Below, one piece after another: positions 1-27,260 of a stretch of 27,260 nt of DNA. A program made the position numbers and the translations under genes. Numbering within the stretch: the first letter of the stretch is position 1; every line of letters starts with the position of its first letter. The notes below the pieces were generated by a model. That model made no database searches. It was not told where the DNA came from and worked only from the letters and a program-made list of their open reading frames with translations. The DNA lies in IMG/VR virus record IMGVR_UViG_3300035135_002236, positions 1 to 27,260 of that record; one strand, written 5' to 3'. Origin of the DNA: a virus (taxonomy: Duplodnaviria; Caudoviricetes).

Positions 1-1
1 T

Positions 2-1270
2 GCAAACACTAAATCGAATACCAACTTAAACGACTCGCGGGCTGAGTTTACCGATGCCAATACTGAACAGGTGCAAGTCGAAACCGGAATACTGAGAGAG
101 ACTGGGGAAGACGCCGCAAAGGCGGACATAAATGAAACAAGGGCGCGAACTGATGCCATTGTAGAAAGCACACGCGGCGATGAAATAGACAACAACGAAA
201 CGCTGAGACAAAACATTCAGGTAGCTGGCGCAAACGCAATGCAGCTCATGATCGAAATGTCTGAGGATGTTGTCGCTGGCTCCATTCCCGTAGAAAGCTT
301 TCAGCGAGCGGCTGAGCTAAACAAGAATACGATCACTGAAGCTGGGTTTATCTTTGACCCATCGTTTGATTACTCAGTGCAGCAATTACAGCAGGATATT
401 GCTGACGGTAATTTTGATGGCAACTCTGGTGTCGCCATTCTTAACGCTTTGGCTCGACCGACTAACCGATACAACGAAGGTCAGATCGTCAACGAAAACT
501 TCGTCAATGCGCCTGATGCTTTCAAAGACGGAACTTACAAGGTCGTTAGCAGCCAATTTTCCACGTTTGAGCCAACGGAAGATGGCACAGGAATCACTGG
601 CGAGATCCTAACGGTCGTCGAGAACGCTAATGGTGAGCAGTATTTCTATACCGCGCCAGCCACGACGGGTCGAGGTACAGATAGCAGACAGCCTTTGGTG
701 CTTCCAGTTGATGAGTTGGTTGCTGGTGTGGCTGGCGTACAGCAGATGCGTCAAGGAATGCTTGCGAACAAAAATCAGGTAAATCGAGCGGCAAAAATAT
801 CTAAGTTCGGACAAGGCGCTGAAGGCGAGCGTCTATATCAGGATGCACTAGAAGCAAAGGTAGACAGCTACTTAGAGGTTTCTGCCAACAACCCTCAGGC
901 TCCATCACCTGTTTCAGGCATGGACATGAAGAGCTTCGTAACTGCGAAAAACGGCGAGTTGATGGCTCAGCATGCAGAGAATGTGATCCTGCATGACTAT
1001 GACGCAGAGCTTTATACGCGAGAGATGTACGACCAGCACATGGCAGGAGTCCGCCAAAGCAAAGAAGCAAAAATGGTTCAGGCTCGGCTTGGTCAAATTC
1101 AGCTTACCAATAAAGAGCTTGAAGAAGTACAGATACTCAGCGGTTCAAAAGGAGTCAATGAGGTCGTTCAAATTATTAAACGCAAACGTGAGGCAGCAGG
1201 AATACCAACGGATGGCGGCGATAAAACAATTGGCGCTACTCAACTCGATCCAGCACTAGCGGTGGAGTAA
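2..1270 (+). CDS. Putative internal virion/ejection protein, 5'-truncated
   Basis: Frame is open from position 2 (ANTKSNTNLNDSRAEF...) into the listed ORF at 71; long helical acidic protein directly before the 1940-aa gene. Function inferred from position only. Confidence 0.55.
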   Translation, partial: ANTKSNTNLNDSRAEFTDANTEQVQVETGILRETGEDAAKADINETRARTDAIVESTRGDEIDNNETLRQNIQVAGANAMQLMIEMSEDVVAGSIPVESFQRAAELNKNTITEAGFIFDPSFDYSVQQLQQDIADGNFDGNSGVAILNALARPTNRYNEGQIVNENFVNAPDAFKDGTYKVVSSQFSTFEPTEDGTGITGEILTVVENANGEQYFYTAPATTGRGTDSRQPLVLPVDELVAGVAGVQQMRQGMLANKNQVNRAAKISKFGQGAEGERLYQDALEAKVDSYLEVSANNPQAPSPVSGMDMKSFVTAKNGELMAQHAENVILHDYDAELYTREMYDQHMAGVRQSKEAKMVQARLGQIQLTNKELEEVQILSGSKGVNEVVQIIKRKREAAGIPTDGGDKTIGATQLDPALAVE

Positions 1271-1272
1271 TC

Positions 1273-4200
1273 ATGCCTTCAATTCAAACCACCCTTGGTT
1301 ACAACGCTCCGCTCAAGGCAAGAAAAAAAGAAGACGATGACCGTGGAGATTTTTCTCGCGGATTTGCCGCAGGCGTAGACCAGACTCAGGCGCTTGGTGG
1401 GGGTCTGAAGGCGTGGCTTGGCTCCGTCATGGGCGACGAGGAGATGGTCGAGTCCGGGCTGGATTACTACCAAGAGCAAATGGCTGAGGCAGCTAGCAAT
1501 GCCGGAGAGGTCATGCGTATCGAAGACATCGAAGGCATGGGTTCGCTTGCGGATTACATCCAATATCAAGCAGGTGCATTTCTTCCTAGCCTAGCGACCA
1601 CCGTGGCAGGTGGTGGTATTGGCGGATTCGTCGCAAAAAAAGCGGCGGAGAAAAAAATCAAAAGCACCGTAGCAGAACGGGCAAAAGACTTCGCAGAAAA
1701 GCGTGTGAAGCAAGATGTACAAAAAGCCAAGCGCAAAGAGTTAGAGCGTCGATACATACGAAGAGCTGGTGACGCAGCAGTCAAAAACGCCAGAAGAAAA
1801 GGTCAGGCGATTGGTGCCATTGGCACTGGCTCAGCCATGTTTACTGGCGAAACTACCGGCGCAATCTACGACGAGACAGGAGAAATCTCGCCCGGAGTAG
1901 CGCTTGGCGCAGGTATCCTGGGCGGTTCGCTCGATGCGCTTGTTGGACTGCGGGCATTGCGAAAGATCTTACCTGAGGGACGGTACAGACAAGCCGCAGA
2001 TGACATCGGCGAAGAAATCTCCGGCAATCCAACTCGCTTCGATCAAGTGTTTAGTGCGTTAAAGAAGAGCGAACTCGGCAAGAGTGCTCCGATTGAAGGC
2101 GTCACTGAGGCGATGCAGGAGTATGTTCAGGAAGTAGCTATCAAGTACGTTGATGGCAACTACTCCGACTTGGCTGGCGCAATGGCAGAGGCTGTCACCC
2201 AAGAGGGTGCGCTTTCTCTGTATACGAATGCTGCGGCAGCAGGTGCGGTTGGTGGTGCGGTAGCGGGTGGCACAGCGGATGTGGGTGGTGCAATCACCAA
2301 CAGAATGAGACCAGCTCGACCAGAGCCTAGAAAGATCACTATCCCAGATGAGCCAGACCCAGAGTCAACTCCTGATCAAGAGCCTGATTCCGACGCACCA
2401 CAGCCAGAAGCTGCACCGGCTCCTGAGCCAGAACCACCCGTTTCGGCAGAGGAGCAGATACGACGCAACCTAGAAGCTCGTGAGCGCATTCGCGAATTGT
2501 TCGAGCAACAGCAGAATGGAGAGCTGGATCTAGGCGAGCCTGTGCTCGGCGACACTAAGATGGAGGAGCTAGAAGGTACTCAGGTCGAGTATCAGGGGGT
2601 CAGAGGCTTCCTCAAGAAGACAGATCAGGGCTACTTCGTTGTCACTCAGGATGAAGACATCTTGGTTGAAGCGGGCGAGACAGGCAGGACAGCTAATTCG
2701 CTTGGAGTAAGACCAGCCGAGGGTGAGGTAGAGGTCGAGTTCGATAATGACGCCACATACGATGGAGAGACATCTACCATTACGATGCGTGGCAAGAAGT
2801 ACACGTATAAGACAGCTAACACCAACGAAGAAGGCGAAGTCGTATCACTGACTGCTACAGATGAGTCAGGCAAAGACATCACGATTAGACAGCCTGAGCT
2901 GGTCGAGCGCATACAAAGACTGAAGGCTGAGTCAGAGCAGCAGGTCAAGCCGCAAGATGTCGTAAGACAGCCAATGCTTGCGATGGACGATCTGCCCGTT
3001 CCGGTACAACGACAGTTCATGCTCGATGCTATCGAGGCTGGTGAGACCTCCATGCCTGAACAGGTCACTCGTGAAGAGGCGATCTCCAAGGTCAACAAGA
3101 TCCCAGATGCGGACCCCAACCAGCTTACCCTCGACATCGAGAACACGGCTGAGATGGCGATGACGCAGTTTACTTCGTCTGAATCGCAGTTCACTGGAGA
3201 GTACGACGACACTCGCTTTGCTTCCGGTCCTTGGACCTCCGTCAACCGAACAGATCCTCTGGGGACACCTTTAGCTGAGGGGTCAAAGACAGCTCTGGAG
3301 CGTCATAACAATTTGGCGGGTAAAGAAATCGAAAGGTTAGGGACAACTGACACGTATATCCCTGAGGCGCTTGACCCTGAAAATCCTTTCCCTCAGTTCG
3401 AGGCTGACTACGAGCATAAGACCCCGTTCCTAAGCTCAAAGAAAATTTCGGATATGCCGGAGGCTGATCGAGATACATTTCAAACCGCACTTACTGATGC
3501 TCTGTCTGCCGGTTTGCCTCCACGAGTCCTTAACTATGTAGACTCCTTTGGTCTTTACAATCGGTCGGAGCAAAGGCGCGGTGGTGTTCTAGGTTTTTAT
3601 GTGCCCCTCTCGCGTCACATTGCGATTGATATGGAGGACCTTAACGGAGAACCGGGAGTCGGTCGCAACACCATCGTTCACGAGCTAGGTCACGCACTGG
3701 ATTATGGTGAGCGTATTACCTTTAACGATCCGAACTGGGATGTAGAGTTTTCTCAGAAAGAAAAATATCAGCCCTTGATTCTCGAGATGAGCGAGATTAT
3801 GGGCGAGGCATACGATGCCTACACTAGCGGCGGAACGCTTGGCACTTTCTTCCGATATCCGTTTGCGTCAGCTTACGACGCATTCATGCAAGCAAACAAA
3901 AAGCCATTATCTGTCAAGCAGCAGAGCATCGATGATGTCATGAGCTTTTTGAAGAAAGAAGTGTTCGCACAGTCCTTTGCTCTCTATGTAGGCAATCCTA
4001 AGATGCTGGCAGAGAGCATGCCTAAGATGTACGATTACATGAATGAGCTTGCGAACAAGGAGGCAAGTGATGTCCAAACGAGTAATGAGGGAGATGTCCA
4101 GCCCATCTCTGAGTTCGACTCTCAACCAATACTACGAGAAGTTCGAACACCTGCCGCCAGCAGAGATGCTGAGGTCGGCGACAACGTCGGAGCTGGACAA

Positions 4201-7095
4201 GATGGCGGAACTGGCACTGTTCAAGAACAAGCCAGTGAAGGAGTGGGCGGCACCCAGACAGAAGACGGGGACGGTGGAGGATCTGCTGCTGTAGAACCGG
4301 CAGTCCTTGTCCCACCACCACGTAGCGCTCGCACAGCAGAGCCAACACCAGCGGAGCCAGAGACACAGGCTACTGAAGAACAGGCTCCCGCTGAACCCAC
4401 GCCAGAACCAGAAGACACACCAGCCCCACAGGAGCCAGAGCCTCGATCTGAAGAAGAAGAGCAGCTCCTCAACGAGGCAGTTCGAGAAGAAAACAAATCT
4501 AAGTTTGCTCGCGTCAAGACCTTCCTAAGACGCCAGCTTGCGCCGGGCGGCTTATTACCTGAGTCAGCATTCAAGCTGAAGATCGAGCGTGACTCAGAGC
4601 TGGGCGCTATCGAGATTGATATTGCAAGCTTGCTCGGCGAGTTTGATAAGGCTGTTAAGGAAGTCTACGGGAGCAACCCTCCTGATGATGTTGTAGAGAA
4701 CCTCAACTCAGCCCTGCAAAACATCGACGAGATTGACAAGATGGGCGTCAATGGTCGAGTCAAGGACTCGATCGTCGCCATGCGAGCTTACCTTGATAAT
4801 ATGTCGGTTGAGTATGCTCAGATTGTTTACGACGACGCAGTTAAGGCACTGGGGGAAGGCAAGACTGAGAGCGCGGTTGCCAAAGTCGATCTACTCAAGA
4901 CAATCGTTGGTAACTTGGGCAAGTACGTCCACCGATCTTATCGCGCATTCGATGACGAGAACTGGGCAAAAAATGTGCCAGACGACGTACTCAATGCAGC
5001 CAGAAAATACTTAGAGAATCGCGGTTCAGACAACCCAGAGTTAGTAATTAATGAGCTGCTAAAAGACGGCACTGCCTACGACTCTATGGAGTCAATGATC
5101 AAGGAGTCGATGCTCGGTGCCAAAGACCTATCCATCCTAAAGCAGCGAAAGGATATCGCGCCAGAGATACGCGCTCTGCTTGGTGAGTACACAGACGCAC
5201 GGGTCAACTTCGGCAAGTCTGCTACCAAAATGTCCCGGCTTCTGTTCAACGATCGTTTCCTGCGAAAGATCAAAGAGGACGGCATGGGTGTCTACCTGTT
5301 CGACAGAGCTGACGCTCCGGCAGAGGCATTTACTACCTTTGCGCCAGACGGATCTTCAGCTATGGCTCCACTGTCTGGACTCAAGACCACACCAGAAATA
5401 CATCAGGCGTTCAAAGATGCGCTCGACAAAGAGCAGATGTCTGACTGGTATCGCACGGTGGTGCAATACAACGGCATGGTGAAGTTTGGTAAGACCATTC
5501 TCGCTCCAACCACCATGTCTCGAAACTATATCTCAGCTTCATTGTTCGCAGTGATGAACGGTCATTTCAACATGGCAAAGGCTCGTGAGGCTTGGTCATC
5601 AAAGTCAGCAATCTTTAAAAACGAAGGGGACAAGCTGGCGTACGTCCGAAGGCTCAAGCAGCTTGGCGTGGTCTATGACGCACCATACGCTGGGGAGCTG
5701 ATGAAGCTTCTGGAGGAAAGTCGCTTCGAGGCGATGCAGGACAGCGACATAGTCAAGAAGATACCCGGCGGTGAAGCTGTTACCGGCAAGGCTAAATCGT
5801 TCCTAGACTTCATGACGAAGCTGTATCAGTACGGTGATGACTTCTGGAAGATCATTGGCTTCGAGAACGAGATCGACATCCTGATGGAGAACAAGGGTCT
5901 CTCTCGGGAGCAAGCTGAGCCACTAGCGGCAGAAAGAATCCGCAACACTTATCCAACGTACTCCATGGTCGGCAAGGCTGGTACATGGTTACGACGTTTC
6001 CCGCTGGCAGGTACATTCGTATCGTTCCCGGCAGAAATCATCAGAACGCAATTCAATGTCATGCGATACCTCAAGCAGGAAATGGATGACCCTGCGATGA
6101 AAGACGTAGTTCCTCGCCGGATTGCCGGTGCCGCCATGGCGTCTGCTGGAGCTTACGCATTGACCGCAGCTCTCCGCGACATGCTTGATGTTGATGACGA
6201 TGAAGATGAAGCGGTTCGACTCCTGGCACCCCCATGGTCGGCGAACTCAAACATTGCTTACATTGGTCGCAAAGACGGCAACCTTCGCTATATCGACCTG
6301 TCGGCACTCGACCCATACTCATACTTCAAGAGACCCATAAATGCACTGCTTCGCGACCAACCGTTTGACGATGCCGTGATACAAGCCGGGCAAGAATTAA
6401 TGACTCCGTTCTTGGGAGAAGACATTGCGTTCGGTGCAATCACCGATATCTGGCAAAACGAAAAAGATACCGGGGCGCAGGTATATAACCCAGCAGACAC
6501 CCCAGCTAACCAGCTCGCTGATATCACAGGTCACTTGTTTCAGAAGCTACAACCGGGAGCTGTCGGCAACCTCAATCGTATGGTTGACGCATTGCAGGGA
6601 GACATCAGTAAATCAGGCAGACGATACGAGGTCGATGATGAACTCGCGGCATTATTTGGATTCCGAGCAAGCACAATCGACCCTAAGGTTTCTCTGTACT
6701 ACAGAGCATACGAGTTCAACGAAGCAAAGCGTCGATCGACAGATCTGCTCAGATCGACCTTCAGGGCTGTCAACGAGGTATCTGATGCGGAGCTAAGGTC
6801 AGCCTTCCAGAACAGCTCACAAGCCCGCAGAGAGGCGTTTGAGCAGATGATCAAGATTGTTGAGGCAACGAGACGTTCCGGTCTCACTGACTCTCAAATA
6901 CAAAAGGTTCTACGAAGTAACGGCATCACACTGAAGGACGCGAGGGCGTTACTCAGCGGAGACGTTACTAAGTACAACATCACGGATTCGACCCTGAAGA
7001 GCAGCATCAAGCGAGCCGACTTCCTCGTTGGTGAGTCTACTGCTGCTGAATTCCAGCGCAGGTTCCGATACCTGCAATCGCTAGAGGAAGAGTGA
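1273..7095 (+). CDS. Large internal virion/ejection (polyvalent-type) protein with zincin-like metallopeptidase motif
   Basis: 1940-aa ORF with GGAG RBS; Gly/Ala-rich N-terminal helices, two Pro/Glu-rich linkers, HELGH (3679-3693) followed by KKEVFAQSF; last large gene of the structural operon. Confidence 0.7.
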   Translation: MPSIQTTLGYNAPLKARKKEDDDRGDFSRGFAAGVDQTQALGGGLKAWLGSVMGDEEMVESGLDYYQEQMAEAASNAGEVMRIEDIEGMGSLADYIQYQAGAFLPSLATTVAGGGIGGFVAKKAAEKKIKSTVAERAKDFAEKRVKQDVQKAKRKELERRYIRRAGDAAVKNARRKGQAIGAIGTGSAMFTGETTGAIYDETGEISPGVALGAGILGGSLDALVGLRALRKILPEGRYRQAADDIGEEISGNPTRFDQVFSALKKSELGKSAPIEGVTEAMQEYVQEVAIKYVDGNYSDLAGAMAEAVTQEGALSLYTNAAAAGAVGGAVAGGTADVGGAITNRMRPARPEPRKITIPDEPDPESTPDQEPDSDAPQPEAAPAPEPEPPVSAEEQIRRNLEARERIRELFEQQQNGELDLGEPVLGDTKMEELEGTQVEYQGVRGFLKKTDQGYFVVTQDEDILVEAGETGRTANSLGVRPAEGEVEVEFDNDATYDGETSTITMRGKKYTYKTANTNEEGEVVSLTATDESGKDITIRQPELVERIQRLKAESEQQVKPQDVVRQPMLAMDDLPVPVQRQFMLDAIEAGETSMPEQVTREEAISKVNKIPDADPNQLTLDIENTAEMAMTQFTSSESQFTGEYDDTRFASGPWTSVNRTDPLGTPLAEGSKTALERHNNLAGKEIERLGTTDTYIPEALDPENPFPQFEADYEHKTPFLSSKKISDMPEADRDTFQTALTDALSAGLPPRVLNYVDSFGLYNRSEQRRGGVLGFYVPLSRHIAIDMEDLNGEPGVGRNTIVHELGHALDYGERITFNDPNWDVEFSQKEKYQPLILEMSEIMGEAYDAYTSGGTLGTFFRYPFASAYDAFMQANKKPLSVKQQSIDDVMSFLKKEVFAQSFALYVGNPKMLAESMPKMYDYMNELANKEASDVQTSNEGDVQPISEFDSQPILREVRTPAASRDAEVGDNVGAGQDGGTGTVQEQASEGVGGTQTEDGDGGGSAAVEPAVLVPPPRSARTAEPTPAEPETQATEEQAPAEPTPEPEDTPAPQEPEPRSEEEEQLLNEAVREENKSKFARVKTFLRRQLAPGGLLPESAFKLKIERDSELGAIEIDIASLLGEFDKAVKEVYGSNPPDDVVENLNSALQNIDEIDKMGVNGRVKDSIVAMRAYLDNMSVEYAQIVYDDAVKALGEGKTESAVAKVDLLKTIVGNLGKYVHRSYRAFDDENWAKNVPDDVLNAARKYLENRGSDNPELVINELLKDGTAYDSMESMIKESMLGAKDLSILKQRKDIAPEIRALLGEYTDARVNFGKSATKMSRLLFNDRFLRKIKEDGMGVYLFDRADAPAEAFTTFAPDGSSAMAPLSGLKTTPEIHQAFKDALDKEQMSDWYRTVVQYNGMVKFGKTILAPTTMSRNYISASLFAVMNGHFNMAKAREAWSSKSAIFKNEGDKLAYVRRLKQLGVVYDAPYAGELMKLLEESRFEAMQDSDIVKKIPGGEAVTGKAKSFLDFMTKLYQYGDDFWKIIGFENEIDILMENKGLSREQAEPLAAERIRNTYPTYSMVGKAGTWLRRFPLAGTFVSFPAEIIRTQFNVMRYLKQEMDDPAMKDVVPRRIAGAAMASAGAYALTAALRDMLDVDDDEDEAVRLLAPPWSANSNIAYIGRKDGNLRYIDLSALDPYSYFKRPINALLRDQPFDDAVIQAGQELMTPFLGEDIAFGAITDIWQNEKDTGAQVYNPADTPANQLADITGHLFQKLQPGAVGNLNRMVDALQGDISKSGRRYEVDDELAALFGFRASTIDPKVSLYYRAYEFNEAKRRSTDLLRSTFRAVNEVSDAELRSAFQNSSQARREAFEQMIKIVEATRRSGLTDSQIQKVLRSNGITLKDARALLSGDVTKYNITDSTLKSSIKRADFLVGESTAAEFQRRFRYLQSLEEE

Positions 7096-7096
7096 T

Positions 7097-7186
7097 ATGC
7101 ACGGCAAAAAATGTGCCAAGTGTGGCAAAGCAAAGCGTAAATCTTGTCCCAAGTGCAAGGGTAAAGGCACCAAGAAATCTTACTGA
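7097..7186 (+). CDS. 29-aa basic CxxC-x7-CxxC peptide
   Basis: MHGKKCAKCGKAKRKSCPKCKGKGTKKSY; ATG 1 nt after the previous stop, GAGG upstream; below the ORF-track cutoff. Confidence 0.6.
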   Translation: MHGKKCAKCGKAKRKSCPKCKGKGTKKSY

Positions 7187-7380
7187 GCAGTGTCTTCTAT
7201 GTGGTCGATTCTTATGACCGGAGTCGGGTAGTCAGTAAACAAGCTTGAGCCGTAAGTTCGGTAGTTTCGAATCCACCTACTCACAACACATTCGCTCATC
7301 GAATAGATGTATGCGATGTCTCCGTAGGTCTTTCCCATGTTACGGAGATCAGTCATTTCTTGCACTTCACGCTCTGTCAC
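7180..7380 (-). CDS. Small helix-turn-helix protein
   Basis: LRNMGKTYGDIAYIYSMSECVVSRWI fits an HTH pattern; start overlaps the stop of the upstream gene. Confidence 0.65.
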   Translation of the reverse strand: MTEREVQEMTDLRNMGKTYGDIAYIYSMSECVVSRWIRNYRTYGSSLFTDYPTPVIRIDHIEDTAQ

Positions 7381-7661
7381 TTGATCACCCGCAGGTGACC
7401 GTAGGTGCGCTTTTCTCGAACCGGTTCTGGTGCATCGAGACCGCCGAACTGGGGGCTTGCCGAAACGAGATTTAGCAGCTCCACCATGTCCCGCTTGTCC
7501 TGCTGAACCGGGATGACATTGAACTGAATTAGCGCAAGATCCTTTCCCTGCTCCTTGAACAATTCGACCGCATCGTATCGGTCTCTTGCACTGTTATAGA
7601 ACGTCACCTGAGGTGGGCATTCGTTGTAATCGGTGATGCGAAAAATGTTCCAAGTTTCCAT
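7377..7661 (-). CDS. Hypothetical protein
   Basis: 94-aa ORF with strong AGGAGG RBS. Confidence 0.75.
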   Translation of the reverse strand: METWNIFRITDYNECPPQVTFYNSARDRYDAVELFKEQGKDLALIQFNVIPVQQDKRDMVELLNLVSASPQFGGLDAPEPVREKRTYGHLRVIK

Positions 7662-7777
7662 CTCAACCTCCTGTAAAAGGGGGAGGCTCTCCGTTAATCT
7701 AGGGGTCGGTGGAGAGCCGTCCCAAACTACTCAAGGTTGGAATCCATGTATCGTGATAGCGTTGCGAGCGCCTCTCG

Positions 7778-7790
7778 TAAGTGATTGATT
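7778..7790 (-). promoter_or_regulatory. IHF-binding consensus, left attP arm
   Basis: Minus strand AATCAAtcacTTA matches WATCAANNNNTTR. Confidence 0.7.
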
Positions 7791-7810
7791 TTATTAGAGA
7801 TGCGTATAGA

Positions 7811-7859
7811 AACCTTGCCAAGGTTGAGGTCGCGAGTTCGAACCTCGTTTCCCGCTCCA
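7811..7859 (+). mobile_element. attP: attP core: 3' part of tRNA-Gly(GCC)
   Basis: AACCTTGCCAAGGTTGAGGTCGCGAGTTCGAACCTCGTTTCCCGCTCCA contains the GCC anticodon arm, T-arm and 3' acceptor strand with CCA; the 5' half of the tRNA is absent; about 120 bp from the integrase stop. Confidence 0.92.
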
Positions 7860-7878
7860 TTTCCAACATCTCCAGTAA

Positions 7879-7891
7879 TATCAATGGTTTA
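7879..7891 (+). promoter_or_regulatory. IHF-binding consensus, right attP arm
   Basis: TATCAAtggtTTA matches WATCAANNNNTTR. Confidence 0.7.
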
Positions 7892-7920
7892 CCATCACTT
7901 TACTGGGTTCCAACCTGTAT

Positions 7921-7960
7921 GAAAGGGAATAGGCTAGTTCGCTGACTACCATGTTTCCCT
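7921..7960 (-). terminator. Hairpin after the integrase gene, possible terminator
   Basis: Minus strand AGGGAA...GGTAGT-loop-ACTAGCC...TTCCCT followed by only TTC; the T tract is weak. Confidence 0.35.
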
Positions 7961-7982
7961 CCGGCTTCAAGGTTGCACTCCA

Positions 7983-8876
7983 TCATTTCTGACGCAATAC
8001 ACCTTGCATACGGTTAGCCACTTCGCGTTTCCGCTCCGTGTTCAGGTGGGTATATCTTGCCACCGAATTTAGTGAAGCCCAGTTACCCATCTCCACTAAC
8101 TCGACGGCTTGAGTACCCGCCTTAATGTGGAACGAAGCATAGGAATGTCGGAGCGTGTGGAACGTAGTTCCCGCTGGCAACCCAGCTATCTTTACCGCTC
8201 GTCTCCATGTCTTGTTGACCACACTTTTCTGCGACAACGGTTCCCCGTTATCTTGGAAGAAAACGTACTCGATATCCGACACCCTTCGGCTCGTATGCTC
8301 GAGGTCCTCTTTCATCCGCATCCTGCGTTTGAGCAGTGCCTGACAATCCCTTGTCAGTGACATTGACACTGGCTTGTTGTTCTTCATCTCGGCTGCGGAG
8401 AACTCCAGCACAGAGAATCCATGCTTGACGTGTCTCCACTTGAGCGTCCGAACATTGTTGTTACGCAACCCAGTTAGGAATGCGAACTCAGCCATGTCTG
8501 CTCTCAGAGGATCCAGCGCTCGAATCAGTCTTCCGACCTCATTCGGCTCCAGATAGTTTGTCCTCCTATTCTCTTCTAAAGCTTTGATCTTTGGTGGGAC
8601 GAACTTCATTTCGAGTTCCTCCACCGCGAAGTTCAGCATTGCCCTGAGGTAGTTTAGGTAACAGTTGACGGTGCTGTTCTTCAGCTTTCTTTCCTGCTGA
8701 AGCGATCCCACCAGAACCCGAATGTCGAGAGTTGTTATCTCGTCGAGCTGGCGGTCTCCCCACTCATCAACCATTTCGCTAATTACGCGCTTGGCTGTGC
8801 CGTTCCTCTCGATCCCTCGCCGACTACAAGTGGTGAGGTAAATTTTCGAAAGCTTTTCAAAAGTACAAAGTCCCAT
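7983..8876 (-). CDS. int: Tyrosine recombinase/integrase
   Basis: Catalytic motifs TGLR, K (MKN), HTLRH, GNW, RY; start placed at MGLCTFE because of a GGAG RBS 7 nt upstream; the listed start at 8978 lies in a terminator. Confidence 0.93.
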   Translation of the reverse strand: MGLCTFEKLSKIYLTTCSRRGIERNGTAKRVISEMVDEWGDRQLDEITTLDIRVLVGSLQQERKLKNSTVNCYLNYLRAMLNFAVEELEMKFVPPKIKALEENRRTNYLEPNEVGRLIRALDPLRADMAEFAFLTGLRNNNVRTLKWRHVKHGFSVLEFSAAEMKNNKPVSMSLTRDCQALLKRRMRMKEDLEHTSRRVSDIEYVFFQDNGEPLSQKSVVNKTWRRAVKIAGLPAGTTFHTLRHSYASFHIKAGTQAVELVEMGNWASLNSVARYTHLNTERKREVANRMQGVLRQK

Positions 8877-8919
8877 AGTTCTACTCCATGAATCAGGAGA
8901 GGCGCTCGGAACTTTTTGG

Positions 8920-8948
8920 ACTATATTGTTTTGTGTCTTCATTGTCAT
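8920..8948 (-). promoter_or_regulatory. Putative sigma70 promoter for int
   Basis: ATGACA-17 nt-TATAGT just downstream of a terminator. Confidence 0.55.
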
Positions 8949-8954
8949 CCCTGT

Positions 8955-8976
8955 AAAAAAGCCCCCCGTAGGGGGC
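8955..8976 (-). terminator. Intrinsic terminator of the recombination operon
   Basis: GCCCCC-TACG-GGGGGC-TTTTTT. Confidence 0.9.
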
Positions 8977-9104
8977 AAGCCACACTAAGAGTCCAGCTCG
9001 TAACGTGAGCCACCCGGAATTAGTTGAGGCGTTTTGGACACTGGTGCCTCGAGCCAGCTTTCACGGGAGAGGAAATCCCTGTCCGTTCTCATGGAGATAG
9101 AGAA
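8955..9104 (-). ncRNA. Putative structured 3'-UTR RNA/sRNA
   Basis: 150 nt largely covered by stems: UUCUC/GAGAA hairpin, three-way junction GGACA/UGUCC, GGGA/UCCC, CUGG/CCAG, pseudoknot GAGGC/GCCUC, GGCUC/GAGCU hairpin, terminator. Confidence 0.55.
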
Positions 9105-9347
9105 TTAGTTGATCAGCTCACCTTCAGCGATCTCAGGCTCAGCCTCTTCCTCTTGTGTAGGAAGCAGCTTCTGAAGATCGATGTTGATTACCTCTTGACC
9201 GATGCGAGCCATCTCGATAATCGTGCCCATCACAGCCATGGCGTTCTGACCGTTCTGTGCGCGGACCAAAAGCTCCTTGCATGGTTGACTGAGATCATCA
9301 ACGTTGTAGGTCTGACCGTTGATTTGGATTTGCTGCTGTTCATTCAT
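9105..9347 (-). CDS. Hypothetical protein (80 aa, acidic tail)
   Basis: Start MNEQQQ has an AAGGAG RBS and an ATGA overlap with the upstream stop. Confidence 0.75.
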   Translation of the reverse strand: MNEQQQIQINGQTYNVDDLSQPCKELLVRAQNGQNAMAVMGTIIEMARIGQEVINIDLQKLLPTQEEEAEPEIAEGELIN

Positions 9348-9739
9348 CGAGATTTTCTCCTTGCGTTGTCTCGAATAAGTCGGTAGTTGCGCGGTGCGTT
9401 GAGTGCTAGTTCCGCTTGGGGTGTGTGTCGATCCGTGAATGAATGCCCTCTGCCACATACTTCGCAGTACGGTTCAGCCTGGGCGATCCTGTCGCGGACA
9501 CCAACCATCTCGATGGACAGGTCTTCACCGAAGTGAAGCGGGTCGTCGCCAACTTGGATGACATGTTCCTCGACACCCAAGCCAGTTTTGATATTGACGA
9601 TCCCTTCCTGTCGATCGCGATGATTCCTGACTCCGCGAATCCATATACGATGGTCGAAGGATGAGTTTGGACGCTTATCATCTAAATCGTACCCTCCGTA
9701 AACCACCGTATTTACAGCTCTGGTGATTCGCAGTCCCAT
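9344..9739 (-). CDS. CsrA/RsmA-like RNA-binding protein, tandem arrangement with CxxC insert
   Basis: MGLRITRAVNTVVYGG resembles CsrA MLILTRRVGETLMIG; VGDDPLHFGEDLSIEMVGVR...QAELALNAPRNYRLIR resembles VGETLMIGDEVTVTVLGVK..QVRIGVNAPKEVSVHR. Confidence 0.62.
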   Translation of the reverse strand: MGLRITRAVNTVVYGGYDLDDKRPNSSFDHRIWIRGVRNHRDRQEGIVNIKTGLGVEEHVIQVGDDPLHFGEDLSIEMVGVRDRIAQAEPYCEVCGRGHSFTDRHTPQAELALNAPRNYRLIRDNARRKSR

Positions 9740-9751
9740 AAATGGTGTCCC

Positions 9752-10081
9752 TTAAAATGGCAGGTCGTCCTCTAGGACGGGCTTAGAGGTTTGCACTACA
9801 CCATCATCGGTCTTTGGCTTTTTCTGCCAGACCCTGAGGGCGAGCTGCTCGTTACCTGCTCGGTTAATTTCCTTGCACACGGTGATGCCAAGAGCCAGAA
9901 GACCAGCATCGGTCTCGACGTGAAGGTTCCCTGAATGTGTCGGGATCTTCATGCCTTGCTCTTCTTTTGACATCTCGTTGTACCAGTCATACTGAGTGAG
10001 ACGTTCATGTTCACGCAGCTTGTCGTCTCGTGACGTAAGCCACGCTTTGCCAGTGTTCGGCTTCGGTTGGAAGTCGCTCAT
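9752..10081 (-). CDS. Putative ssDNA-binding protein
   Basis: Ends in EDDLPF, an SSB-type acidic tail; follows the ERF and exonuclease genes. Confidence 0.65.
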   Translation of the reverse strand: MSDFQPKPNTGKAWLTSRDDKLREHERLTQYDWYNEMSKEEQGMKIPTHSGNLHVETDAGLLALGITVCKEINRAGNEQLALRVWQKKPKTDDGVVQTSKPVLEDDLPF

Positions 10082-11124
10082 TAAATAGCTCCATATTTGA
10101 TGTTGATTTGACGGTTGTTGTTCTCTCGACGAAACGTCTCGGGTGAGCCGCCTCGATCAAGAACCGCCTGATCTCCGCCTAGAAATTCGTAGGCTTTGCG
10201 ATAGTCAATGGTTGGGGTTCGATTGATGAGCTGAACGGTGACCAGTCCGTCTGTTACAGAGCATTGGTATTGGTCAGCGATACTCTTCTTCAGCGCATCG
10301 GATTTCTTTTTGATCGCGGCGATCTCTTCTAGGTCGTCACGGTATGTCTCTTGCAGTTCAGCGAGCCGTCTCTGTAAGAAGCTCAGCTCCTCCATCTCTT
10401 TGGTGGGCTTGACCTTCATCACGTCATCGTGAGCTGGCTTGATGTAATCCTGTCGCAGCTCCTCATCGGCGGCGATAGTTTGAATGTGATCGAACCATGC
10501 TTCGTACAAGCTGATGCGTTGCACCGTTCCGGCGGCGGGTTCCGGCATTAGCTTTCCGGGTACGTTCTCTGTGAGCCAGCCTTTGACTCTATCGACACGC
10601 TCCACCTTTACCTTGGGTGTAGCAGCTTCGTTATCAGCGAGGTAACAAATGAAGTCGCACCAATCTACATCGAGGCACTCCATCTGGAGGTACACCTGCC
10701 ACAGGTACATAGCCTTCTTGTCGTCGAAGATGCTGTACGGCTCTTTGTTGTACTTCGGGTAGGGACACTTGATCTCAATGCACCCTGACAAACCAACCAA
10801 ACCATCGGGACTAGCAGCTATGAAGGGGTACTCTGGATGTACAACCAGACCCGTTTCCTCCACTTCATAACCCCTAAGGTACTCTAGGTAGTCACGAGCA
10901 ACCGGCTCCATAGCAGTTCCATGCTCCATTGCCGGAACGATTTCAAACTCGTTCTCACAACCACAGATGTCGCGTACCTTTTGTCGGACAAACTTTTCCT
11001 TTGTAAGGTGTGGGTGTTTGTCCTCAAGCACCGCGATGGTAGACGCAGTCAGCTTGTTCTTGCGTTCATCCAGCCACTCTTGGCTTCCCTGCTCATGCAC
11101 TGAACTTCTCCTTGAGCCACTCAT
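10081..11124 (-). CDS. YqaJ/lambda-exonuclease family nuclease
   Basis: QGSQEWL..R...LTAS, HG...EP.A, AASPDG, IEIKCP, Y..QV..QM motifs. Confidence 0.9.
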   Translation of the reverse strand: MSGSRRSSVHEQGSQEWLDERKNKLTASTIAVLEDKHPHLTKEKFVRQKVRDICGCENEFEIVPAMEHGTAMEPVARDYLEYLRGYEVEETGLVVHPEYPFIAASPDGLVGLSGCIEIKCPYPKYNKEPYSIFDDKKAMYLWQVYLQMECLDVDWCDFICYLADNEAATPKVKVERVDRVKGWLTENVPGKLMPEPAAGTVQRISLYEAWFDHIQTIAADEELRQDYIKPAHDDVMKVKPTKEMEELSFLQRRLAELQETYRDDLEEIAAIKKKSDALKKSIADQYQCSVTDGLVTVQLINRTPTIDYRKAYEFLGGDQAVLDRGGSPETFRRENNNRQINIKYGAI

Positions 11125-11746
11125 CGAACTTGGCGCGATCAGCCTCTAAACCTCTGGCTCGTAATCCTTTTTCGTACTTGATAAATCGCTTTTTGGCTTC
11201 CGTCGCAGTCTTTGCTTCGACTACCTTGGCTTCACCGAACAACCGATTTTTAATCTCAGTTGGATTGGCTTCTTTCTTAACTGGCTTTGCTACCTCAGGC
11301 TCAGGCACCGGCTCGTAATCGTCGTCGGTGATCTCGTCCTCGAGTGACACTGAGGTCTTGTGCTCGATGGCATCCTTATCACCACCAAGACCTAGCGCCA
11401 GAACCAGAGAGAATCGCTTGGCATAAGTTAAGGCAGCTCCGTACTGCGCCTCACTTGGCTTACTGGGCGGAACCTTAACGATCCCGCCAGACATGCGTCC
11501 GCCGCTCGTGTGGTAGATCACAGTCTCCACAGCCACACCGCCTTGTACAGGATGTGAGATATGATGGGCGAACAAGCCGAGTGAATGTAAAAGAGGTGTG
11601 ACTTCAGTCTTAATGACTTCGTACTTCACGTACTTTCCGAAGGCGGCTTTGTCTTTTGCAGCTAGGATTGTGGCGTCGGTATGCCACTTGAGCATTGCTT
11701 CGAGGAGACCGGGCGTTTGCACGTCCTGAGTCGGAGACATTTCCAT
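11093..11746 (-). CDS. erf: ERF-family ssDNA annealing protein
   Basis: HTSG and QYGAALTYAKRFSL...GL...DKD match the ERF signature; start moved to MEMSPT (11746, or 11740) because the listed start lies inside the promoter. Confidence 0.82.
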   Translation of the reverse strand: MEMSPTQDVQTPGLLEAMLKWHTDATILAAKDKAAFGKYVKYEVIKTEVTPLLHSLGLFAHHISHPVQGGVAVETVIYHTSGGRMSGGIVKVPPSKPSEAQYGAALTYAKRFSLVLALGLGGDKDAIEHKTSVSLEDEITDDDYEPVPEPEVAKPVKKEANPTEIKNRLFGEAKVVEAKTATEAKKRFIKYEKGLRARGLEADRAKFDEWLKEKFSA

Positions 11747-11779
11747 GTTCACTATCCATGTTTTGCATATTGAGATGTG

Positions 11780-11808
11780 AATATGGGCAAAAAAAATCAC
11801 CCTGTCAA
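11780..11808 (-). promoter_or_regulatory. sigma70 promoter of the recombination operon with overlapping inverted repeat
   Basis: TTGACA-17 nt-CATATT; TCACCCT (11797-11803) and AGGGTGA (11825-11831) form an inverted pair around the -35. Confidence 0.75.
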
Positions 11809-11845
11809 CACCAAATGGTGATCGAGGGTGACCTTTTCTGGGTTT

Positions 11846-12373
11846 TTAACCTTGTTTCTTTTTAGACCACGAGATTGAGTCGCTGAACTCTTCGATTACT
11901 GAGAAGTTGTGGCTTGATAACGCATAACCGAATCTAGCCAGGTCGATGCAGAGCCACCAGATACCATCAGCGTACGGCGTCATCTTGCAGTACATCAGTC
12001 TAGGCTTTGGTTCCGCTTCATGTATCAAGGTGACGACCGGCTCGTTGGTTGCCAGCACTGTATCAATGGCTTCTGAAAAACCTTTGTATATGTCTGGGTT
12101 CCTAAAGCGTAGCTGGGTCAGCATGTCCGCTTCTGGATCATAACCGTGTGCCCTTACCGACGCGATGGTGCGTTCATCACGCCACACGGTTTTTAAGTCA
12201 TTGCTGACGGCACCGATTAAGATGCCGTCCTTGAAGTTGAGCAACGGTGAGTTGACCGCAGCACTTTTTAACTTCCTGTTTTTCGGCTCGTCCCCCGACG
12301 CGAGCCTTTTCCACAGCTTATCGAGCCAGTAGGCGTCGTTTCTTAATTCTTTGCCATGTACCTCATGATCCAT
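11846..12373 (-). CDS. Stand-alone PAS-like domain protein
   Basis: FSEAIDTVLATNEPVVT...RLMYCKMTPYADGIWWLCIDL follows the PAS_4 C-terminal pattern; overlaps the repressor gene end by 11 nt. Confidence 0.5.
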   Translation of the reverse strand: MDHEVHGKELRNDAYWLDKLWKRLASGDEPKNRKLKSAAVNSPLLNFKDGILIGAVSNDLKTVWRDERTIASVRAHGYDPEADMLTQLRFRNPDIYKGFSEAIDTVLATNEPVVTLIHEAEPKPRLMYCKMTPYADGIWWLCIDLARFGYALSSHNFSVIEEFSDSISWSKKKQG

Positions 12374-12815
12374 TTACCACACTACCCCCATCATTTTCAT
12401 TTTCACTATTGCTTATTTCGGAACCCAGCTTGGCAAGCATGGCTGTCCCGCTGACTTCATCTTTGTAGGCTAAGAGAGTGAGTCTTGCAAACTGACTAGG
12501 CGTCATTTCAGCGTCGTCCCCGCGCTCAACCGCCTTCAAAAGGCGCAAGCATGCGGCTAATTTTTTTTCGTCTAAAACGTCGCTTTTGTGTTCGACACCG
12601 TAAATCCATTCCATGATGTCGATGTCTAGGTGCTCGGCTACACGCCAAATTTCATCGTGTCCCCGAGGTAGTGCGCCAGATTGCCAGTTAGACACCTGAC
12701 CGTGTGATACCCCGAGGTCACGAGCAAGGTTCTGGGTTTTGCCCCAGTCCCGATAACCCGCCTCGCGGCACTTACGTTCAAAATAAAGAGCGCGTTGCTC
12801 TTTTGAAATTTCCAT
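12363..12815 (-). CDS. XRE-family HTH repressor-like protein
   Basis: QNLARDLGVSHGQVSNWQSGALP...IWRVAEHLDIDIMEWIYG; divergent from the replication operon; no S24 peptidase motifs visible. Confidence 0.85.
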   Translation of the reverse strand: MEISKEQRALYFERKCREAGYRDWGKTQNLARDLGVSHGQVSNWQSGALPRGHDEIWRVAEHLDIDIMEWIYGVEHKSDVLDEKKLAACLRLLKAVERGDDAEMTPSQFARLTLLAYKDEVSGTAMLAKLGSEISNSENENDGGSVVNGS

Positions 12816-12925
12816 TGTCGATCCTTGTTTCCGAGTGTGGAAACCGGAATATACAGATTCAGTTGGGATTTGGAAATCCTGTAATTACATCCAGTGGTTT
12901 CGATTTAAATACCGATTCAACCCTG

Positions 12926-12952
12926 TTGACTTCCCGATTGAGTAGGCATAAT
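12926..12952 (+). promoter_or_regulatory. Putative rightward promoter
   Basis: TTGACT-15 nt-CATAAT; good hexamers but short spacer. Confidence 0.4.
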
Positions 12953-12966
12953 GTGGCTCACTCACC

Positions 12967-13632
12967 ATGGATTTGGGGGCAAGAATGGGTGACACCGCTA
13001 ACGATTTCACGATCGTCCTGAACAAGGTCATGCGTGACAATCGACTAGATGCAAGTGGTCTAGGTCTGCTCTGTTACTTACATCACCTCCCCGAGACATG
13101 GGTCGTCGTACCGTCCCAGTTAGCAGAAAGGTTTGGTTGTAGCCGTAACAAGATTGTTCGTCTCCTCACCACGCTCGCTGAATTAGGTTACGTCGATTGC
13201 AATCAACCCAGAAATCAAGATGGGTCGTTTAGCAAGAGAGTATGGAAAGTGTCCAAAACCGGGGTCCCGGATAAACCGGACGCGGTAAAACGGACACTAC
13301 TAAATACTAATAACTTACAAAAAACTAACCAAGACAAAGAACAAAACCTCACTTGGCGGGAAAAATTCTACGAGCAGTGTCCCACGTTCTGCTCCAAGTC
13401 GTCTTGGAAGCGATGGATCGACTACAAGGCTGAGCGCAACAAAAACCGTCCGTTTAGTCAGCGCACCGTAACGCAATCGAAGAACAAGCTCGAGTCACTA
13501 CACCGTCACGGCTATTCGGCTGACGCAGTTATCGAAGTCACCATCAACAGGAACTGGGTAGGTATCGGTGATCACACCTATAAGACCTACAACCAGTGCA
13601 AGCGGAACGTGGCTGACGAGATGATAATTTAA
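12967..13632 (+). CDS. Replication initiator (winged-HTH N-terminus)
   Basis: RDNRLDASGLGLLCYL...LAERFGCSRNKIVRLLTTLAELGYV; directly upstream of primase-helicase; start may be 12985. Confidence 0.75.
   Translation: MDLGARMGDTANDFTIVLNKVMRDNRLDASGLGLLCYLHHLPETWVVVPSQLAERFGCSRNKIVRLLTTLAELGYVDCNQPRNQDGSFSKRVWKVSKTGVPDKPDAVKRTLLNTNNLQKTNQDKEQNLTWREKFYEQCPTFCSKSSWKRWIDYKAERNKNRPFSQRTVTQSKNKLESLHRHGYSADAVIEVTINRNWVGIGDHTYKTYNQCKRNVADEMII
13251..13350. repeat. Putative iteron/AT-rich origin inside the initiator gene
   Basis: AAAACCGG, CGGATAAACCGGAC and CGGTAAAACGGAC repeats followed by an A-rich, G-poor tract. Confidence 0.5.
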
Positions 13633-15467
13633 TGGATATAAGAGAACTCAAGCAGGAGCTGGGCAGTCGTGCCTTGTCGTTGTGCAGTACGTTATTTCCT
13701 GACGGCAGAGTTGAAGGTCAGGAGTTTAAAGTAGGCTCCGTTTCGGGGGAGCCAGGGCGATCTCTGAGCGTGTACCTCAGCGGCGAACGTGCTGGTAACT
13801 GGACAGACTTCGCTACCGGCGAAGGTGGCGACATGATTGACCTGATCATGCAAGCCCATCGCATGGATATTAAAGACGCCATGGAATGGGGTCGTCGTGA
13901 GTGCAACATTAGAGAGAAGCACCACGCGAAGATACGTTCACCGCAGCCAAAAGAACACCGCGCTGCACAGTTACCCACGCCGCACGAGAACAACGAGGTT
14001 CTGGAAAAGGTCATGCTCGAGCGCGGCTTTCAGAACTGCGAGTCAATTATCGAGCGTCACAAGATTTATGCTTGCACATTCAAAGCCGGTTTCCATGTGG
14101 TGTTTCCGTACTACAGTCCAGAAGGCAAGCTCGAGTTAGTAAAGAACAAGCCGCTGGATCATGAGGGCAATCCCGGCACTTGCGGACAGAGCAATCTCAA
14201 ACCGATTTTGTTTGGTTGGCAGACCATGCCACCGGCAAGCCGACAGGTCTGGATTACCGAGGGCGAGTGGGATGCTATTGCTTGTACAGAGATCGGCTTC
14301 CCTGCACTCAGTGTGCCCATGGGCGGAGGCAAGGGAGCAAAGCAAACCAAGTGGATTGCAAACGAGTACGAGAACCTTGCCCGGTTTGACGAGATCATCA
14401 TCGCCACTGACATGGATGAGCAAGGCGAGCTGGCTGCGAAAGAGATTGCTCAGCGTCTCGGTGATCGTTGTATCCGCATCAAGATTCCTGCCAAAGACAT
14501 CAATGAGCTGCTTCAAAAAGTTGGCATGGAGCAAGCAAAGTTTGCCCTTCAAAAATGTTACGAAGACGCCAAGTGGCAGGACCCAGAAACGCTCAGGTCC
14601 GTAGCAGAGTTTGCTGATGATGTAGCTGATTACTTTACTGACAAAGAGGGAGATGTTTCCGGCTTTGGTATGGGCTGGGAGAAAACCGACAGCCTCGGAT
14701 ATCGCTTCCGACCGAGTGAGCTGATCGGATGTGTTGGATTCTCCGGGTCGCGGAAGACCATGTTCCTTGGTCAAGTATCTCTAAACGCTATCGAGCAGGG
14801 TCAGAAAGTATTAGTGGCGTCGATGGAGATGTCTCCGAAGATGTTGCTCGGAAGAATGTTTCAACAGGCTTGCGCCGTTGCCAATCCTACGCCTGAGTAT
14901 CAGACAAAGGTGATGGAGTGGATGGCTCAAAACTTCTGGCTTTTCATCGATGACCTGAACCCCAAGGTAGGCGACCTGCTCAAGTGCTTCGAGTACGCAT
15001 ATCGTCGTTACGGGGTGAATGTATTCATCATCGACAGCATGACCTGCATGTGCTCGCACGAGGACTACCGAAAGCAGCAAGAGATCGTCGAGCAAATCGT
15101 TCAGTTTAAGAACGCACTGAACTGCACAGTTTTTCTCGTCACCCACTCACGCAAACAAGAAGACGAAAGTCGCGCTCCCGGAAAGATGGATGTCAAGGGA
15201 ACCGGGGCTATTACAGATCTCGCCGACAGCTTCTTCTCTATCTGGATCAACAAGAAAAAAGCAGAGCACATGCGCTACTGCCAAATCACAGATGAAGAAC
15301 CTGACGAAAAGATCGCTTCTCAATGGGATGTTCAGGTCAATGTTTTAAAGAACCGCAACGGTCAGTTCGAAGGAAGCATCGGCTTCGACTTCGACCCTGT
15401 CACCTTGCAGTTCCTCGAGCAAAAGCGCGGCAAATCACGGAAGTACATTCAATGGAGTAAAGCATGA
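13632..15467 (+). CDS. DNA primase-helicase (TOPRIM + SF4 helicase)
   Basis: ITEGEWDA, ATDMDEQG, KDINELL; Walker A GFSGSRKT, Walker B IIDS, HSRK, KGTGAITDLAD, KNRNG. Confidence 0.92.
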   Translation: MDIRELKQELGSRALSLCSTLFPDGRVEGQEFKVGSVSGEPGRSLSVYLSGERAGNWTDFATGEGGDMIDLIMQAHRMDIKDAMEWGRRECNIREKHHAKIRSPQPKEHRAAQLPTPHENNEVLEKVMLERGFQNCESIIERHKIYACTFKAGFHVVFPYYSPEGKLELVKNKPLDHEGNPGTCGQSNLKPILFGWQTMPPASRQVWITEGEWDAIACTEIGFPALSVPMGGGKGAKQTKWIANEYENLARFDEIIIATDMDEQGELAAKEIAQRLGDRCIRIKIPAKDINELLQKVGMEQAKFALQKCYEDAKWQDPETLRSVAEFADDVADYFTDKEGDVSGFGMGWEKTDSLGYRFRPSELIGCVGFSGSRKTMFLGQVSLNAIEQGQKVLVASMEMSPKMLLGRMFQQACAVANPTPEYQTKVMEWMAQNFWLFIDDLNPKVGDLLKCFEYAYRRYGVNVFIIDSMTCMCSHEDYRKQQEIVEQIVQFKNALNCTVFLVTHSRKQEDESRAPGKMDVKGTGAITDLADSFFSIWINKKKAEHMRYCQITDEEPDEKIASQWDVQVNVLKNRNGQFEGSIGFDFDPVTLQFLEQKRGKSRKYIQWSKA

Positions 15468-15799
15468 TTCAACAAGAGCAGTTCGCAGAGAACATTCGTA
15501 CGGCAGGAGCCGCAGTAGAGACAGCCGAGCGACTGGCGGCAGTCAAAGAAGCCGAAGAGAAAAAGCTCTTCGCTCGATTTCAAGTAGAGGCTGAGGCTCA
15601 GGGTCACAAGACAGCCGCAGCTCAGACACGTTACGCCGACTACCAAGAGGAGATGTTTCAAGCCCGCATGGATAAGGGCGTAGCCAAGGCAGCGATCTCT
15701 GCTGCGAAAGCAAACCTCCTCGCTGCTGAGGTCGAGTTCAAGACGTGGCAGACACAGATGGCAACGATACGACAGGAGAAACGAGTTTATGGGAGCTGA
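15464..15799 (+). CDS. Helical hypothetical protein
   Basis: Ala-rich coiled coil, GGAG RBS, ATGA coupling. Confidence 0.75.
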   Translation: MIQQEQFAENIRTAGAAVETAERLAAVKEAEEKKLFARFQVEAEAQGHKTAAAQTRYADYQEEMFQARMDKGVAKAAISAAKANLLAAEVEFKTWQTQMATIRQEKRVYGS

Positions 15800-15959
15800 T
15801 AAAGAACCAGACTGGGTCGAGCTGGCGCGTGAATCAATCGAGGCAGACCAGCGGAAAGATATTCGCCGATCAATCGAGCACTTTGCCGATCTGATCAAGA
15901 AGCAAAAGGCTCGCAACGAGCAAGCACTTAGAGACGTGAGGGTAAATGAAAAAGGATGA
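15789..15959 (+). CDS. Hypothetical protein (56 aa)
   Basis: MGADKEPDWVELARESIE...; AGGAG RBS; fills the gap and ends in an ATGA overlap; not in the ORF track. Confidence 0.65.
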   Translation: MGADKEPDWVELARESIEADQRKDIRRSIEHFADLIKKQKARNEQALRDVRVNEKG

Positions 15960-16264
15960 AGTCAAGAAGTCCAACCCGTGCGGAACGGGAATGGATGGAT
16001 GCCATAACGAATCACGGCTGTGTCGTGTGTCAAAGGGAATTTGGGATCTTCACGGAGACGGAGATTCATCATTTAGATGGGAAGACCAAGCCGGGTGCTC
16101 ACTTGAAAAGCATTCCACTGTGCTATCGCCATCACAGAGAAGGAGAAGACTGCAATGGGTATACCTCTCGACACCCGTTCAAGAAACGGTTTGAACAACG
16201 GTACGGAACAGAGCAGGAACTCCTCGAGTCCCTCCAGAGGGAGCTTGGATTCTGCTACACCTGA
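15956..16264 (+). CDS. Ref-like/HNH-type Zn-binding nuclease
   Basis: GCVVC...EIHH...IPLCYRHH motif set. Confidence 0.75.
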   Translation: MKSRSPTRAEREWMDAITNHGCVVCQREFGIFTETEIHHLDGKTKPGAHLKSIPLCYRHHREGEDCNGYTSRHPFKKRFEQRYGTEQELLESLQRELGFCYT

Positions 16265-16502
16265 GGAGTGGGATCGCGTGTCAAAGCCAAAGCACTATCG
16301 CTCGCACCATGACGAGTATCCAGAACTCGAGTGCATCGATGCTATTCAGGCATCCATGCCACCAGATCAGTTCGCCGCCTATCTCAAAGGTTCAGCCATG
16401 AAGTATCTGTGGCGCTACGAGAACAAGGGCGAGCCTCTTAACGATCTACGGAAGGCTAAGACCTTCATCGAGTTTCTGATTGCCCATGTCAATCAACAGT
16501 AG
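16155..16502 (+). CDS. DUF3310-like protein
   Basis: V.KP.HY, ECIDAI, KG.AMKYLWR...KG...DLRKA; start uncertain. Confidence 0.8.
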   Translation: MGIPLDTRSRNGLNNGTEQSRNSSSPSRGSLDSATPEEWDRVSKPKHYRSHHDEYPELECIDAIQASMPPDQFAAYLKGSAMKYLWRYENKGEPLNDLRKAKTFIEFLIAHVNQQ

Positions 16503-16923
16503 AAACAAAGGAGCCACCTTCGAGCGCGAGGTGTGCCGTTGGATAGAAGATGAGTTCGGTGTGAAGGTTCGGAGAAACCTCGAGCAGTATCAGGTCGTCG
16601 ATTTAGGCGACATCTTGCTGTCACCGTTCACCATCGAGTGTAAGCGCTACGGGTCGGGCAACTGGCACAAGCCAGATTGGTGGGAGCAAGTTTGTCGTGC
16701 AGCTCGCGACGACAGCATCCCGTTACTCATCTATCGGTTCGACCGACAGCCTACACGGCTGGTGTTTCCTCTGTACGTCTTGGGGGACTACCCAACCAAC
16801 AACGATATGACCTGTACGGTCGGGCTTGAGGAAGGAGCGATGATCATTCGAGAGGTACTGAATGCGACCCGCAGATTTCAGGCATCAAGTGAGCCGGTCA
16901 GCGAAGAAGCTGTATTGGGCTGA
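16486..16923 (+). CDS. PD-(D/E)XK nuclease, Holliday-junction-resolvase-like
   Basis: NSRNKGATFERE, GDI, IECKR, WWEQ motifs. Confidence 0.78.
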   Translation: MSINSRNKGATFEREVCRWIEDEFGVKVRRNLEQYQVVDLGDILLSPFTIECKRYGSGNWHKPDWWEQVCRAARDDSIPLLIYRFDRQPTRLVFPLYVLGDYPTNNDMTCTVGLEEGAMIIREVLNATRRFQASSEPVSEEAVLG

Positions 16924-17146
16924 CGTAATAGCTGATATCGAGGACAGGTTCCCTCCAGCATTTCACGCGCTGGCAATTGAGACCGTCCTTTACTACCTAC
17001 CCCCCGAGATTTGTGACCAGCCGGACATAGATACTCGCCGCGCCATCATCGACTCCATACCGGATGACTGCGAGCCTTCGCATGCCAAAGGTCTGGTCAA
17101 GGAGCACGTCAAGATTCTCTGGAGGAAACGTGCCGTTCGCTCATGA
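16862..17146 (+). CDS. Hypothetical protein
   Basis: 94-aa ORF with GAGG RBS filling the operon. Confidence 0.65.
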   Translation: MRPADFRHQVSRSAKKLYWADVIADIEDRFPPAFHALAIETVLYYLPPEICDQPDIDTRRAIIDSIPDDCEPSHAKGLVKEHVKILWRKRAVRS

Positions 17147-17555
17147 TCTAGCCATAGGTATCCAAGCGGAGCTGAGGCTCCTCGAGCACCTCCGCCAGAA
17201 ATATCCTGACGCCTACAAGGTAGAAGGCAAGCACAGCGAGTACGATTTGGTGGTGCCAGGGCGATTTACTGTTGAGGTAAAGTTTGATCCTGCGTCACAG
17301 CGGACGGGAAACGTGGTGATTGAGTATTACCACGGGAAGGCTTCGGGCTTGCACGTCAGCACAGCGGACTGGTGGGTCTTCGACACCGGAGAGAGAGATG
17401 GTGTCATCTGGCTCACACAGTCCGCCGTACGTCAGTGTATCGTTAGCGAGTCGTTACAGCCGGTAAAAATACAAGGTCCGGATGATCGTCTTCCGAAATG
17501 GGTGTTTCTAGTTCCATTAACGGTCTTAAAGCGATATTCATCTCAAGAGCCTTGA
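17130..17555 (+). CDS. PD-(D/E)XK restriction-endonuclease-fold protein
   Basis: YD...VEVKFD...TGNVVIE...SGL..STADWW; GTG start after GGAGG. Confidence 0.72.
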   Translation: MPFAHDLAIGIQAELRLLEHLRQKYPDAYKVEGKHSEYDLVVPGRFTVEVKFDPASQRTGNVVIEYYHGKASGLHVSTADWWVFDTGERDGVIWLTQSAVRQCIVSESLQPVKIQGPDDRLPKWVFLVPLTVLKRYSSQEP

Positions 17556-17715
17556 TCGCCATGTCTGGCATCGTCCGGTAGCCCCTCGCCGATTGTGACC
17601 GCTTCCAGTTGCGTACTGTCCACGGGCTTACACCGATCATAGTTGCTACCTGCGACGAATCCAATCCATGGTCGTCCATCAACGACATTAGCCGTTCGTT
17701 GTTGCTCATCTTCAT
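17443..17715 (-). CDS. Small XRE/Cro-like HTH protein
   Basis: HGLDSSQVATMIGVSPWTVRNW...RTMP pattern. Confidence 0.75.
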   Translation of the reverse strand: MKMSNNERLMSLMDDHGLDSSQVATMIGVSPWTVRNWKRSQSARGYRTMPDMAIKALEMNIALRPLMELETPISEDDHPDLVFLPAVTTR

Positions 17716-17785
17716 ACTCCCAAAAACTTACTAATAAAAAGGCGAAGCCGACCGTACTGAGGTACAGCCCCTCACGCCTGTTCAC
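17543..17785 (-). CDS. Small protein with N-terminal hydrophobic segment
   Basis: LYLSTVGFAFLLVSFW; fills 17716-17785 but overlaps the HTH gene by 173 nt. Confidence 0.4.
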   Translation of the reverse strand: MNRREGLYLSTVGFAFLLVSFWEYEDEQQRTANVVDGRPWIGFVAGSNYDRCKPVDSTQLEAVTIGEGLPDDARHGDQGS

Positions 17786-17981
17786 TTACGATCTGCGTGA
17801 GTTCCCTCAGCAGCTCCTGCTGCCGACGCAGCTTCTCAACATCTGGTTGACACAAAGCCATCTTGATTTGGTTCAGCTCTAGCGGTGTCAAAACGATTGA
17901 CGACTTCATGCCGTCCGCTAGCACGTCCCAATACTTTCGCTCCTTGTCGTTGAGCATTTGGATAACCTGTTGTTTCCTCAT
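17772..17981 (-). CDS. Hypothetical early protein
   Basis: ATGA-coupled ORF in the leftward cluster. Confidence 0.7.
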   Translation of the reverse strand: MRKQQVIQMLNDKERKYWDVLADGMKSSIVLTPLELNQIKMALCQPDVEKLRRQQELLRELTQIVSEQA

Positions 17982-18196
17982 GCGTACGTCTCCAATATAA
18001 AGTCAAAGAATTGCTGGAGGCTTTCGCCTTCCAGCTCCACGGTTTCTCCGTTGTATGTGATCTCGTCCCAGTCGATAAACGTCTGTGGCTCTTTGCTCAC
18101 CGACCCCCAGAACTCAACAGTCTCGTACTCTGTCCAGATCTGGAGGTTGTCGATCTCGATATCACTGGGATCGATCTTGACGGTGGCAATGATCAA
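17978..18196 (-). CDS. Hypothetical acidic early protein
   Basis: TTG start after GGAGG; strongly D/E-rich. Confidence 0.7.
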   Translation of the reverse strand: MIIATVKIDPSDIEIDNLQIWTEYETVEFWGSVSKEPQTFIDWDEITYNGETVELEGESLQQFFDFILETYA

Positions 18197-18279
18197 CGTT
18201 GAGAACCCTCCAGTAGCTCGTCGAGCTTCTCTAGCAGTTCCGCCACATCAATGACGACATCAGGCTCAGTTGAGGACAT
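18193..18279 (-). CDS. 28-aa acidic peptide
   Basis: MSSTEPDVVIDVAELLEKLDELLEGSQR; GGAGG RBS; bridges its neighbours with overlaps; not in the ORF track. Confidence 0.55.
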   Translation of the reverse strand: MSSTEPDVVIDVAELLEKLDELLEGSQR

Positions 18280-18487
18280 AGGACAGACCCTCCGCCTGAA
18301 GCTCATCGACGGTGTGCTTGCGAAGCTCGTTGCGGACTTCTTCTTGCACCTTGCGGATGAGTTCGATCTGGTACACGGCTGGCTCTGCCATGTACGGATC
18401 GTCGATTTGAGTGATCCTCCACTGCTCGTGTGCAGACGAGTTCAATGCGCGATCGACGATCGCTAGCTGTTTCAAAGTTAAGTTCAT
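18266..18487 (-). CDS. Hypothetical early protein
   Basis: AAGGAG RBS, ATGA coupling. Confidence 0.75.
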   Translation of the reverse strand: MNLTLKQLAIVDRALNSSAHEQWRITQIDDPYMAEPAVYQIELIRKVQEEVRNELRKHTVDELQAEGLSYVLN

Positions 18488-18720
18488 GCTGATCTCCTTA
18501 TGTCGGCACAGAATTCAGTCTCGAACCACTCGCCGACAGAGAGGTCAGAGTTTTCAACCGTGCGTACGAATTCCATTGATTCGCTGACGGTTCTTATTCC
18601 GTCGGAGCCGAAGTAGTGGTCGCGTATGTCCCACACCAGCTCCGTGTTCGAGTGTTCACGCTGAAGGACGTAACGCACTTTGAGGTGCGCGTAGTCCTCC
18701 CTCCGGTACGTCCGCCTCAT
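18484..18720 (-). CDS. Hypothetical early protein
   Basis: GAGGAG RBS, ATGA coupling. Confidence 0.75.
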   Translation of the reverse strand: MRRTYRREDYAHLKVRYVLQREHSNTELVWDIRDHYFGSDGIRTVSESMEFVRTVENSDLSVGEWFETEFCADIRRSA

Positions 18721-18899
18721 CTTTGCTCCTCGTATTTTTTCTTCAGGTACTCATCGACTTTTTGGTCGAGCGCTTTCGCCCCCCAGACCCATAGCCAGGT
18801 TTTGGCAAACTCCTCAGTGCATTGACCATCCAGCCCCACACGCCCGTTGATTGCCTCGAGGTCGATATCCGACAGGTTGTATTCGACGGTGACTTTCAT
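18717..18899 (-). CDS. Hypothetical early protein
   Basis: GGAGG RBS, ATGA coupling. Confidence 0.75.
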   Translation of the reverse strand: MKVTVEYNLSDIDLEAINGRVGLDGQCTEEFAKTWLWVWGAKALDQKVDEYLKKKYEEQR

Positions 18900-19132
18900 G
18901 ACCTTGCCTCCTCTACCACTTCAGCGTCAGGATCGTGGGTATCGCATTCGTCTGGGAAGCTCCACTCCCAGCCACCCAAGCCGTCCTCTTGCATTCGATC
19001 AGCTACCCAATCGGAACCCTCATACATGAGGTAGTCGAATACCTGCTCTCTGCTCCAATTTGCAGGGCAATTAATTTTGCAGAACAGGTCAGTTTCCATG
19101 ACCGCTCTGACCATCCATGTTTTGGTTTTCAT
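18896..19132 (-). CDS. Hypothetical acidic early protein
   Basis: Start at MKTKTW (GGAGG RBS, ATGA overlap) rather than 19222. Confidence 0.72.
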   Translation of the reverse strand: MKTKTWMVRAVMETDLFCKINCPANWSREQVFDYLMYEGSDWVADRMQEDGLGGWEWSFPDECDTHDPDAEVVEEARS

Positions 19133-19440
19133 GCCGCTTCCTCCGCTTTGTCTAGGCAGTCGTGACAGGTGCCGTTGTCGCTTTCTGTGTCGATAAAACC
19201 GCTCTCGACTAGCTGGTTGCACTCAGGGCATTTCTGCCACTGAGCCTCGTCGGGGTGAACCATGTTGGTTTCTCCACCGCAGTCGTCACACCAGATCCCG
19301 ATCTCTCCAAGTTCGTCGTCTCTGGCAATTCCGCCCGTATGGAAAATGGTGTAGTTGTAGTGAACGTGATCGTTCGTCCCGCAGCTCTTGCACACGAGTT
19401 CGGGATCCATCTCGATTACAAATTTGATTAAGTCAGTCAT
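19129..19440 (-). CDS. Zinc-ribbon protein with four CxxC pairs
   Basis: CKSC, CDDC, CPEC, CHDC; CATGGAGAGAGA RBS. Confidence 0.75.
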   Translation of the reverse strand: MTDLIKFVIEMDPELVCKSCGTNDHVHYNYTIFHTGGIARDDELGEIGIWCDDCGGETNMVHPDEAQWQKCPECNQLVESGFIDTESDNGTCHDCLDKAEEAA

Positions 19441-19482
19441 GTCTCTCTCCATGAAAATTTTTGGGGCGGGGAAATAAATCCC

Positions 19483-19698
19483 TCACCCCAGATAAAACTC
19501 AGGCATAGCCAAGTAGTCAGTTGATTGGATAACCCCACACACAGATGCCGAGTGCAGTTCGGGAAGCTTCATCAGCTCGTAGTACGCCTCTCGCGCTTCT
19601 GCTAGAAAATCGTAGGCAGTCCAGTGATCCTCGAGGTCATTGCTGACCTCTGGATCTGAGTGGGTGTAGGTAGACCAAACGAGAAGGACTTTGCTCAT
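19483..19698 (-). CDS. Hypothetical early protein
   Basis: GAGGAGG RBS, ATGA coupling. Confidence 0.75.
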   Translation of the reverse strand: MSKVLLVWSTYTHSDPEVSNDLEDHWTAYDFLAEAREAYYELMKLPELHSASVCGVIQSTDYLAMPEFYLG

Positions 19699-19967
19699 GA
19701 CGCTTCCTCCTCAAGGTATGCCTTGGTGTAAGCCCACTCCTTAACCTCTTCGATAGAGTTGGTTTCGTCGATGGATGACACCTCACAGTCAGGCGAGTAA
19801 AAGAACTCTCGAGTCAGTGAGCCGTCAGGCATTCGCGCCTTGCAGAACTCCTCTTTGATGTCCACTGCCGCCGCCTCGCCAATAGCTCGAGCCGTGTCGA
19901 TGTCTTCAGCGATCACATCAACGTAAAGATCCGCTTGAACGGTTATCCAAACTTGGAAGCTCTTCAT
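19695..19967 (-). CDS. Hypothetical acidic early protein
   Basis: GGAGGT RBS, ATGA coupling. Confidence 0.75.
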   Translation of the reverse strand: MKSFQVWITVQADLYVDVIAEDIDTARAIGEAAAVDIKEEFCKARMPDGSLTREFFYSPDCEVSSIDETNSIEEVKEWAYTKAYLEEEAS

Positions 19968-20176
19968 GACGCCACCTCCCGCAGTTCCGCCAGTGCTTTT
20001 TTGACTTGACCGATGTAATCAGCCATCTGCTCGTCAGCATCCTCAGCGTCGGGGTCGATGTATGGCGTACCGTTGCCCATCGTGTTCCAGAGGTTGATGC
20101 TTGCACCCGACACGTAGGTCAGGTCGCCGATGTAGGCTTCGAGATACCCGCAGGCATTCATGATTGGCTGGCTCAT
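19964..20176 (-). CDS. Hypothetical early protein
   Basis: GGAGGT RBS, ATGA coupling. Confidence 0.75.
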   Translation of the reverse strand: MSQPIMNACGYLEAYIGDLTYVSGASINLWNTMGNGTPYIDPDAEDADEQMADYIGQVKKALAELREVAS

Positions 20177-20349
20177 GACTTCACCTCCAGCACTTCCGCC
20201 TGAACAAACAGGTCATCCGGCAGTGAAAAAATAAGCGCCTGAAGTTTCTCCGCTTGTGCTACGGCTTCGTCATCACGTCCCGCGCCTTTCATCATTGCGA
20301 GCATGCTCAGGTGAAACCACATCTGATCGCGCATTAGTTTCTGTTCCAT
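20173..20349 (-). CDS. Hypothetical early protein (58 aa)
   Basis: Start at MEQKLM behind the CATGGAGAGAGA RBS; the listed upstream extension runs through a structured leader. Confidence 0.72.
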   Translation of the reverse strand: MEQKLMRDQMWFHLSMLAMMKGAGRDDEAVAQAEKLQALIFSLPDDLFVQAEVLEVKS

Positions 20350-20420
20350 TTGTCTCTCTCCATGTGACGGTGCAAAAGCGCACCCGAAAGGACACCCGCA
20401 GGTGCCCAGTCGGCTAGGCT
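20350..20420 (-). repeat. Structured intergenic leader, copy 1
   Basis: AGCCGACTG-GGCACC-TGCG-GGTGTC-CTTTCG-GGTGCG-CTTT-TGCACC-..-CATGGAGAGAGA. Confidence 0.75.
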
Positions 20421-20668
20421 CTAGCGAGTGCCTCTTGAAACTGTTCCTCGAGATAAAGCAGATCCGTCTCGCAGTTCCACGGATCAAAAAAGTTAGTCCA
20501 CCAGCACACCGTCCGGTCGCCCTCAGAGGCGATCACAAACGGCGGGGCTTCGTCCCCTTGGGTTGGGTGTTCGTAGAAGTCGAAACGCCTCCGCTCGCCC
20601 ATTGAAAAGCCCAAGTGGTAGCAGTCGCGGCGGATGCGTTCGGGGTCGTATTTTTTGTCAGACCACAT
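20414..20668 (-). CDS. Hypothetical early protein
   Basis: GGAGG RBS, TGATG coupling. Confidence 0.75.
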   Translation of the reverse strand: MWSDKKYDPERIRRDCYHLGFSMGERRRFDFYEHPTQGDEAPPFVIASEGDRTVCWWTNFFDPWNCETDLLYLEEQFQEALARA

Positions 20669-21000
20669 CAGATGTCCCTCCCGTAGTTGACAGAGACAAA
20701 CACCTCCCGCACGTCCGACGTAGACCCGTCAGCGTTGCGGCGAAGGTCAGCAAAGGGCGAACCCATGACCACGCCCACGGAGTTGGTGAACCATTGCCCC
20801 GTGCAGTCGTAGTCGCTGGTGATGTCCTCGCGGAAATACTCGACAGCCAGCTCTAGCAGTTCCGCGTGGGTAAGGTCGGCGGGCACAACAGCGGTCAGGA
20901 CAAATTTGGCATCCGTGCCGTTATTGTCCCGCCCGTCGAAGATGTCCCAAGCGCGGGCGCTGGTGTCGTCGATAAAGCCGTGGACTAGATGGTTTCTCAT
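20668..21000 (-). CDS. Hypothetical acidic early protein
   Basis: GGAGG RBS, ATGA coupling. Confidence 0.75.
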   Translation of the reverse strand: MRNHLVHGFIDDTSARAWDIFDGRDNNGTDAKFVLTAVVPADLTHAELLELAVEYFREDITSDYDCTGQWFTNSVGVVMGSPFADLRRNADGSTSDVREVFVSVNYGRDI

Positions 21001-21332
21001 GCCGCCGCCTCCTCTAACAGTTCCGCCACAGCGTCACGGACGCCGTTGTGCATCAGGTGAAAGGCGATAAGGGTCATCACGCGATCGGCGGTGACGTTGT
21101 CACCACACCCGCCGCAGTCCTCGAAATCGCTTTCGGCTTGGTTGAACAGGTCGGAATGACAGCGGCGCATCATGTCGCACAGATCCCACGCTTGCGCGGT
21201 GTAGATCACCCACTGGTGACCGTCGGCAAACTGCCACGCCAGATCGTCAACGTCGGAGTCGTATTCCTTGGACTCCGCCACGATGTCATGAGCGGCGCTC
21301 TCAATCTCTTCTAAAAATTCAGCGTAATTCAT
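20997..21332 (-). CDS. Ocr-like acidic anti-restriction (DNA mimic) candidate
   Basis: 111 aa, very acidic; DVDDL...AD...Y, FEDCG and DRVM resemble T7 gp0.3 DTDDL...AD...YY, FEDSG, IRIL as recalled from memory. Confidence 0.55.
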   Translation of the reverse strand: MNYAEFLEEIESAAHDIVAESKEYDSDVDDLAWQFADGHQWVIYTAQAWDLCDMMRRCHSDLFNQAESDFEDCGGCGDNVTADRVMTLIAFHLMHNGVRDAVAELLEEAAA

Positions 21333-21408
21333 TGGTTTCTCTCTCCATGGTTTGGTGCAAAGTCACACCCGAAAACGCCCCCGAAGGGGCGCAGACGGCT
21401 GGGGCTTA
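21333..21408 (-). repeat. Structured intergenic leader, copy 2
   Basis: AGCCGTCTG-CGCCCC-TTCG-GGGGCG-TTTTCG-GGTGTG-ACTT-TGCACC-..-CATGGAGAGAGA. Confidence 0.75.
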
Positions 21409-21819
21409 GGCACTAGCCAGTTGAGCAAAGCGAGCCACGTCATAGCCCACCGGCTGGTCAGGCTCGAACGAACAGGCTCGACCCACAGCGGTGGCGAGTT
21501 CGGCGAGGTAGGCTTTGGCGGTGATCTTCTGGCGCTTGCCCAGCGGTGGGGTTTGGACTCTCACGACGCTGTGCAGGTCAACGGTCGGACAATCGTCCGT
21601 GTCGGTGCAGTACACACTCGCGTGATCCCACGACAGCGCATCCATGCCGGTCACGTCGTAGACAGCGATGCCAACGTCTTTGTCGTCGAGTTTGTAATAC
21701 CTCGACCAATCGAGAACGCAGACCCGCAGGGCTTGCTCGACAGCGTCGAAAATGGTTTCGGATCTGGCGAAGGATGAACCGCCGCCGATTTGGATTATTG
21801 CTAAGTAATCTTTTTGCAT
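21406..21819 (-). CDS. Hypothetical protein, first gene of the early cluster
   Basis: 137-aa ORF with CATGGAGAGAGA RBS. Confidence 0.78.
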   Translation of the reverse strand: MQKDYLAIIQIGGGSSFARSETIFDAVEQALRVCVLDWSRYYKLDDKDVGIAVYDVTGMDALSWDHASVYCTDTDDCPTVDLHSVVRVQTPPLGKRQKITAKAYLAELATAVGRACSFEPDQPVGYDVARFAQLASA

Positions 21820-21851
21820 TTGTCTCTCTCCATGTCAGCAAAAAATGATCA

Positions 21852-21925
21852 GGGTTCACTGAACCCATTTACAGACTTAACCCCTATCATTTCCAATGTC
21901 AACAGGTAAATCTTCATGGTAGAAT
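21852..21925. promoter_or_regulatory. Divergent promoter region with palindrome
   Basis: Leftward TTGACA (21902-21897) with weak -10 (TAAGTC); rightward extended -10 TGGTAGAAT (21917-21925); palindrome GGGTTCA-C-TGAACCC (21852-21866). Confidence 0.55.
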
Positions 21926-21962
21926 TTGACACTTGATATCACTTTGACCAGGCACCGAAAAA

Positions 21963-22229
21963 ATGGATGTGAATCAGAGACTTGAGAGAATCGAAGAGAA
22001 GCTCGACAGCGTGTCCGAAATGTTGGCGCAATTGGGACGAATTGAAGAGCGAGCGAGCGGAATCGACACGCGAGTCACTCGCCACGAGTACCGGCCGGAC
22101 GTGATTGAAGGCATTCAGCGAGAGCAGTCGGAGAAGCTATCGAGCCACATCGGAAAGGGTCTGATATTCGAGCGAGCCGCGTGGATTGTTTTGGCTGGTG
22201 TGCTGAGTCTTGGATCGAAAATTTTTTAG
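21963..22229 (+). CDS. Coiled-coil protein with C-terminal transmembrane helix
   Basis: RLERIEEKLD heptads then AAWIVLAGVLSLG; architecture common among phage holin/antiholin-like proteins. Confidence 0.65.
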   Translation: MDVNQRLERIEEKLDSVSEMLAQLGRIEERASGIDTRVTRHEYRPDVIEGIQREQSEKLSSHIGKGLIFERAAWIVLAGVLSLGSKIF

Positions 22230-22304
22230 CGCGGGAAAAAAGAACCCGCACCCCATGTCCGTTTCCCCTATAGGGAGAAGACAGGGAGAGAGGGAGCAAA
22301 CGTC

Positions 22305-22721
22305 ATGACAGACAAGCTGCGGAAGCTCACAGAAAGACAACGAAGGTTCGTTGATGAATACATGGCTTGCGGTAACGGCGCAGAGGCGGCAAGGCGAGCC
22401 GGTTACAGCGAAGGCATCGCCAAAGTGCAAGCGAGCGAGAACCTAACCAAACAGAACGTTAAGGCGGAAATTGAGCGGAGAAGGCAGGAAATGAGCGAAG
22501 ACAGCGAGGATAGACGTGCGAAATGGATCTCTCGTCTTGAGGCTCTGGCGATCGACGCGGAGAAGGACGCGGACAAACTGCGAGCGATCGAGGGGCTTTT
22601 CAAGGCTGAGGGCTGGCTTGCTCCCGAAAAATCAGAGGTTGTGGCGCTAAATGGTGCTTTTTTGGCGGAAATTGATCTGGAAGACGAAGAAAACCCTCCA
22701 GATATCAATGACTTACACTAG
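22305..22721 (+). CDS. terS: Terminase small subunit
   Basis: LTERQRRFVDEY...NGAEAARRAGYS...ASENL signature. Confidence 0.9.
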   Translation: MTDKLRKLTERQRRFVDEYMACGNGAEAARRAGYSEGIAKVQASENLTKQNVKAEIERRRQEMSEDSEDRRAKWISRLEALAIDAEKDADKLRAIEGLFKAEGWLAPEKSEVVALNGAFLAEIDLEDEENPPDINDLH

Positions 22722-22751
22722 CCGAGTGCAACCTTTAGCAGGTTGGAACCC
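22703..22751. promoter_or_regulatory. IHF consensus plus two attP-arm-identical half-sites
   Basis: TATCAAtgacTTA (22703-22715); GAGTGCAACCTT (22724-22735) is the reverse complement of 7969-7980; CAGGTTGGAACCC (22739-22751) is the reverse complement of 7905-7917. Confidence 0.7.
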
Positions 22752-22768
22752 GCGCAGATCAGGGGCAT

Positions 22769-22872
22769 GACCGGGGGGGGGTATGGCGTATCGCGACCCC
22801 CGCCATCGACCATCTGGTTCCATTGGGCTTAGACACTGTACAGACCGGGGTATGGCGTTTTTTTAGGGGGGG
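22769..22872 (+). repeat. G-run direct repeats, candidate packaging/terminus region
   Basis: GACC-G9-TATGGCGT (22769-22789) and GACC-G4-TATGGCGT (22843-22858), then T7 and G7 runs, in non-coding DNA after terS. Confidence 0.55.
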
Positions 22873-22908
22873 CGGTCTTTCTGAGAGTACCCACCAACAG
22901 GAGGAAAT

Positions 22909-23064
22909 ATGAGCTTGTACGAAAACATCAGGAAACGCAGAGCATCGGGCAAACCCATGCGGAAAAAAGGCGATAAAGGCGCTCCAACTGACGCTGATTT
23001 TAAGCGAGCAGCTAAGACAGCCAAGAAGCCCCGTAAAAAGCCCGCTAAGCGAGGTAAAAAGTAA
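22909..23064 (+). CDS. 51-aa Lys/Arg-rich protein
   Basis: MSLYENIRKRRASGKPMRKKGDKGAPTDADFKRAAKTAKKPRKKPAKRGKK; AGGAGG RBS; TAATG coupling; not in the ORF track. Confidence 0.8.
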   Translation: MSLYENIRKRRASGKPMRKKGDKGAPTDADFKRAAKTAKKPRKKPAKRGKK

Positions 23065-23300
23065 TGGCTACCCCACGTAAGGGCAAGGCTAAAGTGAAGG
23101 TCACAGCCTCAGGAAGGAAGGTTTCCTATGGTGCAAAAGGTGCATCTGTAAAACCGGGCACAAAAAAAGGCGACTCATACTGTGCTCGTAGCCTGGGAAT
23201 CAAAAAACGCCTACCTAAATCCAAGCAAAACGACCCAAACACACCCAACAATCTCTCAAGAAAGCGCTGGAAATGCTCTGGTGCTAAGTCGAGGAAGTGA
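23064..23300 (+). CDS. Small basic phage protein (SYCARS...DPN...WKC type)
   Basis: 78 aa, Lys-rich, GAGG RBS. Confidence 0.78.
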   Translation: MATPRKGKAKVKVTASGRKVSYGAKGASVKPGTKKGDSYCARSLGIKKRLPKSKQNDPNTPNNLSRKRWKCSGAKSRK

Positions 23301-23303
23301 AAG

Positions 23304-23507
23304 ATGGTAACAGCGGCTCAACTCAAGCAAGCATTCAAGTCCAAAACAGTCCAATACGGCGTGGCTATTGCCGTTTTGTCCGTTTTACAGGGCTTCGTAG
23401 GCTTTTTACCCACCAATCCGGCGGTTCAAGCGATGATCGGCTGCGCGATAGCGAGCGGGATTGTCGTGTTGCGGTTCATGACGACCCAGCCGGTAAGCGA
23501 GAAGTAG
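23304..23507 (+). CDS. Putative holin
   Basis: Two hydrophobic helices, GAGG RBS, directly upstream of the lysin-like gene. Confidence 0.68.
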   Translation: MVTAAQLKQAFKSKTVQYGVAIAVLSVLQGFVGFLPTNPAVQAMIGCAIASGIVVLRFMTTQPVSEK

Positions 23508-23509
23508 CT

Positions 23510-23917
23510 ATGGAAGTTTTAGTAGAGCGATTTTGCTACCACCCAGAAGGCACTCTAGGCGTCATGACGGTCGGTGGAGAGGAGTTCTATACCGTAGAGC
23601 GCCCATGGGAGCACAACCTCCCACGGATCTCCTGCATCCCTGAGGGGACGTATGAAATGAAGCGCAGAAAGTCTCCTAAGTTTGGTTGGTGCTGGGAAGT
23701 AAAAGACGTTCCCAATCGGACATATATCCTTTTTCACTCGGCAAATTTCCCTGATGAACTGCAAGGTTGTATCGCTCCGGGCATGAGCTTGATGAGTGAT
23801 CGTATTGCGGTATCCAGAAGCCGTGATGCGATGAAGGAGTTCGAAGAACTGACTCACGAGCAAGAATGCAGCTTGGTCATAAAGTTTGCACCGTCTGCGG
23901 CTCTGAAAAGCCAGTAG
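23510..23917 (+). CDS. DUF5675-like protein, putative endolysin
   Basis: GTLG, TVERPW..N...SCIPEG.Y, VPNR..ILFH.AN...LQGCI..G motifs; start at MEVLVER. Confidence 0.75.
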   Translation: MEVLVERFCYHPEGTLGVMTVGGEEFYTVERPWEHNLPRISCIPEGTYEMKRRKSPKFGWCWEVKDVPNRTYILFHSANFPDELQGCIAPGMSLMSDRIAVSRSRDAMKEFEELTHEQECSLVIKFAPSAALKSQ

Positions 23918-24342
23918 AGGCATTTCCCGGACGCCGTGGGGCAACCTGCGGGGTATGTCACGGAAAGCTCCAGAGGGAGCGTCACGGGCGCTCTCCAGAT
24001 GCGTGGTGTGCCTATCTGGTGCAGCAAGCTAGGAGCAACGCGAAGAAGACAAACCGAGAGTTCAATATCACCCCTGACGAGGTTTGCGGACTCTGGGAGA
24101 AACAAGGTGGGTTGTGTGCGCTAACGGGTCTGCCCATGCAGCACCACCCCGCCTACAGCGATATGAACGCCTCTATGGACCGCAAAGAAGGCTCCATAGG
24201 TTACGTGATCGATAACGTGCAGTTGGTGTGTTGGCGCATCAACGAAATGAAAAACGACCAGCCGGAGCATCAGTTGCTCTGGTGGGCACGAGCATTAGTA
24301 GCGCATGACAAGAAGCATCGAAGAAGTAGCGCGGAAGCTTAA
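23866..24342 (+). CDS. HNH-like (His-Me finger) nuclease with N-terminal Zn finger
   Basis: CTVC/CGVC, then Q.G.CALTG, SMDR....GY...NV..VC...N.MK. Confidence 0.7.
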   Translation: MQLGHKVCTVCGSEKPVEAFPGRRGATCGVCHGKLQRERHGRSPDAWCAYLVQQARSNAKKTNREFNITPDEVCGLWEKQGGLCALTGLPMQHHPAYSDMNASMDRKEGSIGYVIDNVQLVCWRINEMKNDQPEHQLLWWARALVAHDKKHRRSSAEA

Positions 24343-25888
24343 ATATAACTTCCCGCTGTACGCGAAGAACGTCCTCCGAATTGTGAACAAGGAAGGCGAA
24401 CTTATCCCGTTCAGGCTCAACTCTGGACAGCGGTGGGTTCACTCTCAGTTCGAGAAACAACTGGAGGAGCAAGGCAACGTACGTGCCCTCGTGCTGAAGG
24501 CGCGTCAGACAGGGATATCTACTTATGTTGAAGGCAGGATGTTTTGGCGGGTCACTCAGAATAAAAACGCGAATGCGTTTGTACTCTCGCATCTGGCGGA
24601 AAGTACGAATGCGATTTTCCAGATGGTTAAGCTCTTTCATGAGCATGCGCCGCACCCAGTTTTTGCTCCTCCTTTGTCTTCTCAGTCTAGCTCCACTCTG
24701 GTCTTTGATGGACTCAATTCAAGATTCAGGGTGGGAACCGCTAGGTCCACACAGACTGGTCGAGGACAGACAAACCGATTCGTCCATGGCTCAGAGGTAG
24801 CGTTCTACCCGCAAGGCTCAGACATTGTTGCGGGTCTACTACAGACGGTTGGCGGTAAGGGCTCTGAAGTAATCCTGGAGTCCACCGCAAACGGTGCTGG
24901 TGGCTGGTTCTATGATCAGGTGATGAAGTCTCTGCGCGGTGAGACCGAGTGGCAGGTGTGCTTTATCCCGTGGTTCTGGATGCCTGAGTACCGACGTAGG
25001 CTGAACCCTTATTTTGAGAGGACGCCCGAAGAAGAAAAATTAGCGCAGCAGTACGGGCTAGACGACGAACAATTGATGTTTCGCCGCGCAAAATTAGATG
25101 AGCTTGGCTCTACCGATCTATTCCGACAGGAGTACCCCTCAACGCCGCTAGAAGCATTCCTGACCTCAGGGCGCTGCTTTGTGGAGGATGCGTGTCTTAG
25201 GGACGCAGAGAGCGAGGTATACACGCCTGACTTCCGTGGTGAGTTTGATGACGGTCAGCTCCACGAGGGGTCGCACGGTCCATACCGGGAGTGGCACCCG
25301 CCCGAGGAAGACAACTACGTCATTGGTGTGGACGTGGCGGAGGGTCTTGCCTACGGCGACTATAGCTGCGCTCAGGTGCTCGATGGACTGGGCAGACAAG
25401 TTGCCTGTTGGCACGGGCACATCGATCCATACGCCTATGCCGACATGCTTTGCAACCTCGGCAAAAGGTATCGAAATGCTTACATCATCGTCGAACGTAA
25501 CAACCACGGTCTGACAACACTGCGCCGCATGCAGGAATTGCAGTACCCGAACCTCTATATCGAGAGTTCAGTGGACGGCGCGTACGGCGACAAGCTTACA
25601 AAACGCGGTGGTTTTCTAACCACATCCAAAACGAAGCCGCTGATTATCGACAACTTAGCGGCGCTTCTACGTCAACGTGAATCGGGAATAGCTGACAAAG
25701 AGCTGGTGAACGAGCTACGAACCTATGTAATTGATGAAAAAGGCGCGTATAATGCTCAAAGTGGTTGTCACGACGACCGCGTTATGGCATACGCCATAGC
25801 TCTGCATGGACTCGCATCGATGCCCCGACCTCGGAGGCATGAAGTCAAACGCCGTTTCAAGACGGTTGACTCAACGACGGGTTACTAA
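24305..25888 (+). CDS. terL: Terminase large subunit
   Basis: LKARQTGIST, HGSEVAF, ESTANG, IGVDVAEG..GDYS, HDDRVMA. Confidence 0.95.
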   Translation: MTRSIEEVARKLKYNFPLYAKNVLRIVNKEGELIPFRLNSGQRWVHSQFEKQLEEQGNVRALVLKARQTGISTYVEGRMFWRVTQNKNANAFVLSHLAESTNAIFQMVKLFHEHAPHPVFAPPLSSQSSSTLVFDGLNSRFRVGTARSTQTGRGQTNRFVHGSEVAFYPQGSDIVAGLLQTVGGKGSEVILESTANGAGGWFYDQVMKSLRGETEWQVCFIPWFWMPEYRRRLNPYFERTPEEEKLAQQYGLDDEQLMFRRAKLDELGSTDLFRQEYPSTPLEAFLTSGRCFVEDACLRDAESEVYTPDFRGEFDDGQLHEGSHGPYREWHPPEEDNYVIGVDVAEGLAYGDYSCAQVLDGLGRQVACWHGHIDPYAYADMLCNLGKRYRNAYIIVERNNHGLTTLRRMQELQYPNLYIESSVDGAYGDKLTKRGGFLTTSKTKPLIIDNLAALLRQRESGIADKELVNELRTYVIDEKGAYNAQSGCHDDRVMAYAIALHGLASMPRPRRHEVKRRFKTVDSTTGY

Positions 25889-25890
25889 AC

Positions 25891-27260
25891 ATGCTAGAAG
25901 AATATGACGAAGATCAGCTAGACGGACAGCAAGAGCAAGAGCTTAACTCGCTGGGTGGTCGGCTGGGTCGCATCTTTCAGGAATACAAGGACGCTCGTAA
26001 AGAAACCGAGAACGAGTGGCTGAAAGATCTGCGTCAGTACAACGGCATCTATGAGCCAAGCGTACTGGCAGCTCTTAACGATGCTGGTGCCCGCTCAAAA
26101 GTTTTTGTGGGTCTTACCCGAACAAAAGTCATGGCGGCATACAGCCGTATCGTTGATCTCTTGTTTCAGCAAGGCGATCTCTTCTTCTCTGTAACGCCCA
26201 CCCCTATTGCTCAGCTCGATCCCATGAAGGCGATGGAGCTACGCGCACAGGCGACACAGGAAATCGTGATGGCGTCCGGTATGGACCCCAACATGAACCA
26301 AGACCTGATCATGGCTCGCATGCAGGAGCTGGAGCCTGAGTTCCTCGAGATGGAGCAGGAGATCGCTGAGAAAGCAGCAGAGGAAATGACCACGGTCATC
26401 GCCGACCAGCTTATCGAAGCCGACTCAGATCAGAAGCTCAAGCAGTCAATGCTCGAGGCTTGCATCTTTGGATCAGGCGCGGTGAAGGCTGGCACGGTTC
26501 GTATCGATCGCAAGCAGAGCTACCAGAAAGTCATCGACGAGATGGGCAACCAGACCTACGCGCTGGCGATGATTGAGGAAGCCATGCCCGAGCTGGAGTC
26601 GGTATCGATCTTTGATCTGTACCCCGACCCCTACTGCACGACGCTTGAAGACTGCGACGGTTTATTCCGCCGCCACGTTTTGACGCGCACACAGTTTAGA
26701 GCGCTAGCAGATACTCCCGGATTCGACGGGGATATGGTCCGCTACCTGCTCAAGAATCACAGGAAAGGCAACTATGTCGAAGCGGACCATGAACGCGATC
26801 GCCGTCGTATTGCTGGCATCCATGACCATTCTGAACCCAACCGATTTGAGGTTTTTGAGTATTGGGGCAACATCGACGGTTATGAGCTAAAGGATCATGG
26901 CATTGAGCTGCCTGAGGGCGCAGACCTAACCGCAGACTTTTCTGCTTGCGTTTGGATGTGCGACCGTAAGATCTTGAAGATCAACTTGAATCCGATTGCC
27001 GGGTACAAGATTCCATACCATATCTTCCCCTACGAACGCAGTCCTCATCAGTTCTGGGGCGTCGGCGTCCCCCGCATGATGCGCGATTCTCAGAGCACGA
27101 TGAACGCCGCTGTGCGTATTTGGCTCGATAACCTTGCGCTGTCCTCTGGTCCCATGCTGGAAGTAAACACCGACCTCTTGGCTGCTGGGGAAGATCCTAC
27201 AGATATTCATCCGTGGCGCGTGTTCTTGCGCGAAGGCGGAGACGGCTCCATGCCAGCAGT
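25891..27260 (+). CDS. Portal protein, 3'-truncated
   Basis: ATG 2 nt after the terL stop (MLEEYDEDQLD...RSKVFVGLTRTKV...FDLYPDP...FWGVGVP...DNLALS); frame appears open to the window end. Confidence 0.85.
   Translation, partial: MLEEYDEDQLDGQQEQELNSLGGRLGRIFQEYKDARKETENEWLKDLRQYNGIYEPSVLAALNDAGARSKVFVGLTRTKVMAAYSRIVDLLFQQGDLFFSVTPTPIAQLDPMKAMELRAQATQEIVMASGMDPNMNQDLIMARMQELEPEFLEMEQEIAEKAAEEMTTVIADQLIEADSDQKLKQSMLEACIFGSGAVKAGTVRIDRKQSYQKVIDEMGNQTYALAMIEEAMPELESVSIFDLYPDPYCTTLEDCDGLFRRHVLTRTQFRALADTPGFDGDMVRYLLKNHRKGNYVEADHERDRRRIAGIHDHSEPNRFEVFEYWGNIDGYELKDHGIELPEGADLTADFSACVWMCDRKILKINLNPIAGYKIPYHIFPYERSPHQFWGVGVPRMMRDSQSTMNAAVRIWLDNLALSSGPMLEVNTDLLAAGEDPTDIHPWRVFLREGGDGSMPA

Follow-up and report, generated by a model that had tools for sequence, protein, structure and literature searches.

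The region between the last gene of a leftward operon and the integrase gene of a temperate phage raises the question of whether it encodes a functional RNA and, if so, what this RNA acts upon. A first-pass annotation had read it as a structured RNA with a pseudoknot and two loops complementary to the Shine-Dalgarno (SD) sequences of the phage's own genes.

The locus and its features

The window, i.e. the whole stretch of DNA analysed here (27,260 nt), is a 27-kb temperate phage contig. Its leftward operon holds a repressor-like gene and Erf- and RecE-like genes, followed by two orphan genes of 131 and 80 aa. Past the 80-aa gene come the RNA element, a tyrosine integrase gene and, just after it, a 48-nt tRNA-Gly-like stretch (7812-7859; presumably tRNA-Gly) that is conserved in relatives. 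This stretch is likely attP, formed by the 3' half of the tRNA-Gly-like sequence, and exact copies of the 48-mer are present in 12 of 401 genomes sampled from the class to which a Gammaproteobacteria genome belongs. The features of the locus are collected in Table 1.

Table 1. Features of the RNA locus and its putative targets (positions in the window)
Feature	Position	Strand	Remarks
Double-length CsrA-like protein with CxxC insert (131 aa)	9344..9739	-	Two genes upstream of the RNA; candidate binder of the same RBS motif
80-aa orphan gene, last of the leftward operon	9105..9347	-	No Pfam match; conserved in relatives
5' hairpin (H0) with CUCCAUG seed	9086..9104	-	Immediately follows the stop codon of the 80-aa gene; pair probabilities 0.6-0.95; seed in 5/6 alleles
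Repeatable module	9026..9084	-	P1, optional P2, A-rich joint, P3, 9-nt loop, A-rich linker, pseudoknot; 23 aligned units, covariation, 1-3 tandem copies
P1	9084-9081/9039-9036	-	4 bp in the refined drawing
P2 hairpin	9065..9079	-	Loop variable; helix missing in two units
P3	9058-9054/9044-9040	-	5 bp in the refined drawing
Pseudoknot 5' strand, in the P3 loop	9046..9050	-	Both-sided changes at 2/5 pairs (7 and 2 rows); outer pair frequently open
Pseudoknot 3' strand	9026..9030	-	Covariation alignment
Second hairpin	8995..9011	-	Loop invariant in 6/6 alleles though flanks differ
Intrinsic terminator-like hairpin and U run	8955..8976	-	Present in 6/6 alleles
Integrase promoter-like site	8920..8948	-	10/12 consensus matches; similar -10/-35 pair at the same place in 6/6 alleles, by eye
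Integrase leader hairpin	8868..8914	-	Predicted to hide CAUGGAG (8890-8884) and ATG (8876); -15.5 to -16.8 kcal/mol, 6/6 alleles
Tyrosine integrase, main candidate target	7983..8876	-	297 aa from the second ATG; PF00589, phrog_1
Early-gene RBS complementary to seed	21827..21834	-	Complementarity and site ranking
Early-gene RBS complementary to seed	21342..21349	-	Complementarity and site ranking
Early-gene RBS complementary to seed	20357..20364	-	Complementarity and site ranking
Early-gene RBS complementary to seed	19446..19453	-	Complementarity and site ranking

The structural elements drawn in the first-pass annotation all lie where it had placed them on the minus strand: the 5' hairpin at 9104-9086, P1 at 9084-9080/9040-9036, P2 at 9079-9065, P3 at 9058-9040 (loop 9053-9045), the pseudoknot partner at 9030-9026, the second hairpin at 9011-8995 and the terminator at 8976-8955. 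It had overlooked the integrase promoter-like site, the CsrA-like gene two genes upstream, and the fact that the module is repeatable and common to an unrelated phage group. The terminator and the integrase promoter-like site lie between the seed and its integrase target in 6/6 alleles. An N-terminally extended integrase was rejected: the upstream in-frame stretch overlaps the conserved promoter-like site, and the upstream in-frame start is probably unused. For the loop of the second hairpin, no recurrent complementary site was found at gene starts, and the second hairpin is absent from the second phage group described below; a possible pairing of this loop, either with gene starts or with the joint in some of the units, is inconsistent across alleles.

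A conserved junction-pseudoknot fold

A compact RNA module of about 57 nt, consisting of a three-way junction and a pseudoknot (9084-9026, minus strand), is a real fold and is present outside the window phage too. The window sequence by itself folds no better than chance (z = -0.40), with pair probabilities of 0.04-0.06 for P2 and P3 in ViennaRNA, which ignores pseudoknots. It is the comparison with relatives, and not the single sequence, through which P1, P3 and the pseudoknot are seen to exceed chance. Among 23 aligned units, whose rows are mutually related and not independent, 94.4% of 321 cells are paired and 9 of 14 pairs show change on both sides (three of the four P1 changes stem from the L011 allele alone, and 12 rows leave the outer pseudoknot pair open). 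None of 500 shuffles reached any of the five measures, and slid control structures pair at only 28-40%. The units from the second phage group were found by patterns that fix part of the fold; adjoining tandem units are free of that constraint. Covariation in relatives therefore bears out the proposed structured RNA with a pseudoknot.

The unit alignment favours a P3 of 5 bp and a P1 of 4 bp. The conserved core comprises these two helices, a loop whose length is always 9 nt, a linker rich in A and a pseudoknot of 3-5 bp, whereas P2 varies freely and is missing in 2/23 units. Unpaired invariant bases are the fixed A in the 9-nt loop and the AAC linker. An H-type pseudoknot whose first stem is branched is an equally valid drawing of the module.

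A scan with the Rfam 15 covariance models, proposed earlier as a check, returned no family, whether c4, int-alpA, a riboswitch, a ribozyme or any other, at the gathering threshold in the window; at E ≤ 10, only sub-threshold matches driven by the terminator were obtained, and nothing relevant was found on a three-unit array from a relative either. In full-text literature searches the motif was not described, with the proviso that subscription journals and the supplementary catalogues of large phage RNA surveys may list it. The module is a real, uncatalogued, mobile and repeatable phage RNA element.

Such a compact nested fold with invariant unpaired bases (the fixed A and the AAC linker) could belong to a self-cleaving ribozyme that frees the units or the 3' RNA. 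We consider this highly improbable: the module has no Rfam ribozyme match, we know of no catalytic core of the known classes that is recognisable in it, and no RNA contig ends mark a cut, in contigs that are too shallow to weigh.

Alleles and relatives of the window phage

Protein-anchored searches yielded ten contigs spanning the region, with five alleles besides that of the window, and the junction is present in all ten. Two of these alleles, L011 and L039, were found through these searches and not by patterns. In L011, P1 and P3 consist of other sequences that nevertheless pair, and the loop and pseudoknot are unchanged. The L039 allele has three units in tandem, followed by the hairpin and the terminator. 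The module is thus single or tripled ahead of the terminator and integrase in the window phage group, with only one base between tandem units. A search with a covariance model of the module (model R1) found one site per genome; the window and five whole contigs had no additional copy. An exact 27-nt search of IMG/VR gave no match, and of the IMG/VR pattern matches, 7/13, 1/14 (L050) and 8/24 in separate searches were discarded as chance. BLASTn of the region and of the three-unit array against 50,697 phage records gave short chance matches only. Between 68 and 80% of the region's words were found in four runs of one study labelled marine metagenome; runs with a small share are no evidence of habitat.

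The single-unit alleles (L001, L004, L033 and the window) resemble the 5' half of the first or second unit of L039 joined to the 3' half of its third unit, and these hybrid-like alleles suggest array collapse by recombination. The window and L001-L003 have integrases that are 99% identical and RNA regions that differ in the hairpin loop and P2, and L033 combines an L004-type RNA with an L011-type integrase leader. Because near-identical integrases accompany differing RNAs, and given the L033 hybrid, the RNA region is a recombination hotspot.

A conserved anti-SD seed and complementary ribosome-binding sites

The CUCCAUG seed of the 5' hairpin is kept in 5/6 alleles. The claim that this loop matches the ribosome-binding sites (RBSs) of the integrase and of early genes held up better than those on P2 and on CsrA sites, both in this conservation and in the ranks of the sites: CATGGAG precedes the integrase ATG at 8876, and CATGGAGA precedes four early genes (21834, 21349, 20364 and 19453). 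Each genome's own seed was ranked against its SD-bearing ATG sites, taken from an automatic start list. CAYGGAG sites occupied the top 5 of 48 places in the window, the top 4 of 35 in G464, the top 2 of 29 in G466 and the top 4 of 70 in the complete genome G405, where the integrase came second; the integrase CAYGGAG site was first of 32 in G409 and first of 29 in L039. The RNA of L001 begins with 20 nt that are almost the reverse complement of the integrase site.

Seed-target statistics are modest. When CUCC was held fixed, 44 of 3000 shuffles equalled the integrase duplex and 18 of 3000 equalled the four early-site duplexes, whose sites have a longer common leader repeat and are not independent. 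The best five of 41 starts were equalled in 25 of 600 shuffles; these 41 hand-set starts include at least two that are mis-set, and the automatic list gave the same top five. The duplex energies leave out the cost of opening both hairpins, and the integrase site sits in its own hairpin of about -16 kcal/mol. Two early-gene cassettes (21349-21372 and 20364-20387, minus strand) have in common a terminator-like hairpin, a short GGUG/CACC hairpin and a CAUGGAGAGAGA site, and a leader akin to theirs occurs in G405 (L224, ~19830-19900).

Two alleles depart from this picture. In L011, the sixth allele, the 5' hairpin is replaced and UUCCAUG appears in an enlarged P2 loop; such a heptamer occurs in 473 of 20000 shuffles of the region. 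This is the one candidate event of compensatory change between seed and target, with a loop that was picked after inspection and flanks whose extra pairing is not significant when the hexamer is held constant (391/3000). L033 is the one counter-case: it keeps the seed, but its integrase site, CACGGAG, breaks the match.

The second anti-SD loop of the first-pass annotation, UUUCCUC in P2, did not survive the comparison. It is private to the window, being found in one of 18 distinct P2 regions (23 units), and since two units have no P2 at all, its two proposed targets fail with it. One of these, GAGGAAA at 22901-22907, does stand directly before the ORF at 22909; the other, at 17122-17128, is not an established start, as it precedes an in-frame GTG inside ORF 17064-17555. 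GAGGAAA has 8 copies in all in the window, including five elsewhere and the complement of the element itself. Other P2 regions have GAAA, GAGA or GUGG tetraloops, and the longer loops have only a UCC triplet in common, which may matter, though without target specificity.

A CsrA-like protein encoded upstream of the RNA

The 131-aa protein belongs to a family with 39 representatives at 50% clustering. PF02599 was matched at E ≤ 1 by 14 of 27 family members (best 1.2e-6), and the window's own protein gave no match. Weak CsrA matches lie at both ends of the family protein, and R123 is invariant in the family where CsrA has R44. A Foldseek search with the predicted model (mean pLDDT 91) matched no PDB chain at E ≤ 0.001, and CsrA was not among the matches listed; the assignment to a CsrA-like fold consequently rests on sequence profiles.

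CANGGAG, whose middle base varies (T, C, A, G) among start sites, is enriched about fourfold at starts in the window (7/30) and in G405 (7/29), compared with ~1.9 expected, and is not enriched in three partial contigs of the second phage group. Because the motif is enriched in phages that encode the CsrA-like protein, this protein could explain it, and a protein reader of CANGGAG sites is a live alternative or partner to an antisense RNA.

ACGGA and AGGGA within the RNA had been put forward as CsrA sites and the RNA as a CsrA partner. This did not hold, as relatives do not conserve ACGGA and each of the two GGA triplets is base-paired. A CsrB/RsmZ-like sponge for phage or host CsrA would fit the CsrA-like gene nearby, the occurrence of CsrA in 2/5 candidate hosts and the GGA found in nearly every unit. 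CsrA prefers GGA in apical loops according to the available part of PMC7366521, but here the triplets lie in the P1 and P2 stems, the several apical-loop GGA triplets of CsrB/RsmZ were not found, L011 has no GGA in P1, and no CsrA-like gene was found in the three partial second-group contigs. With its GGA motifs in stems, the RNA is very unlikely to be a CsrA sponge.

A second phage group carries the module in a different setting

A relaxed pattern search of IMG/VR placed the module, in 2-3 tandem copies, in ten contigs of a second phage group. These contigs have no gene in common with the window over the compared stretches, and their DNA polymerase is nearest to those of phages DSL-LC04 (55%) and HTVC023P (52%). 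The two groups that carry the module are aquatic and otherwise unrelated, with 1-3 tandem copies. In the second group, the array lies in the leader of a small gene, occupying the interval between a promoter-like site (read by eye; a consensus scan found 0) and the RBS, and ending 9-12 nt before the latter. The family of the small gene often carries PF07878, and the gene had no tBLASTn match in the 50,697 phage records. In one contig (L054:3117-3460), an extra small gene lies between a three-unit array and the RHH-like gene.

The array is present in 6 of the best 80 loci for this small gene; the other 74 have the same gene without the module, and many of these have a clearer promoter-like site directly before the RBS, in the same place. 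The module is therefore an accessory insert. In this group it is accompanied by neither a seed-type 5' hairpin nor a terminator, and few starts carry CAUGGAG (1/23, 0/16 and 0/10 in three partial contigs). For these reasons, an antisense role cannot be the general function of the module, and the second group shows that it has a role independent of the CUCCAUG seed.

Two explanations cover both groups and are the main rivals to an antisense reading. Under the first, the module would be a decoy that binds a host protein, such as a defence nuclease, a toxin or a regulator; it would be produced early and multiplied by tandem duplication. The seed match would be an SD-like by-product, and the CsrA-like protein would read CANGGAG. 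We regard this as possible but somewhat doubtful. It agrees with a copy number of 1-3, with the accessory status of the module in the second group, with its presence at two positions in two unrelated phage groups, and with a conserved core in which P2 is dispensable. A precedent is phage TE, which evades ToxIN through expansion of pseudo-ToxI repeats (available part of PMC5086642). Like the type III antitoxin arrays toxI, cptI and tenpI and the pseudo-ToxI of phage TE, as far as these are described in the accessible portions of PMC5086642, PMC13682666 and PMC12283969, the arrays found here consist of tandem, non-identical pseudoknot repeats in variable number; in the window group (L039) they also lie ahead of a terminator, and a long stem 1, a one-base loop and an A-rich strand recall cptI and tenpI in particular. 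Unlike in the type III antitoxins, stem 1 is branched here, an integrase and not a toxin follows the terminator, and the second group has no terminator. Moreover, type III antitoxins bind their toxin via single-stranded ends in the part of PMC13682666 that we could consult, whereas units here have no single-stranded flanks and are separated by one base. Candidate hosts offered no counterpart: model R1 found no copy in two candidate host families (56 + 3 genomes, incomplete, and no positive control), and a relaxed pattern search of GTDB gave 48 matches, none of which has the complete fold; most lie in what seems to be coding sequence, and they look like chance. A decoy would also leave the retention of the seed unexplained.

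The second explanation is a cis-acting switch or a put-like antiterminator, which would govern read-through into the integrase in the window group and, in the second group, how strongly the gene behind it is expressed. Tandem aptamers are known among riboswitches. The module lies upstream of a terminator here and, in the second group, right after a promoter-like site and just before an RBS; the 3' strand of the pseudoknot can pair instead near the base of the long second hairpin. Yet the terminator is unaffected by this alternative pairing (pair probability 0.99-1.0), the integrase is preceded by a promoter-like site of its own, the gene context is without ligand-related genes, and the 74 array-less loci keep the same gene. 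The module shares with the put RNA of phage HK022 its size, both being 60-70 nt phage RNAs, and a promoter-proximal position in the second group, but put, an antitermination RNA that binds the beta-prime zinc domain, is described in the available text of PMC9378689 as two stem-loops with a triplex and no pseudoknot, whereas the module is a pseudoknot, repeated and accessory. A cis switch is hence unlikely.

Comparison with exoribonuclease-resistant RNAs

Tandem copies, as seen for the module, are also a feature of exoribonuclease-resistant RNAs (xrRNAs). An xrRNA-like roadblock to a 5'-to-3' exoribonuclease, releasing a stable 3' RNA, would accommodate this arrangement and a P2 that is free to vary. 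The P1-P2-P3 junction, its helix order and the pairing of the P3 loop with the 3' tail (PK2) resemble flaviviral class 1 xrRNA (accessible part of PMC7603331), with P2 missing in 2/23 units. In contrast to that class, within the same part of PMC7603331, the module has no J3/1 bases joining P3 and P1, no PK1 or base triple, and no conserved 5' segment beyond one A for PK1, which is essential in xrRNA. The setting differs as well, as RNase J was above the cut-off in none of five candidate host genomes (incomplete), and a block at the module would strip off the seed hairpin. With PK1 missing and RNase J in 0/5 candidate hosts, this explanation is weakened and appears very unlikely. Model R1 gave no match on T7 nt 300-1100 (best 2.1 bits), which is not homologous at this sensitivity.

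A proposed terminator-ended antisense RNA as the best explanation

The explanation that we prefer, and hold tentatively as quite possible though short of probable, is a terminator-ended regulatory RNA in which the module would be a stabilising scaffold and the 5' hairpin would present an antisense seed against the leaders of the integrase and early genes. It starts from the observed fold, its tandem and mobile nature, the conservation of the seed and its complementarity to RBSs. Because the module adjoins a hairpin complementary to the integrase RBS and four early-gene RBSs, it probably belongs to a small RNA which would dampen translation of these genes. The leftward early operon would end at the terminator at 8976-8955, and its 3' end would either survive as an RNA of ~150 nt or act from the mRNA. 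The exposed CUCC(A) could then nucleate on CAUGGAG sites. The integrase, transcribed from its own promoter after the terminator, would be repressed in trans, or in cis after read-through, and this repression may disfavour integration for as long as the early operon is active. The least certain step is the biochemical role of the module itself, i.e. that of a putative stabilising scaffold. The contigs from four RNA runs (X5-X8) are scattered and only 2-4 deep; they show no discrete RNA and are too shallow to inform.

Antisense RNAs that target SD sequences with C-rich loops are known from phages P1 (c4) and P4 (CI RNA) and from the UCCC-loop sRNAs of S. aureus. Like these, the RNA described here has a loop-exposed anti-SD seed, several phage targets and a position at an operon boundary. 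As expected for such RNAs, the seed is conserved (5/6 alleles, relocated in the sixth) and complementary to conserved RBSs, which rank at the top in six genomes or contigs, with L033 as the exception. Unlike these RNAs, it has no Rfam match, its seed lies outside the junction in 5/6 alleles, and its junction is pseudoknotted and repeatable.

In a broader and doubtful proposal, the module would represent a class of portable phage RNA modules, with a pseudoknotted scaffold and an exchangeable P2 arm, that are swapped between unrelated phages of one host group, stacked in tandem, and display anti-SD loops or bind a host factor. In the window phage, such a module would join a single-chain CsrA-like protein acting on the same CAUGGAG sites, as a post-transcriptional control of the lysis-lysogeny decision.

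The module is small enough for direct biochemistry, and nature provides variants with 1-3 copies, with and without P2, and one allele in which all helices are replaced. If the decoy explanation is true, the module would be an RNA counter-defence common to several phage families. If the antisense explanation is true, the 3' end of the early operon would control integrase translation, an arrangement undescribed in the accessible literature, and this would amount to post-transcriptional control of lysogeny in aquatic phages of the Gammaproteobacteria type. Either way, phage RNA biology gains one more repeatable pseudoknot fold.

Follow-up and report, generated by a model that had tools for sequence, protein, structure and literature searches.

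We analyzed a 27,260-nucleotide stretch of viral DNA (the window) and found that the gene on its minus strand at 9344..9739 encodes a 131-residue protein (P0001) that is a divergent relative of CsrA. Our preferred reading, to which we give a probability of roughly 0.58, is that this protein is a double-length phage CsrA homologue which folds as a single-chain pseudo-dimer, has one RNA site and damps the translation of early genes in its own phage. We place it outside the canonical members because it lacks the size of a CsrA subunit and, searched as a single sequence, has no match to Pfam PF02599.

The open reading frame at 9344..9739 is a real gene because it has an SD-like element (AAGGGA at 9748..9753, minus strand, 9–14 nt 5′ of the start), an ATGA overlap that joins it to the next gene, third codon positions that take most of its differences to three relatives (56 of 81, 47 of 71 and 63 of 90 changes), and full-length relatives (20 close matches, 19 of them full-length at 131 residues, 54–98% identity). 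The JGI annotation of this contig calls the final 54 residues of the protein and misses the rest. A preliminary description of the sequence had put the product at about twice the length of CsrA, and this was confirmed, with CEVC at residues 92–95, H99, H105 and LIR at 121–123. A profile search of 50%-cluster representatives gave 46 matches, and a second round gave 42; three unrelated low-complexity proteins and several fragments among the 46 were excluded, apart from two C-terminal fragments retained in alignments A4 and A6. A6, our working alignment, comprises 86 rows, 48 of them at <70% identity, after P0028 and P0035 were removed as apparently damaged. Viral contigs hold 67 distinct loci of the family, 68 with the window, of which many are near-identical and several end short. 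Its proteins range from 113 to 134 residues and no shorter split forms (30–59 residues) were found. No family member was found in GTDB genomes, where a degenerate-pattern search returned three loci, none belonging to the family, and a search with P0061 gave no relative at E < 0.7 among cultured phages. In the RNA data, the gene is covered by two short contigs of one run at ~2x depth, which is insufficient to show transcription.

The phage that carries the gene is temperate and marine: the window is a 27-kb piece of a temperate tailed-phage genome, from a virus record that is 52% complete, and the habitat-labeled runs containing at least half of the stretch are marine metagenomes (four rows, one study). 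Besides a terminase and portal and a primase-helicase, the window encodes a leftward early block that runs, in order, from an HTH repressor through a 175-aa ORF, ERF, YqaJ, an SSB-like gene, the 131-aa CsrA-like gene, an 80-aa ORF and a tyrosine integrase to an attP-like tRNA fragment. The repressor is CI/Cro-like (12363..12828, minus). The 175-aa ORF (11846–12373, minus) is limited to the closest clade (7 loci) and has no Pfam or PHROG match. ERF, an ssDNA-annealing protein and the first gene of the recombination block (11093..11746, minus; its probable start at 11746 is taken from relatives and the SD), precedes the YqaJ-family exonuclease (10081..11124, minus). The immediate upstream neighbor (9752..10081, minus) has no Pfam or PHROG match; we take its product to be SSB-like from its acidic DDLPF tail and its position, and across loci this slot is filled by at least three sequence clusters. 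Downstream, the conserved 80-aa ORF (9105..9347, minus) is translationally coupled by ATGA and has no assigned family. The spacer between it and the integrase (8940–9105) is structured, with a terminator-like GC hairpin and U-run, and part of it is conserved in loci L001, L004 and L006; a SELEX-like site (10/12) that follows this hairpin near 8954 was dropped because it is absent from L004 and L006. The integrase (7983..8876, minus) probably starts at 8876 rather than at the 8978 of the ORF finder, with its SD, AUGGAG, inside a predicted hairpin. Directly after it lies the attP-like copy of a tRNA 3′ part (7811..7859, plus; Gly from the anticodon, by our reading), to which many tRNA contigs map. 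No Rfam match was found within 7000–13200. The order ERF-YqaJ-SSB-like-[gene]-integrase is constant across the family, with YqaJ in all 68 loci, ERF and the SSB-like gene in 65 each and the integrase in 60.

The relationship to CsrA is evident in sequence profiles of the family. Pfam, PHROG and PDB searches with the single sequence of the 131-aa protein gave nothing relevant, and its resemblance to CsrA rises above chance at the family level, not for the single sequence. Of 33 family members, 19 matched PF02599 at E ≤ 1 (lowest E 1.2e-6), a precomputed PF02599 annotation is present on 10 of the 42 profile matches, and a few relatives already carry an automatic CsrA label in databases. At the profile level there is homology to CsrA at both ends of the protein. 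When the 86-row alignment was compared with 66 CsrA sequences by hhalign, residues 2–20 aligned to CsrA 1–19 (E 6e-5) and residues 65–126 to CsrA 9–47 (E 1e-6, prob 91), while residues 17–72 alone had no match. These alignments uphold the CsrA-like N-terminus (beta1-beta2) and C-terminal half (beta2-beta5) of the preliminary description, as well as its insert between the beta3 and beta4 equivalents, which is 23 residues long. Against the PDB, the family profile found CsrA/RsmE chains in two pieces (residues 2–21 and 108–129, E 0.008–0.024); its PRDM9 zinc-finger matches were rejected, the CxxCG knuckle alone being responsible for them. Distant members start with MLVLTR..G..IYGG and finish with ARLGxxAP.xY..VRDD. 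In the window protein, the beta1-beta2 equivalent, which would be the 'chain A' half of an RNA site, spans residues 2–16 (9692..9736, minus), with T6 and R7 corresponding to T5 and R6 of CsrA. The beta3-beta4-beta5-helix equivalent with its extended beta3-beta4 hairpin spans residues 74–126 (9362..9520, minus), in which Q108 corresponds to Q29, A115-P116 to A36-P37, R123 to R44 and N125 to E46. Between them lie four strands (residues 30–71; 9527..9652, minus) that are predicted to fill the beta3, beta4, beta1 and beta2 places of the partner protomer, the last of which alone matches CsrA in sequence.

It is very probable that the protein has a CsrA-derived single-chain fold. The AlphaFold2 model (pLDDT 89.4, pTM 0.76) has nine core strands (residues 3–8, 12–16, 30–39, 44–52, 55–62, 68–71, 74–87, 103–114 and 120–123) and helices at 24–27 and, C-terminally, at 124–130. 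We propose two predicted sheets, beta5-beta2-beta3′-beta4′-beta1′ and beta2′-beta3-beta4-beta1, an order we infer from the model and from the sheets of RsmA, beta5A-beta2B-beta3B-beta4B-beta1A plus its mirror (PMC3791407, excerpt). With the strands read as beta1 beta2 beta3′ beta4′ beta1′ beta2′ beta3 beta4 beta5, seven neighbor pairs are expected, and in a mean-field coevolution analysis of a shallow alignment (Neff 52) five of the seven ranked within the top 6 of 36 strand pairs. Those five, beta2-beta3′, beta2-beta5, beta4′-beta1′ and beta1-beta4, all antiparallel, and beta2′-beta3, agree with the RsmA sheet order in that excerpt. They include long-range coevolving residues in beta2-beta5 (V13-L121, G15-Y119) and in beta1-beta4 (I5-L111). 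The analysis failed for beta3-beta4, which ranked low, and called beta2′-beta3 and beta3′-beta4′ parallel. The chain of RsmN (4kji_A) was superposed over 53 of 64 residues (rmsd 2.3, 21% identity) across model residues 2–127, at rank 39 and with a Z of 4.1 that is in the noise range of VIA, below unrelated sandwiches. Of the fused pseudo-dimer that had been proposed, the single-chain architecture is therefore supported by the predicted strands, the coevolving pairs and, weakly, this superposition, but a tandem origin is not.

The comparison by AlphaFold and Foldseek that had been put forward as a check gave a divided answer. In BFVD the top match was a phage protein of 114 residues named 'Carbon storage regulator' (E 3.7e-4, TM 0.59/0.67). 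Foldseek found nothing in the PDB at E ≤ 0.001, with no CsrA among the matches listed, and its top rows there (lipocalins and others) were set aside as generic sandwiches. The best VIA matches were other beta-sandwiches, the CcsBA periplasmic domain (Z 9.1, rmsd 2.8, 83 aligned) and class II fusion proteins (Z ≤ 7.7, rmsd 5–7), which we regard, together with DUF1608, as analogues at 8–13% identity without sequence support. These fold libraries consist of single chains and are ill-suited to an intertwined dimer. Approximately 15 viral proteins of 81–201 residues in BFVD match the whole model (prob 1.0, 9–15% identity), which suggests, at the level of predicted structures, that single-chain CsrA-like proteins of phages form a broader superfamily as yet without a name.

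The conserved residues point to an RNA site of the CsrA type. RsmE contacts RNA through Thr5/Arg6 of one chain and, from its partner, Gln29/Arg31/Arg44/Glu46 (PMC4005645, excerpt), and the first and last strands of the family proteins hold exactly this split set: T6 in 65, R7 in 82, Q108 in 57, R/K at position 110 in 55, and R123 and a D/N/E at the E46 position in all 86 rows, as is P116. The R31 equivalent is Glu (E110) in the clade of the window protein, and across the family the H43 equivalent is Ile or another aliphatic residue and the V40 position Tyr, both unlike CsrA. The strand that takes the place of a second beta1 is acidic (D+E 0.20, K+R 0.08, versus 0 and 0.30 in the true beta1) and a second beta5 is absent from the sequence. 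The single intact RNA-binding face that the preliminary description envisaged is thus borne out by the residues, and we think it likely that one RNA site was kept and that the second, as predicted, was lost. Binding of GGA-containing RNA by the protein is judged only a little less likely. Against our preferred reading, one-sited E. coli CsrA represses glgC incompletely (PMC7652899, excerpt).

How the single chain arose is less clear from its sequence. The tandem duplication that had been suggested found no backing there, as the N-terminal and C-terminal halves compared by hhalign gave E 0.2–0.9, with no internal repeat detected, and strands 30–62 have no significant CsrA signal; a tandem origin is nevertheless plausible. 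It is also possible, although we favor it less than not, that one CsrA gained a four-strand insertion from a foreign source between beta2 and beta3 which mimics the partner, with no gene duplication. The missing repeat and the strands that are not CsrA-like agree with such an insertion, as do the rank of the expected CsrA register of residues 30–38 (3 of 50), the short helix after beta2, as in RsmN, and the same insertion point in RsmN. However, CsrA 9–19 (beta2) is matched twice, the sole part of CsrA to be so, and the order of the inserted strands, beta3-beta4-(beta1)-beta2, is the remnant expected from a duplication minus its beta5-helix.

CsrA-type motifs are enriched at the early translation starts of these phages, in counts that come from one phage lineage and from inferred starts. 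In the window, two ACAUGGA motifs lie 13 nt apart at the ERF start (11742..11761, minus), the first in the SD zone and the second over the AUG, within a predicted hairpin, making this a candidate target. Among 33 ERF leaders, 27 have AUGGA over the start, 16 have ACAUGGA and 23 have two ANGGA motifs 11–15 nt apart, of which the first falls in the SD zone and the second overlaps the AUG. The repressor of the window, whose SD zone contains ACAAGGA and whose start is overlapped by AUGGA, is another candidate, and AUGGA is present at 10 of 19 repressor starts. Dual ANGGA motifs were found in 10 of 32 integrase leaders and in none of the SSB-like, family-gene or small-ORF leaders; AUGGA was at 0 of 20 RecT starts of control phages. 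The SELEX consensus is RUACARGGAUGU (PMC3791407, excerpt), and sites over the SD and start codon are a known mode of CsrA repression (PMC7652899, excerpt). ACAnGGA occurs at 44 of 262 early starts in family loci versus 8 of 541 and 22 of 610 in control phage loci, and AUGGA lies over 65 of the 262 distinct starts, as against 34 of 541 near ordinary phage csrA genes. In RecT loci the latter count was 9 of 162 with csrA and 45 of 454 without, with 1 of 22 in lambda and 3 of 31 in D3. Within five contigs and the window, for which a crude gene caller was used, AUGGA was at 28 of 77 early ATG starts versus 8 of 162 elsewhere. Counting by gene family leaves a modest AUGGA excess (12/63, compared with 29/384 at p=0.008 and with 26/263 at p=0.05). 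The non-coding AC that precedes AUGGA and turns it into a SELEX-type ACAnGGA was present in 18 of 65 cases versus 3 of 88 controls, nearly all of them at ERF and the repressor. The motifs track the long CsrA-like family, not CsrA in general, because phages with an ordinary csrA have the 8 of 541. We only tentatively regard the ERF, repressor and integrase starts as targets of the 131-aa protein; a Met-Asp/Glu preference could be the protein constraint behind AUGGA, and host CsrA could be the reader of the motifs.

Several observations concern the leaders themselves. In ERF leaders (11742–11790, minus, in the window; L001–L073) the SD is part of a predicted hairpin in which pairing is maintained despite changes in sequence, and a folding z < -2 was obtained for 15 of 33 of them versus 4 of 29 SSB-like, 2 of 29 family-gene and 1 of 29 YqaJ leaders. 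In integrase leaders (8876–8920, minus, in the window) an anti-SD CUCC or CCUCC often pairs with the SD, and the GGA is paired at >0.8 in 11 of 32. ANGGA in the SD zone is common across genes of the family phages, such as the replication initiator (14 of 16), and its presence in the integrase SD was accordingly rejected as a specific signal. A CsrB-like sponge RNA was not found: the densest 150-nt stretch has 6 ANGGA in the window and 5 in five other contigs.

Under our preferred reading, the 131-aa protein would be made early alongside the recombination genes and would fold without a partner, so that it would not exchange subunits with host CsrA. Its N-terminal beta1 and C-terminal beta5 would form the one RNA site, into which a host CsrA subunit could not swap, and it would bind ANGGA/ACAnGGA at the ERF, repressor and integrase starts and lower their translation, with one molecule per motif or a hook-joined pair. 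The outcome would be feedback on the early operon and on the balance of lysis and lysogeny. Alternatively, the protein may be an anti-Csr decoy that binds host CsrB/RsmZ-type sRNAs, or blocks one of two sites and so prevents bridging by host CsrA, and thereby relieves or rewires control by host CsrA instead of repressing phage genes itself. Plasmid RsmQ binds host sRNAs and rewires its host (PMC9928087, excerpt), full CsrA repression can require both sites (PMC7652899, excerpt), the paired ERF motifs suit a bivalent host CsrA and one relative of the 131-aa protein is recorded in a Gammaproteobacteria MAG. We nonetheless consider a decoy unlikely: no prophage with the gene was found in GTDB genomes, and phages with an ordinary csrA are without such an excess of motifs. 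A repurposed nucleic-acid binder of the recombination module, acting on ssDNA or hairpin DNA with ERF or SSB and having no translational role, would account for the constant place of the gene right behind the SSB-like gene, where just 1 of 71 ordinary phage csrA genes is found. However, the residues conserved are those of the CsrA RNA site and the CsrA-type motifs cluster at translation starts, which makes such a binder very improbable.

A further alternative to one molecule per motif, a zinc-hook dimer, involves the CxxC knuckle (C92, C95; 9455..9466, minus) at the predicted tip of the extended hairpin, for which there is no family-wide second ligand pair. A zinc site of the form CEVC..GH...H had been proposed, and across the family it did not hold up. 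CxxC is present in 56 of 86 rows (30 of 48 non-redundant) and missing from 30, and a clade of 15 rows without insert and CxxC has support of 99/97 in a tree of 46 rows from which two short rows were excluded. H99 is present in 19 of 19 close relatives, yet in 3 of the 30 non-redundant CxxC members, and H105 is replaced by Q/K/N in 6 of 19 close relatives, one of them 98% identical. We therefore rejected a CCHH finger with four conserved ligands family-wide, as the histidines are unconserved and 6 of the 30 have no further Cys/His within the hairpin. The lone CxxC could contribute one half of a Zn site shared between chains, form a disulphide or, with H99/D103, make up a clade-specific site; at lower odds, it may be a fold-optional half metal site that joins two molecules. 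In a zinc-hook dimer, C92/C95 of two molecules would share Zn(Cys)4, and the resulting two-site RNA binder would bridge paired ANGGA motifs in a zinc- or redox-dependent manner. In its favor, CxxC is invariant where present, at the predicted tip, with H30, which is equally kept in members without CxxC, as the only other conserved ligand column; the hairpins with no other Cys/His and the ERF leaders with two motifs 11–15 nt apart are likewise in keeping with it. The Rad50 hook (known from a partial source) is a precedent by analogy only, since it too has a lone CxxC at a hairpin apex, whereas the family protein has no coiled coil. In addition, the insert-less clade still has AUGGA at ERF and integrase starts, and H99 and D103 (18 of 19 close relatives) could complete an intramolecular site in the clade of the window. 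On balance we find the zinc-hook dimer doubtful, and it is decidedly unlikely that a host-insulated one-site CsrA in zinc-hooked pairs reads paired ACAUGGA motifs that cover the SD and start codon of the ERF, repressor and integrase mRNAs. If true, such a pair would act as a translational switch, gated by metal or redox state, in the choice between lysis and lysogeny.

Among known systems, CsrA/RsmA/RsmE (PF02599) resembles the family in its beta1-beta2 and beta2-beta5-helix sequence, its two-sheet sandwich, which is predicted for the family, and the equivalents of L2, T5, R6, G15, Q29, A36, P37 and R44. However, CsrA has ~60 residues, a five-strand subunit and, as a strand-swapped homodimer, two equal sites, whereas the family has 113–134 residues, nine predicted strands from one chain, one beta1/beta5 residue set and a longer beta3-beta4 hairpin that bears CxxC in roughly two of every three members. 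RsmN/RsmF of Pseudomonas aeruginosa (4kji) shares the beta2-beta3 insertion and the supply of beta1 and beta5 of a site by one chain, but it inserts a 16-residue helix and still dimerizes with two sites, while the family's insert has ~55 residues, mostly in strands, which by prediction stand in for the second protomer. RsmM of Pseudomonas phages, plasmid RsmQ and the Vibrio phage CsrA are likewise encoded by mobile elements, in early regions, but each is one canonical CsrA unit; RsmQ heterodimerizes with host Rsm proteins (PMC9928087, excerpt), something that would not be open to a closed single chain. Long CsrA-like proteins of phages listed in BFVD and the ESM Atlas (such as A0A6J5RUQ1, 114 aa) are alike in whole-length predicted fold (TM by target up to 0.81), and the ESM Atlas holds a 410-member cluster of 100-aa proteins, 27% with PF02599; these are database entries only, with 9–15% sequence identity. 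No description of a single-chain CsrA was found in the open full-text literature, subscription journals being largely outside that coverage, and the words 'phage' and 'tandem' are absent from the available part of PMC13443453.

If true, the fold would be a third topology of CsrA beside those of RsmA and RsmN, and a natural one-sited CsrA would be a clean tool for separating single-site binding from bridging, for which R44A heterodimers have served hitherto. The available part of PMC7366521 describes 30 phage-borne CsrA homologues and reports no tested function for them. On the role of such homologues, the family offers a constant operon and a small set of leaders that are candidate targets, and a single protein and a single 40-nt RNA would therefore suffice for a direct test of the question. 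The CsrA homologues of phages F116 and phi297 (L077:3501-3872 and L080:3501-3872) have 123 residues, and since their CsrA match lies in the first 51–53 residues and ends there, they represent another kind of long CsrA, with a C-terminal extension. Among the late genes of the window, the plus-strand gene at 1273–7095 encodes a 1940-aa protein with a weak, sub-threshold Pfam ATLF match at residues 802–926 (E 7e-4), which our guess is probably a virion or ejection protein.
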